In this document: positions 1-64,000 of the stretch, in pieces
Layout of the letters: each line of letters starts with the position of its first letter
Numbering within the stretch: the first letter of the stretch is position 1
Assembly: GCF_004020365.1 (NCBI RefSeq)
Contig: NZ_SAQR01000009.1
DNA: 64,000 nucleotides
Reading direction: 5' to 3' (one strand)
Origin: Mesorhizobium sp.
GTDB lineage: Bacteria > Pseudomonadota > Alphaproteobacteria > Rhizobiales > Rhizobiaceae
The notes under the pieces: generated by a model
What the model was told of the DNA's origin: nothing
What the model saw: only the letters and a program-made list of their open reading frames with translations
The model's database searches: none
Position numbers and translations under genes: made by a program

Positions 1-438
1 TATCTTTTAAATGGTGCCGGTACGAGAGGCTGAAAAAGCAACCTCGCGTTGTCACTTCCGATACTAAAATATCTCAGATAGGGGGCTAAAGGTAGGCGGA
101 GAATAAATAATATATCCATAAATATATTTCAGAGGACCACTTCCCATTCTTGTCAGGGGCTATTAGGTGTTGATTTACGAAGGAGGGACTGAATCGTTCA
201 GCGAGTTCATTTCCGACGAGGTTGACGCCTCATACGCCGGTTGCGAGCTTGAAAGCTCTTTCCTGAACTCAACGTAGCGAGGGCGCTACGGCGCCCAGCC
301 TGTTCTCAGGAGCGACTCTGCTCTTGTGGGTTAGCCGAGCCTCGTTGCAAGACGCAAAAGTATGCGAGAGACGGTTCGGTTCGGCTCGTGACTTCGCGAG
401 TGGCCGATGGCCGATGTAACACAACCAGGCTTGATCAT

Positions 439-1725
439 ATGACCAAGGATGTAAGCTTAGCCACGGCAGCAAGCACACGATGCGTCCACCAGAAGGACAC
501 TTCTCTTGCGCTCTTTGGAGGAGATCCCACGGTGCCGGCTGGGCGAGTTGTTCTTTGGCCAGCTGCGAAACGTAAACATTTGAAGGCGCTCGCAAATGTT
601 GTCGAAAGCGGCAAATATCATCGCGTCAATCACCCTATGGTGATTGAGCTCGAAAAGCGGCTAGCGGATTGGTCGGGTAACTGGTCTGTGCGCGCCGTTG
701 GAAGCGGCACAGCCGCTATTCACGTGGCTCTCGACTACTACCGGAACCGAGGTCGCCGAGTCGTTACGTCGGCTTTGAACTGGCCGGGAGCCGTCGGCCC
801 AATCGCGATCAGTGGACTCGAACCGGTCTTTGTCGATGTTGAGCCAGACCTTGCCGGAGTTGATGAGAAGATGGCGGCCTCCCTCATCAAGCCAGGTGAC
901 GCGGCGACGCTCATAACTCATCTGTTCGGAAATAACCTCTTGGTTCCCAGCTTGAGATTCGCGGCGCGAGCGCGAGGCGTGGCGATTATCGATGATGTTT
1001 GCCAATCAATTGGCGCTGCGAAAGATATTGTCAATGGAGCTTACTTGGAGAGCGATGCACTCTCTCTCTCCGGCAACGGAGCTAAACACCTCGGGGCAGG
1101 TGAGCTTGGATTTGTCCTGACGAGGGACCCTGCTCTGATCCACCATGTAGATAATGTTTCGCTGACAAGCTCGTCGCGATGTGGAGCTAGGATATTCTCC
1201 CCGAACTCCAAAGGCTACAATTACCGACCCAATGTATTCTCTGCTGCCATTGCTAATCACAGGCTCAAGCAGCTTGACCGGCAGCTTAAAAAAAGGCGAA
1301 GGAATGCTAGGTTCCTTTGGCAGGAGATTGGCCACCTCTCAGGGCTTCTGCCTCTTTTCGATCCAGCAGATCATCAACAATCGATGCTGAATCTCCCGTT
1401 GCGTCTTGAGCCGGAAAAGCTCGGTTTTCTACCTGGCCCTACGGCCAGGGATTTCATCATTAAGCTTCTTCAAGCCGAGGGAGTTCCCGTTGCGGTCTGG
1501 CTGACGAAGCCCGTCTTTGAATATCTGCCGGATATCTGCGGCCAATGGTCAAGGACCGATTTTCCAAACGCCATGAAGATATTGAACACCATGTTTTACG
1601 TGTCGGAGATCGCTCCACCAAACGACGTTGAAGTGATGAAATTGTACGCGGCCGCGTTTCAAAAGGTCTGGGCAGCGCTTCCAAACCTAGCTTCAAAAAT
1701 TCCTGAGATCGTATCTGTTGCCTGA
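439..1725 (+). CDS. DegT/DnrJ/EryC1/StrS-family PLP-dependent aminotransferase
   Basis: Family motifs PVFVDVEP, IIDDVCQSIGA, SGNGAKHLGAGELG (PLP lysine) and GYNYR. The ORF opens at GTG 388; ATG 439 is the preferred start. Confidence 0.85.
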   Translation: MTKDVSLATAASTRCVHQKDTSLALFGGDPTVPAGRVVLWPAAKRKHLKALANVVESGKYHRVNHPMVIELEKRLADWSGNWSVRAVGSGTAAIHVALDYYRNRGRRVVTSALNWPGAVGPIAISGLEPVFVDVEPDLAGVDEKMAASLIKPGDAATLITHLFGNNLLVPSLRFAARARGVAIIDDVCQSIGAAKDIVNGAYLESDALSLSGNGAKHLGAGELGFVLTRDPALIHHVDNVSLTSSSRCGARIFSPNSKGYNYRPNVFSAAIANHRLKQLDRQLKKRRRNARFLWQEIGHLSGLLPLFDPADHQQSMLNLPLRLEPEKLGFLPGPTARDFIIKLLQAEGVPVAVWLTKPVFEYLPDICGQWSRTDFPNAMKILNTMFYVSEIAPPNDVEVMKLYAAAFQKVWAALPNLASKIPEIVSVA

Positions 1726-1743
1726 GGGCGGGATGGCAAGCCG

Positions 1744-2499
1744 ATGGACTGCTCAATAAAAGGTTTTCCACCATATGGCTTTTCGATTGTTCTCAAATTC
1801 GGCGGGAGCATCATGCGTGATCTTGCCGTGTGTAAGCTCGCACTGGCTGAACTTGAGCGTCTCGCCGATAAGGGCCATCGAATCCTACTTGTTCCAGGCG
1901 GCGGCATCCCGGACAAAGCAATTGAGGCGATTGATGCAGCCGAGCGATTAGATCCGTGTACCGCGCATCATGCGTGTGCTCTAGCACAGGACCAAACGGG
2001 GTATTTGCTTGCGGATGCCGCCTTCTCTTCCAAACTAGTTCCATCGGCCAGCCTAGGCGAATGCCGAACTCTCGCGAGACTTGGGAAGATTCCAGTGCTG
2101 CTGCCTTCCCGTTTGCTGTTTGCGGCTGACCCAGTGGAATGGAGTTGGGACGTCACATCCGACGCCGTTGCCGCGTGGATCGCTTGGTTAACTGGGGCAC
2201 CACAGCTGGTGATTTTGACAGATGTCGATGGCGTGCATCGCGGTGGAGCAACCGACGATCCCGCTGCACTTATAGAGCAGATCGCTGCTCAAGATCTTGT
2301 CCTTCTCGGCCACACCTCGATTGACGCCTGCGCGGTCGAATTCATGGCGAAGAAAAGCCTTCCCGGCGTTGTGATTAATGCCCGTCATCCCGCTCGTCTC
2401 GCCGATTGGCTGGAAGGGAGACGCGTTAGAGCGACTAGGATCACCGTCGCGAGCAGGAAGGCCCATATCACAAGCGACCCTTTGGGGGGGGCGGCATGA
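1744..2499 (+). CDS. Amino-acid-kinase-superfamily small-molecule kinase, MfnE-like
   Basis: N-terminal VLKFGGS, VPGGG and ILTDVDGV motifs; the WSWDVTSDAVAAWIA segment resembles the MfnE/uridylate-kinase-like branch. Confidence 0.8.
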   Translation: MDCSIKGFPPYGFSIVLKFGGSIMRDLAVCKLALAELERLADKGHRILLVPGGGIPDKAIEAIDAAERLDPCTAHHACALAQDQTGYLLADAAFSSKLVPSASLGECRTLARLGKIPVLLPSRLLFAADPVEWSWDVTSDAVAAWIAWLTGAPQLVILTDVDGVHRGGATDDPAALIEQIAAQDLVLLGHTSIDACAVEFMAKKSLPGVVINARHPARLADWLEGRRVRATRITVASRKAHITSDPLGGAA

Positions 2500-3326
2500 T
2501 GTCATCCACGGCGCTGATAGTGTATGGCCCGGAAGTCGCGCGCTCTGGCCTAACCTCGCTGCTCGACGAATTTATTCGCCGGCGAACCGGTTTGGAACTC
2601 TCGGAACGGTTCTTTTCGATTCATAGTCGCAAATCCATTGATGCGTTTTATACCCTTACCTGTTCCACCGGCGGGAAGCATTGGCCATTGGTGCTGGACT
2701 TATTCGACATGCGTCCGGTTTGCGCCACGATCTGGAGCGGACCTAATGCGCTGCACTTGTCGCAAAAACTGAAGGGTAACACACAGCCGGCCCAGGCTTT
2801 ATCCGGCACCGTACGTAGTCTCTTTTTCTGCGATAATCCCGTGACGAACCTCCTTCATGTGAGCGATAGTCATCAAGTAATGGATGCTGAGCTGAGAATA
2901 CTTAGGTGCCGGTCGTTGGGCGACGAAGCGACTGCTTGGATTTCTCTCGATTCCGGCTACATTGCCCATTCATCTTTCCAAATGTTGCTAAACGTTCTCG
3001 GCGACAGGGGAGCTGCGCCGATGCCGGACAATCGGAGTGATGGTAGCGCGTTTGCCCACGCAAGATTCTGTTACGACAGAGCACTCCTAACCGCAGCAAA
3101 GTCGGGCCTAACGACAGCCGTCCAGCGGTATTTCCAGGGGGATCGAGCCGGTCTAGAAGGCCTCTTCCGGTATGCACCCCTCCGCTCATCTTGGGACCGC
3201 CTCATTCTTGAGGCCGGTCTGTTTTCAATGCCTCTTTGGAATTGCTTACTGAAGCGAACCGTTGATGCCGTCGAGCCGGGAAAACAACCAGGCATGGCAC
3301 CGCGCCGGAAGGCCGGAGAACAATGA
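2496..3326 (+). CDS. Nucleoside-diphosphate-kinase-like protein with C-terminal extension
   Basis: KLKGNTQPAQALSGTVRSLF...NLLHVSDS matches the NDK G-x-T-x-P-x-x-A-x-x-GT-x-R...N-x-x-H-x-SDS signature. ATGA overlap with the upstream gene. Confidence 0.7.
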   Translation: MMSSTALIVYGPEVARSGLTSLLDEFIRRRTGLELSERFFSIHSRKSIDAFYTLTCSTGGKHWPLVLDLFDMRPVCATIWSGPNALHLSQKLKGNTQPAQALSGTVRSLFFCDNPVTNLLHVSDSHQVMDAELRILRCRSLGDEATAWISLDSGYIAHSSFQMLLNVLGDRGAAPMPDNRSDGSAFAHARFCYDRALLTAAKSGLTTAVQRYFQGDRAGLEGLFRYAPLRSSWDRLILEAGLFSMPLWNCLLKRTVDAVEPGKQPGMAPRRKAGEQ

Positions 3327-4003
3327 GCGAACTTGATCGTATCAGGACAACGCTTCGGACAAGTCAACAAGCCACTTTCCCGCGTCAGATGCAGGCATTC
3401 GGACTGGATCTGGTCGTACAGGAAGGGGTTTTTCCTCCAGAGCACTTCCAGAGTTGGCGTTGGATTAGCGAGAATTTTCCCCCATTCGACGGAAAGACCG
3501 TCTTAGAAATCGGCTGCGGTTTCGGTCTTCCCGGCCTTCTGTTGGCAAAGACTGGCGCGCTGTCGTTGCTGACTTGTGACATCAATCCGAGGGCCGTCGC
3601 GAACACGTTGGAGAATGCTGCAAGAAACGGCATTAGTAACGTCGAGGTCATCGCAAGCGATATATTTAACAATGTTCCACCTGGCAGAAGGTTCGACATC
3701 ATATTTTGGAACTACCCGTCGAGCTACGCTCCAGAAGATTACGAGTTTGTCCACGACCTCGAAGGTGGTGCGATCGATCCAGGGTACAACTTGCTCGAGA
3801 GATTTCTTTCAGATGGCCCAAGGTTCCTTACGGAATCAGGTCGTATCGTTCTTGGGTTCGGCACTAATGCCCGTGACGACCTTCTTGAAAAGATTGCGGG
3901 TTCAAATGATCTCACATCTGTGCTTCTGCGAGCCGGGACCTATCCCGACGTCAACGTAACTTACAGGCTGTTCTCAATATCAAAGAAGGCCACAAGCGCA
4001 TGA
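3323..4003 (+). CDS. Class I SAM-dependent methyltransferase (HemK/MTS-like)
   Basis: VLEIGCGFG motif I, TCDINPRAV motif II and DIIFWNYP motif IV. ATGA overlap. Confidence 0.85.
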   Translation: MSELDRIRTTLRTSQQATFPRQMQAFGLDLVVQEGVFPPEHFQSWRWISENFPPFDGKTVLEIGCGFGLPGLLLAKTGALSLLTCDINPRAVANTLENAARNGISNVEVIASDIFNNVPPGRRFDIIFWNYPSSYAPEDYEFVHDLEGGAIDPGYNLLERFLSDGPRFLTESGRIVLGFGTNARDDLLEKIAGSNDLTSVLLRAGTYPDVNVTYRLFSISKKATSA

Positions 4004-4539
4004 TGCCCGAGCTGATGCGCATTGCGTTGGTCGCCATTTCGCGCAATCGGAGCAAAGATAGCTGGGTAGCGGGCAGTAGCGTCCTTTCGCAGTTCATCCA
4101 GCGTGCGCCGAACGACATTGACATTCATCATGTCAATTTGGCCGCATTCAATCAGGCTGTGGATAAGGATACCAGGGCTCTGGCGGACGCGGGGTTCTCC
4201 ATTGCCACATCGCGACCTGCCGACGCGGAGCTGGAGATCGTATTCTTGAGATCGAACGGGACCCTGGCGATAAATTGGGTTCTCGAACAGGAACGACCGA
4301 CGGCGTTAATCAACGATCCGCTTTTTGGGACAAGGGCGAGTTTCGCGGACGTCATCGCGCGAAAGGTCGAGATGCACCTGGAGAACCACCATTCGAAGCA
4401 CAGGGATGATCTCCTTGCACTCCTGGAGCATTCCGCCTCAATCTCGGCCGAAATGAGTCTGGACCAATTGGTTGGTAGCATCTCCGCGCTAGACCTCGCG
4501 AAATACGTCAATACCAACCTTCGTGGCAGCACGCGATAG
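4000..4539 (+). CDS. Putative nucleotidyltransferase-fold protein (AbiEii/Pol-beta-like)
   Basis: WVAGSSVL...RAPNDIDI resembles the G[GS]...DxD catalytic motif. ATGA overlap. Confidence 0.5.
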   Translation: MMPELMRIALVAISRNRSKDSWVAGSSVLSQFIQRAPNDIDIHHVNLAAFNQAVDKDTRALADAGFSIATSRPADAELEIVFLRSNGTLAINWVLEQERPTALINDPLFGTRASFADVIARKVEMHLENHHSKHRDDLLALLEHSASISAEMSLDQLVGSISALDLAKYVNTNLRGSTR

Positions 4540-5117
4540 ATGTCAGCCCCCAATCTCCCAGGAATTCCCGAACACCGTGGCAAACGTAGAAGTGGACATG
4601 GAAGAAGCTCGACCTGGTCCACCGATCTGTCGACCGGCAAAAGGAGCCGCTGACTTGCTGTCGGTGAAGAAGGAAGCTAGGATCTTGCCTGCCTTCCTGC
4701 GTCCCACGCTGCTGCGGCCGACCCATGCCCTCTCGAGGCCCTCCAGCGCCACTCAGTCGGCGAGCGCGCCGTCGAACCTTGCGCATGGACCGCCTAGGTC
4801 ACGGAGTCGACCTGGTGCTGCAGCCTTGCCCAACGACGAGGAACCTGCCTTGTCCTCCGGTTTGATCCCGGTGTAGTAGTTCGTCAGCTTCTCAATTGTT
4901 GAAGCTTCCCCTATGATCACCAAACACCCGCGCGCCGTGGCAAGAGGGTTGCTCGGTGAGTTCGTCGTTTCCATGTAACAAGCACGCAGTACGCACAGTC
5001 GAAAGTGCGGTTCAAGTTTATCGCTTCAATGGCTCGTGCACGCGAGCACGCGCGACGAAGACCGAGGTGGGATCCGGAAATAACCTCGGAACTGCCCGAA
5101 TTGGCCTTGGTGGGGAT

Positions 5118-5933
5118 TCAGACTTCCGCCATCTGCAGACACTGGCAAAGATATTCGCTCAGCAACACCAGAGGCGGCACGTGCATCGCCGACCCGGCCT
5201 GTGGCCAAGCCTCAGCCGAGGTAAACAATACCACCTCGTCCGCAGTCCGGGCGATCGGGCAGTCAACGCGGGTCGTAATGGCAATCGTGTATGCTCCGGT
5301 TTCGCGCGCAATAGCCAGAAAATCCTTGGTTTCCACAGTGTGGCCACGCGACGAAATGCCAATGGCGAGGCTCAACGAGCCAAGCCCTCGCGCGAGAGCG
5401 TGAGACACGGTGGCGGACCCCGAGCAATGTGCGGGGAAACCTAGGCAGATCAGTCGCATGGCCAGAATATCAGCGCAGACGGATGACGGCCCCGTGCCGA
5501 ACAGTTCGACGCGTCGGGCCGCTCGGATGCGGTTGGCAAACCCACTAATTTGAAGGTCGTCAAAACCACGAGCGGACGCGGAAATTGAGTTTTGTAAAGC
5601 AGAACTGAGGATGGCGATCCGAGGAGCTGTGTCTACAGCTTCTGATGGCGCGCGTTCAGCCAGTTCGCCGCTCAACTTCCGCCGCTCAATTTCGCCGCTG
5701 AGCGCAATCTTAAACTCGCGAAATCCCGAGAGTCCCAAGGTTCGGCAAAATCTTACAATTGAAGCAGAACCGGTAGCGGTGTTGCGCGCAAGGTCGGCAA
5801 TGGACAGCGCCAGAACAGCCTCGGGGTCTTGTGCAACATACAGAGCTATACGTGCGAGCGCATTCGGAGCCGTGTTAATTGCATCATAGATGATGTCTAG
5901 CAGCAATTTCTGTGTATGTCGGGGCTTCCGCAT
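5118..5933 (-). CDS. RpiR/MurR-family transcriptional regulator (HTH + SIS)
   Basis: LSIADLA...ASIVRFCRTLGLSGFREFK helix-turn-helix, followed by an SIS sugar-phosphate-binding domain (GTGPSS, GISSRGHT, AITT). Confidence 0.9.
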   Translation of the reverse strand: MRKPRHTQKLLLDIIYDAINTAPNALARIALYVAQDPEAVLALSIADLARNTATGSASIVRFCRTLGLSGFREFKIALSGEIERRKLSGELAERAPSEAVDTAPRIAILSSALQNSISASARGFDDLQISGFANRIRAARRVELFGTGPSSVCADILAMRLICLGFPAHCSGSATVSHALARGLGSLSLAIGISSRGHTVETKDFLAIARETGAYTIAITTRVDCPIARTADEVVLFTSAEAWPQAGSAMHVPPLVLLSEYLCQCLQMAEV

Positions 5934-6445
5934 GTGTCTTAGTGTTCGTTCCAAGCTGGCAGTCGACCCGCGAAGGCCTAGCAAAGCCCTGCATATTCGA
6001 GTCTCGCTGACGGTTCACTGACGCAGATCATAGACAAGGTCGATATCGGATTCCGGCTGCCGCTCCGTTCGCGCCCATGTCTCGGCAGTCGGGGCAATGG
6101 ACGCGAGGGCATGCGCTCGGCCGCTCGCGAGGCGGTCTTGCGAGTGGCCTCGTTTAACGACGTCTCCTGGCCCGATGCTGTCAATGGAGCTTACTTTACT
6201 GGCTGCGCATGCGCCGCGCAAACCGTGGTGTCCTCGTCGTCAGGGCAGTGGGGACGACTGCACGGCAACGCAAGCGGTGCCGTCTGGGAAAATATATTCA
6301 TTAGTATATTGGCGACATAACCAATCTTACTTGCGTTCTTCTATGATTAGGTTCATCGTCCGATCGAAAACGGGGGCATGACAAGGTGACTACATCTCTA
6401 GGGAACGCCGACGTGGCGTTTGGTAAATAGCTCATCTCAGCAAGT

Positions 6446-6460
6446 TGGCCACGAGCTTGC
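6446..6460 (+). promoter_or_regulatory. Candidate sigma54 (-24/-12) promoter of the sulfotransferase gene
   Basis: TGGCCACGAGCTTGC fits GG-N10-GC. A one-mismatch NifA-like site, TGA-N10-ACA, lies at 6379-6394. Confidence 0.4.
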
Positions 6461-6634
6461 CGATGCCACCCGTACTAGCGGTTCGTCTCGCGGCTAGCGC
6501 ATGCGACGGGCTTTACTTCTCTGGTACGGCAACAGAGGGCGCGACTGCTTGGGGTCAAGCTGGTCAGGAACTTGTCCTGTCGCGCATTGGCTCCGGCTGT
6601 TTAAAAAAGCCGCTGCAACAGTGAGGAAACCACA

Positions 6635-7501
6635 ATGTTTCACCCGCTTCCAGAAGAGCTGCGCGATATCGCGGGTCAACCCTTTCCACTTTATCCCTGC
6701 TCGAATGAATCTTGGTCAATCAAGCCGACGGCCGGCCGCTCAAGCTCGCGGGTTATGATATGTTCCATTCCGAAGGCGGGCACCCACCTATATGCCCGTC
6801 TGCTTGGACTGCTCGGGCTTGTACAGTCCGATGTGTTCTTTAATAAAGACTATCTTGGAGACTTCCGCTTTGTGGATGTCGAGCGAGCTCGCTTCACTCA
6901 TTCCGAAAATATTCTATGGATACCGATCGAGATATCCTCGCGCTTTATTCAGCCCGGTCAGTTTGGCTATGGGCATCTACCGTGCGACATCGGCACTCGC
7001 CATTGTTTAGCGGATTTCAAGATCGTCTTTCTTTCGCGCGAAATGCGTGCGGCAATTGTGTCGCAGATGCGATATGTAGGTGACAGCGATTGGTGCCCGC
7101 CTGAGAGGGCTGAGATTACGTGGCGCAATGAGCCGGACGGACCTGACAAAATGCTGAAGTACTTCGATGAGATCGCGCCTTTCATTTTCAATGATCGCTG
7201 CCATCCAGTGGCACCGTGGGCGGATCAGGAGAATGTTCTTGGATTGAGCTATGAGCAGATCATAGGCGACCAAGGACGCGAAGTTCAGCTCGAGACCATT
7301 CGCAGAATTGTAGAGTTTTGCGAGATCGAGCGGCCGCCGCAGCCTGAGCTGATCTTAAACCAGCTAATCGGACAGCAGACCTTCACCCTGTCCAGCGGGC
7401 GAACTTCGTGGGAGGCTTGCTGGAATGCCGAGATCGAGGCGCGGTTTACCGCGCTGGGAGGGACGAGACTCAACGAGCGATTCGGATTTGGTTCGAGATA
7501 G
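6635..7501 (+). CDS. Sulfotransferase-domain protein
   Basis: SIPKAGTHL (5'-PSB loop) and R-x7-S (REMRAAIVS, 3'-PB motif). GAGGA RBS before ATG 6635. Confidence 0.7.
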   Translation: MFHPLPEELRDIAGQPFPLYPCSNESWSIKPTAGRSSSRVMICSIPKAGTHLYARLLGLLGLVQSDVFFNKDYLGDFRFVDVERARFTHSENILWIPIEISSRFIQPGQFGYGHLPCDIGTRHCLADFKIVFLSREMRAAIVSQMRYVGDSDWCPPERAEITWRNEPDGPDKMLKYFDEIAPFIFNDRCHPVAPWADQENVLGLSYEQIIGDQGREVQLETIRRIVEFCEIERPPQPELILNQLIGQQTFTLSSGRTSWEACWNAEIEARFTALGGTRLNERFGFGSR

Positions 7502-8102
7502 ATTTCAGGCTGTCGCAGAGCCCGGCGATGGCAGGTACGCTCGGAGCCGCTCGCCGGACGTTTATGCGAGCGATATTCTGGAAAGGCGCGCTGACCACTG
7601 CCCACCTGCCGCCCGCGCAATCACTTCCTGAAGTGCCGACATCGCGATTGGCGCGGGGCTTGCAAGGACCCTTGGTGCAACGTTCGACCGGAGCGCAGCG
7701 ACGGGAGATGCCCGGGAGGGAGGAACCTGCCTCGATCCGGTTAGGAGACAAGAATTGTTGAATATAATCCCGCACACCGCAGCGCGAGTCCCGCGCGCCC
7801 TAAGCCCTCTTATCCCAGCTTTACGTGCAGGTGTTTGCTGCAGTCACGCTCAGCCATCGCACTCGGCCGCCTGAAGTCGCTCGGCGAACGGCGACCGCGG
7901 GGGCAGTTCGCACGCACACAGCGCCGCTCACGGATGGGTCGGCTGTTGGGCCCAGCCATCCCACCGCATCTCTTCGAATAGCACGAGCCCCTTGACCTCC
8001 CGTCATCCGCGAACAGCGGGTGAGGCATTAAAGCGGTGCCCCCTTTGACGTCAAAAGGCCAGCCGTTGCCGCCCTGCCGTTCACTGTTAATTGGAGCCTA
8101 AC

Positions 8103-8830
8103 CATGCCTTACGCCAAAAGCCGGCCTTATCGCTCTTTCAGCCCTAGCCCTGCTTTTTTTCGGGCTGGCGACGCAATATGGTCCAGTTGCCAAAGACTAC
8201 GTGCGCCAGCATGAAAACCATAGCCGGCTCGTCGCGTTTTGGCGGAAGCTCATTCCAGAGCGGCGCGACGCACTCTTAAACGACGCCGCTGCGCCAACTG
8301 CTGGCAACCTGAATGGCGACGTCCCTCTCGTCTTATTTTTGGACTACAACTGCCCGCGGTGCCGGGCGGAAGACCGTACAATCCAGCAAGCCCTCAAGCA
8401 TGATCCCATGCTGAAGGTTGTCTACAAACATTGTCCGGGCAAGAGACCGGGTTCCAAATTTGCCGCACTGGCGGCGCTCGCCTCCAGCAAACAGGGAAAA
8501 TATGAGGCGTTCCATCACGCCCTTATGGCTGCTCGCGGCCAGCTCAGCCAATTCGACATCTTGACTATCGCACGACACGTTGGCCTCGAGGTTGAGCAGC
8601 TCAAGCGGGACATGGAAGACCGCGCCATCGAAAACGTCCTCGAGCGCAATTGCGCGCTCGCCAAGGAGCTGTACATCAACGTCACGCCGGCGTTGGTTCT
8701 CGGCGACGAAGTGATTTCAGGTGTGCTCAAGATTCACACGCTGGAACGCTTCATCGCCAAAGAGCGGGAAGAAGCTAAGCGTCGTGCCGGATCACAACTT
8801 CGGCATTTTGACAGCGTGGCGGCCGGTGCG
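8103..8830 (+). pseudogene. DsbA-family thiol-disulfide oxidoreductase, frameshifted at both ends
   Basis: FLDYNCPRC thioredoxin motif and INVTP cis-Pro loop. ATG 8103 is out of frame with the hydrophobic signal segment. One missing C near 8796 relative to the 21.8 kb copy causes read-through to 9091. Confidence 0.75.
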
Positions 8831-8901
8831 ATCCCGTTCTTTGGCCACGAGTGCCGCTTCTCGCGCCGGGCCAAATCTCTTATATGGCCCGGCAACGCGG
8901 T
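8540..8901 (+). repeat. ~360-bp direct repeat, copy 1 (3' part of dsbA plus downstream)
   Basis: Near-identical to 21560-21922 by direct reading. Confidence 0.95.
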
Positions 8902-9059
8902 GCTAGCGTGCAAAGTCCTGCATTCAGCTCGCTTTCCTCAACTTGGCCGAACGCGATCGCACAGCTCGGGATCTATTCAGCCGGTCCTGGTGTTTCCGTT
9001 CCGCCATCGGCGTCTTTCACCGAAGCCTCGCCAGAAGATAGGCGGGAGGCGCGCCGACG

Positions 9060-9440
9060 CCTGCTTCAGATCGCGGCCGGCGCGACGATGATCGTCATGG
9101 GCTCTCGCCCCCCTGGGGTGATCGTACAAGTCCCGATTGTCAGAAGAATCTGTTGACGTGGACGCCTCGGCGCCAAGCTCGCGCCACCTGTCGACAGCGC
9201 GGCCCTTGGCGTGTTGGATAAAGCCGCAAAGCGGTTGCAAGAAATCCCGTTCGGATTGACGAAAATGACGGTGGCCGCACCCATGCACCTCGATCATGCC
9301 ATTCAAGGCCGAGGCTCTGGTCGAGGTCACCTCATTGAGGATGACGGCGGCCGGAATTGCCTGGATCAAGCAGCCAATCGTGGTGCGCGACACCTCATTT
9401 ATTGAATTGAGGGTGGCGCCGGTGTTCCGGCATTGAAGTC
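9060..9440 (-). pseudogene. Remnant of a filamentous haemagglutinin/CdiA two-partner-secretion domain
   Basis: ILNEVTSTRASALNGMIEVHG and VIFVNPNGISCN...NTPRAAL lie in adjacent frames and match the TPS-domain NPNGI motif. Confidence 0.65.
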
Positions 9441-9828
9441 CTGATATCAATTGTGCGACAGGCTGCCTCATCGAACCGCTGGCGGAGGCAAGCGTGGGCT
9501 GCAGCACCAGATCACAGGCATGCCGCCAGCGAGGCCATCCCATGTGCTATGCCGCCAAGATCGAATTCGCTACCCGCATGAAACCTCGGTGTGGTGGAGG
9601 TGTTGAGAGGCACCTGCGCCAGGCTGGCGAACGGTTAGAAGCGGGCAAAACCCGTAGCTCAGCTCATAGCCCGCCTAAACAAAGGCGGGCATCTTAGAAG
9701 GCCGCAGTCCTTCGGACTTAGGTCCAAAAGAGCGGCCCAGGTGATTTCGCAAGCCGGGCGGGGGTTTGCGCCGTTCGCATCAAGAGCTGTCCGCCCGGCC
9801 AATTCTGTCCCTTACATAAACCTGACAA

Positions 9829-11022
9829 TCAGCCGCAAACGGTATACCAGCTGTCGAATCGGCCATTGTTTGGAACCGCACACAGAGCGCCGTAACAAAC
9901 CTTCTCACCCTTGAAGTAGGCCAGGAACTGCAGTAAATGCGATATTTCGCGCTGTTCATCTTCGTCCCGGATAAGCTCCGGACCGCCCTGCGACTTCAGT
10001 GCCAGCTCGATCAACTCGATCGCCCGATCTTTGTTGCCGCTCTCGTGATAGTACAGGGCTGCCAAACGATAAGGCAGGAGCTTACGTTTGTCGCTTTCCG
10101 GGGGATTCAGTGCCAGGATGTGTTCGGACAGCTGTTTTCCCATCGCCAAGCGCTCAGCAGACGGAAAGTGCGAATGGTCAAGGTTCGGAAAGAAGAGCTC
10201 GTCTAACGCCGCAACCATCCAATTCTCGGAGTTTCTGTTGATCGCGTCGCGAACGAATTGGCGCATGACGGGCAAGCCGACCTGCATGTCCTTCATTTTG
10301 TGAAGCAACAGATTCACATGAGAACGGCGGAAACCGAGGTTGTCCGGCATCAAGGCGATGCCTTCTTCGATGGCCGAGAGCGCCGTCTTCCAATCCTTTT
10401 TCTCCACCGCCGCCCGATATCTGTCCTTGATCGGCTTCTTCAGCGCTTGTTCGCGCGCTATGGGTTCGCCTTCTGCGATCCGCTCCGCATCGGCGGATTT
10501 TGCCTGATCGCTGGTGCGCCAGCTGCCGTTAAGCACCTTCGGCAAGACCTCATCGAGTTCCGTCGGTTCACCAATAAAGGCGATGCAGCCGTCTCGGTCG
10601 ACCACGAAACTGGTGGGAATCCAGAAAGAAAAGCTGGGCTCCATCCAAAGCTTGTCCATTTCGCCTGTGGAGTCGAATGCGATCCGATAGTTCAGATTCG
10701 GGAACTTTTCCGTCAACCAAGCGTCCAACGTGCTTCGGGCCTCATCGGCCGTTGGAGCGCGTTCACTAGCCGCGACTCCTACGATCTCAACGCCGCTTTC
10801 CCTGTATTTCTCCTGCAGCTGCATCAGATGGGGCATCCCGTCCACACACGAACCGCACCAAGTTGCCCAAAATTCGACGATGTACACTTTGCCGGGCTCG
10901 AAGCTGGTGAGGGGCTCGCCACGCAGCCAGGTTTCCGCTTGAATCGAAGGAGCCGGGGACTCGATCTGCAACACCACGTTGTTCTCCAAAGCCGTTGTCA
11001 AAGGTTGTGAGATTTTCTGCAC
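9829..11022 (-). CDS. TlpA-family redoxin with helical (TPR-like) C-terminal domain
   Basis: VEFWATWCGSC active site, preceded by APSIQAETWLRGEP. Confidence 0.85.
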   Translation of the reverse strand: MQKISQPLTTALENNVVLQIESPAPSIQAETWLRGEPLTSFEPGKVYIVEFWATWCGSCVDGMPHLMQLQEKYRESGVEIVGVAASERAPTADEARSTLDAWLTEKFPNLNYRIAFDSTGEMDKLWMEPSFSFWIPTSFVVDRDGCIAFIGEPTELDEVLPKVLNGSWRTSDQAKSADAERIAEGEPIAREQALKKPIKDRYRAAVEKKDWKTALSAIEEGIALMPDNLGFRRSHVNLLLHKMKDMQVGLPVMRQFVRDAINRNSENWMVAALDELFFPNLDHSHFPSAERLAMGKQLSEHILALNPPESDKRKLLPYRLAALYYHESGNKDRAIELIELALKSQGGPELIRDEDEQREISHLLQFLAYFKGEKVCYGALCAVPNNGRFDSWYTVCG

Positions 11023-11110
11023 GAGCTTATTTCCCTCTCAGAGACGGCACACGGTTCAGGGGAGAGAACATCCTCGTCTGCTCCATTGCATACCGTCCTG
11101 CTGCAAGCGT

Positions 11111-11234
11111 TGCAAGGTCCATGCCAGCGGGCTCAGCGCGCAAGTGCATGAATATGCTTTGAAAACCCTCCGCAGTGCCCGGATGGCGGTTGGATTGAAC
11201 CTGACAAGTTTCTGCCTTTGTCAGGTTTTGAACG
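11111..11234 (-). promoter_or_regulatory. Sigma54 promoter with two imperfect NifA UAS upstream of the redoxin gene
   Basis: Minus strand TGGCATGGACCTTGCA at 11111-11126. TGG-N10-ACA at 11191-11206 and TGT-N10-ACG at 11219-11234. Confidence 0.7.
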
Positions 11235-12056
11235 CGCATTGCCCGTGTTTCGCGCCGCCAGAAAAGCGTGGCCCATCCGCACGATCCTGAAGCCCAAACC
11301 GTCGAACACGTGCGACACCGCCGCAATATGTCGTGCCATGCATTCGATGCCAAGCGCCTCGGCGTTGAGCTCGCAGCACGCCAGAACATCATCGACGAGA
11401 CGTTCAAGCTCGACCCGGGAACGGGAAAACGGCCCGAGGTTTGGCCTTGGTCGGGACGGCCGAACGGCAATATCGCCGAGAGGGAAAGACGCAGAAGAAG
11501 ATCATCACACCCGGCGAGCCGAAAGTGTCGGCAAGCCATCGCAGAAGGCAGCAAACATGCAGGCCCAGACGTATCGCTGGGCGATCTGAGGGAGTGGCAT
11601 ACGTTGCGCGCCTGGTGCAGAAATTGCTCGCATCATGCCGAAGTAAGGTCGGCCGCGCTAATCCGCCGGTATGGCAAAGGCGCACTATTCAGCACGGTCG
11701 AGGGCACTTGGTTGCCCGGGAATTGAACCGGCTCATCACTGGTCAGTGATAATGCCAGCCAGTTCATCTCGAACGCCATCCTCTCCTGCGCGGATCAGAA
11801 CCGGTCGAATGGCATTCCATGCGCATGGCAAGCATCGCTATCGCCTGTGGCGCGCCGACTGCAACACCGCGCGGCCGCACTCCCAAATCGCCTGGCAGAC
11901 ACCGGCCAAGTTCGCCACCACCTTCAATCCGCGACGGTCGCTCGCGCTGCGCTATGCGAAAGGCTCCGCGCCAGCCCCCGTCGCTTCACCCGCCCAGCAG
12001 CGCACAACCCACGCCGGAAACGAACCCAAAACTGGAGAAACTCGGGGCGACGTCAT

Positions 12057-13520
12057 TTAGATTCCACCCATGCAGAGGTACTTCATTTCGAGGTAGTCTT
12101 CGAGCCCGTGGCGGGAACCCTCCCGCCCGATGCCGGACTGCTTCATGCCGCCAAAGGGCGCCGCTTCCGAAGACATACGCCCCGTATTGATGCCAATCAT
12201 GCCATATTCCAATGCCTCGGCCACGCGCCAGACACGCCTCAGGTTCGAGGCATGGAAATAGGCGGCGAGCCCGTAAATCGTGTCGTTTGCCTCACAGACA
12301 ACCTGATCCGCATCGTGGAAGCGGATGATCGGCGCCAACGGCCCGAAAGTCTCCTCTTGCGCAACCGCCATGATGCTGGAGATCTCGGTGAAGGCTGTGG
12401 GTTGAAAACGTTCGGCCCCGCATCGAATTATCCCACCCTTAGCAACGGCATCTGCGATGTGGGACTCGATCTTGGCCAAAGCATGCATGTCGATGAGTGG
12501 TCAGACGTCCACTCCCGGAGCGAAGCCGTCGCCAACCGATAAGTGCCGGACTTTCTCCACGAACTTCTCGACGAACTCATCGTGAACGCTCGATTGGACG
12601 TAAAGCCGGTTCGATGAAACGCAAGTCTGGCCGGCATTGCGGAACTTCGCCTGGATCGCCCCGTCAACGGCAGCGTCAATATCCGCGTCGTCGAAGACGA
12701 TGAAGGGCGCATTGCCGCCGAGCTCGAGGCTGACCTTCTTGATCTAGTCCGAGCACTGGCGCATGAGCAGTCGGCCAACCTCGGTGGAGCCTGTAAAGCT
12801 GATGTTTCGGACCTTGGCATTGGAGCAGAGTTCGCGGCCCCACGCGATCACCTTCGGACGCATAGACCAGGTTGACAACGCCGTCAGGAAAGCCGGCTTG
12901 CTGCGCGAGGGCAAACATTGCACCTGCCACGAGCGGCGTCTGTTCAGCAGGTTTGAGCACGATCGCGCAGCCCGCCGCCAGGGCCGGCGAGATCTTGCGC
13001 GCCACCATCGACGCTGGGAAATTCCATGGCGTAATCGTGCCGACGACACCGATCTGCTGATTGATCACCATCATCCGACGGTCTGTAGACGGTGCGGAGA
13101 TCGTCTCGCCATAGATGCGATTGGCTTCTTCGGCGTACCATTGCAGATACGCGGCCGCATGCGAAACCTCCGACTTGGCTTCGGCAAACGGCTTGCCCAT
13201 TTCCGCAGTCAGAATCGCGGCGAGATCGCCTGCATGGCGATGATCAGCTGATGCCATCGCCAAAGAAGGTCGCTGCGCTCTCGGGCGGTCAGCGCCGCCC
13301 ATCCAGGCTGCGCGACATAGGCCTCGTCTACCGCAGCCCGTGTCTCCTCCACGCCCATGTCGGACGTCCTGCCAGCACTTCGCCGCTCGACGGGTTGAGG
13401 ACCACAAATGACCGCTCGCGAACTGACGTGCCAAGTGCCGGCAGGCGATGGACGGCGCCAAACAGGTCCGGGGATTTCAGTGGCGGATCATCGGCAGGCA
13501 CAGGGGCAAACCGGGTTCCT
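12057..13520 (-). pseudogene. gabD: NAD(P)-dependent succinate-semialdehyde dehydrogenase pseudogene
   Basis: ITPWNFP, FTGSTEVG, EETFGP and PFGGMKQSG motifs split across frames, with an in-frame stop near 12746. Paralog of 33635-35092. Confidence 0.9.
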
Positions 13521-14279
13521 CTCAAAGGCAGCTGATATGTATAATCGGCAGAGCCTCGGCGTGTACTCCGCACCTGCGGGTCCTTATAGGGCCTCGGCCA
13601 TACGGCTGGTAGACCATCCACTCAACTTGAAAGGGAGAATTCTTGAACGCTTCTGGTCGATGGCTTGCGGTTCTCATCAGGTGCAAACTGAACAATGGAC
13701 ATCGGCTTCCCGACCGCGCGTACCGGCCATCGGTCCGAATAGCAGCAGTGCAGCCAAATGCCTTTTTTGAGCATCATCGGATTGAAATTGCTTTCAAAAG
13801 TCCTCGATCTTGCCGCCCCCCATCGCGAGCGCCACAAACGGGCGTGGAAAATCAAAAGGGACCACAATCGAGAATCAGCACGGTGATGCCTTCTTTGCGA
13901 CCGTAGGCACGCAGATCATCTGCCAGCTGGGCTCGGGACCGTGCAGGTCGCGCCCCAAAAAACGAGAAGGGGGGTCGTTGTGGTGGAAGAGGTCGGGGAT
14001 TTTCGAAAGAGCGTCGTTTACGGCGGGTCGTCCCTGTAGAGCATTCCCCTCGAATGCGACCGCCTTCAAAGGAGGACTTGCCATCGACGCCACGCTGATA
14101 ACCGCTGCTGGCAAGCTGGAACTCAATACCGGTTAATTGCACTGAGGGCGGCGGCAACCACCCCTCGAAAACTTTTTGCCCGGGGGCTTAAGCTCGGAAA
14201 GAGTGTTCCTTATCATATTGTGTTCAAAGTAAATGGACGTGGTGCGTTTCGTGGGTTGAATCACATAAAGTAGTCTGTG

Positions 14280-14800
14280 TTAACGTCTGCCAAACCACGT
14301 TCCCTTGCCGGTTCCATGTTGGGGCTAGATGGTTTATTTCGACCAGGGTTGCCACATGTTTTTTGACGGTGTTCCGGTTTGCACCGGTCAGGTTGACGAT
14401 CTCGCCAATGGTCATTCGCCCGCGCTCCTTGATGGCTTCAACTATTTGAAGGGAGAGTTCCGGAAGCGTACCGAGCACGAGACGCTCGCGCTCGATTTTC
14501 TTCTCAAGCCGCTGCTTTTGCTGCTGAAGAGCGCGCAGGAAATAAACAGCCCAGGGCTGCCAATTAGGCCTCGGACTGCGGATCGTTTTTTGAGTTTGCC
14601 GAAGCGCCAGATAGTAGCCCTCCTTGCTGTTCTCGATCACGCTTTCGAGCGAAGAGTAAGGCACATAAGCATAGCCACTGCGCATCAGCAGAAGCGTCGT
14701 CAGAACGCGATAGCCTTCCATTGCCGTCCTGGAATGGATGGATCTCCAAAAAGACCACCGTGAACATTGCCACGACGAGCAGAGATCTCGACCGCATCGA
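14280..14800 (-). pseudogene. Fic-domain protein with C-terminal HTH, 5'-truncated and frameshifted
   Basis: HPFQDGNGRLSR Fic motif in one frame and the HTH (MTIGEIVNLTGANRNTVKKH) in another; original end QHGTGKGTWFGRR* at 14280. Confidence 0.8.
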
Positions 14801-14999
14801 CTGCGCCAGGCCGACGCCCGAAGGGATTGTGCAGACGATCGAGCGGTTACGTCGCCGGCGCTAGAAAATAGGCCCTCCACTGAGCATCTATCATTAGCCT
14901 GAACTTTCGAGCCCTTGCCAAGCTTTGTCGGGGCGGTCTCGCCCATCACGGCTGGGAAGTGCGGTCCATGGAAACCGGCGTATCAGTTAGATCGATCAT

Positions 15000-16838
15000 C
15001 TATGCAAACCCTTCGATGCGTTCGTGGACAATCGCGCGCATTTGCTCCGCCATCTTCGCGCCTTGAGAGCCGTCTGATAGAGGCGGCGGCAATTCGAGGT
15101 GGTTGAGCGCGCGTGAGAGGGCTGCAACAAGATCGTCGATGCTGGTATCCGCATCGGCTGCCTTGAGGCCAGCCGTGCTCGCGAAAGCCTTGAAGTCGGC
15201 GCGCCGCAGACGATCGTCCTTGCCGTTCAGCTTGAGGGCCATCCTGTCTTTTTCGAGGCGTGGAAACACGCGAGTCGTGACCGCGTCGTAGAGCGGAGCC
15301 ATGCGAACTGAGCTGAATTGCGTGCTGCCGGGCTCTGCGATTTCCAGCAGTGCCATGTTCTTCAGGTGCATGTCGCCATCGGCGATCAGCCAGGCGAATA
15401 AGGATCGCTTCAGGACAAGCAGGACGTCTTCTTCGGGAGAGGTCGATAGCGGCCTTAGTGCCCGCGCGATGCGCTCCATCGTGCCGTCGTATTTTGCTTC
15501 GGTGGGCACGCCAAGTACCGAGCAGAAGTCCTCAAGCGCGAGCAGGTGTTTGTCCTCGAGGCTCGTTCTGATATCGAACCGCTCCACGAGTAGCGCCGGA
15601 GGCATCCCGTCAGGCATCGGGACGAGCGCTGTCGCGGGCGTCTTGAAACCGGCCGCGCTGCCCAAAGCGAGCGACTGCCATTCGATAACTGGCAGGGCCT
15701 CAAATCCGCCCGTACCCGCAGGTTTGAGAATGTGGGTAAAAGGCCGGCCGATACTGGGAGAGAGGGTGCCATCCGCACTGAGGAACATAGGCGCTTTGAT
15801 CTGAACACCCGAAAGGCGAGGCGTATCAGTACGCTCGAATATCTGTGCGAAATTGCGTTCGAAACTCTGCTCCAGGTCGCCGCGACCCGGCCCTGCATAC
15901 TGGCCAGTGAAGACAGTGTTTCTAGTGAAGCCATTGAGCCGGGTTAACAGGATGTCGGGCGGCAGGGCGGAGAGATCGCTCGCACGCTCGACGATGGTGA
16001 TGTTGGACATGTAGCGTTTGCCCGAGCGTAGCGTCGCGCGCTCGTCGCGGTCGTTCAACACTGACTCAAGCCAGCCTTCAGGCAGCAGCGACAGAATGAA
16101 AGGAGGGAGCTTGCCCGGCGTGGTCTGGCGAACAAGTGGCGGGCCCTGATCGTCTGCATTCCAGCGCCACTCAAAACCATCATGTGTGAGATTTCCGAGC
16201 GGAGCGCCGTGCCACGCCACGATCAGATCGAGCGCGGCTCCGTTGCGTGCCGGTTCTGTGGTCAGTGGAGGGCGGAGGAAAAAGCGCTCGGCGTGCTCGC
16301 CCTCGCGATACCACTGGTTCGCGCGGGCAAGCGCCCATGTCGCGTCGGCAGCGCCCTGGGCGCTGCCGTATTGTTCTATGAGGCGGTTCGCGATTGCCTC
16401 GCGCATCGTCTCGTCGATGGATGCCGCGTGTTCGCTGCGCAGGCGGAAAGCTTCGAGGAAGCGCTGGCGCATCGAGGAGACGTCGATCCGGATTTCTCCC
16501 ATTCCATCATCGACAATCGCTTGAGCGACTGATGGGTGGTCGGGAGCTGCGTTCTGAATGATTTCCAGCAAGCGCAAGCGCCTGCGCTGTATTCGTCGCC
16601 CGCTCAGGAACAGGCGGCCATCCCGGGTCGGGCCGAGAAGCACAGCGCTCGCCGCCGAGAGGTAAGCGTTGGGATACAGGTATTTGGCGATGCGGACGGC
16701 GTGCTTGAGTATCGTGGCCTCGATATCCTCCCCGGCATCGACATAGATGCCGCGCATTAGCTGGACGAGCTTGCCCGTTTCAGCCTGATAGTGGCTGCGG
16801 GTTTTATCGATGTTTTCCCCAACGAGGTGAAGGGCCAT
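15000..16838 (-). CDS. HipA-like Ser/Thr kinase toxin with ~200-aa N-terminal extension
   Basis: LSGVQIK, GDMHLKN and APLYD kinase motifs; IVAWHG and LLPEG couple_hipA-like segment. Confidence 0.85.
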   Translation of the reverse strand: MALHLVGENIDKTRSHYQAETGKLVQLMRGIYVDAGEDIEATILKHAVRIAKYLYPNAYLSAASAVLLGPTRDGRLFLSGRRIQRRRLRLLEIIQNAAPDHPSVAQAIVDDGMGEIRIDVSSMRQRFLEAFRLRSEHAASIDETMREAIANRLIEQYGSAQGAADATWALARANQWYREGEHAERFFLRPPLTTEPARNGAALDLIVAWHGAPLGNLTHDGFEWRWNADDQGPPLVRQTTPGKLPPFILSLLPEGWLESVLNDRDERATLRSGKRYMSNITIVERASDLSALPPDILLTRLNGFTRNTVFTGQYAGPGRGDLEQSFERNFAQIFERTDTPRLSGVQIKAPMFLSADGTLSPSIGRPFTHILKPAGTGGFEALPVIEWQSLALGSAAGFKTPATALVPMPDGMPPALLVERFDIRTSLEDKHLLALEDFCSVLGVPTEAKYDGTMERIARALRPLSTSPEEDVLLVLKRSLFAWLIADGDMHLKNMALLEIAEPGSTQFSSVRMAPLYDAVTTRVFPRLEKDRMALKLNGKDDRLRRADFKAFASTAGLKAADADTSIDDLVAALSRALNHLELPPPLSDGSQGAKMAEQMRAIVHERIEGFA

Positions 16839-16841
16839 TTT

Positions 16842-16936
16842 CTAACTTTCCCGTATCTGATATACGGGAAAGCTAGCATAATCGGCTTCATATTCAAGAG
16901 TTTCGAACTTTCCCGTATTTGGTATACGCAAAAGTT
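16842..16936. promoter_or_regulatory. Two copies of a long palindrome (operator-like) directly upstream of the long hipA
   Basis: CTAACTTTCCCGTAT-N5-ATACGGGAAAGCTAG at 16842-16876 and AACTTTCCCGTAT-N5-ATACGCAAAAGTT at 16906-16936. Confidence 0.75.
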
Positions 16937-17091
16937 AGAATACTTTCTCGGAACGACGGCGTTCTTCGGGTCGGGAATCGAACCACGGGAGAGAACCTGG
17001 TCTGCGAAGGCGAGCAGGCAGAACTCAAGGCGTTCATTCTGCCACACCATAGTCGGATCAGCCACACGTAGGTCGGCGAGTCCGCGTGGGA

Positions 17092-18297
17092 TTATTCGCT
17101 GTCACGGGCCAACGCCCATAATCGCGGGCTCGGCCGAAAGCAGCTTCTTCGCCGCCGCCCTGCCTGCTCGAGGATCACCTGCTCGATGAGGGCCGGGCGG
17201 CGCTGGATGTAGTCTATGCCGAGTTTGTCGAGCTGCAACCCGACAAGCGTGGCGGAAATCGGCCTGGAGGAACCCAGATTGTCGATAGCATAGGCGCCGA
17301 TCAGACACTTCTTGCTCGCTTCGAGTTCGGCCGCTGTTGGGCCTGTGTCCACCAGCTCCTTGATTAGTTGTCTTATCAGGTCGAGCGTCTCGGCCGCCCT
17401 GTCGGCGCGCGTCGACGTCGTCACGACAAGCATGTTGGGCTGGTAGTCTTCCAAGCTGGACGAGACACCGTAGGCAAGGCCGCGCTTTTCGCGCACTTCC
17501 TGGAACAGACGTGAGGTAAATCGTGAGCCTCCGACTATATCGTTCATCAGCTGTCCCGCGTAGAATTCCGGGTCGTTGCGTCCCACGGCGGGAAAAGCCA
17601 GCTGGACCGAAGTCTGGGGGAGGGCGTTGCGACCTGCGTCCGCTCGCCGCTTCGGGGTGACATCAGGTACGGGGGCGAGCGCCTGTTTCTGAGGCAAATC
17701 GCCGAACAGCTGGTCGAGCCTTGCTCTCAGGGCTTTGGCATCTATGTCGCCTACGACCGCCACATGCAGCCCGTCGCGGGCGAAAGCGGCTTTGTGGAAG
17801 GCGCTTAGATCGGCGGGCGTTACGCTGGTCAGGCTCCCTTGGGCGGTCTCGAATACGGATGCGTGCCGTAGAGTCCGCGCCGCCAGGCCAGCTCGGGGAT
17901 CGCGTGAGGTTCGCGCTCATCGGCAATGATTTCGGAGAGAAGCTGGGCGCGTATGCGGTCGAAAACTGCTGGTATAGCCGGCTGCGGGTCCCGCCGCCGA
18001 GGATGTCGGCCAGCAGTCGAGCGCCTCGGCCTCGCCGGGTGCGGCCGTATGATAGGACGGCACCATCCATTGCGTGGAAAAGCGCGGCACCGAAATGCGC
18101 ACGCCGGTCAGCGTCACCGTGCGCTTGGCGTTTTGCTCCGGCTCGACTGGGCGGATGCGGGTTAGACCAGGAGCCGTCGGCACGGTTCCCTACGTCTTAT
18201 CGGCCAGCGCCTTGACCGTTTCCGGCTCGACATCGCCGGCCACCACCAGGACGGCGTTGCTGGGCGTGTAATATTTGTCATAGAAGGCTCTGGAGTC
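17092..18297 (-). pseudogene. Decayed M16 peptidase pair (paralog of 35516-38189), cut by IS256
   Basis: EVREKRGLAYGV, PQTSVQLAFP and [16 protein letters not shown] segments scattered over several frames, with deletions. Confidence 0.85.
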
Positions 18298-19730
18298 GGT
18301 GCCGTAGCGGATCGTGTTGGAATTTGGCGGAGCAGCCTCCGGTAAATTGAGGTTATCGGTTCATGCGGCGAGGTCAATCTGCTGATCGAGTGGCTTGGCG
18401 GGGAGCGTGTGCCATCCGTCGATTTTTCGCATCGAGATTTCGCCGGACGCAATCAACGCCCAGAACAACATTGCCGCGGTTTCGGCCGAAGGCAGCACGG
18501 TCTGGGTCTTGATGCGCCGCTTGAACTCTTCATGCAGACGCTCAATCGCGTTTGTAGTTCTGGTGCGCTTTTCCACTGGCTCGGCGGCAGGCGCGTGAAG
18601 GCGAAGAGGCGCTCACCGGCCTCCTCCAGGCTGTCGGCCACCGCCCGGCACTTGAGCCGCCATTTGCGCAGGAACGCCTTGCGGCGGCTCTCGATCTCCT
18701 CCGGCGTGGCCGCGTAGATCATGTCGGTGTAATCGGCGCTGATCTCCTCGTGCAGGCGCTCGGGAGCGTGGGCGAGCAGGTTGCGGTGCTTGTGAACCGT
18801 GCATCTTTGAACCGGCACCCCGTCCCACAGCCCAGCGATCGCCCCGTCCAAGCCGGGTGCGCCGTCGACGATGAGGAACTCAGGGCGGCGGAGGCCGCGT
18901 GCGACGAGATCGTCGAGGATCGCCCGCCAGGCCTCGGTCGTCTCGCCGCCCATGTTCTTGACCGCGAGCAGGATCTTGTGGCCGTCCGCGCGCACGCCGA
19001 TGACAACGAGCAGCGGGATCGAGGTCGCCTTGCGGTCGAGCCTGACACGAACCACCGTCCCGTCGAGGATCAGGCGCACGATCGGGCTCGTCGGCCAGCG
19101 AGCGACCCTTCCAGGCGTCCCAGTCCGTCTTCACCTTGCGCCAGGTGCGGCTGACGACGTCCTTGCCGATCGCGCCGCCGAACAAGGCGGCAAGCGCACG
19201 ACGGACGCGTCGCGTGTTCGTGCCCGCCAGGTAGCTCGACGCGATCAGTGCGTCGGCGGCCTTCGTGCGCCGCTGATAGGCGCGCAGAGCCTTGCTCCTC
19301 CATTCCACCGTCTTGTCCTCGTCGACATCGAGGCGCGCCCGCGTAACCGTGATCTCAGTGGTGCCGAAGGTCCCCGTCAGCGTGCGCGTCCGGCTGCCGT
19401 GGCGGTGGCCGGCGACACCGGTGGTCTCATCACTGGCGCGCCGCCGGCTGCCGGCCATAACGGGGACGGGCAAGCACCGCTTCCAACTCGGTCTCGAGCA
19501 TCGTCTCGATGAAGCCGCGCACCCGCTCGCGCAGGCCAGCTTCGATCGGATCAAACCAGTTGTCGAAAAGATAGCTCGTCGCCTCATCCCCCGGATGAAC
19601 GGCTTCGGCTTTCATGGTAGTCCTTGTCATGGCGTAGTCTCCTGTCCGGCACCGCAAGGCCGGATGATTCGAGGTTGACACCCCGGAGACTACGCCAACT
19701 CACAATTCCAACCACTCCCGCGACGGCACC
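18298..19730 (-). mobile_element. IS256-family insertion sequence with frameshifted transposase (about 18361-19630)
   Basis: LILDG, LIVDGAPGL, QRCTVHK and TTNAIERLHEEFKRR motifs. Imperfect terminal IRs GGTGCCGT(A/C)GCGG...TTGGAATT. No target duplication. Confidence 0.9.
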
Positions 19731-19874
19731 TTGGCAGTCATCTGCTCGGCAACCAAATCGAGCGGGAATTCGCTCTTGCGGGACTTCTCGAAGAGGAGGC
19801 GGGTTCCGCGAACCCAAGTCATCACGACCACACGCCGGCGACAAGGATTGAGACCCAGCCGCCGTCGAGCACTT

Positions 19875-20455
19875 TCATGATGTTCGCCGAGAAGAAGCCG
19901 ACATCGACCACCCCGAAGACGAGCGCAAGGCGAGCGCCGGGAGGAGCGTCCACCTCCAGATACGCCTCATCACGACGTGGAGCAGGATTGTCGTCACAAC
20001 CATTTCGCCCGTGACCGATATGCCATAGGCTGACGGGAGGGCGCTGGACTCACCAAAGCCGATGACCGCAACATGACCGACCATGCGAGCAGCAGGTTGA
20101 CGCGCGGCAGGTATATCTGCCCGAATTGCATTTCGGATGTATGCCGGATTTCGAAGCGCGGAAGCATGTTGAGCTGGACGGCCTGTCGCACAAGTGAATA
20201 AGCGCCGGAATCACGACCTGGCTGGCGATCACAGTTGCCGCCGTAGCCATCACCACCATCGGCACCAACGTCCAGCCGTGGTCATCTCGAAGAATGGATG
20301 TCAGATCGTCCCGCCTCGGGAAAGAACGAACGCGCCCTGCCCGAAATTGTTAAGCAGCAGGCACGGAAATGCGATCGCCAGCCAAGCCAGCACAATCGGC
20401 CGGCGGCCAAAATGACCGAGATCAGTGTAGAGCGCTTCAGCCCCGGTTACGGAAA
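19875..20455 (-). pseudogene. kup: KUP/HAK/KT potassium transporter remnant
   Basis: [30 protein letters not shown] and GQIYLPRVN, and [15 protein letters not shown] occur in different frames. Confidence 0.85.
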
Positions 20456-20496
20456 GGCTCCGCGGGCGGCATACTGCCTTGCCGAAGGGGCCATAA

Positions 20497-21501
20497 ATGC
20501 TGCGCATCTACACGGGCCAGAACGGCCATCTGACAGCAATTGACGGCTTGCCGGAGGCCGAAGCTCTCGGTGCTCTCTGGCTCGACCTCCTCAACCCGAC
20601 TGTTGAGGAAGTGAAGCTTGTTAAGGCGCATCTGGCCATTGATATCCCGACGCGCGACGAGATGGCGGAAATCGAGTTGTCGGACCGTCTTTATCATGAA
20701 GACGGCGCCGAGTTCATGACGATCACCGCGGTCGCGAATATCGAGGGCGAGGACCCTGTCAAAGCGCCGGTTACCTTCGTTATCAAGGGCCAGACGCTCG
20801 TCACTGTCCGCCACGCCGAACCGAAGCCGTTCTTGATCTATGCGGCGAAAGCACAGCGTACTAGCGGCCCTCCCTGCACGTCCGGCGAATTGGTGATGCT
20901 GGGTCTGATCGAAGCGATCATCGACCGCGCGGCCGACACGCTTGAGCGCATCGGCGACGAGATTGATGCACTCTCACGCGAAATTTTTCGCAACACGTCT
21001 CCGAGCGCCTCGAAGAAAACACGCAACCTTCAATCCCTTGTCGAGCGAATCGGCCGGAAGGGTGAGCTGCTGACGAAAATTCAGGAGAGTCTCGTGAGCA
21101 TCGCGCGGCTCGTCGCCTACCATAGCGCGAGTGACTCGACCAGCTGGGCAGTCGCGTCGTCCGGTCGCAAGTTGCAGAAGGAAATCCGGCAACGTATCAA
21201 GCTCGTCCAGCGCGATGCCACGTTCCTCAGCGACCATGCGACCTTCCTGTCCAACAAGATCAACTTCCTGCTGGACGCGACGCTGGGTCTCATCAATCTG
21301 GAGCAGAACCAGATCATCAAGATTTTCTCGGTCGCTGCCGTCGTGTTTTTGCCGCCGACGCTGGTTGCCTCGATCTACGGCATGAACTTCGATGCCATGC
21401 CCGAGCTAAAATGGCTTCTGGGCTATCCTTTTGCGCTGGGTCTGATGGTGCTCTCCGCCGTGGTTCCGTATCTCTTTTTCAAGCGGCGCGGTTGGCTGTG
21501 A
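20497..21501 (+). CDS. corA: CorA-family Mg2+/Co2+ transporter
   Basis: [13 protein letters not shown] signature between two C-terminal TM helices. Confidence 0.92.
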
Positions 21502-21559
21502 AAGGAAATAGGCTGGTTCGGGGCGCTTACTGAAAGTCCCACTTCCCGGAGCGGTCGCG

Positions 21560-21922
21560 CAGCTCAGCGAATTCGACATCTTGACTATCGCACGACACGT
21601 TGGCCTCGAGGTTGAGCAGCTCAAGCGGGACATGGAAGACCGCGCCATCGAAAACGTCCTCGAGCGCAATTGCGCGCTCGCCAAGGAGCTGTACATCAAC
21701 GTCACGCCGGCGTTGGTTCTCGGCGACGAAGTGATTTCAGGTGTGCTCAAGATTCACACGCTGGAACGCTTCATCGCCAAAGAGCGGGAAGAAGCTAAGC
21801 GTCGTGCCGGATCACCAACTTCGGCATTTTGACAGCGTGGCGGCCGGTGCGATCCCGTTCTCTGGCCACGAGTGCCGCCTCTCGCGTCGGGCCAAATCTC
21901 TTATATGGCCCGGCAACGCGGT
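21560..21922 (+). repeat. ~360-bp direct repeat, copy 2 (orphan dsbA 3' end, stop at 21832)
   Basis: Near-identical to 8540-8901. Confidence 0.95.
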
Positions 21923-22121
21923 AGTGGGCGGACCAAGCCGTTCTATGCAGCGCACCAGACAAAGGGCAATGACCAAAGCCGTCCCGGACATCGCATCGGA
22001 GTTCAACGTCTTTGCACCAATGCCCAGCAATGGTCGCCGCGACAAACAACGCCTGCAAACGGGCGCTGTGAGCCGCCGTCGTTCAACGAAAGATCACCAA
22101 CGGAGGTCCCGAGGAGGCCCC

Positions 22122-23038
22122 ATGAATCGCTGCACATCAGCATTTGCAATTCTTGCTTTCGGCACGTTCTGCACATCGTCGACCATCGCCATGGCGGCGC
22201 ATTCGACCACCTATTCAGCGCCCGACAAGAGCGTCGTGTTTCTTGGTGGCGTTGGCTACACCTGGCTAAAGGGCAACGAGCTTTTCTACGACGAAGTGGG
22301 CAATCGTATCAGCAAATTGATCTGGGAAACCGGCGCGCCGGTTCTGACCACCGGGCTAAAGGCCGAGGTCTGGAAGAACTGGACCATCTCAGCCAACGGC
22401 GTATTGCCGGACAGGATTGGTCGGATCAGTCAATCCACCCCGACACCCGCCTTGACCGCTACATCAACCTTGACATGGCAGCAGGCCCAGACTTCGTGAT
22501 CAACGATGCCACGGTTATCAACCTTCATGGTGGCTTCAAATACACCAACATGAAGTGGAAGGCCTATGGCGGTTCGTACATATAGAGTGGGGACGGCTTC
22601 GGCTTTCGCGAGGATCGCGGCAAGTTCCCGGACGGCGAACCGGTCATCGATTACGAACAGCGCTATTTCGGCCTGTTCCTTGGCGCGAAAGCGACCACGA
22701 CGCTCGGGAACTTGACGCTCTCGGGTCTGCTCCGCAGCGGCTTCACCGTTGATGCAAGCGCTGTTGACCATCACTGGCTGCGCGAGGAGGGGCGCGGCCT
22801 GCGATTTGAGGACGACTTCTTCACGGTGCCGTTCATCTCGGCCGGCGCCAAGATCGATTATCAGATGACCGACCGCGCCAGCGTCTTCCTGGCCGGCAAT
22901 GTCGACAAATATTTTCGCAACAAAGGCTAGAAAACGGCCTACAGCATCGCGACCGGCGAACAAGGAACCCACAAGGATAGCGCTGGCATGGACTTCTATG
23001 CCTTGACCCTGTCGGCCGGCTTCAAGCTGACGTTTTAA
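22122..23038 (+). pseudogene. Omptin-family outer-membrane protease pseudogene
   Basis: Signal peptide, then ELFY...RISKLIW, HPDTRL, GGFKYTNMKWKAYGGSYI and a terminal LSAGFKLTF*. Frameshift, internal deletion and premature TAG codons. Confidence 0.75.
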
Positions 23039-24235
23039 GCGCAGTCATTTCTGACGCTGAGCACGTAAGACCATGCGTGCATTAAGGACGCACAATGCCT
23101 CTGCGCGCAATCCATTCAATCGCGGATATCCAAGCGGCGCCGACGTCGGCCAGAATCTCAGGATTGTCCGGGCGGTCCGCCAGGCCTGGTATGGCCGGCG
23201 TGGAGGTGTTGTCCGCCGGTCATCCCGTCGATTTTAAGGTCCCGACGGCCGTCTGGCACCGGTGCGCGAGCCGCCAGAAAAGCGTGGCCTTCCGCGCGAT
23301 CCCGAAGCCACAAACCGTGAGAACCCGTGCGACACCGCCGCATCACGTCGTGTCGTGCATCGATGCCAAGCGGCTCGGCGTTGAGCTCGCCGCACGCCAG
23401 AATAAACTTGGCGCTCCTCAAGATTGCAGAGTCAGGCTAGTGGGTTGCGTCCCGCGGCGTCGTCTCCCAGCGTCAACCGGATCGTCTCGGCAATCTCCTC
23501 ATCGGGCGCGCCGGGACGCGGTTCATCGTAAAGGCTATCGAGCCGCTGTTCGGCAAAGCGCCGACGCAATGTGCCCACTGTATTGGGCGTTGCACCAAGG
23601 CGTAAGGCAATTTCCTTGTTCTACATCCTCTCGCTGGCCAGCAGCACTATCCGCGCCCGTCGCGGCAGGCCTTGCGCGGTGCCTCGACGCCGGACCAGAC
23701 CCTCCAGTTCACTCGGCTCTGCTGCGGAGCCAGCGCCTTGAGCAGCGGCCAACCTGGACTCGTCCCGTCCTCGAAAAGCAAATTGTTACGCAGATGCTTG
23801 TCCACCCTGACCCGAGCCATCCTCCTGCACGCTTTCGCCGTTGCGCGCGACGAAGACCGCAACGCTTCATCGCGCTTGGCGTAGTGGCACCAGGGACCGC
23901 CCATCGAATGACTCATGCGAGGCATCTCAAGGCTGTCCGCGGTCCAGCGCCAGATCTCCGCCTCGCCCGAGGCGCGCAGAGCTGGCCGGTTGTGCAGGAG
24001 CCGTAGGCAATATTCGCCGTCCTTGTTCGGATGGGTAACGCTTGCGTCTCCCGTCGCATTCTACCTCGCTTTCCGAACGTAGCCGTGATGCGAACTCTTG
24101 CTGCATATAAAGTCGAATCAGGGGGATTTGGATCATACGATACGGAGGCTTGACTTTGGCAGTCGCTCTGCGACATTACCTATATAAAGGTCGAGATGAG
24201 CTGATATGGCTCATGGATAGGTCACGGAGACCCGA

Positions 24236-24574
24236 ATGACGGCAACGCATAAACGCACCTATTCGCGCTACGCAATGGAAGCGCTTGGCCTTTTCGGTAA
24301 GACCATCCGGCTGGGCCGGATGCAGCACCGGTTAACCGCACAGGAGTTAGCCGAGAGAATCGGTGTTTCACGCAGCACCCTGCAGCGCATCGAGAAGGGC
24401 GATCCCAAAGTTGAAATCGGACTGATGTTCGAAGCTGCTGCCATTGTCGGTGTGAAGCTGTTCGATGCGGACGGCAAGGGCATCACAGCCCTCACAGGCC
24501 GCATGGACGATCGCATCGCGCTGCTGCCGAAGCACGTCTACAAGGCCGGCAAGCAGATCGTCGATGAGTTCTAA
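24236..24574 (+). CDS. XRE-family HTH antitoxin (HipB-like)
   Basis: LTAQELAERIGVSRSTLQRIEKG helix-turn-helix; overlaps the start of the toxin gene. Confidence 0.85.
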   Translation: MTATHKRTYSRYAMEALGLFGKTIRLGRMQHRLTAQELAERIGVSRSTLQRIEKGDPKVEIGLMFEAAAIVGVKLFDADGKGITALTGRMDDRIALLPKHVYKAGKQIVDEF

Positions 24575-25880
24575 GGTCCCCAAGTACGACGAAGCCTATG
24601 TCTGGGTCTGGCTGCCGGGCGAGACCGCGCCGGTTGTCGCCGGGCGGCTATATGCCTATGACGGACTCGTCAGCTTCAACTATGGCAGGAGCTTTCGTGA
24701 ACTGGGCAGCGCGATCCCGCTTTATCTCCCGGAACTGCCCCTGAAGGCAGGCGAATTGCCTTTGCTTCCTGGCCTAACCATGCCGGGATGCATCCGCGAT
24801 GCTGCCCCCGATGCCTGGGGACGACGGGTTATCCTAAACCGCAAATTCGGTGTGAAGGGCGATGAAATCGCGCGGCTCGATATTTCAGAACTGACGTTCC
24901 TGCTGGAATCAGGCTCGGACCGCATCGGCGCGCTCGATTTTCAGTTTTCGCCCACGAATTACGAGCCGCGCGCACTGGCCAATGCCACTCTCGAAGAGCT
25001 TGTCCAATCGGCGGAGCGGGTAGAGAAAGGTATTCCGCTCACCCCCGAATTAGATCAGGCGCTGCATCACGGCAGCTCGATCGGCGGCGCAAGGCCAAAG
25101 GCGCTGATCGAGGATGACGCCATCAAGCATGTCGCAAAATTTTCCTCGTCTGCCGACCTTTACAGCGTCGTCAAAGGAGAATTCATAGCCATGCGGCTTG
25201 CCGCCTTCTGCGGCATCAGAGCGGCATCCGTCTCGCTCGTTCGCGCCGCAGGCAAGGACGTGTTGCTCGTCGAGCGATTCGACCGGATCAAGGTCACGGG
25301 CGGCTGGCAACGCAAATCCATGGTCTCAGCGCTGACGATGCTCGCGCTCGATGAGATGATGGCGCGTTACGCCAGCTACCAGGATTTGGCGGAGATCATT
25401 CGCCACCGATTCACCGCGCCGTCGGAAACTCTGCGCGAGTTGTTCAGCCGCATTGTCTTCAACATACTTTGCGGCAACACCGACGATCATGCCCGCAACC
25501 ATGCGGCATTCTGGGACGGGGCTAAGCTCACCCTCACGCCTGCTTACGATATTTGTCCGCAGGCCCGCAGTGGCCAGGAGGCCAGCCAGGCCATGCTCAT
25601 CAGCGGCAATAACCGCATGAGCCGGATCGCGTCCTGCCTTGAAGCCGCGCATCACTTCCTGCTCAGCGCGCCGGAAGCTCTTGCGATTGTTGAAGGCCAG
25701 CTCCGATGCATTGCGAAGAATTGGCCGCGTGTCAGCGAGGAAGCTACGCTATCCGGCACAGATCGCAATCTGTTCTGGGGCCGACAGTTCCTCAATCCCT
25801 ACGCTTTTACGGCGCTGGAAGGGAGCGCCGACGTTCTCCGCGCTCTGGCTGACGAACTACGCAACAGTGTTCACGCCTGA
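24564..25880 (+). CDS. hipA: HipA-family toxin
   Basis: SIGGARPKA, VERFDR, GNTDDHARN and LTPAYD motifs. ATG 24564 lies inside the antitoxin end. Confidence 0.88.
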   Translation: MSSKVPKYDEAYVWVWLPGETAPVVAGRLYAYDGLVSFNYGRSFRELGSAIPLYLPELPLKAGELPLLPGLTMPGCIRDAAPDAWGRRVILNRKFGVKGDEIARLDISELTFLLESGSDRIGALDFQFSPTNYEPRALANATLEELVQSAERVEKGIPLTPELDQALHHGSSIGGARPKALIEDDAIKHVAKFSSSADLYSVVKGEFIAMRLAAFCGIRAASVSLVRAAGKDVLLVERFDRIKVTGGWQRKSMVSALTMLALDEMMARYASYQDLAEIIRHRFTAPSETLRELFSRIVFNILCGNTDDHARNHAAFWDGAKLTLTPAYDICPQARSGQEASQAMLISGNNRMSRIASCLEAAHHFLLSAPEALAIVEGQLRCIAKNWPRVSEEATLSGTDRNLFWGRQFLNPYAFTALEGSADVLRALADELRNSVHA

Positions 25881-26221
25881 TCCGGCGCTGGATTTCGGAC
25901 AAGCTCGGCAAGCGCAAGACGCCCACAATATGGACAATCCTTGCCGTGCCAGCACGAAGTCATGAACACACGGCTCTTCGACAGCGACAACGTGCACTGC
26001 GGAGAGATGTGGAGCTGACACCGCAAGAGCCCACAGACGCGCGACTTCCCACGATACAACTCCACATAACTGAGCGTCTACAAGCGCTGCAGCCAGCGTA
26101 ACATCCCGCCATCATAGCGATGATTGTCTGATCTTTTGCCGATGACATCACGTCGGGAAAGACTTGTTCGAGCGCTTGCCGCTTCATATCGATACCGGCC
26201 CGGGCGTAGCGCACGTTACGT

Positions 26222-26800
26222 TCAGCCCCGAGTGGCTAGCCATTGACTGATGGTGGCGATGTCAACACCCGCCTTGACAATGTGGATGGCCGTCGTGTGC
26301 CGCAAAGAGCGGTGATGGATGCTTTTTTCCGCCAGGGTGGTTCCTTCCCCCGCAGCCATATCAACATGTTTGCGCAGCAAGTATCGAACACCGAACCGGG
26401 TCAGCGGTGTGCCCCGGTCGTTGAGAAAGCCCCTTTGCTCGGCGGGACAGGGCGATACCAGACGAAGGTCACAAATTCGAAGATTCAGGATTTCCTGAAC
26501 TCGTGCATCCGTATTGAACATCAGCGAGAACAGCGCGTAATCCCGCTGTCCAGAAGGCGTGCGGCGGTCGATACGCGCCAGGACGCTCTTGATTTCCGGG
26601 CTCTTCGAGATATTCGACCGTGCCACCCGCGCGCCCTCTTGAAGGGAAGTATCACCACCAGTTGCAGCGTGTCCATATATTCGGGGTGCTCCGAGATCAG
26701 GAACCGCGCAAAGGTATGCATCGCCGCCAGCCTTGCATTGCGGGTCGCAACTGCCACGCTCGACCTCAAGTGACGTGAGAAAGCTGCCGATCCTGTCGGT
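26222..26800 (-). pseudogene. Tyrosine recombinase remnant (resembles recombinase-in-trio integrases)
   Basis: MFNTDARVQEIL (box I, G-to-D change) and SLRHTTAIHIVKAGVDIATISQWL (box II), with internal deletions. Confidence 0.75.
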
Positions 26801-26980
26801 ATTGATGTCGGAGACCGCTTCTTTCAAGAATATCTTCCCGCTCTCCGCGGCATGAGCCCGTGGAATGCTTCGGCCCAATGCGGTGGATTGATGTTTCTTC
26901 ATGCCACAACCTCGCTGACCAGACCGCCGAAAGCCCCTTCAAAGCGGTCGGTGGCGATCTCTCTCAGCTTTGGAAGGTAG

Positions 26981-28900
26981 TGCATTGATTTTTCGTGGAA
27001 TGAGGACCCTGTTTAAGGGTTGATTTTCGTCCAAACGGGACCCCTTAACGATGGGGTCATCAAGATGCCTCCGGTTTGATCGGAGGCATTTGTGTTTTGG
27101 ACGTTGGTTTTGGAGACGATTGCAAAGATACGTCGGCTGTCGCTGGTCCAGGGGAAGTCGAGCAAGGCGAGCTGAAGATCTCGCGCAAGGTGGTGCGCAA
27201 GGTCCTGCGTTCTGAGGAGACGGAGTTCCGCTACGAGCGCAAGCACCAGCCCTATCCCCGCATGGGAGCCTGGCGTGAGACGCTGGACCGGCTGCTGTCG
27301 GCGAATGCGGCCAAGCCGCAGCGGGAGCGGCTGACGCTGATCCGTATTTTCGAGGAGCTTCGCGGCCTCGGCTATGACGGCAGCTACAGTTCGGGGTGGC
27401 GGCATGCTCAGAGCTGGGCGGCGGATCGCGGCAGCGCCGTGGCCGAGGCCTACATTCCGCTGAGTTTTGCACCTGGCAAGGCCTACCAGTTCGACTGGAG
27501 TCACCGAGATCGTCCTGCTCGACGGCGTGACGGTGACAGTGAAGGTCGCGCACATGCGGCTCTGCCACAGCCGCATGTTCTTCGTGAGGGCCTATCCGCG
27601 CGAGACGCAGGAGATGGTGTTCGACGCGCATGACCGGGCGTTCGCCTTCTTCCGTGGCGCCTGCACGCGCGGCATCTACGACAACATGAAGACGGCGGTG
27701 GACGCGATCTTCATCGGCAGGGATCGCCGCTACAACCGCCGCTTTGCGCAGATGTGCGGGCATTACCTTGTCGAGCCGGAGGCCTGCACACCGGCGGCCG
27801 GCTGGGAGAAGGGGCAGGTCGAGAACCAGGTCGGGCTGGTGCGCGAGCGCTTCTTCACACCGAGGCTGCGCTTCAAGACGTTGGAGGATCTCAACGGCTG
27901 GCTGGCCGACAAAGGCGTTGCCTAATGCCAAGGCGCGTCGGCATCCCGAACAGGGTGAGCGCACGATCTGGGACGTACTCGAAGAAGAACGCGCCAGCTT
28001 CATTCCCTATGCCGGTCGCTTCGACGGCTACCATTGCATTCCCGCGTCGGTGTCGAAGACCTGCACGCTGCGCTTCGACAACAACAAATACTCGGTGCTG
28101 TCGAGCGCCGTCGGTCGGCCGGTCGAGATCCATGCTTATGCCGACCGCATCGTCATCCGCCAGGATGGCGCGGTCGTCGGCGAGCACGCACGCACTTTCG
28201 GCCGCAACGAGGTCGCCTACGATCCCTGGCACTACGTGCCGGTGCTGGCCCGCAAACCGAACGGCCTGCGCAACGGCGCGCCTTTCCGGGAATGGGTTCT
28301 GCCATCAGCCATGGAGAAGGTGCGCCGCAAGCTAGGGGCGGCCGATGACGGCGACCGGCAGATGGTGTCGATCCTCACCTGCGTTCTGACCGACGGATTG
28401 AGCGCGGTCGAGAGCGCCTGCCAGGAAGCGCTCGAGCATGGCGTCTGTTCGGCGGCGGTGATCCTCAACATCCTGGCCCGCAGCCGCGATCCGGCGCCGG
28501 GCACGATCCTTTCCATTCCCCAGGCGCTGAAGCTAGCTCACGAGCCGGTCGCCGACTGCGCCAGCTATGACAGTCTCAGGAGGACAAACAGCCATGGAAC
28601 GCACCGAGGTACTGGAACTGATGGGAGCGCTGAAGCTCTACGGAATGCGCAGCGCCTATGACGAGATCATGGGCGTCGCCATCAAGCGACAGCACGAGCC
28701 GCCCAGGATTGTCGGTGATCTCTTGCAGGCCGAGATATCGGAGAAGCAGGCCCGCTCCATCAAATACAAGCTCGCCGTCGCTAAGTTGCCGCTGGCCAAG
28801 GACATCGACGACTTCGACTTCGCCGACACGCCGGTCAACGAACCCCTGATGCGCGATCTCGCCCGGCGGCGCCTTCGTCGCCGATCAGCGCACCATCGTC
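26981..28900 (+). mobile_element. IS21-family element: frameshifted istA (about 27090-28610) and truncated istB (from about 28594)
   Basis: YQFDWS, IYDNMKTAV, WEKGQVENQV and FDNNKYSV transposase motifs; IstB N-terminus AKLPLAKDIDDFDF. The left end starts TG and carries tandem TTGATTTT...GGACCC repeats. Confidence 0.9.
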
Positions 28901-29101
28901 CTGGTCGGCCGCCTTCACGAGTCACCCAACTCGCGCGGAAGGTCGACCGCATTGCGACGGGCGCGTGTCGACTTCCCAACCATGTCAGACAGGAGACACA
29001 ACGCTATCGGAGCGATCGCATGCTTTGTAATGAATTTCCCAGTTGGCACGACGGTTGCGGTCCTATGGGCAAAAGCAAACTAGACCTGAGAGCCGCACCG
29101 C

Positions 29102-29728
29102 ATGAATGTAGCCTATCTCCCGTTTGTGGCGCACCACGAAGCCGGGCACGCGGTGGCCGCCATCGTTTTGCAGCGTCAGGTGTTCGACGACGACCGTGAA
29201 TTCCCTGCTTTCTCAAGTGTTAGTATTTACCCCGACCCCGGTGACGGAGATTACCTTGGTGTTGTCATGAGCAAGGGTTTTTATTCAGCGCAAGGATTCA
29301 CCTCGAAGCGAAAGCCGATTTTCGAGGACGATATGGATCGATATTTGGAACGCGATGGTGCGATCCGGGAGATAGTTACGTGTCTGGCAGGTCCTTTTGC
29401 AGGATCCGCATTCGAAGGCTATCTGGACCCGCGCGATATGGCGATGAATGCGTCCGACGCGAATGAGGGGAGCAGCGACTACGCGGATGCCAAGCGAATC
29501 TATGGTGAGTTGCGGTTCCTGATGCCGCGCCGCCCCGGTTGGAGGCGGATCGAAGATCGCACGGCCCGGCTAGTACTCGATCACTGGTCGGCCATCGAAG
29601 CATTGGCCGCGCATTTGCTGGTCAAGCATGATCTCCAATTCGATGAGGCTCTGACGATTGTTGCGCCGCATCTTCCGCCCATGCCAGCAGCTACGCCGCC
29701 AGAGCGTCCATTTCCGCAGCCTGCTTGA
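29102..29728 (+). CDS. Stand-alone HExxH zinc-metalloprotease-like protein (FtsH/M41 protease-domain-like)
   Basis: VAHHEAGHAVAA; IVTCLAGPFA resembles the FtsH LAGRAAE helix; SSDYADA. No AAA or TM domain. Confidence 0.6.
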   Translation: MNVAYLPFVAHHEAGHAVAAIVLQRQVFDDDREFPAFSSVSIYPDPGDGDYLGVVMSKGFYSAQGFTSKRKPIFEDDMDRYLERDGAIREIVTCLAGPFAGSAFEGYLDPRDMAMNASDANEGSSDYADAKRIYGELRFLMPRRPGWRRIEDRTARLVLDHWSAIEALAAHLLVKHDLQFDEALTIVAPHLPPMPAATPPERPFPQPA

Positions 29729-29742
29729 TCAGCCATTCGATG

Positions 29743-30760
29743 TGATTTGACTACATCTGCAACACCTCGCGCTTCTCCTTGACGTAGGTATAGAGATTGT
29801 AGATTTCGCCTATGTCTGTCAGGGACGCCGCCTTGTGATTCAGTATGTGCTCGATGACGTGTGGCAATACCTGCCGCCTGCCGAGATTTGTCGCGAGCGT
29901 CCTGCGCAGATCGTGAAGGTCCAGTCCTCCAAAGCCACCCCGTCAATATTGACCTTGCCGTCTAGAGCCTTCTTGCCCTTCGCGTAGCCTGAGAAGTGGC
30001 TTTTTTCGTTGCCCCTCGCAGGGAAAACAAACGTGTCATTGGTCTTCGGTACCGACTGGGGGACCGACACCGCCAGTGTGGACAGCGGAATAAGCGTAGG
30101 CTCTTCGTTCTTCGTGCGGTCACCCGATAGTTCCCATGTTCCGGCTTCAAGGTTGAGTTCAGACCAACGCATCGCGGCAACTTCCGTACGCCTCTGTCCG
30201 GCCAGCATGAGCAGCTTGACGATGGAGCCGAACGAATAGCCGATATCGCCCGATTCGGGCTCACAGCCCGTCCATATAGCCGCCAGTTCGGCATCGTTCA
30301 CCACTCGCTTGCGCTTGACGATCGGGGCCGGATTTTCCAATCCCTCGGGGAAACCGCGATGAGCCGTTGCGGCGGTTTGCGACACCAGTTGAAAAATGCC
30401 GGCATATACCAGAAGGCCGTGTTAGCCGCTTGCGGGTGACCCCCGGCGACGATCTTCTTGGTGATGTTAGCAATGTCGGTGTCGGTCACATGGTGGATAG
30501 AGCGACTCCCGAGGGCAGGCACAAGATACCGGTTCAGGCTGGCCTCGACCAGTTCCCAGGAATCCCATTCTGCCTTGCCGGTCTTTGCAAAGCCCGCTCC
30601 CTTGCATTCGCGCCGATCGGCCGACCCCGTTCGAGGAAGGGCGTGATCTGGTCGGCGGCATGCAGAATCCGGGTGGCGCGGCTGGTCCGGTCGGACGCGG
30701 TCTGATCGAGGAAGCCAGCCGGAATGCCGGCGGCTCGTGCGGGAAGGGCGTTCATGAGAA
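29743..30760 (-). pseudogene. Phage/IME-type tyrosine integrase pseudogene
   Basis: LMLAGQRRTEVAAMRWSEL and RTKN, followed after a frameshift by HDLRRT...HVIEHILNH. Confidence 0.85.
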
Positions 30761-31017
30761 GGTCCTGTCGGGCAAGCTGTTTGGGGGCACGATCACCATA
30801 GTTGATCAGGCTCCCGAGTGGGGCATTCTCGTAAATGTCGCTTGCGGACGTATGTTTGCTCTTTGTCCAGAAACAGAAAAGGCCCGATGGGACGGCCGGC
30901 CCAGGGCGGTGTTTTGAGGGTCGTTACTTGGCGGCCTGGAGGTGATCGCCGTCGCCGTCCTCGGTATCGTCAGCGCTGATCTGCGCCTGATCGGCAAGGA
31001 AGGCTGGCAGTTCCGAT

Positions 31018-31596
31018 GGAGCTATGCTGGAATTTGGGTGACGAGGCTGATCAAGCGGCGCTCTGCGGCTTCGTTTCGATGACCTCGATTCCGTCCAGGA
31101 ACCTGGCACCTGCGATGAGTTTCGGCAACTGATTTTGTCCTTTCAATCGTCGCCACGTCCTGGCCGCGGCCATGACCAGCTTGAAGACCATCAGCTGGGC
31201 GGTTGTCGAGGATAGCGAGCCCTTGGTACGCACCGTGCGGTGGCGAACGGTCGCAAAGACGCTTTCGATGGGATTGGACCTTCGCAGATGATCCCAGTGT
31301 TCGGCGGGGAAATCGTAGAACGCCAGCGACGCATTCTGATCCTTCGTCAGGCAGTCGACCGCCTTAGCATACGCCTCGGCTTCCATCTCGATCGCCTGCG
31401 CAAGCAATTTGCGCGCGCCGCTGCGAAGTACATCCGTCAGGGTATCACCGATTTCGTCGGGCTGACGAAGGCGAACAATGTTGATAGTCTCGTTCATGGC
31501 GTATCGCTCTCCTTGAGAGGTTCTGGCAGGCTTCATCACCCGCCTCGATACGCCGCTCTCCTCAAACCGTCATCACCCAGTTTCCGCCATAGCTCC
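31018..31596 (-). mobile_element. Internally deleted IS256-family derivative (579 bp) with both IRs
   Basis: IRs GGAGCTATGCTGGAATTTGGGTGA and GGAGCTATGGCGGAAACTGGGTGA. ORF 31051-31497 joins transposase N- and C-termini (RRSNPIESVFATVR) in frame. Confidence 0.85.
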
Positions 31597-32018
31597 CCCC
31601 TGATTGGTCCGCTTCACCTGTGCAACTGCACAGGCTGCCATAGCGGGGAGATTGGCCTCCAATGGCGAAAACTTGCCGCAGGAGACCCTCCGATGACCGT
31701 GCCTATGGCGCCGCCGCTACGACAACTTGCCGACAAGCAGCGTGCGATCCACTGCCGCGCTACTGCGCCTTCAAGGGACGTCTGGATCGCGACGCAGGAG
31801 CCGATGACCGTTAAGGAATCAATTCCCTTGGCGTGCTCAGGTCGCGCTGGCCGTCGCTGTGCCCGTTCGACGGTCTGGTGGCAATTTGGGCACATCTTGT
31901 GTCGTCGCCAGTGCCAATGCCGCACGCTTCAACAAAAAGGTGCCTTCGACGTCTGCTGCCTTCGCCGGTGCTTTGCGAAGTGGCATAATGTTTCGACGCA
32001 CGCAGGCGCGGGCAGGGG

Positions 32019-32829
32019 GTGTCAGTCATGAATCTCCTGACTGGCGCGGATCAGGCCGATTGGCGGGATGAAAGATCATACGACTACACCGCTGGCCTGA
32101 CGCTGCGGGAGTGGGCTTGGGAGTTCTTACGCCGCAATCCAGCGTTCCAGCGCGATCTGACCGCTGCGCGCCAGCACTGCAAGACTTGGTCTCTCCAACC
32201 CTTTCTCGATATGGTCGCGTCGGCCGGCGACCTGTCACGCTGGGGTGTTCTGTTTCGCGGAGTCTTGTGGCCGCGCTTCGGTCGTATTCTGGTGTCCGCT
32301 CTGGTGCGTCCATGTGCTGCCGGTCATTGCGGAACGGTTGCCTGCCTCGTCGCCGACACCGCCGTTCGAACTCTCGGCATTGCCCTGTCGTGCAACCGTC
32401 CTGCTGGCGCCCGACAAGAGCCAGCATGTTCTTCTTCGCAATGCGGACCACGCGCTGCAGCTCGCCGTCTCGGGCGCGAATATCCTCCACCCTGTTTGCC
32501 TGCATACGCAAGCCATCTGGCCCGCGGTGCTTTTAAAGCATCGACTGAGGGGACTGGAGTGCCTCAATGCTCTCAGTCTAGGGCAACAGTTGCCCCCCCG
32601 CTTGTTTGCGCCGGAAAAGCGCGGCGTCCGTTTGTCCTTCGTTCTTCGTGCGCTCGACGGTTCGCTCGCCGGAGCACCTCATCGCGAGCTCGCCGAAGTT
32701 CTCATCGGTCAACGGCGCGTCCATGCCGACTGGGCGGATCCTCGCGATCATCTGCGCGACCGCATCCGTCGGGCCGTCTCGCGTGGCCGCGCGCTCATGA
32801 ATGGTGGCTACAGAGATTTCCTAATTTGA
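32019..32829 (+). CDS. fseA: FseA-like transcriptional activator (DUF6499 + DUF2285) assembled by programmed +1 frameshift
   Basis: WAWEFLRRN in frame 0; slippery site TGG.GGT.GTT.CTG.TTT.C at 32241-32256; the +1 frame continues FAE...VFWCP to LRALDG...RAVSRGRALMNGGYRDFL*. The fused product is ~269 aa. Confidence 0.82.
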
Positions 32830-33320
32830 AAAGCGACAGTCCGCGCTGTGCGTCGGTGGATGAACGTTCGCTCGCAGCTGTACCCGTCACCAACAGTTCG
32901 CCCGCCGACAGGACTGCATGGCGCCTTGCAAGGTGCGCTCTGGTCTAGCTTGTCGATGCGGAAATGAGATCGGCGAGGGTGCCAAGGCGGTGGTTCATTA
33001 GGGCCGGCCTCGAACTGGACCCACATCAGTGGTCGGAAAGCGGCGTGCACCGCAATGTCGCCATAGCAGCCAAGATCCTTTGAGTCCGGACATGCAGACC
33101 TGTTGGACCGGCGATCGTTGAAGGTGCAACTGTATGGAGGGATTTAAAGCTTAACACTGTCCCCTGGACCGACAGCTCGGTCAGACATCGCACCCACCGC
33201 TTGATTATGGAAATGGTGTGCCTGGAGTACAGCGGGTAGCGCTTGCTGCGCACTGTCCTAAGAATAGCAATCATGACCCGTCTGGGGGTCTGCAACACGA
33301 CGATCCAACCGCTTGGGCAT

Positions 33321-33413
33321 TGTCGCATATCCCACAATGTAGAGTGCGCAACAGGGCAAAAGCTGATCCATCGGCGGTTTATCAATGCTTTTTGGCTTGG
33401 CACGGTACATGCA
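33321..33413 (+). promoter_or_regulatory. NifA/sigma54 promoter with two perfect UAS
   Basis: TGT-N10-ACA at 33321-33336 and 33338-33353; TGGCACGGTACATGCA at 33398-33413. Confidence 0.85.
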
Positions 33414-33634
33414 ACGCAATCGGCAAAAGGCGCACGAACTGAGTGGCCCCATCGGCCCTAGGAGCGCTGACTTATGCCCTCCCAAGGCATGTCCGGCCCG
33501 GCAGCGAGCTCAGTCTCCTGCCGGGCATCCGTGTTTCAGGTCAACGGCGTTTGGAACTTCAAATTAGGTGGCGGCATTGACCGCAGGCCGCCCCCGGTGG
33601 CCGGCCGGTGGGCGGAGAGACAGTGCAGCAGGTT

Positions 33635-35092
33635 TCAAATCCCGCCCATGCAAAGATATTTCATTTCCAGATAGTCCTCGAGGCCATGGCGGGAACCCTC
33701 CCGCCCGATGCCGGATTGTTTAATACCGCCAAACGGTGCCGCCTCCGAGGACATGCGTCCCGTGTTGATGCCAACCATGCCATATTCCAGAGCCTCTGCC
33801 ACACGCCAGACCCGCTTCATGTTGGAGGCATAGAAGTATGCGGCGAGGCCGTAAATCGTGTCATTGGCCTCGCGCACGACCTGATCCGCATCGTTGAAGC
33901 GAATGATCGGCGCCAGCGGCCCGAATGTCTCCTCTTGCGCGACTGCCATGACGCTGGAAATCTCGGTGAGGACCGTGGGTTTGAAAAACGTGCCATTCTT
34001 GCCGATACGTTGGCCCCCGCATCGTATTGTGCCGCCTTTCGCAATGGCATCTGCGATGTGAGACTCTATCTTGGCCAGAGCATGCCTGTCGATGAGCGGT
34101 CCGATGTCCACTCCGGCATCGAATCCGTCGCCAACCGACAAGTGCCGGACTTTCTCCACGAATTTCTTGACGAACTCATCGTGAACGCTCGATTGGACGT
34201 AAATACGGTTCGCCGAAACGCAGGTCTGGCCGGCATTGCGAAACTTCGCCTGGATCGCACCGTCAACAGCAGCGTCGATGTCGGCATCATCGAAGATGAT
34301 GAAAGGTGCGTTGCCGCCGAGCTCAAGGCTAACCTTCTTGATCTGGTCAGAGCACTGACGCATCAGCAGCCGCCCGACCTCGGTCGAACCGGTGAAGCTG
34401 ATCTTGCGGATCTTGGAATTGGTGCAGAGTTCACGGCCGACGCGATCACCTTCGGACGCATAGATCAGGTTGACCACGCCATCGGGAAAGCCGGCCTGAT
34501 GGGCAAGGGCGAACATTGCGCCAGCCACGAGCGGCGTCTGTTCAGCGGGCTTGAGCACGATCGTGCAGCCCGCAGCCAAGGCCGGCGAGATTTTGCGCGC
34601 CACCATGGAGGCCGGGAAATTCCATGGCGTGATCGTGCCAACAACGCCGATGGGCTGCTTGATCACTAGCATTCGGCGGTCTGTCGAGGGTGCCGAGATC
34701 GTCTCGCCATAGACGCGATTGGCCTCCTCGGCATACCATTGCAGATACGCCGCCGCATGCGATACCTCTGACATGGCTTCGGCAAGCGGCTTGCCCATTT
34801 CCGCAGTCAGAATCGCGGCGAGATCGCCTGCATGGTCGATGATCAGCTGATGCCATCGCCAAAGAACGTCGCTACGCTCTCGGGCAGTCAACGCGGCCCA
34901 TCCCGACTGCGCAACATAGGCCTTGTCTACCGCAGCACGTGTCTCCTCCACGCCCATATCAGGAAGCTCTGCCAAAACTTCGCCGGTCGACGGATTGACG
35001 ACCTCGAACGTCTTATTGCCAACCGGTCTGCCAAGTGCCGGCAGGCGGTCCATGGCTCCAAACAGGTGCGGGGATTTCAGACGGCGGATCAT
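33635..35092 (-). CDS. gabD: NAD(P)-dependent succinate-semialdehyde dehydrogenase
   Basis: Complete ALDH motif set ([30 protein letters not shown]). Start uncertain; ATG 35092 gives 485 aa. Confidence 0.92.
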   Translation of the reverse strand: MIRRLKSPHLFGAMDRLPALGRPVGNKTFEVVNPSTGEVLAELPDMGVEETRAAVDKAYVAQSGWAALTARERSDVLWRWHQLIIDHAGDLAAILTAEMGKPLAEAMSEVSHAAAYLQWYAEEANRVYGETISAPSTDRRMLVIKQPIGVVGTITPWNFPASMVARKISPALAAGCTIVLKPAEQTPLVAGAMFALAHQAGFPDGVVNLIYASEGDRVGRELCTNSKIRKISFTGSTEVGRLLMRQCSDQIKKVSLELGGNAPFIIFDDADIDAAVDGAIQAKFRNAGQTCVSANRIYVQSSVHDEFVKKFVEKVRHLSVGDGFDAGVDIGPLIDRHALAKIESHIADAIAKGGTIRCGGQRIGKNGTFFKPTVLTEISSVMAVAQEETFGPLAPIIRFNDADQVVREANDTIYGLAAYFYASNMKRVWRVAEALEYGMVGINTGRMSSEAAPFGGIKQSGIGREGSRHGLEDYLEMKYLCMGGI

Positions 35093-35515
35093 CGGCAGGC
35101 ACAGGGGCAATACCGGATTCCTCCTCAACGCAGCGAACATCCAGGTCGACAGGCCGTCGGTGTGTATTCTGCACCAGCGGGTTCGTCCTAGGGCCTCGGC
35201 AAAGCAGCTGGTAGACCAAACATACGACAACAGTTCCGTTAGTTTGAGTGCCCGCGGTTCATCAGTTGATGGATTGAGCAGCCGGATGTTTGCTTCGTCC
35301 ACCCGCTGCCTGCTGGTGGCGTGCGAGTGTATTCTGCAAAAGGCGGCATACATGCTGAGGAGCGCCGTTTCGGCGAGAGGCCCCTGGACCGCCAATGCCG
35401 CGCAAGGCCCGCGAAACGACTCCGCGGGTCTGCATGATCTGCTTGGCCCACCGGCCTCCATATTCGCTCTTCCCACGAGAAGCCCCAAGGAAGAAGGAAG
35501 GCGAGATGAGTTTCT

Positions 35516-38189
35516 TTACTCATCCTTGCCGCCCAGCGGCGGGCCGACCACCAAAATGGCGGGCTCGGCCGAAAGCAGCTTCTTGGCCGCCGCCTTGACC
35601 TGTTTGAGCGTCACCCGACCGATGCTGCGGGCGCGACGCTGGTTGTAGTCGACGTCGGCCTTGTGAATCTGCAAATCCAGGAGCCGGTCTGCAATCGAGC
35701 TGGTCGAGCCCAGACGGTCAATGGCATAGGTGCCGATCAGGTGCTTCTTCGCCGCCTTGAGCTCGGCCCCGGTCGGTCCTTGCTGCGCCATCTGCTTTAC
35801 CACATCTCGCACGATGCTCAGCGTTTGGGCGGCGCAGTCCGAGCGTGTCTCTGTCGTAACCAGAAGCTTGTCAAGGGTCAGTTCAGAGCTGACGTGATAG
35901 GCAAGGCCGCGTTTTTCGCGCACCTCCTCGAAAAGGCGGGAAGTCATGCCCGAGCCGCCGAGGATGTCATTCATCAGCACGGTGGCGAAGTGATCCGGCG
36001 CGCTACGCTTCACGCCAGGCCAGGCCAATCGCAGCGAAGTCTGCGGCAGGTCGCAGTTCTCCTCCACCAGTTGGCCGAGCTTCGGTACAATCGGCGACGG
36101 GGGCGAGGGTTTGTTGCTCAGGCAAGTCACCAAACAGCTGGTCGAGCCTTTCCCTCAGCGTGTTTGCATCAATGTCACCGACCACGGCAATATGGAGCCC
36201 GTCGCGAGCGAAAATCGCCTTGTGGAAGGCGAGGAGGTCGGGCGGCGTGATGCCGGCGAGGCTCTCTTTTGTGCCTTCTCCCGGCCTCGAAAAAGGATGC
36301 GTGCCATAGATCGCGCGCAGCCATTTGCGCTGAGCGATTGCGTCAGGGTCGCGCTCGCTGCCGACGATGTCGGAGACAATCTCGGCGCGGACGCGATCGA
36401 TCGGCCCCTGGTCGAAGCGCGGCGCGTTGAGTGCGAGCCGAAGCAGGCCGAACGCGGCGTCCTGCTGTTTGGGAAGCATGCACACCGATCCGCAGATGTA
36501 GTGTCTTTGCGCCTCCAAACCCATCTCGGCGCCGGCATCGTCGAGCTTCATCTGGAAGGCATCGCTGTCGTAATTACCGGCGCCTTCGATGAACAGGCCG
36601 GCCATCAGATTGGCCATCCCCTCCTTCCCGACCGGGTCCTGCGTGATGCCGCCGTTGAAGGCAAAGCCGATGTTGACGATTTCCACTGTGTGGTCCTCCA
36701 CCAGCCAGGCGATCATGCCCTTTTCGGACTTCACCTCCTGGATGTTCATCGCAGCATGGGGCTGAGCGCCGAGCGTCATCTCTTCATTCTCCGTCTTGGG
36801 CAAGAGATAGCCCGTGGTCGAACGGTCGAACGCGAGATAGCGGGCGGCAACTGCTTTGATTTGCGCGGCGGTAACCCTGCGGATGCGAGACGGCCGTTCC
36901 TCGACATCTTTCACGGTGCCGCCGGTGGCCAGCGTCGAGCCGTATATGCAGGCGAGGTCGTCCTGGTCGTCTTCGGCAAAGATCATATCGCGCACAAAGC
37001 GCTCCTTGGCCTTGCCCAGTTCCTCGCTGCTGACACCATCCTTGGCAATGCGAGCGACTTCGGCAGCGGCCGCCGCTTCGAGATCGGCCAGCTTGGCATC
37101 GCCGCGCGGCGCGCCATAGATGGCGAACCTGGTGTCGTCGAGCATGGTGCCCTGGAAATAGGCGCAGGCGCTGGAAGCGATACCTTGCTGGACAGCGAGC
37201 GCCTGGTAGAGCCGGCTGCGGTTACCGCCGCCGAGGATTTCGGACAGCAGGTCGAGCGCTTCGGCCTCGCCCGGCTTGGCGGTATGGTAAGACGGCACCA
37301 CCCACTGCGTCGAAAAACTGGGCACGCTGACGCGGGCGTCGGAGAGCGTGACGGTGCGCCTGGTGTTCTGCTCGGGCTCAACCGGCCGGATGCGCGGCGG
37401 CAGGTCGGGCCCGCGCGCCACCTTGCCATAGGTCTTCTCGGCCAGCACCTTCACCGTCTCCGGCTCGACATCGCCGGCCACGATCAGCACGGAGTTGTTG
37501 GGCCAGTAGTATTTTTCATAGAAGGCGGTGGCGTCGACGCGGTTCAGCTGCTCGATCTCCTGCATCCAGCCGATGATCGGGATGCGATAGGGCTGGTTCT
37601 GCCACAGCGTCGCGTCGATCTCCTCATGGAGCACGTCCTGCGGGTTGGTGTCGGTGCTTGAGCGGCGCTCCTCGATGACCACGTCGCGCTCGGTCTTGAC
37701 GACATCGTCGGTGAGGATGAGGTTTCGCATTCGGTCGGCCTCGAAGCTCATCATCAGCTCGAGCGCCGACGGCGCCACTGTCTGATAGAAGGCGGTGTAG
37801 TCGGAGGAGGTGAAGGCATTTTGCGAGCCGCCGATCTCGAACACTGCGCGGTCGAATTCGCCGGCCGCATGGTTGGTCGTCGCCTTGAACATCAGATGCT
37901 CGAAAAAATGGGCAATGCCGGATTTGCCCGGCGGCTCGTCGGCGCTGCCGATCTTGTACCACACCATGTGGCTGACGATCGGCGCCCGGTGGTTGGGAAT
38001 GACGACCACCTCCATGCCGTTGTCGAGCACGAAATCCGTCGCCTTGCCGTCCTCCCATGCGACGGGGACCGGAGCCGTCCTCGCGCCGCCCAACTCGGTC
38101 GCAACGGACGTCCTGCGAAGCCCGTGAGTGCGGGGCTTGCTTGGTAGTTCTGATAGGGAGAGTGGGATTATGGGCTGGGTTCCTGGCAA
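35516..38189 (-). pseudogene. M16 peptidase pair (y4wA/y4wB-like) fused in frame, with a frameshift near 36090
   Basis: HFFEH inverted zinc motif and NAFTS in the first unit, read-through at [10 protein letters not shown] (36779) into the second unit, and the C-terminal RGLAY segment in another frame. Confidence 0.85.
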
Positions 38190-38402
38190 AGTGATTTGTT
38201 CCTCATTTTGAAGGCTCTATGTCTCCCGACGCCTATTGGGAGAAAGTGGATCGGCACGCGACGCCGAGCCAGATGAGCCGTCAGCGTGTTGCCGGGCCTG
38301 ACGCGGGCCTCATCTTTGGATGCGTCCGGGGAACGTTCGGCAGTATTTTGGTGGGGCCATGGGAAGTCTGCTCGTTATCCATTGGGTGTTTGCGGATACC
38401 TG

Positions 38403-38494
38403 AGCATGCGCCGTGCCAAGTAAGAAAGCCCCGATTTGCAAGGTTTGATCCAACCTTGATACTTGCGATATCCGACATTGTCGGGCATCCGACA
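38403..38494 (-). promoter_or_regulatory. NifA/sigma54 promoter of the M16-gabD block
   Basis: Minus strand TGGCACGGCGCATGCT at 38403-38418; a second GG-N10-GC at 38437-38453; perfect TGTCGGGCATCCGACA at 38479-38494. Confidence 0.82.
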
Positions 38495-39765
38495 GAAAGC
38501 GCCTTTCGCCGGCGCGCCGGCTACGGCGCTCGCCTCCTCCGGCGTGACGACGATCCTTTGGCGGGCGCCGCGCACACCGATCTGCCCGCCTATCAGCACC
38601 GCGACATCGAAGGACAACGCGATCGTGACTGATGGGTCTTACGCAAACATGCAGCAGTGCCACCGCCATCAGGACTTCATCCGCCCCTCAAAGCCCCGAG
38701 CGCGAGGGGACGACGTGTAAGGCAACATGTCATCCTCGACAATGATGCCGCGCATAAAGAGGTAAGGTCCCTCGTCGTACCGGCGAGCCCCTTCGCTGGG
38801 TTCGCCGAGGGTCTGGTTTGCGAACGTCGACCGACAGCATCACGCATGGGCGGCCGGATCGATAGACAAGCATTGACCGTGCCACCAGCGCATTGAGGGC
38901 AGCGCAGAGTCCAATTGGCCTGTGCCAGCCGGTATGCTGGAGCTTCAAGTGTGGCCAGCCAAGCGGGCTGGGATATCCTGGACCGTCCAGATTGCAACGC
39001 ACGACGCCTGGTCATCGCCCGAACGTTCATTGACGCTCAGCGAAGCTTGCGTCATCCGGACGATCTGGGAAAAGCTTGGCCGGGCCGGCGCCTTCCCAGG
39101 CGCACGGGACGCGCGACGACCCATGTGGACCTTGGATTTCACTCCGCACCTACGCTGCTTTGGCCTTGTCAGCAGCCTGGGCGGCATAGCTGAGTCCCGC
39201 CCTTGCTCAATCTGCCAAACCATCTCGCTCACAAGCGATCGGGTGGTTTGTGCCGTCTGAACGCGCATTGTCAACTTGCCGACAGTCTGGGGTTCCGAAC
39301 CCGACAGTTGATTCAAACCGACAATGGCCCGCCTCAGAAGCAGGCAACCGCGCTTCGTAGCAGGCCGAAGCTAATCGAGGTTCGCGGGTCTCGGTTTGAG
39401 TGTGCAGTGTCGCTGCGCGCCTGATCTTTCGGTCTGATGACAAAAACATCGTCATTTTGGCCGACGATATCGGTCAGGAGCGGGTATTGCGGTCGAGCAG
39501 CGACCCAAGCACGTCCACAAGATGTGCCGAGTTTGCAGGGTTGGGTCATTGTTTCTGTCGACGTTTGAGCGACAGCGCACGACGAAACGTCTGGCATACG
39601 CCTCGTCTGGCACGCGCCTCGCATGTGTGGCAGGTGCTGCTGGAGATCAGGCGGTCGAGTGGGCCTTGCAATTTTCCGATTTTGCTGCGCCTAAAGTCTC
39701 GTGTACAAATCAGGCTGGCGTGAATGGCCTGCCTAAGTTGCGACTTGTTACAAAGGAATGGATAT

Positions 39766-39978
39766 ATGGCGACTGGAACGGTGAAGTGGTTCAACAGCAC
39801 CAAGGGTTTTGGTTTTATTCAGCCCGACAACGGCGGTCAGGATGTCTTTGTCCACATTTCCGCTGTTGAACGAGCGGGCCTGTCGACCCTTAATGAGGGC
39901 CAGAAGATAAACTACGAGGTCGAACAGGATCGCCGCACCGGCAAGTCCTCTGCAGGCAGCCTCAGCAAGGCTGGCTAA
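39766..39978 (+). CDS. cspA: Cold-shock protein
   Basis: [12 protein letters not shown] (RNP1) and DVFVHIS (RNP2); 70 aa. Confidence 0.95.
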
Positions 39979-40200
39979 CGCGTGCGGCAAGGATGCGGCA
40001 TACTCCGAACGCATTGACCGGCTCGAAACCCGGCCGGAGCATGCAACCAGGTAATGCCGCGGCAGCGATTGCTGGAGCCGTCGCGAATTCCTCTGGAATG
40101 AGGCTCTTGGACGGGAAAGGCGGGGCTCGTCCCCGCCTTTTGATTCCGCGCAGATTGGGCCTACGGCTGCCGCGCGTCCCGAACGACTGTTGATACGGAT

Positions 40201-40671
40201 TTAGGCTGCGACCTTTTTGCGGGTCCGTTTCGCCGGCGCCGGCACCGGGGCTTCCGGCTCTTTCGGTTTGCGGCCGAGTCCGATGGTCTTGGCCAAGGCG
40301 GAGCGCGTAGCGGCGTAATTCGGCGCCACCATCGGATAATCCGACGGCAGACCCCATTTGGCGCGATATTCGTCCGGGGTCAGACCATAGTGCGTCGACA
40401 GATGGCGCTTTAGCGATTTGAATTTCTTGCCGTCTTCAAGGCTAATGATGTAGTCCGGTTCGATCGACTTTTTGATCGGGACAGCAGGTTTTTTCACAGG
40501 CACAGGCTCTTCTGCCGGTAATAGTCCGGCCGTGCCTTTTAGAGCCCCGTGCACTTGGGCGATCAGGGCAGGAAGCTCCCCCGCCGGGACGGGGTTGTTG
40601 GAGACGTAGGCTGATACAACCTCGGCAGTGAGCTCGATGAGGATGTCGGTGTTGTGGGCTTCTTCTGTCAT
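40201..40671 (-). CDS. mucR: Ros/MucR-family transcriptional regulator lacking the zinc-binding cysteines
   Basis: LTAEVVSAYVSNN, KSLKRHL and LPSDYPMVAPNYA; has SLED where zinc-binding Ros has CLEC. Confidence 0.92.
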   Translation of the reverse strand: MTEEAHNTDILIELTAEVVSAYVSNNPVPAGELPALIAQVHGALKGTAGLLPAEEPVPVKKPAVPIKKSIEPDYIISLEDGKKFKSLKRHLSTHYGLTPDEYRAKWGLPSDYPMVAPNYAATRSALAKTIGLGRKPKEPEAPVPAPAKRTRKKVAA

Positions 40672-41137
40672 AAACTTCTCCGGGCAGCTTGAAACACAGT
40701 CGGGCGAAGTGTCGCTACATAGTGGCGGTTGACGCTGAAAGCAAATGGATCGACGGGTGCGCTGCTCCCCACCATTGAAGTCTCGGGGAAGTATCCCGTC
40801 ATCGTCCATCGGCCTAGAGGCAGCGTATTGCATTATGGGAGCGGTCGCGCCTGCCCCAAGTTAGAGGCAGGCATTCGCGCGTGAATTAATCAAATCCATC
40901 CTGAGCGTATCTCGCGTGGCAACCACGAAGGCGCTCTGGCAACGAAGCGAGGCGGATGGCCTTGCGGGTGGCCGAGAGATGTCATCCGGCTCTCCTGCCG
41001 ACCTCTGCCGGCCAGATCTGGAGCAACAGCTTTGCGCAGATATGGCTCTCTTCAGAGGCCATCTATGATGGGAGCCGAGCGCGTCTCGAGCCGGGGAATA
41101 GGCTGCACATGCGCTGTGCCCACCTATTGCGATCGTG

Positions 41138-41671
41138 CTAACCTTGGCTGTTCGGACTTGCCGTTAAGGCAAGCGACAGATTGAAGTTATGCTGCACCAT
41201 CTGATTCCCTGGCTCGGTTTCGAGAGCTCGCCGATACAGGGCCTGTGCCGCGTCATGCCGCCCCTCAATGTCCAAGATCACGCCCTTCGCATTCAATGCA
41301 CGTACGTTTGCTGGGGCTGCAACCAAGACGCTGTCGAGCACCTCAACCGCTTCGTGCGGGCGCTTCTGGGCCACCAAGGCTTTTGTAAGCCGTATCGCCG
41401 CATCAACATTGTCCGGGTGCTGCTTCACCTCATTCCGCAAAGCCCGCTCTTGAACATCCTGACCAACTTCGCGCAAAATGCGTTCGCGCATAGCCGGATC
41501 GATTTGATCGGCGCTGAGCAACTCTGGGGAAGATGTCTCCTGCACGGAAAGAGCGGGCTTTTGCCAGCTGGCGCAACCGCCCAAAGGCAGAATGGCGAGT
41601 ACGGCAAAAAGAAGTGAGCTCCGGCGCAGAAACATAGGCGATGGAGAAACTGTATTTCTAACAAATTTCAT
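41138..41671 (-). CDS. TPR lipoprotein of the Rhc T3SS (y4yS-like)
   Basis: Lipobox LGGC, TPR helices (ALNAKGVILD) and position after rhcV. Confidence 0.8.
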   Translation of the reverse strand: MKFVRNTVSPSPMFLRRSSLLFAVLAILPLGGCASWQKPALSVQETSSPELLSADQIDPAMRERILREVGQDVQERALRNEVKQHPDNVDAAIRLTKALVAQKRPHEAVEVLDSVLVAAPANVRALNAKGVILDIEGRHDAAQALYRRALETEPGNQMVQHNFNLSLALTASPNSQG

Positions 41672-41724
41672 ATTATCTCTCGGTTATCAGGGAGGCGGGT
41701 CGCGTTCAGTTAGGAAAGGTGGAA

Positions 41725-51878: not shown

Positions 51879-52693
51879 GGCAGCAATTTGTCGAACCACT
51901 CCAGCGCGCCGTTGGCTTGTGTGACCTCCAGTTTCATGCTCTCCACCAGATAGGCAGCGTAGGTGACCGTGAGAACTGGAAAGACAATGTTCTTGATTGC
52001 CGGAGACAGTTGGCTCGCCTTAAATTGCGGGGCAAAGCGACGCAGCAGCATCATCGATATATCAATCAGTATCAGGAAGAACACGACAGGCCCCGATACC
52101 AATAATGCCGTGCGCATTATGCGGTCGAGAAGCCCCAACAACTCCATTGCTCCTGGCCCGCTCAGTGTCGGGTGAAACTGATACACCGGCCAGATCAAGT
52201 AGCTGCGGTACAGGACACTGATCAAAGTTTCCAGGCCTCCTGATCCGACGAATATGGCAATCGCAGTGATCCCCAGAAAAACGCCCATCGCGGAAGCCTG
52301 ACTGTTCGTCGCGGGATCGGCCGAAGCGGTCGGGCTGCTGATGCCGCGTTGGTTGTCGATAAGCTCCCCGGCAGCCTGAAGGCCCCAAAGCGGAATGCCA
52401 AGAAAAGTGCCAAGGAGTACACCGACAAAAACTTCCTTGAATCCGAGCAGGGTTAGCTGGATCAGGCGTGTATCAGAATCCAGCGCCGGCAATCCGCCGC
52501 TGACGTGTGCCAGGCATGGTAGTGCGAAGCCAACAGCCAAACAGCCCCGGATCAGCCCACTGATCTGCGAGCGTGTGAATACGGGAAAGATCAGCATGAT
52601 GCCCATCGCGCGGGCTGCCCCAAGACCTGCCGCAACGACGAGTTCGAGAGCCGTCTGGATCAGAATTTGAATATCGGCCGATGGCGCGTCCAT
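51875..52693 (-). CDS. rhcT: T3SS export protein SctT
   Basis: KEVFVG...[15 protein letters not shown] motif; ATGA overlap with rhcU. Confidence 0.93.
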
Positions 52694-52701
52694 GGGGCGG
52701 A

Positions 52702-52950
52702 CTAGTAGCTAAGTGTCATTGCGGGAAACTCGGTGAAGATCTGATCGGCTAGCTCTATGAGCGGGGCGCTTAGCACAGGAGCAAACAGCCCAATCACCGC
52801 GACAACGACCAGAAGCTTCACGGTGAGCGGCAAGCTTTCATCCTGGATCTGCGTCGCCGCCTGGAGGATGCCGATGACGAGGCCGACAACCACTGATGCA
52901 ATGAGCGGCGGTAGAATCCAGATCATGAAAACCACCAGTGATTGGCTCAT
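52702..52950 (-). CDS. rhcS: T3SS export protein SctS (start uncertain)
   Basis: [19 protein letters not shown] motif. Confidence 0.9.
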
Positions 52951-52979
52951 AAGAGTAATGATGCTGGATTCAGTGATGA

Positions 52980-53645
52980 TCAGCCTCCCGGTAACGTATA
53001 ACTCAGCACAAGCCCATGCATCAATTTTGACCAACCATCAATGGCAACAAACAAAAAGATCTTGAACGGGACAGATATAACAGTTGGTGAGACCATCGAC
53101 ATACCCATTGCCATCAAGATAGTTGTCACTATCAGATCTATAACAATAAAAGGCAGATAAAGTAGAAATCCTATCTCAAATCCGCGCTTCAATTCTGATA
53201 GCAAGAAAGATGGTACAAGTATTGCAAAGTCATCAGGCGTGGCTGCAGCGTGCATTTCCTCTGGCCAGACCTTTTCTGTCGAAGATAGGAAAAATCGCCG
53301 CTGCTCTTCATTTGTGAATTTCTTGAGATGCTCGCGCAAGGGCTCACTTCCGGCTTTAGCGGCGCTTACCCAGTCGTCGAATGTCTGATAGTGGAGCTTG
53401 GGATCCGACATGCGGTCATAGGTCTGCTCAGCAACGGGCGCACTAACGAACATAGTGAGGATCATCGCCGCGGCGTACAGCACCACATTGGGTGGTATGG
53501 TCTGGGTCCCGAGCGCATTGCGGACGAGGAAAAGAACAATTGATACCTTTACAAAGGCCGTTGTCGTGGCAACTGCTAAAACCAGCAGACCGAGTCCGGC
53601 GGTAACCGCAAGAAGCGCCAGGATTGTCGGCTGAGCTTCACTCAT
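52980..53645 (-). CDS. rhcR: T3SS export protein SctR
   Basis: RNALGTQTIPPN, PSFLLSELKRGF and MGMSMVSPTVISVPFK motifs. Confidence 0.95.
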   Translation of the reverse strand: MSEAQPTILALLAVTAGLGLLVLAVATTTAFVKVSIVLFLVRNALGTQTIPPNVVLYAAAMILTMFVSAPVAEQTYDRMSDPKLHYQTFDDWVSAAKAGSEPLREHLKKFTNEEQRRFFLSSTEKVWPEEMHAAATPDDFAILVPSFLLSELKRGFEIGFLLYLPFIVIDLIVTTILMAMGMSMVSPTVISVPFKIFLFVAIDGWSKLMHGLVLSYTLPGG

Positions 53646-54666
53646 TGCATGCAAACCCGCCACGGAGCCTGATGCCCAGCTCTTCTCCGATGCGGACAAT
53701 GTCGCCACGCCCGATACGCTGACCATTGGCCACTATGTCGACCGGGCCGTCGATCGGCCATCCAAGTTCAAAAATATGCCCTTCGCCGGCACTTCTTAAT
53801 TCCCCAAGAGAAATAGGCCAGCGGCCGCATTCAAAGACAAGCACGATCTCGACATCGTCGAGATCCTTAGTAAGCTCCAGTTGCGATCCGGGTTGTGTCA
53901 TATGCGCATTCTCCAAAGGACACGGTCGCGGGCGGAAAGGCCCCCGCAAGATTAATTCATCGCCGTCAAGATCCGCCCCGGCGCACAACTGGCCGACAGC
54001 TAGGGTGATCTGGCCGCGGCCGAACGGCGCAATATCGGGCAACAATGCATCACCGACACATGCGCTTCGAAGAAGCGCCGCAGGAAGGCGAAGCGTGCCG
54101 ACCTCTCCTGCAACAATGAGCGGGAGCTCTGGAGGCAGCCCGCCCAGCTGCCGCGGCAACTGGGCAAGCAGTTCGCCTAGCGCGCGAAACGCAGGCGGTA
54201 CTAAGCCGTCAAGAGGCGTGAACAGGAATAGACGGCCCTTGCCCTTGACCGCGCCGAAAATGATGTCGAGTTCAAGATGAGGAGCCAGCATCGTGGCTTC
54301 GCATACGCGCACGAGTTGCACGTTCAGACGCGTCGTCTCCTCCAGTCGAGTGACAAGCGGCTCAAGAGCGAGTTCGAGAATAAGCGAAGCAGTTGGCTCG
54401 GAAGGGAAGGCCAAGCCGTTCTGCACTGTCGTGATGAACTCCTCTACGAGCGGGCGCGACAGCGACAAGATGACCGTTTCGGCTCCCACTCTCCAGACGC
54501 AGTCAAGCATCGGAATGGCAGCAGGTTCCTGCTGCCAGACAAGCCCTGCCGTTCGCACCGATAGCGGCACCTCGTTGATCCGGCTTTGAAACGGCGTGCG
54601 GGGCGCTGCTGTATCATTGAGCCACGAGACAACCGTGCGGGACAGTTTCAGAACTGGTTCGAACAT
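53638..54666 (-). CDS. rhcQ: T3SS C-ring protein SctQ (the true start may lie up to ~90 nt further upstream)
   Basis: C-terminal SpoA/FliN domain (VDIVANGQRIGRGDIVRIGEELGIRL). Confidence 0.88.
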   Translation of the reverse strand: MFEPVLKLSRTVVSWLNDTAAPRTPFQSRINEVPLSVRTAGLVWQQEPAAIPMLDCVWRVGAETVILSLSRPLVEEFITTVQNGLAFPSEPTASLILELALEPLVTRLEETTRLNVQLVRVCEATMLAPHLELDIIFGAVKGKGRLFLFTPLDGLVPPAFRALGELLAQLPRQLGGLPPELPLIVAGEVGTLRLPAALLRSACVGDALLPDIAPFGRGQITLAVGQLCAGADLDGDELILRGPFRPRPCPLENAHMTQPGSQLELTKDLDDVEIVLVFECGRWPISLGELRSAGEGHIFELGWPIDGPVDIVANGQRIGRGDIVRIGEELGIRLRGGFACNE

Positions 54667-54755
54667 GGCGGGTGTGACCGCAGCGGCTATCAAAGACTGC
54701 ACGGTCGTGTCATTCGGACGACCTCTTGCGACTGTCGGATCCGGTTGCGCGGCAT

Positions 54756-55268
54756 TTAGGCAAGCGACCCCCTCGCATATTTCAGCAGTATCTCGTCGTC
54801 GGCCTCGATCTCGGCTGCGGCCTCCGAATGAGTCTCGACGGCGCGCCGCACATCGTCCTCGATTTGTTGCCATTTGTCCCTTGCCGCCGAACATATGACC
54901 CATAGCTCCCTCGTCCTGGACGCCGCCATCTCAGCCTCCTCTTGAGCGATTTGGGCATCATCAAGCATCTGCCGTCTGGAAGTGACCTCAGCGGCAAGCT
55001 GTTCAGTATGAAGGCGGTGACGGTCGAGCGCTGCGCTAGACAAGTTGTCGAGTGACATCAGATGCTGATAGAGCGCTGCTTCTGTTCTTGAACAATGTTG
55101 CTGTATCATTGCAAGCTCCCTAGCGGCATTTTGTACGGCTGAGGCGGCCACATCGCGCTGGGCTTCCTTCTTGGACAGCTCGCCAAGGGCACGACGCTCT
55201 TGCATTTCCTTCAGAAGCCGTAACCTCGAAGACTGAACCCAGTTCACGCGGTCAGACGCGACATCCAT
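54756..55268 (-). CDS. T3SS coiled-coil stalk protein (SctO-like, y4yJ-like)
   Basis: Coiled-coil composition and position directly after the ATPase. Confidence 0.7.
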   Translation of the reverse strand: MDVASDRVNWVQSSRLRLLKEMQERRALGELSKKEAQRDVAASAVQNAARELAMIQQHCSRTEAALYQHLMSLDNLSSAALDRHRLHTEQLAAEVTSRRQMLDDAQIAQEEAEMAASRTRELWVICSAARDKWQQIEDDVRRAVETHSEAAAEIEADDEILLKYARGSLA

Positions 55269-56602
55269 GCGACCGTCTCCTCGAAATCTGACGCGTCATC
55301 TTCGCTCTGGCGCAGAAACTCCCTCAGTTCGTCGATTGACGCGACGGCCCGGTCAGTCAGGGGATCTCCACCTGGCTTGTATTCGCCAACATTGATCAAG
55401 AACTCGGTCTCGGCATAGCGCGATAGGAGCTCGCGGAAAATGGATGCTGCCTTGCGATGTGTCCCCGAAACGACTGCATCCATGACGCGGCTGCGACTCT
55501 GCAGCACATCAATAGCGGGGAAATGCGATCGCGCCGCAATAGCGCGTGAGAGGATGACATGGCCATCGAGAATACCACGCGATTCCTCGGCGATTGGATC
55601 ACCCGTGCCATCACCCTCTACAAGCACCGTATAGAAGGCCGTGATTGAGCCCCGCTCACCCATGCCGGCGCGCTCGAGCAGGCCTGGCAGCATGCCAAAA
55701 ACGGAAGGAGGAAAGCCCCGTCGCGTCGGCGGCTCACCCGCAGCAAGGCCTATTTCGCGCATAGCGCGGCAGAAGCGCGTCAGCGAATCCAGCATGAGAG
55801 CAACGCGTAGGCCCTGATCGCGAAAATATTCCGCGAGCGCAGTCGCCATTGGAGCGCATTGCGCACGCTCTACCGCCGAGCGGTCGGATGTTTCAACCAC
55901 GACGACCGTACGGAGAAGGCCCTCTTCACCAAGATTCCTTTCGATGAATTCACGAACTTCCCGTCCACGTTCGCCTATGAGCGCCACTATGACGACGTCA
56001 GCGGCGGCACCCTTTACGATCTGTGACAACAGCGTCGACTTGCCACCACCTGGCTCGCCATAAATCCCGATCCGCTGGCCCTCGCCGCACGTCAGCAGAC
56101 CATCGAGGACACGGACCCCAAGCGGGAATGGCCGCTCAATCATGCGCCTCGTCATCGGATTGGGGGCTCTGCCATGCAGGGGCCGAGTTTCGACGGTCTT
56201 GATTTCGCCTTTGCCGTCCAATGGGCGGCAACGACTGTCGATCACGCGACCGAGCAAATCGCCGCCGACGGGCACCTCACGCATTCGGCCAGTGGCCACG
56301 ACCTCTGCGCGGCTGGATAGGCCCACCAAGTCCCCGATCGGTGTCAGCAATACACCATCACCCGACAGGCCGATCACCTCGGCCTCGAGCGACAGCCCGG
56401 TTCGCGGGTCCTCTAGGAGGCAAAGTTCCCCAATACGAGTGTCTGGCAAGACGGCATGAACCAGTGTGCCGATAGCCCGCGTGATCCGACCGCGCACCGC
56501 ACGCGTGTCAATTCGCTTGGCCGCAGCCCTCAAAGACGAGATTGCTGGAACGAGAGCTCGAGTGTCGGCGTCAGCGTTATGTTCTGGGACGGGCTTTCTC
56601 AT
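55244..56602 (-). CDS. rhcN: T3SS ATPase SctN
   Basis: Walker A GEPGGGKS, IGERGREV, DSLTRF and GEPPTRRGFPPS. Confidence 0.97.
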   Translation of the reverse strand: MRKPVPEHNADADTRALVPAISSLRAAAKRIDTRAVRGRITRAIGTLVHAVLPDTRIGELCLLEDPRTGLSLEAEVIGLSGDGVLLTPIGDLVGLSSRAEVVATGRMREVPVGGDLLGRVIDSRCRPLDGKGEIKTVETRPLHGRAPNPMTRRMIERPFPLGVRVLDGLLTCGEGQRIGIYGEPGGGKSTLLSQIVKGAAADVVIVALIGERGREVREFIERNLGEEGLLRTVVVVETSDRSAVERAQCAPMATALAEYFRDQGLRVALMLDSLTRFCRAMREIGLAAGEPPTRRGFPPSVFGMLPGLLERAGMGERGSITAFYTVLVEGDGTGDPIAEESRGILDGHVILSRAIAARSHFPAIDVLQSRSRVMDAVVSGTHRKAASIFRELLSRYAETEFLINVGEYKPGGDPLTDRAVASIDELREFLRQSEDDASDFEETVAWMSRLTA

Positions 56603-57222
56603 AGCTCGCCTTTTTCACATAGCGTCCCGAAACCAAGGCGCAGCGCGCGCATCTGGGCGTCAAGTCCCAGGTCGACATTGCCGTACTCGCTCCACAGCAC
56701 GCACCGTTGCGGCGACAACGTCGGGTCGGGCTCGATCCGCACCCTTGGTCGACCATCCTGGCCGTCGCATCGAGCAAACTCTCGTGCAAGCATGTCGACT
56801 TGCATGGGAGAAACATGAAGGCAAACTTCGGTGCCGCTGTATTGACACTCTATGGCGTGACGAACAGCCCTCACCAGTAGCTCGCCCGGATCGAAAGCGC
56901 CGATAAGATCGCTCAATATTTCCATCACGAGCTGCGGCAATTCCTGCTCCAGAGCCGCCTTTCGTCGCGCGATTTCGGAGATTGTCTCCGCAATCAGCCC
57001 TGCCATCTCCTCGGTGCCTGCATTCGAGCCCTCCATGTGGCCGCGCACCCACGCCCGCTGGTAAACGGCGCGTGCCCAGTTTCGAACGCGCTGCCGATGC
57101 CGTTCTGCCGCGGCAAGCGCTTGCGCGGCGCTGTGCCAGGTTTCGAGCTCGCTCGCGGGTATCAGTGGTCCGATTGGACGCATCTGCGGCGCTATTGGCC
57201 CCTCGGAAAGTTCGGCTGTCAT
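56599..57222 (-). CDS. nolV: T3SS stator NolV (SctL-like)
   Basis: FliH-like G...G helix and terminal SEYGNVDLGLDAQ; position before rhcN. Confidence 0.85.
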   Translation of the reverse strand: MTAELSEGPIAPQMRPIGPLIPASELETWHSAAQALAAAERHRQRVRNWARAVYQRAWVRGHMEGSNAGTEEMAGLIAETISEIARRKAALEQELPQLVMEILSDLIGAFDPGELLVRAVRHAIECQYSGTEVCLHVSPMQVDMLAREFARCDGQDGRPRVRIEPDPTLSPQRCVLWSEYGNVDLGLDAQMRALRLGFGTLCEKGEL

Positions 57223-57845
57223 TTCACCGGGGTCTCTGTCTCAAAATGAGCTAGTACAAGTGAAAGCAATTGGCCGGCGGCGGTCCAATGCTCAGGTGCT
57301 GGAGTCTCCGCGGCAGTCCCCTCGGGCAACCGAAGAAGCACGCGGTTACGCTCGGTCGCTGAACTGTCCTGGAGCCAAGCCCCAAGACATGCATGTCCAT
57401 CGTATTCGATTTGCTGAGCGAGTTTTTCTGGGTCCGCGATCAGTCTGTTCTCAACGGCATGCAGCAGGTGTCGGATTCCGAATGCGTGTGCATCCACGCC
57501 GATGCGTTTAACAAGGATGGCAAGCTCAGGCTGAGAGACAAACGCGACCAGCGAACGGGCATGCCAGATACTACCAGCAAGAAGGGCAGCTCGATATGGA
57601 TCGTGCCCGCGTAGAAGGTCCGGCCTGCAGCCGATGTGGTTCAGATCCACGTCATAGTTGCCCAGCAATTCTGCCAGCCTTGGATGCAGTCTGGAACACT
57701 TCTGCAACTTCACTAACGTTTCTGCCGATAACGCTGGATCAAGACGCGCCGCTAGACGGGTCGGATGGGCCGAAGCCGCAAGCTCGCTCGCGCCCGGAAA
57801 ACGCAATTGGTGCGGACCATCAGGTCGGGCGGTCTGTATAGGCAT
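57219..57845 (-). CDS. nolU: Nodulation protein NolU
   Basis: Position between nolT and nolV, ATGA overlap with nolV, and HPTRLAARLDP segment. Confidence 0.75.
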   Translation of the reverse strand: MPIQTARPDGPHQLRFPGASELAASAHPTRLAARLDPALSAETLVKLQKCSRLHPRLAELLGNYDVDLNHIGCRPDLLRGHDPYRAALLAGSIWHARSLVAFVSQPELAILVKRIGVDAHAFGIRHLLHAVENRLIADPEKLAQQIEYDGHACLGAWLQDSSATERNRVLLRLPEGTAAETPAPEHWTAAGQLLSLVLAHFETETPVK

Positions 57846-57858
57846 TGGCAATGAGATG

Positions 57859-58722
57859 TCACCCACGTCCAATTGCAGGCATTCTTTTGCGAATGGCCTC
57901 GACAGCAGAAGCATCCCGGCGCCCCTCGACCTTGGAAACGCCGGTTGATTGCTTGCGCCGACGCGTAGCAACGCTGACCAAGAGATAACAGGCCACTGCG
58001 AATACGGCTGCGGCAAAACCTGTCACGGTCGCCAGAATTGGCGCAGGAAGAGGTGTTGATGCTTGTGGCAAAACAGCAGTCGGATCGGGCCGTTGCTCGT
58101 GTGCGGACCGTTCTACCGGCACCAAAACCACTTCCACCTTATCGTAGGACAAGCCTTCGATGCTGTCGGCTACCAGCATCTTTATCTTTGGCAGCAGAGC
58201 CGCGACATTTGTTTTGGCGTCGTGCCTGATAAACACCGCGGCCGAGGATGGCGTGGCGCCGGCTCGCACAAGGTCGTTATGCGGCAGCACGACGTGAACA
58301 CGTACAGAAAAAACGCCATCGATATCGCTGATCGTCCGCGACAACTCTTCGCTCAGGGCATACACGTAACGGGCACGCTCCTCGGTCGGCGAGGCAATCA
58401 GGCCTGATCCTTGGAATATCTCACCGAGGTTCTTGAAGGATTGGCGCGGCAACCCCTTGGCGTTCAGAAGGTTGATTGAGAAGGCGAGCAGCTTTTCGTC
58501 AACCTGGATCGTGCTGGTCCCATCCTTGGCGACCACCCGGATCGCGGCGACCCCGTTGTCTTCAAGAAGTGCGAGCATTTCATTTGCCTCACGCTCTTGC
58601 AATTGCGTGTAGAGGTCGGTTTTGCAAGCACTGAGGGCGACGAGAACTGGCAGCATGACAAGTCTAACCGACCGCCACCCTGACAGGCCACGCATGATTT
58701 CGCCCTCGGCCAAGCCAATCAT
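57859..58722 (-). CDS. nolT: T3SS lipoprotein ring NolT (RhcJ/SctJ)
   Basis: Lipobox LSAC followed by LYTQLQEREANEM; IDGVFSVRVHVVLP and SIEGLSYDKV. Confidence 0.95.
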   Translation of the reverse strand: MIGLAEGEIMRGLSGWRSVRLVMLPVLVALSACKTDLYTQLQEREANEMLALLEDNGVAAIRVVAKDGTSTIQVDEKLLAFSINLLNAKGLPRQSFKNLGEIFQGSGLIASPTEERARYVYALSEELSRTISDIDGVFSVRVHVVLPHNDLVRAGATPSSAAVFIRHDAKTNVAALLPKIKMLVADSIEGLSYDKVEVVLVPVERSAHEQRPDPTAVLPQASTPLPAPILATVTGFAAAVFAVACYLLVSVATRRRKQSTGVSKVEGRRDASAVEAIRKRMPAIGRG

Positions 58723-58731
58723 GCGCGCGGT

Positions 58732-59241
58732 TCAGCCTTCCTTCAAAAGTTTATTCACGGATGATGTGACGCCGCTGACGCCTTTGGAGATAAGCGCCAC
58801 CTGGGTGACGCCGTTGTAAACATCCCGAAGACCAGCCATCATCGTTTCGAAGTCTTGCCCTTGTTGAGGAATGCCCGAGATTCCGGTTCCCGCCTCACCT
58901 GCGACGGGAAGCTTCTGCGCCGGTCCCGGTAGAGCGCCCTTCGAAAGGGCTATGTCATGGTCGAGCGCGGGGAAGGAAACAGTGTTGTGTGGATATAGGG
59001 AGGAAATCGTCTGCAACACGCGATCGCCCATGCCGCTCGTCGGCGCAGCCGCGCGCTGAACATCCATCGCCGCAGCAACTGGCGCCGCACTCGCTGGCTC
59101 CGCGGCGGCATTGTTTTTCAGCGAGTCGGCTGCATGCCCTAAGGCGCGCTCAAACTGGGCCTGCTCGACAATCGACGGTGATCCGACCCTGGGGAGGCCA
59201 GCCGTTAGAGTGGCAGAGATCGACGTGACAGGCATCATCAT
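58732..59241 (-). CDS. nolB: NolB/NopB secreted T3SS component
   Basis: AQFERAL N-terminal segment, C-terminal LRDVYNGVTQVALISKGVSG...VNKLLKEG, and first position in the tts-box operon. Confidence 0.85.
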   Translation of the reverse strand: MMMPVTSISATLTAGLPRVGSPSIVEQAQFERALGHAADSLKNNAAAEPASAAPVAAAMDVQRAAAPTSGMGDRVLQTISSLYPHNTVSFPALDHDIALSKGALPGPAQKLPVAGEAGTGISGIPQQGQDFETMMAGLRDVYNGVTQVALISKGVSGVTSSVNKLLKEG

Positions 59242-59313
59242 GTAAGGACTCGGTTGCTCTCTCTGACCGGGCGGGCCCCGCCCATTCATCACCCGGTGTC
59301 GGCGCAACACTCC

Positions 59314-59341
59314 TAGGGGGGCAAGCTGACAACAAGCTGAC
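59314..59341 (-). promoter_or_regulatory. tts box of the nolB-rhcU operon
   Basis: GTCAG-CTTGT-TG-TC-AG-N10-TA (one mismatch). Confidence 0.88.
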
Positions 59342-59427
59342 TAACGGCGGCGTCATTTCGACATCTAAAATCTCTTCGGCAATTTAGTCACTTGTGATGA
59401 TTTCAGCGTTTGGTTTATCAGTGCGAC

Positions 59428-60126
59428 ATGCCGAGAACGCTTATCCAACCCGTCACCCTGCATGTTTTGAGACTTCTCTGTGCCGGGTTTTTTCTGTCCA
59501 CCGGGATTCACCCGGCGCACGCAGTCCCGCTGTCCCTTCCGGCGACACCCTATAGATACACGGTTCTGGATCAGGAACTCGCTGCAGCGTTGCAGGAATT
59601 CGGCAACAACCTGAATATCAGGGTCAACATCAGTCCTGCGGTGAAGGGGCGAATTCGCGGACGTATGCCTGATTTGCCACCGCGCGCGTTCCTCGACCGC
59701 TTGACGAACCTTTACGGTCTCCAATGGTACTATGACGGCCTTGTGCTCTATGTGTCTGCTGCACAAGAATCGCAAACTCGAATGCTTTTGATGACGTCGA
59801 TTCGCTTCGATGCGTTCAAGGGGGCTCTCGACAAGCTTGATATCTCCGACGAGCGCTATGTGGTCAAACCCGTGCCAGGCAATGGCCTCGTCTTCGTTTC
59901 CGGTCCACCGCGCTTCGTCGCACTCGTGGAGCAGACCTTTAACGGCTTGGTGGCGGAGGCGCAGGCGCAGACTCACATAGCGGCCACGCCAAAGGAATCA
60001 GTGCTGATCTTGTTTCGCGGCTCCTCCACTACGGTCGTTCGCGACGGACGACCGGATGCTTCTTATTCTTCTGACATCCCACAACAGGATAGCGTTGGCG
60101 GGAAGCCTGAGCTGGGCAAGAAATGA
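59428..60126 (+). CDS. nolW: NolW (RhcC1, secretin N-terminal part)
   Basis: YTVLDQ...QEFGNNL and FLDRLTNLYGLQWYYDG. Confidence 0.92.
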   Translation: MPRTLIQPVTLHVLRLLCAGFFLSTGIHPAHAVPLSLPATPYRYTVLDQELAAALQEFGNNLNIRVNISPAVKGRIRGRMPDLPPRAFLDRLTNLYGLQWYYDGLVLYVSAAQESQTRMLLMTSIRFDAFKGALDKLDISDERYVVKPVPGNGLVFVSGPPRFVALVEQTFNGLVAEAQAQTHIAATPKESVLILFRGSSTTVVRDGRPDASYSSDIPQQDSVGGKPELGKK

Positions 60127-60194
60127 ACATTGAGGATTTGCCGCAGCTCTGAAGAACATGACTGCGGCTACCCCTTTGTGAACTCTTCGCAAAC

Positions 60195-60224
60195 TCGTCA
60201 GTTTCTCGAAAGCTAATCCGCTCA
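60195..60224 (+). promoter_or_regulatory. tts box of nopX
   Basis: TCGTCAG-TTTCT-CG-AA-AG-N10-CA (one mismatch). Confidence 0.88.
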
Positions 60225-60427
60225 TGATGAGTCCCGGCAGCTCTCGCGGTGACTCCGGCCATTGTGTTGGACCGAACCTTGGAGCCGGCCCGGAACACAG
60301 CAATTGAAGGCAGGGCAGGCGCATTCGTGACCTGCCGACGCTTGGAATTGTCGAATTTTGTGAAACGCAAGGGATCTTCTGTCGGGGTCTCTTGTGGGGA
60401 TTTCAACGTCACGTCTGAGGATGCACA

Positions 60428-62365
60428 ATGTCGGCCAGCAATCTTTCAACTTTCTACCGCTCAAATTCGCTACAGTCCGCAAGGGGTTGGCCGGGCCTGA
60501 AAGTTTCCCATTTTGCGACCCAGCATCAGCAAAGTGCATCGTGCTTCGAAGCGATGCTGTCCACTTGTGTGCTGGCAAACAAGCCCGGCTCTTTCGCGCA
60601 AGGGGATCTGCCAACGTCGAATCTTGATTCGACAATGGATAAATTGCGGCAGGACCCTTTGGGCCATCTGGCACCGGATGTCGAATCGACATTGAAGGGC
60701 TTGGAGCAACACCCACTGGATCTGCTGCCGCCACATATGAGGGCGGCTCTCAAGGAGGACCAATCGCAACGCTCCAAGGCGACTGAAGCCCAACATCTGC
60801 TCCGCGTCACCCCGAAGATCGAGCCGGCTCCCAGGCCGAGCCCCGGAATCACGTGGAACGGTGGGTCGCTGACCACGGCTGAGTTGCAGATTGTTGCGGT
60901 ACTCAACCGTCACAAGGACCAATGCCCGCTTAGTTGGAAGTCGTTGACCGAGAAAGCCAATGATCCCTCTACGCCACCGGATCTGAAAGCGGCGATCAAG
61001 GGACTGCAGCAGGATTCGGGACTTTTTTATGCGATTGGCTCGCAGGGCGACGGCCGCTGTGGAGGCAAGATCAACGCCAAGGACTTGGCCGGATTTTCAA
61101 ACCACCACCCACAAGTTGCTGCATTTCAGGAAGCCCAAGCGCAAAGCTACGAGCAGAACTACATACCATCCGACGGCAGCGGAGGTTTGCAGCCTTCGGT
61201 CATGACCTTGAGCGATGCCTTGCGGGAGTTTTACCGGTACTCCGAAAATCTGTCCAAGGACCTGAGTCTGGATGAGTTCAAGAAAATGGTCGGCGGCGAA
61301 TCGAAAAACGGCAAATTTCCGCCCCAGGTCATTGCGGCGGCGCAATATTTCCTCGATCACCCCGATGCTTGGAACCAGTTGTGCGGTGGCTCGAAAGGGA
61401 AGATGCACAAAGAGGACTTCCTGCAAGTCGCCTCATCGTCGATGAGCCTCACGCAAACTGAGCTGAATACGGTCGAGATGATCAAGGACCATCAGGACAC
61501 GTTCTTTGGAAGCGGTGTTCTGACTCGCGACAAACTGGCGAAAATGAAAGACGACAAGAGCCTTGATCCGAAAGTGCGGGAAGCAGCCTCTCAGCTCCTT
61601 TCAGATCCTCTTTTGTTTGGCCTCCTGAACAATTCGATCACGGGCTATAAGACCCATCATAAATTCTTCGACTTTGGCGGCGGGCATACGGTTGATTCCG
61701 GCAATATCAGCAAAAAAGACTTTGCCCATTTTTGCACAAACATGTCGTCTGCGAACCGCAACGTTCAGCAGCCAATCACCCACGGCGCCCAAACCGCAGA
61801 AGAGCAGAATGCCGTCGCGGACATGAAGATGGGCCTGATGGACCAGCCTGACATTAAGTCAGCCAAAAAGAACGGCGGGGCCGTCATGCACGTCGTCGAC
61901 TCCGTGCTCAAAATCGAGACGAAAGTGCTCGACTTGGCGGCAACGGCGGTGGGACTGCTCAGCTTCATTCCGGGCCTCGGACAAGTAGCCGATCTTGCCT
62001 CGATGGTTCTCGAGGCTGAGTCGCAAGCAGCCAATCTCCTGCGTACGGCCATTAACGGAGGCGATATGAAGCGAGCGCTGGAGGAAGCTGGCCTCAATAT
62101 GGCCGCGCAGGCGATCGGCCTTATCGCAGGCCCCGAGGTCAAGCTGGCCATTCGAAATGGGCTCGTAAAGCACCTGATGGAAGAGGCCTTGGCGGCAGGC
62201 ATTGATCTTTCGGTCTCGACGGCGCAGGACTACGCAGAAGGCTATGTGAATAACCTCAAAGCGCGCCTTGCAGGCGGCCCTGAGCAAAACCTAGGCCTTC
62301 CGAGCATGCCATCATTCCAGAGTGTGGCAAGCAATGTGCCCTTCGTCGGCATTGCCTTATCCTAG
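60428..62365 (+). CDS. nopX: T3SS translocon protein NopX (NolX)
   Basis: ITWNGGSLT..ELQIVAVLNRHKD, FYAIGSQGDGRCGGKI and PPQVIAAAQYF match NopX/HrpF. Confidence 0.95.
   Translation: MSASNLSTFYRSNSLQSARGWPGLKVSHFATQHQQSASCFEAMLSTCVLANKPGSFAQGDLPTSNLDSTMDKLRQDPLGHLAPDVESTLKGLEQHPLDLLPPHMRAALKEDQSQRSKATEAQHLLRVTPKIEPAPRPSPGITWNGGSLTTAELQIVAVLNRHKDQCPLSWKSLTEKANDPSTPPDLKAAIKGLQQDSGLFYAIGSQGDGRCGGKINAKDLAGFSNHHPQVAAFQEAQAQSYEQNYIPSDGSGGLQPSVMTLSDALREFYRYSENLSKDLSLDEFKKMVGGESKNGKFPPQVIAAAQYFLDHPDAWNQLCGGSKGKMHKEDFLQVASSSMSLTQTELNTVEMIKDHQDTFFGSGVLTRDKLAKMKDDKSLDPKVREAASQLLSDPLLFGLLNNSITGYKTHHKFFDFGGGHTVDSGNISKKDFAHFCTNMSSANRNVQQPITHGAQTAEEQNAVADMKMGLMDQPDIKSAKKNGGAVMHVVDSVLKIETKVLDLAATAVGLLSFIPGLGQVADLASMVLEAESQAANLLRTAINGGDMKRALEEAGLNMAAQAIGLIAGPEVKLAIRNGLVKHLMEEALAAGIDLSVSTAQDYAEGYVNNLKARLAGGPEQNLGLPSMPSFQSVASNVPFVGIALS

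Positions 62366-64000: not shown

Follow-up and report, generated by a model that had tools for sequence, protein, structure and literature searches.

A reduced copy of a rare, mobile metabolic cassette in Mesorhizobium with a possible phosphate-linked amino product

What might be made by an intact five-gene operon in a 64,000-nucleotide stretch of a Mesorhizobium sp. genome (contig NZ_SAQR01000009.1; hereafter the window)? All five genes lie on the + strand. They encode a DegT/DnrJ/EryC1/StrS aminotransferase (gene 1, 439..1725, 428 aa), an MfnE-like AAK-fold kinase (gene 2, 1744..2499, 251 aa), a two-domain NDK-like phosphotransferase (gene 3, 2496..3326, 276 aa), an MTS/HemK-like class I SAM methyltransferase (gene 4, 3323..4003, 226 aa), and a small Pol-beta-superfamily nucleotidyltransferase (NTase; gene 5, 4000..4539, 179 aa). 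Genes 2–5 are linked by ATGA overlaps at positions 2496, 3323, and 4000; between genes 1 and 2 there is a gap of 18 bp. Gene 1 starts with the ATG at 439 rather than the GTG at 388, matching the N-terminus of its Sinorhizobium meliloti orthologue. Pairwise comparisons with orthologues give dN/dS values of 0.07–0.37 for the five genes (0.15 for gene 1), and purifying selection acts on all of them. The ATGA coupling and these ratios establish the reading frames as a real operon, confirming the preliminary description of five co-oriented, intact genes with three overlaps. The enzyme families that it named are also real, as seen with Pfam and NCBIfam for genes 1–4 and with AlphaFold and Foldseek for gene 5.

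The product of gene 1 matches DegT_DnrJ_EryC1 (Pfam, 3.4e-45), is 70% identical to its orthologue in the S. meliloti cluster, and aligns its PLP-binding catalytic Lys with that of BtrR. A PDB sequence search returns 8gyh, 7b0m, 5w71, and 2c7t. The closest solved relatives are aminocyclitol aminotransferases that use 2-deoxy-scyllo-inosose or scyllo-inosose, and NtdA is a weaker, distant match (6.5e-12). By sequence similarity, the enzyme is nearer to aminocyclitol than to NDP-sugar aminotransferases. Elsewhere, the same DegT orthogroup precedes genes for a HAD phosphatase and a GNAT, and a sister module on Rhizobium pSyms has the arrangement ROK|DegT-HAD-GNAT. This placement implies that the DegT product is a phosphate ester with a free amine. 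In some loci, enzymes that make keto-phosphates adjoin DegT: G1P-dehydrogenase-like and NagB-like proteins in Inquilinus and a DXP-synthase-like protein in locus L042. The product of gene 2 matches AA_kinase (Pfam, 7e-23). Its best NCBIfam model is MfnE (1.9e-28), with a score of 99.6 bits that lies below the cut-off of 300, and its best PDB match is 7qrh (2e-18); neither FomA nor IPK is among its PDB matches. MfnE converts a phosphate monoester to a diphosphate and, in the order of the methanofuran steps, acts on the phosphate of a transaminase-made amine. In every related locus with enough flank, the kinase gene adjoins the NDK-like gene.

The NDK domain of the 276-aa gene 3 protein spans residues 13–135 (Pfam, 1.3e-11), and the protein scores 43.9 bits against the NDK family model versus a cut-off of 155. 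In the predicted model (pLDDT 87.5), the N-terminal domain superposes on NDKs with an rmsd of 1.9 Å over 133 residues, and the C-terminal part is a conserved helical domain of ~130 aa. The catalytic residues of NDKs are kept (H121, S123, E132, N118, R107, T96, and Y52), whereas the nucleotide-contacting residues are both missing, K12 being replaced by G and R88 not being conserved. The family has ~60 representatives among 1.84 billion proteins, and the phospho-histidine motif is present in 53 of 60. The NDK-like gene is always operon-linked or fused to the genes for the AAK kinase and the Pol-beta NTase. Fusions to the NTase account for 15 of the 60 representatives; the NTase sits at the C-terminus in these, and its GS..DxD motif is kept in 14. 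The stand-alone NTase encoded by gene 5 has no match in sequence searches of Pfam, NCBIfam, and the PDB. It carries a GS-x12-DIDI motif, and G25, S26, D39, D41, H43, E77, K122, K133, and D137 are invariant. Its AlphaFold model (pLDDT 91.7) matches 4ok0/4o8s (JHP933; 4e-6) and TglT (7e-4) in Foldseek, and the protein is predicted from this model to be a Pol-beta-type nucleotidyltransferase with a JHP933/AbiEii-like fold.

The product of gene 4 matches MTS (Pfam, 1.6e-12). Its best PDB match is the gentamicin 3''-N-methyltransferase GenN (2e-12), followed among the top matches by an apramycin N-methyltransferase and phosphoethanolamine N-methyltransferases; judged by these relatives, it is probably an amine N-methyltransferase. 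In S. meliloti and other loci, the gene either is fused to a class-III aminotransferase gene or lies beside one, whereas about half of related loci lack it. To the cassette, it is an accessory and not an obligatory part.

The preliminary description treated the five genes as a whole system. The operon is real, but the conserved unit is a different one. About 40 loci share a four-part core: an aminotransferase, an MfnE-like kinase, the two-domain NDK-like protein, and a Pol-beta NTase. They come from metagenomes and from the genera Mesorhizobium, Rhizobium, Sinorhizobium, Neorhizobium, Roseibium, and Inquilinus. The order aminotransferase-AAK-NDK-like-NTase recurs in 23 genome loci and in plasmid loci, spanning at least five genera, and in ~15 metagenome loci. 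Distant versions that keep the core (Phycisphaerae MAG, L039) have a class-III aminotransferase in place of DegT. Within 10 kb, most loci with enough flank encode UgpB/UgpC-like ABC components, a SpdA/CpdA-like phosphodiesterase, and a HAD sugar-phosphatase-like protein. EamA/MFS exporters and a GNAT are additionally encoded in fuller loci and suggest that the product is secreted. What is conserved is thus the four-gene core together with the uptake and hydrolysis genes beside it, and some other loci have richer versions. Because the genes co-occur across many genomes, the chance association that the preliminary description had allowed for does not hold. Its failure to recognize a known pathway is borne out among those compared: no match was found to rhizopine mos, methanofuran, kanosamine, LPS/EPS, FomA/B, or defence systems. 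The cassette is rare and mobile, and the window locus is a reduced copy of this conserved, horizontally mobile metabolic cassette. It has no keto-substrate-making enzyme and lacks the class-III aminotransferase, GMC oxidoreductase, GNAT, and exporter that related loci add.

In the window's genome, the genes neighbouring the operon encode an ABC importer resembling UgpBAEC, a pair of SpdA/CpdA-like phosphodiesterases, a pair of HAD sugar-phosphatases, and regulators of the RpiR and GntR families. An RpiR/MurR-family gene (5118..5984, - strand), convergent with the operon, encodes HTH_6 (1.9e-16) and a sugar-phosphate-binding SIS domain (3e-9; both Pfam). An RpiR gene also comes after the cassette in loci of Mesorhizobium, Rhizobium sp. 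007, R. grahamii, and Neorhizobium and in metagenome loci, and the protein is probably the regulator of the locus. A stand-alone sulfotransferase gene follows (6635..7501, + strand; Sulfotransfer_1, 1.3e-6), with orthologues 80–100% identical beside the cassette in loci L005 and L014-L017. Its membership is uncertain because no lineage other than that of Mesorhizobium and Rhizobium sp. 007 has it beside the cassette. The claim that much nearby DNA is decayed holds in part: a second RpiR gene, upstream of the operon and adjoining an IS256 transposase, has four in-frame stops, but the adjacent RpiR, sulfotransferase, and upstream ABC, phosphoesterase, and HAD genes are intact. The proposed symbiosis region is supported by nifH, which lies within about 180–450 kb of the locus in three complete Mesorhizobium genomes. 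No NifA/RpoN, nod-box, or tts-box promoter is found upstream of the operon, which leaves symbiosis-specific synthesis, a hallmark of rhizopine, unsupported. Non-symbiotic bacteria have the cassette as well (Inquilinus, Roseibium, and soil and aquatic metagenomes).

Because the cassette lies beside genes for phosphodiester import and hydrolysis, it probably makes a phosphate-linked amino compound. The full proposal, that this compound belongs to a paired make-and-consume phosphodiester system, is tentative, and we place it somewhat short of an even chance. DegT would transaminate a keto compound bearing a phosphate ester, possibly a central metabolite such as the phosphate of a keto-sugar, keto-polyol, or inosose. 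In the window, the GenN-like methyltransferase would N-methylate the new amine. The MfnE-like kinase would extend the phosphate monoester to a diphosphate, and the NDK-like enzyme would add a third phosphate via phospho-histidine, giving a non-nucleoside "triphosphate". The NTase would accept this species as an NTP surrogate, releasing pyrophosphate and transferring the amino-X-phosphate to a hydroxyl acceptor to form a phosphodiester. Use of a non-nucleoside triphosphate is not known to us for any Pol-beta nucleotidyltransferase. Alternatively, ATP or CTP could be the donor with which the NTase simply nucleotidylylates the amino compound, and the NDK-like protein would supply this NTP. Under the make-and-consume proposal, the neighbouring importer, phosphodiesterases, and phosphatases would take up and dismantle the phosphodiester, and it is this fit that makes the locus look like a paired system. 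The order of chemistry in the preliminary description (amination, two phosphorylations, N-methylation, and nucleotidyl-type transfer) remains the most economical reading, except that N-methylation is optional; the NDK-like::NTase fusions and the resemblance of the methyltransferase to aminoglycoside N-methyltransferases strengthen it. The nucleoside or C-nucleoside scaffold once considered finds no support: no base-forming, ribose-forming, or MfnB-like gene, the last an example of a scaffold gene that might be sought there, lies upstream of the operon. Judging from the neighbours, the compounds involved would be the phosphate of an amino-sugar or polyol and, as product, a phosphodiester rather than a nucleotide analogue or antibiotic.

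Purely catabolic loci, too, typically have GntR/RpiR regulators and an importer alongside. The whole locus might serve catabolism or salvage: the phosphodiesterase and phosphatase would cleave an amino phosphodiester taken up from plants or microbes, DegT would remove the amine, and the kinases would re-activate a fragment for metabolism. We consider this unlikely, though still credible. It accommodates the importer, phosphodiesterases, and HAD phosphatases adjoining the cassette in most loci, the GntR and RpiR regulators, of types usual in catabolic operons, the NagB-like deaminases and ROK protein in some loci, the window's exporter-free copy, and the reversibility of transaminases. However, a SAM-dependent N-methyltransferase, an MfnE-like pyrophosphorylating kinase, an NDK-like protein, and a nucleotidyltransferase are anabolic types, and phosphorylation right after dephosphorylation would be futile. 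Moreover, fuller versions hold exporters and GNATs in the same operon, and one metagenomic copy lies among NRPS-like and ATP-grasp biosynthetic genes. The same chemistry could also decorate a cell-surface polymer (LPS, EPS, or cyclic glucan), in the manner of phosphoethanolamine or phosphocholine, rather than yield a diffusible metabolite. Surface-sugar pathways are the commonest setting of DegT enzymes, two distant metagenomic contexts have GT2 glycosyltransferase genes close to the cassette, and a sulfotransferase and a sulfatase adjoin the Mesorhizobium and Rhizobium sp. 007 loci. This role is nevertheless doubtful: the ~20 kb rhizobial flanks examined contain no glycosyltransferase, flippase, polymerase, or NDP-sugar synthase/dehydratase, DegT is nearer to aminocyclitol than to NDP-sugar aminotransferases, and the recurring importer/phosphodiesterase set and the exporters suit a soluble compound.

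The phosphate itself could be a phosphonate, with a keto-phosphonate of the phosphonopyruvate or phosphonoacetaldehyde type being transaminated, pyrophosphorylated in a FomA/FomB-like manner, and activated for transfer. AAK-fold kinases, FomA for example, can phosphorylate phosphonates. A PEP-mutase-clade gene (TIGR02320, 239 bits; FPKxNS) directly upstream of AAK, in DegT's place at two loci, hints at phosphonate rather than phosphate chemistry. These loci belong to Rhizobium sp. 007 and R. mongolense, whose DegT gene is located elsewhere. Also in favour, the symbiosis island of M. loti R7A is reported to carry a pepM gene (PMC3538637). Yet the PEP-mutase-like score is below the family cut-off of 319.55, the EDK motif is changed to DGK, and the window's genome and most loci lack a PEP mutase homologue. 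The AAK has no FomA match in the PDB search, and the neighbours (sugar-phosphatase-like HADs, NagB-like, ROK, RpiR) indicate sugar phosphates, leaving an aminophosphonate product improbable. Finally, JHP933 and the toxin TglT are the best structural matches of the NTase, and the methyltransferase has a PADLOC match to mad2 that reflects generic methyltransferase-domain similarity. An AbiEii/MenT-like toxin or a defence system with metabolic genes as chance neighbours is nonetheless very improbable: there is no antitoxin partner, four of the five operon proteins have no PADLOC match, and the NTase shows translational coupling to metabolic enzymes, keeps synteny with them across phyla, and is found fused to the NDK-like protein.

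Several known systems resemble parts of the cassette. Gene 3 shares the N-domain fold and phospho-histidine set (H, S, E, N, R, T, Y) of canonical Ndk, but its protein is 276 aa long, has the extra conserved helical domain, and does not conserve K12/R88. In kanosamine NtdABC/KabABC and Cj1437, an aminotransferase for a keto-sugar-phosphate or DHAP is paired with a HAD phosphatase. Cj1437 transaminates DHAP to serinol-phosphate (PMC11800397). The sister module on Rhizobium pSyms has the same shape, whereas in the cassette the phosphate would be extended rather than removed, NtdA is distant, and an NtdC-type dehydrogenase is absent. In methanofuran synthesis, MfnC is the transaminase and MfnE the kinase that converts F1-P to F1-PP. 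The likeness lies in transaminating a phosphate-ester carbonyl and then forming a diphosphate with an AAK-fold kinase, which activates it for coupling. However, gene 2 scores far under the MfnE equivalog cut-off, the cassette aminotransferase is DegT-type rather than MfnC-like, MfnB-, MfnD-, and MfnF-type genes are not seen in the flanks, and the cassette adds an NDK-like step and a nucleotidyltransferase.

In Agrobacterium, agrocinopine is a sugar phosphodiester that serves as a private nutrient or signal. The acc operon, under a sugar-phosphate-responsive repressor, provides ABC uptake, the phosphodiesterase AccF, and the phosphatase AccG. A T-DNA enzyme produces agrocinopine in the plant; the compound has no amine and does not arise by an AAK/NDK/NTase route, and the proteins flanking the cassette belong to other families (metallophosphoesterase and HAD). 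The likeness at the gene level is that these flanks follow the same uptake-then-hydrolysis logic. The rhizopine 3-O-methyl-scyllo-inosamine is synthesised and catabolised through the mosBCDEF/moc loci of S. meliloti L5-30 (PMC6668481). The mos locus lacks AAK, NDK-like, and nucleotidyltransferase genes, and rhizopine carries no phosphate. The window, in turn, lacks a dehydrogenase, an exporter, moc-type genes, and a NifA/RpoN promoter, and the cassette's importer is Ugp-like, for phosphorylated solutes. The two are alike as accessory traits patchily distributed on rhizobial symbiotic replicons, in which the key step is the action of a DegT-family aminotransferase on a keto-cyclitol or keto-sugar and uptake and catabolism genes adjoin those for synthesis. 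Fuller relatives of the cassette further resemble mosDE(F), through an FAD (GMC) dehydrogenase and its small partner, and mosC, through an exporter of the MFS/EamA type. By analogy, the cassette looks like a system with the make-and-consume logic of opines, rhizopine, and agrocinopine.

An ORF scan identified five co-oriented ORFs on the plus strand, at 439-1725, 1744-2499, 2496-3326, 3323-4003, and 4000-4539. Genes 2-5 are coupled by ATGA overlaps of stop and start codons at 2496, 3323, and 4000, and an 18 bp gap separates gene 1 from gene 2; the five ORFs and their overlaps are thus arranged as the preliminary description had reported. Its family calls for the operon genes also agree with HMM searches, which return DegT, AA_kinase, NDK, and MTS/HemK-like families. 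Pairwise comparison with orthologues that are 57-91% identical gives dN/dS values of 0.07-0.37 for all five genes, showing that selection maintains them. The decay that had been claimed for the nearby DNA exists but is limited in extent. It consists of a second RpiR-family gene upstream of the window (L008:13595-14380, in the window's own locus), a pseudogene with four in-frame stops that lies with a transposase at ~37.6-40.2 kb of the contig carrying the window (C277). The transposase, an intact IS256/Mutator-family gene (L008:15081-16199), comes after the pseudogene, with the HAD/phosphoesterase genes on one side and the GntR gene, which lies ahead of the operon, on the other. A pattern search upstream of the operon gave no match to FixK, nod-box, or tts-box motifs.

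Gene 1 encodes a DegT_DnrJ_EryC1 protein (3.4e-45 in the HMM search). The PLP lysine is retained, marking the enzyme as a transaminase rather than a dehydratase. Its nearest solved relatives in a PDB search are 2-deoxy-scyllo-inosose and scyllo-inosose aminotransferases, with NtdA more remote. Gene 2 encodes an AA_kinase (AAK) protein (7e-23) whose top NCBIfam model is MfnE, at 99.6 bits versus a 300-bit cut-off. Neither a FomA chain nor IPK is among its PDB matches (FomA at E<=0.01), and kinship with these kinases was dropped. The MTS/HemK-like methyltransferase encoded by gene 4 has as its top solved relatives the gentamicin 3''-N-methyltransferase GenN, an apramycin N-methyltransferase, and phosphoethanolamine N-methyltransferases, which point to a probable role in small-amine N-methylation. 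This gene is dispensable to the cassette, and its position differs among loci: it lies between the NDK-like and nucleotidyltransferase (NTase) genes in a group made up of Mesorhizobium, R. mongolense, and R. grahamii, and after the NTase gene in some other loci. In S. meliloti, a 672-aa MTS methyltransferase::class-III aminotransferase fusion (L009:5468-7486, minus strand) is divergent from the DegT operon, and the same two domains are fused or neighbouring in four other compared loci (L024, L027, L029, and L032).

The gene 3 product is an NDK-like protein. The NDK domain covers residues 13-135 of 276 in the HMM search, and the protein scores 43.9 bits versus an equivalog cut-off of 155. In a structure model (pLDDT 87.5), the N-terminal half fits NDKs at 1.9 Å and is followed by an extra helical C-terminal domain, for which no structural match was found; Foldseek matches to the whole model span the NDK domain only. 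Within the close family, H121, S123, E132, N118, R107, T96, and Y52 vary little or not at all. At the nucleotide-contacting positions, the canonical K12 gives way to an invariant glycine, G11, and the residue at R88 differs among members. Retention of the catalytic set together with loss of conservation at K12 and R88 suggests an active phosphotransferase with an acceptor other than a standard nucleotide.

A word-indexed search for this protein yielded only 29 clusters (90% identity), of which almost all are rhizobial, and a profile search of 1.84 billion representatives yielded about 60 full-length two-domain members. The NxxHxSD catalytic motif is present in 53 of 60 representatives. Fifteen of the 60 are ~440 aa long, and all but one of these (14/15) carry a C-terminal extension bearing the NTase GS-x-DxD motif. 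Joining of the two genes in this way indicates joint action of the NDK-like enzyme and the NTase. A distant subfamily, represented by P0042 (L054:3702-4592, L055:3156-4085, and L073), has no AAK or NTase neighbours; its genes adjoin either a MarR regulator with an ABC-2 exporter or an APH-family kinase, which shows that the extra domain occurs in more than one setting.

Gene 5 has no match in HMM searches against Pfam and NCBIfam or in a PDB sequence search, and its assignment comes from structure. An AlphaFold model built with 17 homologues (pLDDT 91.7) shows a Pol-beta-type fold closest to H. pylori JHP933 and the AbiEii-like TglT, with Foldseek probabilities of 1.0 against JHP933, TglT, and Pol beta/mu palm domains. 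G25, S26, D39, D41, and E77 are invariant. The protein thus has the hG[GS]-x9-13-DxD motif, the third carboxylate, and the fold that define the Pol-beta superfamily. In Neorhizobium lilium (L020:10783-11739) and Sinorhizobium sp. CB7 (L021:10789-11766), the NTase ORF runs into the ~148-aa partner of a GMC oxidoreductase in a single 318-325-aa frame. This apparent fusion would tie the NTase to an oxidoreductase step, unless it is an effect of assembly or ORF calling.

The cassette was compared across 30 genome or plasmid stretches and 35 metagenome stretches, the latter found by scanning with a degenerate DNA pattern. Every locus with sufficient flank shows the order aminotransferase, AAK, NDK-like protein, NTase. 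Fuller loci add a GSA-aminomutase-like class-III aminotransferase, a GMC oxidoreductase with a pyranose-oxidase-like C-terminus and a ~148-aa partner, a GNAT protein, and an exporter of the EamA or MFS type. Orthologues of these additions are missing from the window's genome, which makes its cassette a reduced version. Most loci have, within 10 kb, a UgpB/UgpC-like ABC importer, one or two metallophosphoesterases nearest to CpdA and to SpdA, the rhizobial 2',3'-cNMP phosphodiesterase, HAD hydrolases nearest to sugar phosphatases, and RpiR and/or GntR regulators; the window has such a set directly upstream. The 18 kb upstream of the operon contains only the ABC transporter, phosphoesterases, HADs, the IS element, and GntR. 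A stand-alone sulfotransferase gene lies downstream (window 6635-7501) and an intact sulfatase-like gene, 88% identical to that of Rhizobium sp. 007, lies upstream (L008:3116-4594); the pair accompanies the cassette only in a lineage comprising Mesorhizobium, Rhizobium sp. 007, and R. mongolense.

Gene neighbourhoods also give clues to the substrate. A sister module, ROK / DegT-HAD phosphatase-(GNAT), carries the same DegT orthogroup (65-68% identity) and is widespread on Rhizobium pSyms, with 64 plasmid records. Examples are L037:7284-10986 on the R. tropici CIAT 899 pSym and L038:7235-11690 in R. leguminosarum bv. trifolii WSM1325, where a gene of the glycerophosphodiester-phosphodiesterase family comes after the module. 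The module, which appears to lack prior characterization, shares a locus with the cassette in Rhizobium sp. 007 and R. leguminosarum CC278f. The placement of this DegT orthogroup beside a HAD phosphatase and a GNAT implies a DegT product with both a phosphate ester and a free amine. At some loci, enzymes that produce or interconvert keto-phosphates also adjoin DegT: glycerol-1-phosphate-dehydrogenase-like and NagB-like proteins in Inquilinus, a NagB-II-like protein in R. leguminosarum, and a DXP-synthase-like enzyme in a soil metagenome contig (Ga0157370_10002459, L042:299-12733). The latter contig combines DegT and an NDK-like::NTase fusion with two D-Ala-D-Ala-ligase-like ATP-grasp enzymes, a dTMP-kinase-like protein, an AAK, a GT2, and NRPS-type C and A domains, and it has the appearance of a natural-product cluster centred on the same cassette. 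At two loci, L005:7700-8617 on a Rhizobium sp. 007 plasmid and ~8.0 kb of L019 in R. mongolense USDA 1844, a PEP-mutase-clade gene occupies the place of DegT directly upstream of the AAK gene. Its product scores 239 bits against TIGR02320 (cut-off 319.55) and has DGK at the catalytic EDK motif. The gene may encode a mutase that has degenerated or taken on another role, and it hints that the pathway has a phosphonate version. The window's genome lacks any PEP mutase homologue.

The window's genome is 7.24 Mb. In three complete cassette-bearing genomes of the genus, nifH lies 180-450 kb from the cassette, a distance that fits a symbiosis island. The NDK-like gene occurs in 10 of 195 species-representative genomes of the genus (~5%). 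In Rhizobium and Sinorhizobium the cassette is borne by conjugative symbiotic plasmids and in Roseibium by a plasmid; it is chromosomal in Inquilinus and a Hyphomicrobiales MAG. The cassette forms an accessory small-molecule locus of symbiotic replicons, with an undescribed enzyme trio at its core. A search of the full-text literature found no description of the cassette; many subscription journals lie outside that literature, so absence is not proof.

These observations allow a mechanism to be proposed. DegT would transaminate a keto-phosphate and, in the window's version, the new amine would be N-methylated. The MfnE-like kinase would then convert the phosphate into a diphosphate. In methanofuran synthesis, MfnC acts before MfnE, which parallels the succession of DegT and the AAK kinase. 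The NDK-like enzyme would add a third phosphate via phospho-histidine, and the fused or adjacent Pol-beta NTase would take this NTP-like molecule, release pyrophosphate, and link the amino-X-phosphate to an acceptor hydroxyl, forming a phosphodiester. The Ugp-like importer, phosphodiesterase, and sugar phosphatase could serve in the uptake and breakdown of such a phosphodiester, and the exporters of the fuller clusters are consistent with a secreted product. This make-and-consume logic would resemble that of rhizopine and agrocinopine. The preliminary reading of the operon as a small-molecule biosynthetic pathway is supported in part. It is likely that the locus encodes a genuine, conserved, uncharacterized pathway acting on a phosphorylated amine. 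The overall proposal, in which the cassette makes an amino-X-phosphate phosphodiester that is later consumed, is plausible at somewhat under an even chance. More tentative, and on balance somewhat unlikely, is the specific reading that the AAK, two-domain NDK-like, and Pol-beta NTase proteins form an undescribed activation route with a non-nucleoside triphosphate as the NTase donor for phosphodiester formation, yielding in rhizobia a new opine-like amino phosphodiester usable only by carriers of the linked Ugp-like importer/phosphodiesterase set. We know of no precedent for a Pol-beta NTase that uses a non-nucleoside triphosphate donor.

Other explanations fit parts of these data. The importer and regulators would suit a wholly catabolic or salvage locus, but a SAM methyltransferase, pyrophosphorylating kinases, an NTase, and operon-encoded exporters would not, and we consider this explanation unlikely. 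Aminophosphonate chemistry is suggested by the PEPM-like neighbour, which is confined to two loci; because PEP mutase is absent from the window's genome and the kinase has no FomA relationship, the chance that the pathway is of this type is low. Decoration of a surface polymer is about equally improbable, given rhizobial flanks that carry no glycosyltransferase or export machinery. That the NTase acts as a toxin or in defence is scarcely credible in view of the synteny, the NDK-like::NTase fusions, and the PADLOC results. PADLOC gave only a generic methyltransferase match, and a defence system was rejected.

As rhizopines show, private bacterial nutrients or signals encoded on symbiotic replicons can affect rhizosphere competition; rhizopines have also been put to use in engineered plant-to-microbe signalling (PMC6668481). 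Another make-and-consume system of different chemistry, phosphate-linked and amine-bearing, would be relevant to rhizobium ecologists and synthetic biologists; it would be mobile among pSyms and symbiosis islands and present in ~5% of the genus's species-representative genomes. The NDK-like family, having lost nucleotide-contacting residues, kept the phospho-histidine, and become fused to the NTase in one-quarter of representatives, is a testable candidate for new phosphoryl- or phosphodiester-transfer chemistry. Should an ordinary amino-sugar nucleotide prove to be the product, the finding reduces to a new accessory sugar pathway.

Comparison with characterized systems places the cassette apart from each. 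Among the ORFs scanned ~18 kb upstream and 5 kb downstream, and in the annotated rhizobial relatives, the genes typical of LPS/EPS amino-sugar loci are missing: there is no NDP-sugar synthase, no NDP-sugar dehydratase, no glycosyltransferase, and neither Wzx/Wzy nor an ABC exporter. In contrast to AbiEii/MenT-type toxin-antitoxin systems, the NTase has no cognate antitoxin and is flanked by the methyltransferase and RpiR; it also has no PADLOC match. Nothing ties the operon to FomA/FomB-type phosphonate kinases, since the AAK has no FomA chain among its PDB matches at E<=0.01 and the genome has no PEP mutase homologue. The catalytic His and the Ser/Glu/Asn/Arg/Tyr network of canonical NDP kinases are present in the NDK-like protein, but those enzymes are single domains of ~140-150 aa with K12 and R88, whereas this protein has 276 aa, does not keep K12 or R88, and falls below the family cut-off. 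The kinase is likewise below the equivalog cut-off for methanofuran MfnE (99.6 versus 300 bits), and no MfnB, MfnC, MfnD, or MfnF gene lies in the upstream 18 kb, the DNA in which the preliminary description had proposed to look for an MfnB-like scaffold gene. The rhizopine mos locus consists of mosB, mosC, and mosDEF, with no kinase or NTase (PMC6668481). Counterparts of MosDEF and MosC are missing here, as neither the cluster nor its contig has a GMC orthologue, a small-subunit orthologue, or an exporter of the MFS/EamA type; the sole GMC match in the window's genome is a 38-40% paralogue on a different contig. The NifA/RpoN-dependent promoter of mos also has no equivalent, TGGCAC-N5-TTGCW (<=1 mismatch) and TGT-N10-ACA both being absent by pattern search from the 1.6 kb upstream of the operon. 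The operon does encode a DegT-family enzyme closest to inosose aminotransferases; what it would share with mos is confined to a putatively similar DegT step and a similar ecological logic.

What the first reader, a model, noticed from the sequence alone, without database searches (positions are those of the whole stretch)
14280..16936. HipA-like kinase without a HipB, with its own N-terminal domain, twin operators and a downstream Fic
Seen: a 612-aa kinase with ~200 extra N-terminal residues, no HTH antitoxin ORF upstream, two copies of a ~31-35-bp palindrome right before the ATG, and a Fic remnant downstream. Established: canonical hipBA needs HipB, while E. coli YjjJ is a single-gene HipA-like kinase with an N-terminal DNA-binding region. 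Inference: a self-regulating one-component toxin, or a kinase-Fic pair in which one enzyme modifies the other, possibly for defence or replicon stabilisation.
Basis: partly seen in the sequence, partly recalled or inferred. Interest (0 to 1): 0.65.

Follow-up and report, generated by a model that had tools for sequence, protein, structure and literature searches.

The report
Self-regulated HipA kinase fused to AbiEi
One intact gene joins a HipA-type growth-arrest kinase to a copy of the AbiEi antitoxin/repressor fold and carries two private palindromic operator-like sites in its own promoter, forming a widespread, apparently undescribed one-gene relative of the hipBA toxin-antitoxin module; the broken Fic gene next to it is an accidental neighbour.

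Summary
Window 15000-16838 (-) encodes an intact 612-aa protein. It has a HipA kinase core, a HipS-like N-subdomain and about 190 extra N-terminal residues. No HTH gene lies upstream. Two 33-39-bp palindromes, 62 bp apart, lie directly before the ATG. A Fic remnant lies downstream.

The extra module is not an orphan. Its high-confidence model matches only the AbiEi antitoxin/repressor (PDB 6Y8Q), and half of the diverse relatives hit Pfam AbiEi_4.

The fusion is found in 534 species genomes across at least six phyla, always about 612 aa. It is under strong purifying selection and has no conserved neighbour gene.

The twin palindromes are conserved in position. The distal one sits just upstream of a TTGA -35 element; the proximal one contains the -10 position and abuts the ATG. 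Their sequence changes together with the predicted recognition helix in distant relatives. In this 7.2-Mb genome they occur nowhere else.

Best reading: a monocistronic, self-repressing toxin-type kinase. DNA binding, toxicity and the trigger are inferred, not shown.

The kinase-Fic pairing is rejected. The conserved cassette ends about 30 nt after the stop codon, and Fic is a truncated, frameshifted fragment seen only in this lineage.

This scan found the same family earlier on other genomes. I found no paper describing it.

The parts
15000..16838 (-). Intact 612-aa gene: AbiEi-like module + HipS-like subdomain + HipA/HipT-type kinase (stop codon 15000-15002)
   Evidence: ORF list. The identical protein is on record (P0001). 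dN/dS is 0.06-0.24 on all three parts against relatives.
16269..16838 (-). Residues 1-190: AbiEi-like module. It has a short N-terminal strand-helix-wing DNA-binding part (helix 12-20, wing GKLVQLMRGIYV) and a beta-rich/helical C-terminal domain.
   Evidence: AlphaFold model has pLDDT 92.7. Foldseek against PDB: AbiEi 6Y8Q, E 9.8e-6, probability 1.0, about 206 aligned columns, TM 0.46-0.50; the next hit has E 0.27. Pfam AbiEi_4 hits 5 of 10 diverse family members, best E 5.7e-4. PADLOC AbiEi E 0.0055.
16233..16268 (-). Residues 191-202: flexible linker between the AbiEi-like module and the kinase
   Evidence: pLDDT is below 50 for residues 191-198 in the full-length model. pTM is 0.68 although mean pLDDT is 90.7.
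15909..16232 (-). Residues 203-310: HipA N-subdomain 1 / HipS-like domain
   Evidence: Foldseek: HipS of E. coli HipBST (7ab3_E), TMt 0.66, probability 1.0; full-length HipA 3DNT aligns over about 450 columns. Weak sequence hits to HipS chains.
15003..15908 (-). Residues 311-612: core kinase. It carries the Gly-rich loop RLSGVQIK (S343, K348), K372, catalytic D489-x-H491-x-K493-N494 and Mg-binding D518.
   Evidence: Pfam HipA_C 130 bits. PDB sequence hits: HipT(Lp) E 1e-17, HipA E 1e-8. Foldseek: HipT(Lp) TMt 0.82, rmsd 2.7. These residues are invariant across relatives down to 29% identity.
16842..16876 (.). Proximal palindrome (operator O1). It abuts the ATG, and its outer left arm coincides with the predicted -10 (TAGCTT 16870-16875; family consensus TAACTT).
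   Evidence: Conserved before the ATG in the related loci. TTGA lies 31-33 nt upstream of the proximal CGTA core in 37 loci.
16902..16940 (.). Distal palindrome (operator O2), immediately upstream of the -35-like TTGAAT (16892-16897)
   Evidence: The centre-to-centre distance to O1 is 62-65 bp in 43 of the 54 loci that have both sites. It marks the outer end of the DNA conserved with relatives.
14970..14999 (-). Stub of a lineage-specific downstream gene (MIDLTDTPVS...), cut off at a rearrangement junction
   Evidence: In Mesorhizobium plasmids the full 128-161-aa ORF starts at TAGATG, directly abutting the kinase stop codon. It gives a weak DUF6998 match, E 3e-4, below the cut-off. The window sequence diverges after about 30 nt.
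14224..14949 (-). Fic (SoFic-type) pseudogene fragment, not part of the system
   Evidence: The Fic motif and the C-terminal part are in different frames, and only the distal part of the profile is matched.

Best explanation
The gene is a self-contained, monocistronic member of the HipA kinase superfamily, and the usual separate partners have been replaced by fused parts.

Shown:
- Residues 1-190 have the two-domain fold of AbiEi, the antitoxin and autorepressor of type IV AbiE systems.
- A flexible linker follows, then a HipS-like subdomain, then a HipT/HipA-type Ser/Thr kinase with every catalytic residue intact.
- The domain architecture is conserved and under purifying selection.
- No partner gene is conserved.
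- The palindromes are conserved, positioned around the promoter and private to this gene.

Inferred:
- The AbiEi-like module binds the four half-sites of the two palindromes. One lies just upstream of the -35 element. The other covers the -10 position and the start of the transcript.
- This represses the gene's own transcription and keeps the kinase scarce. AbiEi and Rv2827c do the same at their own inverted repeats.
- When free and active, the kinase probably phosphorylates an essential translation factor (an aminoacyl-tRNA synthetase, by analogy with HipA and HipT) and arrests growth.
- Activity would be limited by autorepression, by autophosphorylation of the invariant Gly-rich-loop serine S343, and possibly by the tethered N-module acting as a cis antitoxin or trigger sensor.

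The cassette of about 1.97 kb (window 14971-16941) travels as a unit between mobile elements.
For: - Architecture: Pfam HipA_C. Structure models have pLDDT 92.7 and 90.7. AbiEi 6Y8Q is the only significant fold match for the N-module. HipA, HipT and HipS match the rest. AbiEi_4 hits 5 of 10 diverse N-modules.
- Conservation: 534 species genomes encode a relative. The 80 retrieved are 66-100% identical and about 612 aa, from Alpha-, Beta- and Gammaproteobacteria, Acidobacteriota, Verrucomicrobiota, Gemmatimonadota and Rokubacteria. dN/dS is 0.06-0.12.
- The N-module is found only in this fusion. There were 225 hits among 1.8 billion representatives; the full-length ones I examined, 600-684 aa, carry the same fusion, and the nine short ones I examined are truncated or frameshifted.
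- No partner: no shared neighbour cluster. No Pfam family occurs in more than 3 of 141 nearest-neighbour ORFs.
- Operators: the two-palindrome layout occurs in 53 of 82 loci against 8 of 1640 shuffles. TTGA lies at a fixed 31-33 nt from the proximal core. Spacing is 62-65 bp. The sites are unique in the 7.24-Mb genome.
- Distant relatives have a different helix 12-20 and different repeats at the same positions. Two relatives that share the ERRARYLA helix also share a TGTCGGTTT(C/T)ATAT repeat.
- Precedent: AbiEi and Rv2827c bind inverted repeats that overlap their promoters and repress them (PMC3985639, PMC7319586). Rv2827c uses two pairs within -1 to -131.
Against: - No binding, expression, kinase or toxicity data exist.
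- The window's own protein gives no Pfam AbiEi hit and only E 0.005 in PADLOC.
- The fold match has a modest TM of 0.46-0.50.
- The DNA-binding part is cut down: only one helix and a strand precede the wing, so it is not a complete H1-H2-H3 winged HTH.
- The consensus promoter scan finds no sigma-70 site in the window. The -10 assignment rests on conserved position, not on hexamer quality.
- A single polypeptide cannot use differential antitoxin decay, so how the kinase would ever be released is unknown.
Confidence: 0.7

Rival explanations
1. The palindromes act at the RNA level. The proximal one would fold into a 5'-UTR hairpin that masks the ribosome-binding region and controls translation or mRNA stability. 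No protein-DNA operator would be involved.
For: The proximal palindrome folds strongly as RNA: -22.7 kcal/mol, z = -4.9. It ends 3-4 nt before the ATG. No good Shine-Dalgarno sequence is visible.
Against: A second copy of the same sequence sits upstream of the conserved -35 TTGA, where it would not be transcribed from this promoter. By position, the -10 falls in the outer left arm, so the transcript would lack most of that arm. Any perfect DNA palindrome folds well as RNA. The adjacent protein carries a repressor fold known to bind inverted repeats.
Confidence: 0.1
2. This is not a toxin but a one-component regulatory kinase or transcription factor. The AbiEi-like module is a DNA-binding domain, and the kinase modulates it (or a metabolic target) in response to a signal, without arresting growth.
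For: There is no antitoxin gene. The gene is very highly conserved (66-100% identity across phyla), which is unusual for TA toxins. E. coli YjjJ/HipH is likewise monocistronic.
Against: The operator occurs only at its own promoter, so there is no regulon. Distribution is patchy and spread by horizontal transfer. Neighbouring genes in the loci I inspected include integrases, transposases and other TA genes (RES-Xre, PIN, MqsA). All residues of toxic HipA/HipT kinases are retained.
Confidence: 0.15
3. A kinase-Fic two-enzyme module, the first reader's alternative: the kinase and the downstream Fic protein form a functional pair.
For: In this window the two genes are adjacent and on the same strand. 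A Fic gene also lies about 3 kb from the kinase on a Sphingomonas plasmid.
Against: Similarity to relatives ends about 30 nt after the stop codon, at a junction that truncates a different gene. Fic is frameshifted and lacks its N-terminal part. Among 91 loci a Fic motif lies next to the kinase only in the window's own lineage (L006-L008). Three other loci have one at unrelated distances and on the opposite strand.
Confidence: 0.02

Closest known systems
HipH / YjjJ of E. coli K-12 (clade X of the Hip tree; Gerdes et al. 2021, PMC8262856)
   Same: A monocistronic HipA-homologous kinase with a DNA-binding module fused to its N-terminus. That module has been proposed as a cis-acting regulator or antitoxin.
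   Different: HipH has an extension of about 100 aa with an Xre-type HTH and lacks N-subdomain 1. Here the extension is a two-domain AbiEi-like module of about 190 aa, followed by a HipS-like subdomain. The NCBIfam YjjJ equivalog scores 14 bits against a cut-off of 401.
HipBST (E. coli O127, Legionella pneumophila)
   Same: The order of functions is the same: DNA-binding regulator, then HipS-like domain, then HipT-like core kinase. HipT(Lp) is the best sequence and local structural match. A Gly-rich-loop serine sits at the HipT Ser59 position.
   Different: HipBST is three separate proteins with an Xre-type HipB. Here there is one polypeptide and the regulator is AbiEi-like. The Ser57/Ser150 position is Arg (R341).
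AbiEi / Rv2827c (COG5340 antitoxins of type IV AbiE / MenAT systems)
   Same: The two-domain fold. The promoter has inverted repeats that overlap promoter elements close to the start codon; Rv2827c has two pairs within -1 to -131.
   Different: Those proteins stand alone and are paired with a DUF1814 nucleotidyltransferase toxin. Here the module is covalently fused to an unrelated kinase toxin, its winged HTH is shortened, and there is no adjacent NTase.
Canonical HipBA (E. coli K-12, Shewanella oneidensis)
   Same: The full HipA fold, including N-subdomain 1 (TMt about 0.72). The promoter has multiple operators.
   Different: There is no hipB gene. Sequence similarity is only E 1e-8.
Fused toxin-antitoxin proteins such as CapRel(SJ46) (PMC9712102)
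   Same: One polypeptide carries both the toxin domain and an antitoxin-type domain.
   Different: The domains are unrelated. In CapRel the antitoxin domain is C-terminal, and it is experimentally shown to sense a phage capsid protein. Nothing of that kind is shown here.

Membership tests
HipA kinase superfamily (Pfam HipA_C, PF07804) | HipA_C domain above the curated threshold | tested here: met
   130.4 bits against a cut-off of 30.5, residues 342-576.
HipA kinase superfamily (Pfam HipA_C, PF07804) | Gly-rich loop with Lys, catalytic D-x-H-x-K-N, and Mg-binding Asp | tested here: met
   S343, G344, Q346, K348, K372, D489, H491, K493, N494 and D518 are invariant in alignments down to 29% identity.
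HipA kinase superfamily (Pfam HipA_C, PF07804) | Ser/Thr kinase activity causing growth arrest | not testable with these tools
   Needs expression and phosphoproteomics.
Canonical type II hipBA module | Adjacent hipB gene encoding an Xre-type HTH antitoxin | tested here: not met
   No such ORF in the window. HTH_3 occurs in only 3 of 141 nearest-neighbour ORFs of related loci.
HipH / YjjJ | Match to the NCBIfam equivalog NF007297 | tested here: not met
   14 bits against a cut-off of 401.
HipH / YjjJ | Monocistronic, with a DNA-binding domain fused to the N-terminus | tested here: met
   No conserved neighbour. The N-module has a repressor fold. However, the domain is a different kind (AbiEi-like, not Xre HTH).
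AbiEi (COG5340 / Pfam AbiEi_4) antitoxin-repressors | Sequence match to AbiEi profiles | tested here: inconclusive
   The window protein has no Pfam hit and PADLOC AbiEi E 0.0055. Of 10 diverse family members, 5 hit AbiEi_4, best E 5.7e-4.
AbiEi (COG5340 / Pfam AbiEi_4) antitoxin-repressors | Two-domain fold: winged HTH plus C-terminal domain | tested here: met
   Foldseek 6Y8Q E 9.8e-6, probability 1.0, about 206 columns, TM 0.46-0.50; it is the only significant hit. The winged HTH is shortened.
AbiEi (COG5340 / Pfam AbiEi_4) antitoxin-repressors | Paired with a DUF1814 (AbiEii) nucleotidyltransferase toxin | tested here: not met
   The module is fused to a kinase. No conserved neighbour exists.
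AbiEi (COG5340 / Pfam AbiEi_4) antitoxin-repressors | Binds inverted repeats in its own promoter and represses it | not testable with these tools
   Repeats are present, conserved and private to this gene. Binding is untested.
Fic/Doc (downstream remnant) | Intact ORF carrying the HPFx(D/E)GN(G/K)R motif | tested here: not met
   The motif is present, but in a different frame from the C-terminal part, and the N-terminal part is missing.

The most novel reading that the evidence does not exclude
The fusion is a single-chain equivalent of a whole three-part Hip system: regulator, HipS-like part and kinase. In this reading the AbiEi-like module is both the DNA tether and a cis-acting antitoxin or trigger sensor. 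While four protomers sit on the two in-phase operators the kinase is held inactive. An invading phage or plasmid factor could displace the module, or the disordered linker (residues 191-202) could be cleaved. Either event would free the kinase to shut down translation. This would be a one-gene abortive-infection or addiction device, built by recombining the antitoxin of one TA type with the toxin of another.
Probability: 0.25. Interest if true: 0.8.

Novelty: new variant of a known kind. Interest (0 to 1): 0.55.

Why it matters
HipA kinases are the founding persistence toxins. Their published classification (10 gene organisations; Gerdes et al. 2021) does not describe this architecture, and I found no paper that does. 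Yet it occurs in more than 500 species genomes across several phyla.

It shows that an antitoxin/repressor module from a type IV system (AbiE) can be transplanted onto a toxin of a different type, which bears on how TA and defence systems evolve by module shuffling.

Toxin, regulator and operators fit in about 2 kb, and the predicted operators are well defined. That makes it a compact test case for two questions: how a fused, non-degradable "antitoxin" can control a toxin, and whether HipA-type kinases serve in phage defence or mobile-element maintenance.

In this genome it is an intact gene inside a decaying stretch of a Mesorhizobium symbiosis-island-like region, which suggests selection still maintains it.

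Tried and rejected
- Kinase-Fic pairing: rejected (junction mapping; Fic motif census).
- A conserved partner gene upstream or downstream: ORF clustering over about 85 loci and Pfam tallies on 141 nearest-neighbour ORFs found none. One "cluster" in 11 loci is an antisense ORF overlapping the conserved 5' end of the gene, which I treat as an artefact.
- The downstream MIDLTD... ORF (DUF6998-like) as a partner: present only in three Phyllobacteriaceae loci and reduced to a stub here.
- Stand-alone or split versions of the N-module: the nine short hits I examined (9 of the many short hits) are truncated or frameshifted.
- Membership in HipH/YjjJ: fails the NCBIfam equivalog.
- Sequence search of the N-module profile against PDB: nothing significant. 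Only the fold comparison found AbiEi.
- A sigma-70 consensus scan found no promoter in the window. The promoter assignment rests on conserved position instead.
- Search for the family in Gerdes Table S1: no match. The stored copy of the table is truncated, so absence is not proven.
- Literature searches for an AbiEi-HipA fusion: none found.
Full report
**Observation**

The ORF list shows an intact 612-aa ORF at 15000..16838 on the minus strand. Pfam places a HipA_C domain at residues 342-576, at 130 bits against a cut-off of 30.5. The typical HipA N-subdomain motifs begin near residue 203 (LDLIVAWHG..., LPPFILSLLPEGWL). About 200 residues are therefore extra.

Upstream, 16839-17091 holds no credible gene. 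The next ORF (17092-17763) is a C-terminal fragment of an M16 peptidase.

Two palindromes sit directly before the ATG:
- Proximal: arms 16842-16856 and 16862-16876, 93% complementary.
- Distal: arms 16902-16918 and 16924-16940, 82% complementary.
- As direct copies they are 83% identical, 62 bp apart start to start.

A Fic remnant lies downstream. The HPFQDGNGR motif is in frame 14564-14797 (Pfam Fic). The SoFic-like C-terminal part with its winged helix is in another frame, 14224-14949.

**What the extra N-terminal part is**

No Pfam or NCBIfam family hits it in the window protein. PADLOC gives only a weak AbiEi hit at residues 8-66, E 0.005.

A phmmer search with residues 1-200 against 1.8 billion cluster representatives found only 225 proteins. 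The full-length ones I examined (600-684 aa) have the same fusion. The nine short ones I examined are contig-end truncations or frameshifted copies. The module is therefore known only in this fusion.

Of ten diverse family members (27-47% identical in this part), five hit Pfam AbiEi_4, best E 5.7e-4.

I modelled residues 1-203 using a 64-row alignment drawn from the window and fetched loci. The model has mean pLDDT 92.7 and pTM 0.85. Foldseek against the PDB returned one significant match: the AbiEi antitoxin of Streptococcus agalactiae (6Y8Q). It scored E 9.8e-6, probability 1.0, about 206 aligned columns covering both domains, TM 0.46-0.50. The next hit had E 0.27.

The DNA-binding part is shortened. 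One strand (3-6) and one helix (12-20) precede the wing (24-28 and 31-34, GKLVQLMRGIYV). AbiEi itself has H1-S1-H2-t-H3-S2-W1-S3.

**The rest of the protein**

The full-length model has pLDDT 90.7 and pTM 0.68. Residues 191-198 are disordered, which suggests two units joined by a flexible linker.

Its Foldseek matches are:
- full-length HipA (3DNT, E 9e-18, TMt 0.72);
- HipT of Legionella (TMt 0.82, rmsd 2.7);
- HipS of E. coli HipBST for residues about 203-300 (TMt 0.66);
- AbiEi again for the N-module.

By sequence the kinase is nearer HipT(Lp), E 1e-17, than E. coli HipA, E 1e-8.

The Gly-rich loop (R341-L-S343-G-V-Q-I-K348), K372, D489-x-H491-x-K493-N494 and D518 are invariant even among members only 29-50% identical. 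S343 lies at the position of HipT Ser59. The Ser57/Ser150 position is Arg.

**Distribution and selection**

A pattern scan of one genome per species found 534 encoded relatives. The 80 retrieved are 66-100% identical, nearly all full length. They come from Alpha-, Beta- and Gammaproteobacteria, Acidobacteriota, Verrucomicrobiota, Gemmatimonadota and Rokubacteria. Plasmid copies occur in Mesorhizobium, Nitrobacter, Rhizobium and Sphingomonas.

dN/dS against relatives is about 0.06-0.12 for the N-module, the HipS-like part and the kinase alike, and up to 0.24 for the closest pair.

Such high identity across phyla, together with a patchy distribution, points to horizontal transfer under strong constraint.

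**No partner gene**

All-against-all clustering of flanking ORFs in about 85 loci found no shared neighbour. The few recurring clusters are integrases or recombinases, genes specific to the window's own lineage, or an antisense ORF over the conserved 5' end.

A Pfam tally on the nearest upstream and downstream ORFs of more than 70 loci found no family in more than 3 of 141 ORFs; HTH_3 occurred in 3.

Among the loci whose flanks I inspected, neighbours include integrases, transposases, RES-Xre, PIN and MqsA-type genes, and an ImmA/IrrE-like gene.

They do not.

**The palindromes**

In the related loci the same motif, TAACTTTCSCGTA-N5-7-TACGSGAAAGTTA, abuts the ATG. A second copy lies 62-65 bp upstream, centre to centre, in 43 of the 54 loci where both copies were scored.

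Two palindromes with at least 9 of 12 arm matches occur in 53 of 82 loci, against 8 of 1640 shuffled upstream regions.

A TTGA follows the distal copy and lies 31-33 nt before the CGTA core of the proximal copy in 37 loci. With a 17-nt spacer, the -10 falls on the outermost six bases of the proximal left arm. The family consensus there is TAACTT; in the window it is TAGCTT at 16870-16875, with TTGAAT at 16892-16897.

The hexamers are weak, and the generic sigma-70 scan reports nothing. The promoter is therefore inferred from conserved position only.

In the 7.24-Mb genome the full palindrome occurs only at these two sites (1 and 2 mismatches). The next best candidates have 5 mismatches. It is a private operator, not a regulon motif.

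More distant family members keep the layout but change the sequence together with helix 12-20:
- P0137 (helix KHRAQYGVE) has CTACCTTTGCGG-type arms.
- P0147 (KHAAAYGAE) has CTACCTTGAGGG-type arms.
- P0212 and P0393 share ERRARYLA and share TGTCGGTTT(C/T)ATAT repeats.

This is the pattern expected if the fused module reads these sites.

AbiEi and M. tuberculosis Rv2827c are experimentally shown to bind inverted repeats overlapping their promoters and to repress them. Rv2827c uses two pairs within -1 to -131 (PMC3985639, PMC7319586).

**The RNA alternative**

The proximal palindrome folds well as RNA: -22.7 kcal/mol, z -4.9. That is true of any palindrome. The distal copy lies upstream of the -35, and the predicted TSS lies inside the left arm. 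I rate this rival low but not excluded.

**Fic and the edges of the cassette**

Megablast similarity to plasmid relatives spans window 14971-16941. That runs from the outer end of the distal palindrome to about 30 nt past the stop codon.

In Mesorhizobium plasmids a 128-161-aa ORF (MIDLTDAPVS...) starts at TAGATG, directly abutting the kinase stop codon. It gives a weak DUF6998 match below the cut-off. The window retains only its first 10 codons before the sequence diverges.

The Fic fragment therefore lies beyond a rearrangement junction, in a stretch rich in pseudogenes. Among 91 loci a Fic motif sits beside the kinase only in the window's own lineage. The kinase-Fic pair idea is rejected.

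**Comparison with what is known**

Gerdes et al. 2021 define 10 Hip gene organisations. None has an AbiEi-like N-module. The nearest in logic is HipH/YjjJ, which is monocistronic with an N-terminal HTH of about 100 aa. This protein fails the YjjJ equivalog, 14 bits against 401, and it has a HipS-like subdomain, which HipH lacks.

The order regulator, HipS-like part, HipT-like kinase mirrors HipBST in a single chain.

The family's motifs were absent from the stored copy of their Table S1, which is truncated. Literature searches found no description of an AbiEi-HipA fusion.

**Earlier findings of this scan**

After I had reached the reading above, I looked up earlier notes. The same family had been flagged on at least five other genomes, with follow-ups reaching the same conclusion: an AbiEi-like head, twin operators, HipH as closest known, and no published description. 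These are not independent evidence. They do mean that this window adds another member rather than a first sighting.

This analysis adds the following:
- the junction mapping that removes Fic from the system;
- the genome-wide uniqueness of the operator;
- the placement of the -10 inside the proximal arm;
- the covariation between helix and operator in distant members;
- the neighbour tallies.

**Verdict**

The architecture and its conservation are shown. Autorepression through the palindromes is a strong inference. Toxicity, the target, cis-neutralisation and any defence or stabilisation role are analogies that remain to be tested.

I rate it a new variant of a known kind, of moderate to good interest.

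Noticed in passing
window 12057-13461 (-), 17092-17763 (-), 18453-19681 (-): The intact kinase gene sits among decayed genes. These are aldehyde-dehydrogenase fragments in several frames, a C-terminal fragment of an M16 (pitrilysin-type) peptidase, and a mutator-family transposase split over two frames.
   Followed up: partly
L002 3643-4029 and L003 3541-4026 (Mesorhizobium plasmids); stub at window 14970-14999: A 128-161-aa ORF (MIDLTDAPVS...) starts at TAGATG, directly abutting the kinase stop codon. It has a PD-(D/E)xK-like D...QIK motif and a weak DUF6998 match below the cut-off. It is seen only in Phyllobacteriaceae copies. It might be a lineage-specific accessory gene.
   Followed up: partly
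L005 (Sphingomonas plasmid pC33) and L088 (metagenome contig): A RES-Xre (MbcA/ParS-type) toxin-antitoxin pair lies within about 1.5 kb of the kinase gene in two otherwise unrelated loci. This may reflect TA or defence islands, or coincidence.
   Followed up: no
L047 and L063 (same Acidobacteriota contig, about 28 kb apart): Two paralogous copies of the fusion gene lie on one contig, with slightly different proximal operators. In L063 a 1333-aa ORF starts 3 nt before the kinase stop codon.
   Followed up: no
L009 5891-6121 against window 14910-14949: After the junction, M. metallidurans and the window share about 13 more codons (M[MV]GET..TKLGKG). They then diverge again, which indicates a second, nested rearrangement scar.
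   Followed up: no
window 4000-4539 (+): The nucleotidyltransferase-like ORF flagged by another first-reader note gave no Pfam hit at E <= 0.01. It is about 10 kb away, and I found no link to the AbiEi-like module.
   Followed up: partly

Follow-up and report, generated by a model that had tools for sequence, protein, structure and literature searches.

A NifA/sigma-54 promoter with no protein gene behind it, and a conserved two-hairpin leader module, next to the gabD operon of a Mesorhizobium strain

The window analysed here, a stretch of 64,000 nucleotides from Mesorhizobium sp., contains, within a symbiosis island, a promoter at 33321-33413 which, judged from its sequence, is a genuine NifA/sigma-54 promoter of the working type. 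Together with about 165 nt of leader it belongs, by homology, to a cassette family that was seen in Mesorhizobium only; no protein gene lies behind it, and it represents a stand-alone copy of the promoter-plus-leader unit of acdS, the ACC-deaminase gene, in other strains. Its product is most likely a small structured non-coding RNA and not the 66-residue protein that could be read from the same DNA. The explanation that we favour, with a probability of roughly 0.5, is a non-coding RNA that depends on NifA and whose transcription may run on antisense into gabD. A sequence-only reading of this DNA had offered a small protein, a small or antisense RNA, and the leftover promoter of a deleted gene; the RNA option is the best supported of the three, and the part that is conserved is a 67-nt module within the leader.

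Two exact TGT-N10-ACA sites, the NifA upstream activator sites (UAS) TGTCGCATATCCCACA (33321-33336) and TGTAGAGTGCGCAACA (33338-33353), are followed on the same plus strand by the -24/-12 core for sigma-54, TGGCACGGTACATGCA (33398-33413), all at the positions that the sequence-only reading had given. Single TGT-N10-ACA sites are not more frequent in the 64-kb window than expected by chance (10 versus 7.75), and sigma-54 cores are rare (3 versus 0.2 expected). As both UAS sites are located 45-77 nt upstream of this rare core, the layout is far beyond chance. The core displays the canonical -24 GG/-12 GC spacing (TGGCAC-N5-TTGCW-like), and the distances from the UAS centres to the inferred transcription start are about 95 and 78 nt, TGT-N10-ACA being placed roughly 80-150 nt upstream of the start in NifA promoters. 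The core is identical across the gabD-adjacent lineages, and differs in its last base alone from the published acdS (msi273) promoter, TTGGCACGGTACATGCT (PMC3538637, Table 1). Of 35 distinct cassette copies, 27 have a site homologous to the first UAS at equal distance and retain at least one perfect UAS at an unchanged position. The second site is imperfect (TGT-N10-ACG) in most paralogues, and has been lost in a close ortholog (from G114). The genome encodes NifA, with a match on contig C108 that exceeds the curated cut-off, and two RpoN proteins, whose genes are on contigs C15 and C108.

The leader (33424-33589, plus strand; start inferred from the -12 position) is truncated. In alignments with copies in other genomes, homology to the cassette family stops near 33589, i.e. 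at about +165, compared to full leaders of about 470 nt. It is followed by a GC-rich, lineage-specific spacer of 45 nt (33590-33634) with a hairpin of its own, which varies more than any other piece when close orthologs are compared (in 11 of 45 columns, and by an indel of 9-10 nt in the loop). The spacer reaches the stop codon (33635-33637) of a gabD-type NAD-dependent succinate-semialdehyde dehydrogenase gene on the minus strand (33635-35110; Pfam Aldedh, E = 3e-171), whose product is 91% identical to an annotated NAD-dependent succinate-semialdehyde dehydrogenase from the plasmid of M. loti 582. This is the last gene of a convergent operon comprising two M16 peptidase genes and gabD, with Pfam M16 domains in the first gene. 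Upstream of this operon, on the minus strand, are a UAS (38479-38494) and a sigma-54 core (38403-38418), in agreement with the earlier statement that the gabD operon has its own NifA promoter. No U-tract terminator was found on either strand of the spacer, and a terminator scan of 33000-34000 revealed no intrinsic terminator between the module and gabD; the sequence directly after the second hairpin reads CAUCCGUGUUUCAGG. Protein-coding cargo on the same strand is absent downstream of the window cassette, as gabD begins on the opposite strand 45 nt past the end of homology. The promoter had been described as pointing at no known gene, which is correct.

The only reading frame noted downstream is the 66-residue ORF at 33474-33674 (plus strand), which indeed has an ATG start, an RBS-like AGGAG at 33460-33464, and a final 40 nt that overlap the 3' end of gabD. 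It has been proposed to encode a bacteroid-specific small protein, translated from the ATG at 33474 behind the AGGAG at 33460. The ORF is intact in seven of eight distinct close orthologs, and the 9-nt indel among them is in frame. Deeper copies, however, have ACG in place of the ATG, show no conservation of the AGGAG and are out of frame through an indel of 2 nt. Even among close orthologs, the G114 copy is frameshifted to 35 residues, and all five substitutions observed are non-synonymous. No Pfam family matches the ORF, its C-terminal third is simply read from the opposite strand of the 3' end of gabD, and in the predicted fold its AGGAG pairs with the CCUCC loop region. We therefore reject the ORF as a conserved gene, and regard the protein as highly improbable; its annotation as a gene is unwarranted, whatever the role of the module.

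A similarity search with 33380-33590 identified matches in 54 of 118 Mesorhizobium genomes, of which 53 are nifH-positive; decayed copies could escape such a collection. A covariance model of the module, run on 151 genomes including sampled other genera of the order, matched only the two copies of the present genome. In the cassette, tandem NifA sites lie some 60-77 nt before the core TGGCACGGTACATGC. The cassette is found in two main contexts. It precedes an operon encoding p190 (a secreted protein without a Pfam family), an S8 peptidase and acdS, or p190 and S8 only, in L029, L033, L045, L048 and L049 and on pMLa of MAFF303099, and it is fused to a C-terminal S8 fragment plus acdS in L040-42 and L050. 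Many islands carry a second copy, convergent to a NifA-driven M16-M16-gabD operon and without conserved cargo. In 16 genomes, which form the window group, this copy lies 36-45 nt from gabD; in at least nine further genomes the distance is 0.8-10 kb, the convergent geometry is kept, and the intervening DNA differs lineage by lineage. The idea that all genes in this DNA are on the minus strand was rejected, since G026 has plus-strand genes there, including one for an OMP-like protein about 1 kb downstream of the cassette. Outside the window group, approximately 21 genomes carry a symbiosis-type gabD, and in seven or eight of them no cassette lies within 10 kb of it.

Only one to three copies occur per genome. 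A single match each was obtained for G019, G089, G053, G045, G016, G050, G083 and G114, and wherever the context of such a match was examined it was the gabD-adjacent copy; gene conversion from an operon copy therefore cannot currently maintain the cassette in those lineages. The present genome carries two copies of the cassette, but a homologue of p190 or S8 was found nowhere in it. A duplicate of its own acdS promoter was considered and dropped as an origin of the window copy, because that acdS has no cassette, neither as a BLAST match nor as a sigma-54 core within 650 nt upstream. A third pattern match (C97:392631) is located inside a VirB2/TrbC-like coding sequence and was attributed to chance. 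Some damage is seen in the family: an uncompensated G-to-A change in hairpin 2 in six close relatives, a loss of 1 nt in L031 and, in the second copy of this genome, a mismatched stem position together with UAS sites that are imperfect.

The nearest characterized relative is the acdS promoter (msi273/mlr5932) of M. loti R7A and M. japonicum MAFF303099, which depends on NifA2 and RpoN2 (Sullivan et al. 2013, PMC3538637; Nukui et al. 2006, cited there); expression of an R7A acdS fusion in nodules depended on nifA2 (PMC3538637). The two are homologous DNA, with the UAS followed by TTGGCACGGTACATGC and then by the same leader with its two-hairpin module. The acdS-linked copies, which are deletion derivatives carrying the exact 17-mer of the published NifA2-dependent promoter (one base off the window), are 77-78% identical to the window over about 145 nt. 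Taken over all copies upstream of acdS and of p190-S8, identity is 73-83% over 130-200 nt, with an identical core and a near-identical module. The difference lies downstream, where an S8-peptidase gene fragment and acdS follow in those strains, whereas the leader in the window stops at about +165 and has no coding sequence after it; moreover, the acdS of the present genome lacks the cassette.

Copied nif promoters are known from R. leguminosarum bv. trifolii, in which the nifH promoter is repeated, and from S. meliloti, in which P1 and P2 share a promoter-leader. As in those cases, a NifA promoter and its transcript start have been copied around the symbiosis region, sometimes without a gene. 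On ICEMlSymR7A, for example, the 'nifH frag' and 'nifQ frag' promoter duplications and the 'Nr msi281' promoter, which faces no gene, have been listed (PMC3538637). The cassette differs in its core, which is TGGCACGGTACATGC and not of the nifH type TGGCACGAGTTTTGAA, and the window piece is wholly non-coding, being marked by a conserved RNA-like module instead of a gene fragment.

Comparison of the gabD-adjacent lineages reveals where the constraint lies. Four-fold degenerate sites of gabD differ by 0.33-0.41 between these lineages, compared to 0.21-0.50 for the UAS region, 0.30-0.36 for the 5' leader and 0.32-0.57 for the 60 nt past the module, so outside the core and the module the cassette is near neutral. 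The 16-nt core shows no differences (0.00), and the 67-nt module, comprising the CCUCCC loop and the GC-rich hairpin, about 0.09. Among close orthologs, only 2 of 67 module columns vary, versus 9.5% of gabD third positions and 16% of upstream non-coding DNA. An nhmmer search for copies with a decayed module found none.

The module is predicted to form two hairpins. Hairpin 1 (33474-33490, plus strand; AUGCC, loop CUCCCAA, GGCAU) displays an anti-Shine-Dalgarno-like CCUCCC in its loop, and the same design was obtained when the window copy, one operon copy and one type-B copy were each folded independently for minimum free energy, the two-hairpin fold thus recurring in three independent contexts. 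Hairpin 2 (33496-33526, plus strand; GCCCGGCAG-C-GAG, loop CUCAGU, CUC-CUGCCGGGC) is a GC-rich stem of 12 bp with nine invariant outer pairs. Positions 33466-33530 fold with -30.9 kcal/mol (z = -3.7; none of 200 shuffled sequences was as stable), and 96% of the alignment cells are paired, versus 28-43% when the partners are slid. Sequence changes that keep the pairing include one compensatory pair in hairpin 1 (C-G to U-A, in 3 of 27 sequences), an upper stem of hairpin 2 that is remodelled yet paired in L046 (GUGAC/GUCAC) and L051 (GGAGC/GCUCC), and a bulge that has become a G-U pair in acdS-type copies. RNAalifold recovered hairpin 2 from 30 copies without a covariation bonus, and the only pair with a double change is that in the hand-drawn hairpin 1; covariation is thin because the module is almost invariant. 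The module is also present behind a different upstream region in the 'type B' loci, consistent with an RNA domain that is re-used.

Scans of the window against Rfam, at wide and narrow settings, gave chance-level matches only, and a scan of nine related loci gave none. A close parallel is offered by the trans-acting small RNAs alpha-r14/NfeR1 and alpha-r15/AbcR of alpha-proteobacteria, which have anti-Shine-Dalgarno loops (reviewed in PMC7143759). They share with the predicted module a CU-rich CCUCC(C) that a hairpin loop keeps unpaired, with a stable GC hairpin after it; in the window and in two other contexts the unpaired motif is the CUCCCAA loop of hairpin 1. Type-B relatives carry CCUCCUCCC, which is the alpha-r14 motif. 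Unlike alpha-r14, the window has the motif once and not three times, and lacks a U-tail Rho-independent terminator within 33000-34000; unlike both families, it has a sigma-54/NifA promoter and not a sigma-70 promoter. No match to ar14 (Rfam RF02344) was found in the window at E values up to 10, and a type-B locus, in a narrow scan, scored 13.3 bits, below the gathering score of 58.8. Sites complementary to the loop (CTTGGGAGG) are not enriched in this genome (39 versus about 88 expected from composition). Small RNAs with predicted sigma-54 dependence, derived from transcription-start maps, are on record for S. meliloti and B. japonicum (PMC7143759), and have in common with the proposed window RNA an RpoN-type promoter before a non-coding transcript in a rhizobial symbiont. 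In those species the starts were mapped, whereas the window RNA is deduced from sequence and conservation, and the window element doubles as an operon leader in other strains. In the small-RNA catalogue of M. huakuii 7653R, the notable RNA MH_s15 is chromosomal (PMC5596092); a search of a plasmid collection covered eight Mesorhizobium records, none of strain 7653R.

We propose that NifA bound at 33321-33353 would activate RpoN-polymerase at 33398-33413 in bacteroids, with transcription beginning near 33424, and that the module, some 40-100 nt into the transcript, would be the functional part of the RNA. The RNA may be short, with about 105-115 nt and an end just past hairpin 2, or longer through read-through; that it forms a discrete small RNA is uncertain, since there is no U-tract terminator and transcription in the operon context must pass hairpin 2. 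The exposed CCUCCC loop could pair with ribosome-binding sites of target mRNAs, like the alpha-proteobacterial anti-Shine-Dalgarno RNAs. With no terminator and only 45 nt between leader and gabD, some transcripts might run antisense into the 3' end of gabD and collide with the convergent operon. The window copy represents the second, old home of the cassette, at the end of a convergent NifA-driven M16-M16-gabD operon. Tentatively, this proposal may be extended to a previously undescribed, Mesorhizobium-specific and NifA-switched CCUCCC-loop RNA regulator, occurring both on its own beside the gabD operon and at the 5' end of the p190-S8-acdS mRNA. If so, it would form a post-transcriptional arm of the NifA regulon, silencing target mRNAs in bacteroids, and the same RNA module would also be wired to a different promoter at the type-B loci.

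The cassette may also simply be a portable mRNA promoter and leader, given the plus-strand cargo in G026, and the window copy a functionless relic that has lost its cargo, whose promoter fires or is silent without consequence; the conservation would then reflect a role of the module in cis for the cargo mRNAs of other strains, or too little time. The truncated leader, the lesions in the second copy of this genome and in six close relatives, the absence of the cassette beside gabD in seven or eight of some 21 lineages, and the duplicated promoters of ICEMlSymR7A (PMC3538637) all agree with such a history, and the downstream DNA is indeed the start of the leader of a p190-S8 peptidase-acdS operon. 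The suggestion of a leftover promoter holds to that extent, but no broken coding gene is present, and the gabD-adjacent copy is an old stand-alone paralogue whose orphan arrangement is widespread and spans several deep lineages. Measured against neutral sites, its core and module are conserved four-fold or more, in contrast to flanks that have drifted, and the module varies less than neutral sites even inside the window group, all members of which share the deletion. Single-copy lineages still keep the cassette intact, and no decayed module turned up with nhmmer. A functionless relic is the main rival, though in our estimate less probable than the non-coding RNA.

Two further readings are less probable. 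A dedicated cis-antisense or transcriptional-interference device, trimming gabD expression in bacteroids or terminating the convergent operon by collision, would explain the convergent geometry kept in both gabD-linked groups, with two NifA-type promoters that would be co-induced and no terminator between them. Yet it is the module that is conserved and not the junction, where the gabD-side spacer is the most variable part, and elsewhere the cassette is an ordinary sense promoter. Since the cassette is 0.8-10 kb from gabD in other lineages, with variable intervening genes, antisense tuning of gabD, as suggested earlier, cannot be its conserved role, and such a device is unlikely. An inverted repeat that does not vary might just as well be a site on DNA to which a protein binds, and GCCCGGCAG...CTGCCGGGC with the adjacent CCTCCCAAGG box might act at that level, or in recombination, and not as RNA structure, e.g. 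as an operator or a roadblock located past the promoter, or as a junction at which variable cargo is exchanged. The outer arms are invariant rather than covarying, the DNA just past the cassette varies strongly from island to island and has several breakpoints beyond hairpin 2, a tyrosine recombinase is located 0.5 kb away in one lineage, and module-only and hairpin-only fragments adjoin IS remnants. The breakpoints are not at one fixed nucleotide, however, the copy number is just one to three per genome, and the pairing-preserving changes in the upper stem of hairpin 2, in one pair of hairpin 1 and in the bulge of acdS-type copies argue against this reading; we consider a DNA element more unlikely still.

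To our knowledge, little is known of riboregulation in Mesorhizobium, and in the literature examined no NifA-dependent small RNA of any rhizobium has been characterized. Should the module prove to be a functional RNA, the bacteroid programme would gain a regulatory layer that is readily tested, with one promoter, one 67-nt module, and nifA and rpoN2 mutants that already exist. For annotation, the cassette flags NifA-controlled transcription units that are invisible to gene callers. Finally, the 'acdS promoter' used in studies of ACC deaminase and nodulation seems to be a remnant of a larger NifA-driven operon for a secreted protein, an S8 peptidase and acdS; this reading holds whether or not the module is a functional RNA, and the remnant retains a fragment of the peptidase gene.

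The window belongs to a Mesorhizobium symbiosis region; the sequences closest to it come from symbiosis plasmids and genomes of this genus. On its plus strand, a motif search located two exact tandem NifA upstream activator sites (UAS, TGT-N10-ACA) at 33321-33336 and 33338-33353, and the sigma-54 core TGGCACGGTACATGCA at 33398-33413, bearing out in all details the promoter proposed in the sequence-only reading. Lone UAS matches occur in the window at chance frequency (10 versus 7.75 expected); sigma-54 cores exceed expectation (3 versus 0.2), and the combination of UAS and core is therefore far from random. Genes for NifA and for two RpoN proteins are present in the host genome. The 66-aa ORF described behind this promoter (33474-33674, plus strand) also exists; over its last 40 nt it runs into the 3' end of a convergent gene for a gabD-type aldehyde dehydrogenase. 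The latter gene closes an operon that also contains two M16 peptidase genes, and this operon was correctly placed behind a NifA promoter of its own on the minus strand (UAS at 38479-38494, sigma-54 core at 38403-38418; motif search).

The ORF itself is poorly maintained. In homologous copies of other genomes its start ATG is ACG, a 2-nt indel directly follows the start position, GAGAG, GAAAG or GAAAA stands in place of the AGGAG, and the open frame varies. Among eight distinct close orthologs (94–99% identical at the DNA level), the one in G114 is frameshifted to 35 aa, and all five substitutions within the ORF are non-synonymous. The C-terminal third is simply the antisense of the gabD end, and Pfam gave no match. 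The lack of a conserved start and frame, the frameshift, the non-synonymous changes and the missing Pfam match show that the ORF is not a gene, and the small protein suggested earlier is highly improbable. The window promoter has no coding cargo.

Homology marks the DNA from the UAS as far as about 33589 as a single copy of a cassette that recurs elsewhere. A search with 33380-33590 gave matches, some partial, in 54 of 118 sampled Mesorhizobium genomes (one per species), and nifH is present in 53 of these 54. The host genome contains a second copy 73 kb away, beside an IS element; its UAS sites are imperfect, and one of its stems has a mismatch. No p190 or S8 homologue (see below) was found anywhere in the host genome, and its acdS is without cassette; both host copies are, on this genomic context, orphans. 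Over the 650 nt upstream of the intact host acdS (C108:16932-17936, outside the window) there is no sigma-54 core. At 10 kb from this gene is a broken second acdS, fragmented and containing TAG and TGA stops (G000:C108:6479-7486, minus strand, outside the window).

In one setting, about 470 nt separate the cassette from the downstream gene for p190, a secreted protein of 186 aa for which Pfam has no family, followed by an S8 peptidase gene and, in G101, also by acdS (ACC deaminase). The same arrangement without acdS occurs on plasmid pMLa of MAFF303099 and one related plasmid. In four genomes (G011, G024, G054 and G005; loci L040-L042 and L050) the leader runs straight into the final 49 codons of the S8 gene (residues 271-319, at +30 to +180 from the element end), with acdS at about +560. 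The acdS-linked copies carry TTGGCACGGTACATGCT, the 17-mer given by Sullivan et al. (PMC3538637) for the acdS (msi273) promoter, which showed strong nodule expression that was abolished in a nifA2 mutant. Because the S8 remnant sits between leader and acdS, the published promoter appears to have arisen by deletion from the p190-S8-acdS operon, in this respect resembling the promoters designated 'nifH frag' and 'nifQ frag' in ICEMlSymR7A.

In the other setting, the cassette points towards the M16-M16-gabD operon from beyond its 3' end. It is 36–45 nt from gabD in the 16 sampled genomes of the window group, and 0.8–10 kb from gabD in at least nine more genomes and on plasmids from M. loti 582 and M. 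huakuii 583. The separating DNA varies by lineage, containing a HAD hydrolase gene and nifS remnant (minus strand), hipBA remnants, an integrase or, in G026, two plus-strand genes; no conserved cargo was found among the lineages compared. The G026 ORFs (L075, G026:C178:35139-43139; +990 to +1934 and +2506 to +3072 past the cassette), a 314-aa outer-membrane-protein-like and a dCTP-deaminase-like one, both identified by eye, might represent a further, third type of cargo behind the cassette promoter. A second symbiosis-type gabD in the window (12060-13480, minus strand; G000:C277:53789-55209) is a pseudogene in several frames (tblastn pieces 67–88% identical), with no cassette copy adjoining. 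A tree built from 175 nt groups the operon and acdS copies in one well-supported clade amid several deep gabD-adjacent lineages; being short and midpoint-rooted, this tree does not fix the direction of change.

Two comparisons of gabD-adjacent copies indicate which parts of the cassette are kept. Between lineages whose gabD 4-fold degenerate sites differ by 0.33–0.41, the mismatch fraction is 0.21–0.50 in the 75 nt holding the UAS, 0.00 for all pairs in the 16-nt -24/-12 core, 0.30–0.36 in the first 46 nt of the leader, about 0.09 in a 67-nt module (33460-33526), and 0.32–0.57 in the 60 nt past it. Within the window group, whose members have in common a deletion placing gabD beside the leader, 2 of 67 module columns vary, versus 9.5% of gabD third codon positions, 16% of upstream non-coding DNA and 24% of the 45-nt spacer. 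Core and module are selectively conserved, on figures from short segments and related sequences and with copies collected by similarity, a procedure biased towards conserved ones. Several lineages have a single cassette match, which is the gabD-adjacent copy wherever context was examined, so that in these lineages the pattern is not attributable to gene conversion from an operon copy.

Minimum-energy folding yields one design for three copies, those in the window, in an operon and in an unrelated context: hairpin 1 (33474-33490) has a stem of 4–6 bp with CCUCCCAA in the loop, and hairpin 2 (33496-33526) a GC-rich 12-bp stem with one bulge. The window module reaches -30.9 kcal/mol (z = -3.7; 0 of 200 shuffles equally stable), and over 27 distinct sequences 96% of cells are paired, versus 28–43% with partners slid. 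True covariation is limited because nearly all module positions are invariant: hairpin 1 has one C-G to U-A exchange, L046 and L051 have remodelled upper stems with pairing kept, the bulge becomes a G-U pair in acdS-type copies, and RNAalifold gave no covariation bonus. Rfam contains no matching family, and a covariance model of the module found no match in other sampled genera of the order.

The same two-hairpin module also occurs in other Mesorhizobium genomes behind a different conserved upstream region ('type B'). This box of about 150 nt (ATCACCGCTTTTATGCACATCTCG...CGCCGATCTCCTGCG) has no sigma-54 core, and was seen in L054 (G082:C4:29896-31943), L055 (G102:C116:141100-143150, about 930-1060), L056 (G027:C22), L065 (G097:C176) and L066 (G005:C13). 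The L065 module is closely followed by an ORF whose N-terminus resembles that of an FAD oxidoreductase (by eye) and whose 5' end is duplicated. The type B loop CCUCCUCCC equals the anti-SD motif of alpha-r14 RNAs, and one type B locus matches the Rfam ar14 model weakly over its full length (13 bits, far below threshold), suggesting a resemblance in design, not membership.

We propose that the cassette specifies a functional non-coding RNA (probability about 0.5). NifA would switch on transcription from about 33424 in bacteroids, and the transcript would include the module, whose exposed CCUCCC loop might pair with ribosome-binding sites in trans; such anti-SD-type action takes somewhat more than half of that probability. 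Some transcripts should run past hairpin 2, since no U-tract follows its stem and operon copies must read through; 45 nt on, these would enter gabD antisense, facing the co-induced convergent operon. A dedicated antisense or interference role on that operon is nevertheless unlikely, with the cassette-gabD distance reaching 10 kb in some lineages, and a DNA-level site is less likely still.

A functionless relic is the main alternative, though less probable in view of the selective conservation. An uncompensated G-to-A change affects hairpin 2 in six close relatives, and L031 has lost one G. The cassette can also be lost outright, because an nhmmer profile search, run as a check on the bias of similarity-based collection, over 10 kb downstream of symbiosis-type gabD (90–92% protein identity) outside the window group found none in 7–8 of about 21 genomes; no decayed-module copies were found in this search. 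The sole matches in the cassette-less genomes were to a different NifA promoter with core TTGGCACGACACATGC. It lies 0.7–9.7 kb downstream of gabD in the same orientation (L087, L088, L090, L091 and L093, from G052, G100, G095, G062 and G096), with tandem UAS laid out as in the cassette (TGTCGG...CGACAATGTCGGACATGAGACA), before a gene of about 700 aa that is prolyl oligopeptidase-like as judged by N-terminal sequence rather than a family-library scan. Its homology to the cassette extends from UAS to core and excludes the leader, pointing to common ancestry of the NifA promoters of these islands in their promoter part.

Orphan and duplicated NifA promoters occur on Rhizobium and Sinorhizobium symbiosis plasmids. 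They have also been recorded for ICEMlSymR7A (PMC3538637). The window promoter belongs to the known NifA-promoter family and is homologous to the acdS promoter. Three points appear to be undescribed, as far as we found in the literature: the conserved RNA-like module, the presence of a stand-alone copy of it next to the gabD operon, and the derivation of the acdS promoter from a p190-S8-acdS operon.

Cassette homology stops at recurring points, directly past hairpin 2, past GTTCAGAA(C) and inside GGCGGCGCAATGTCCGG, as seen in the window (breakpoint 33589, inside GGCGGCGCAATGTCCGG), L023-L027 and L045; these may reflect a recombination-prone site or chance. A 38-nt fragment (hairpin 2 plus CATCCGTGTTT), absent from the host genome and G016, lies in L053 (G002:C1:3966936-3968973), 14.5 kb upstream of a full copy; it is 97% identical to the window copy, is fused to an IS-like remnant, and recurs at the same place in G008, G009, G031, G041, G069, G082, G104 and G105.
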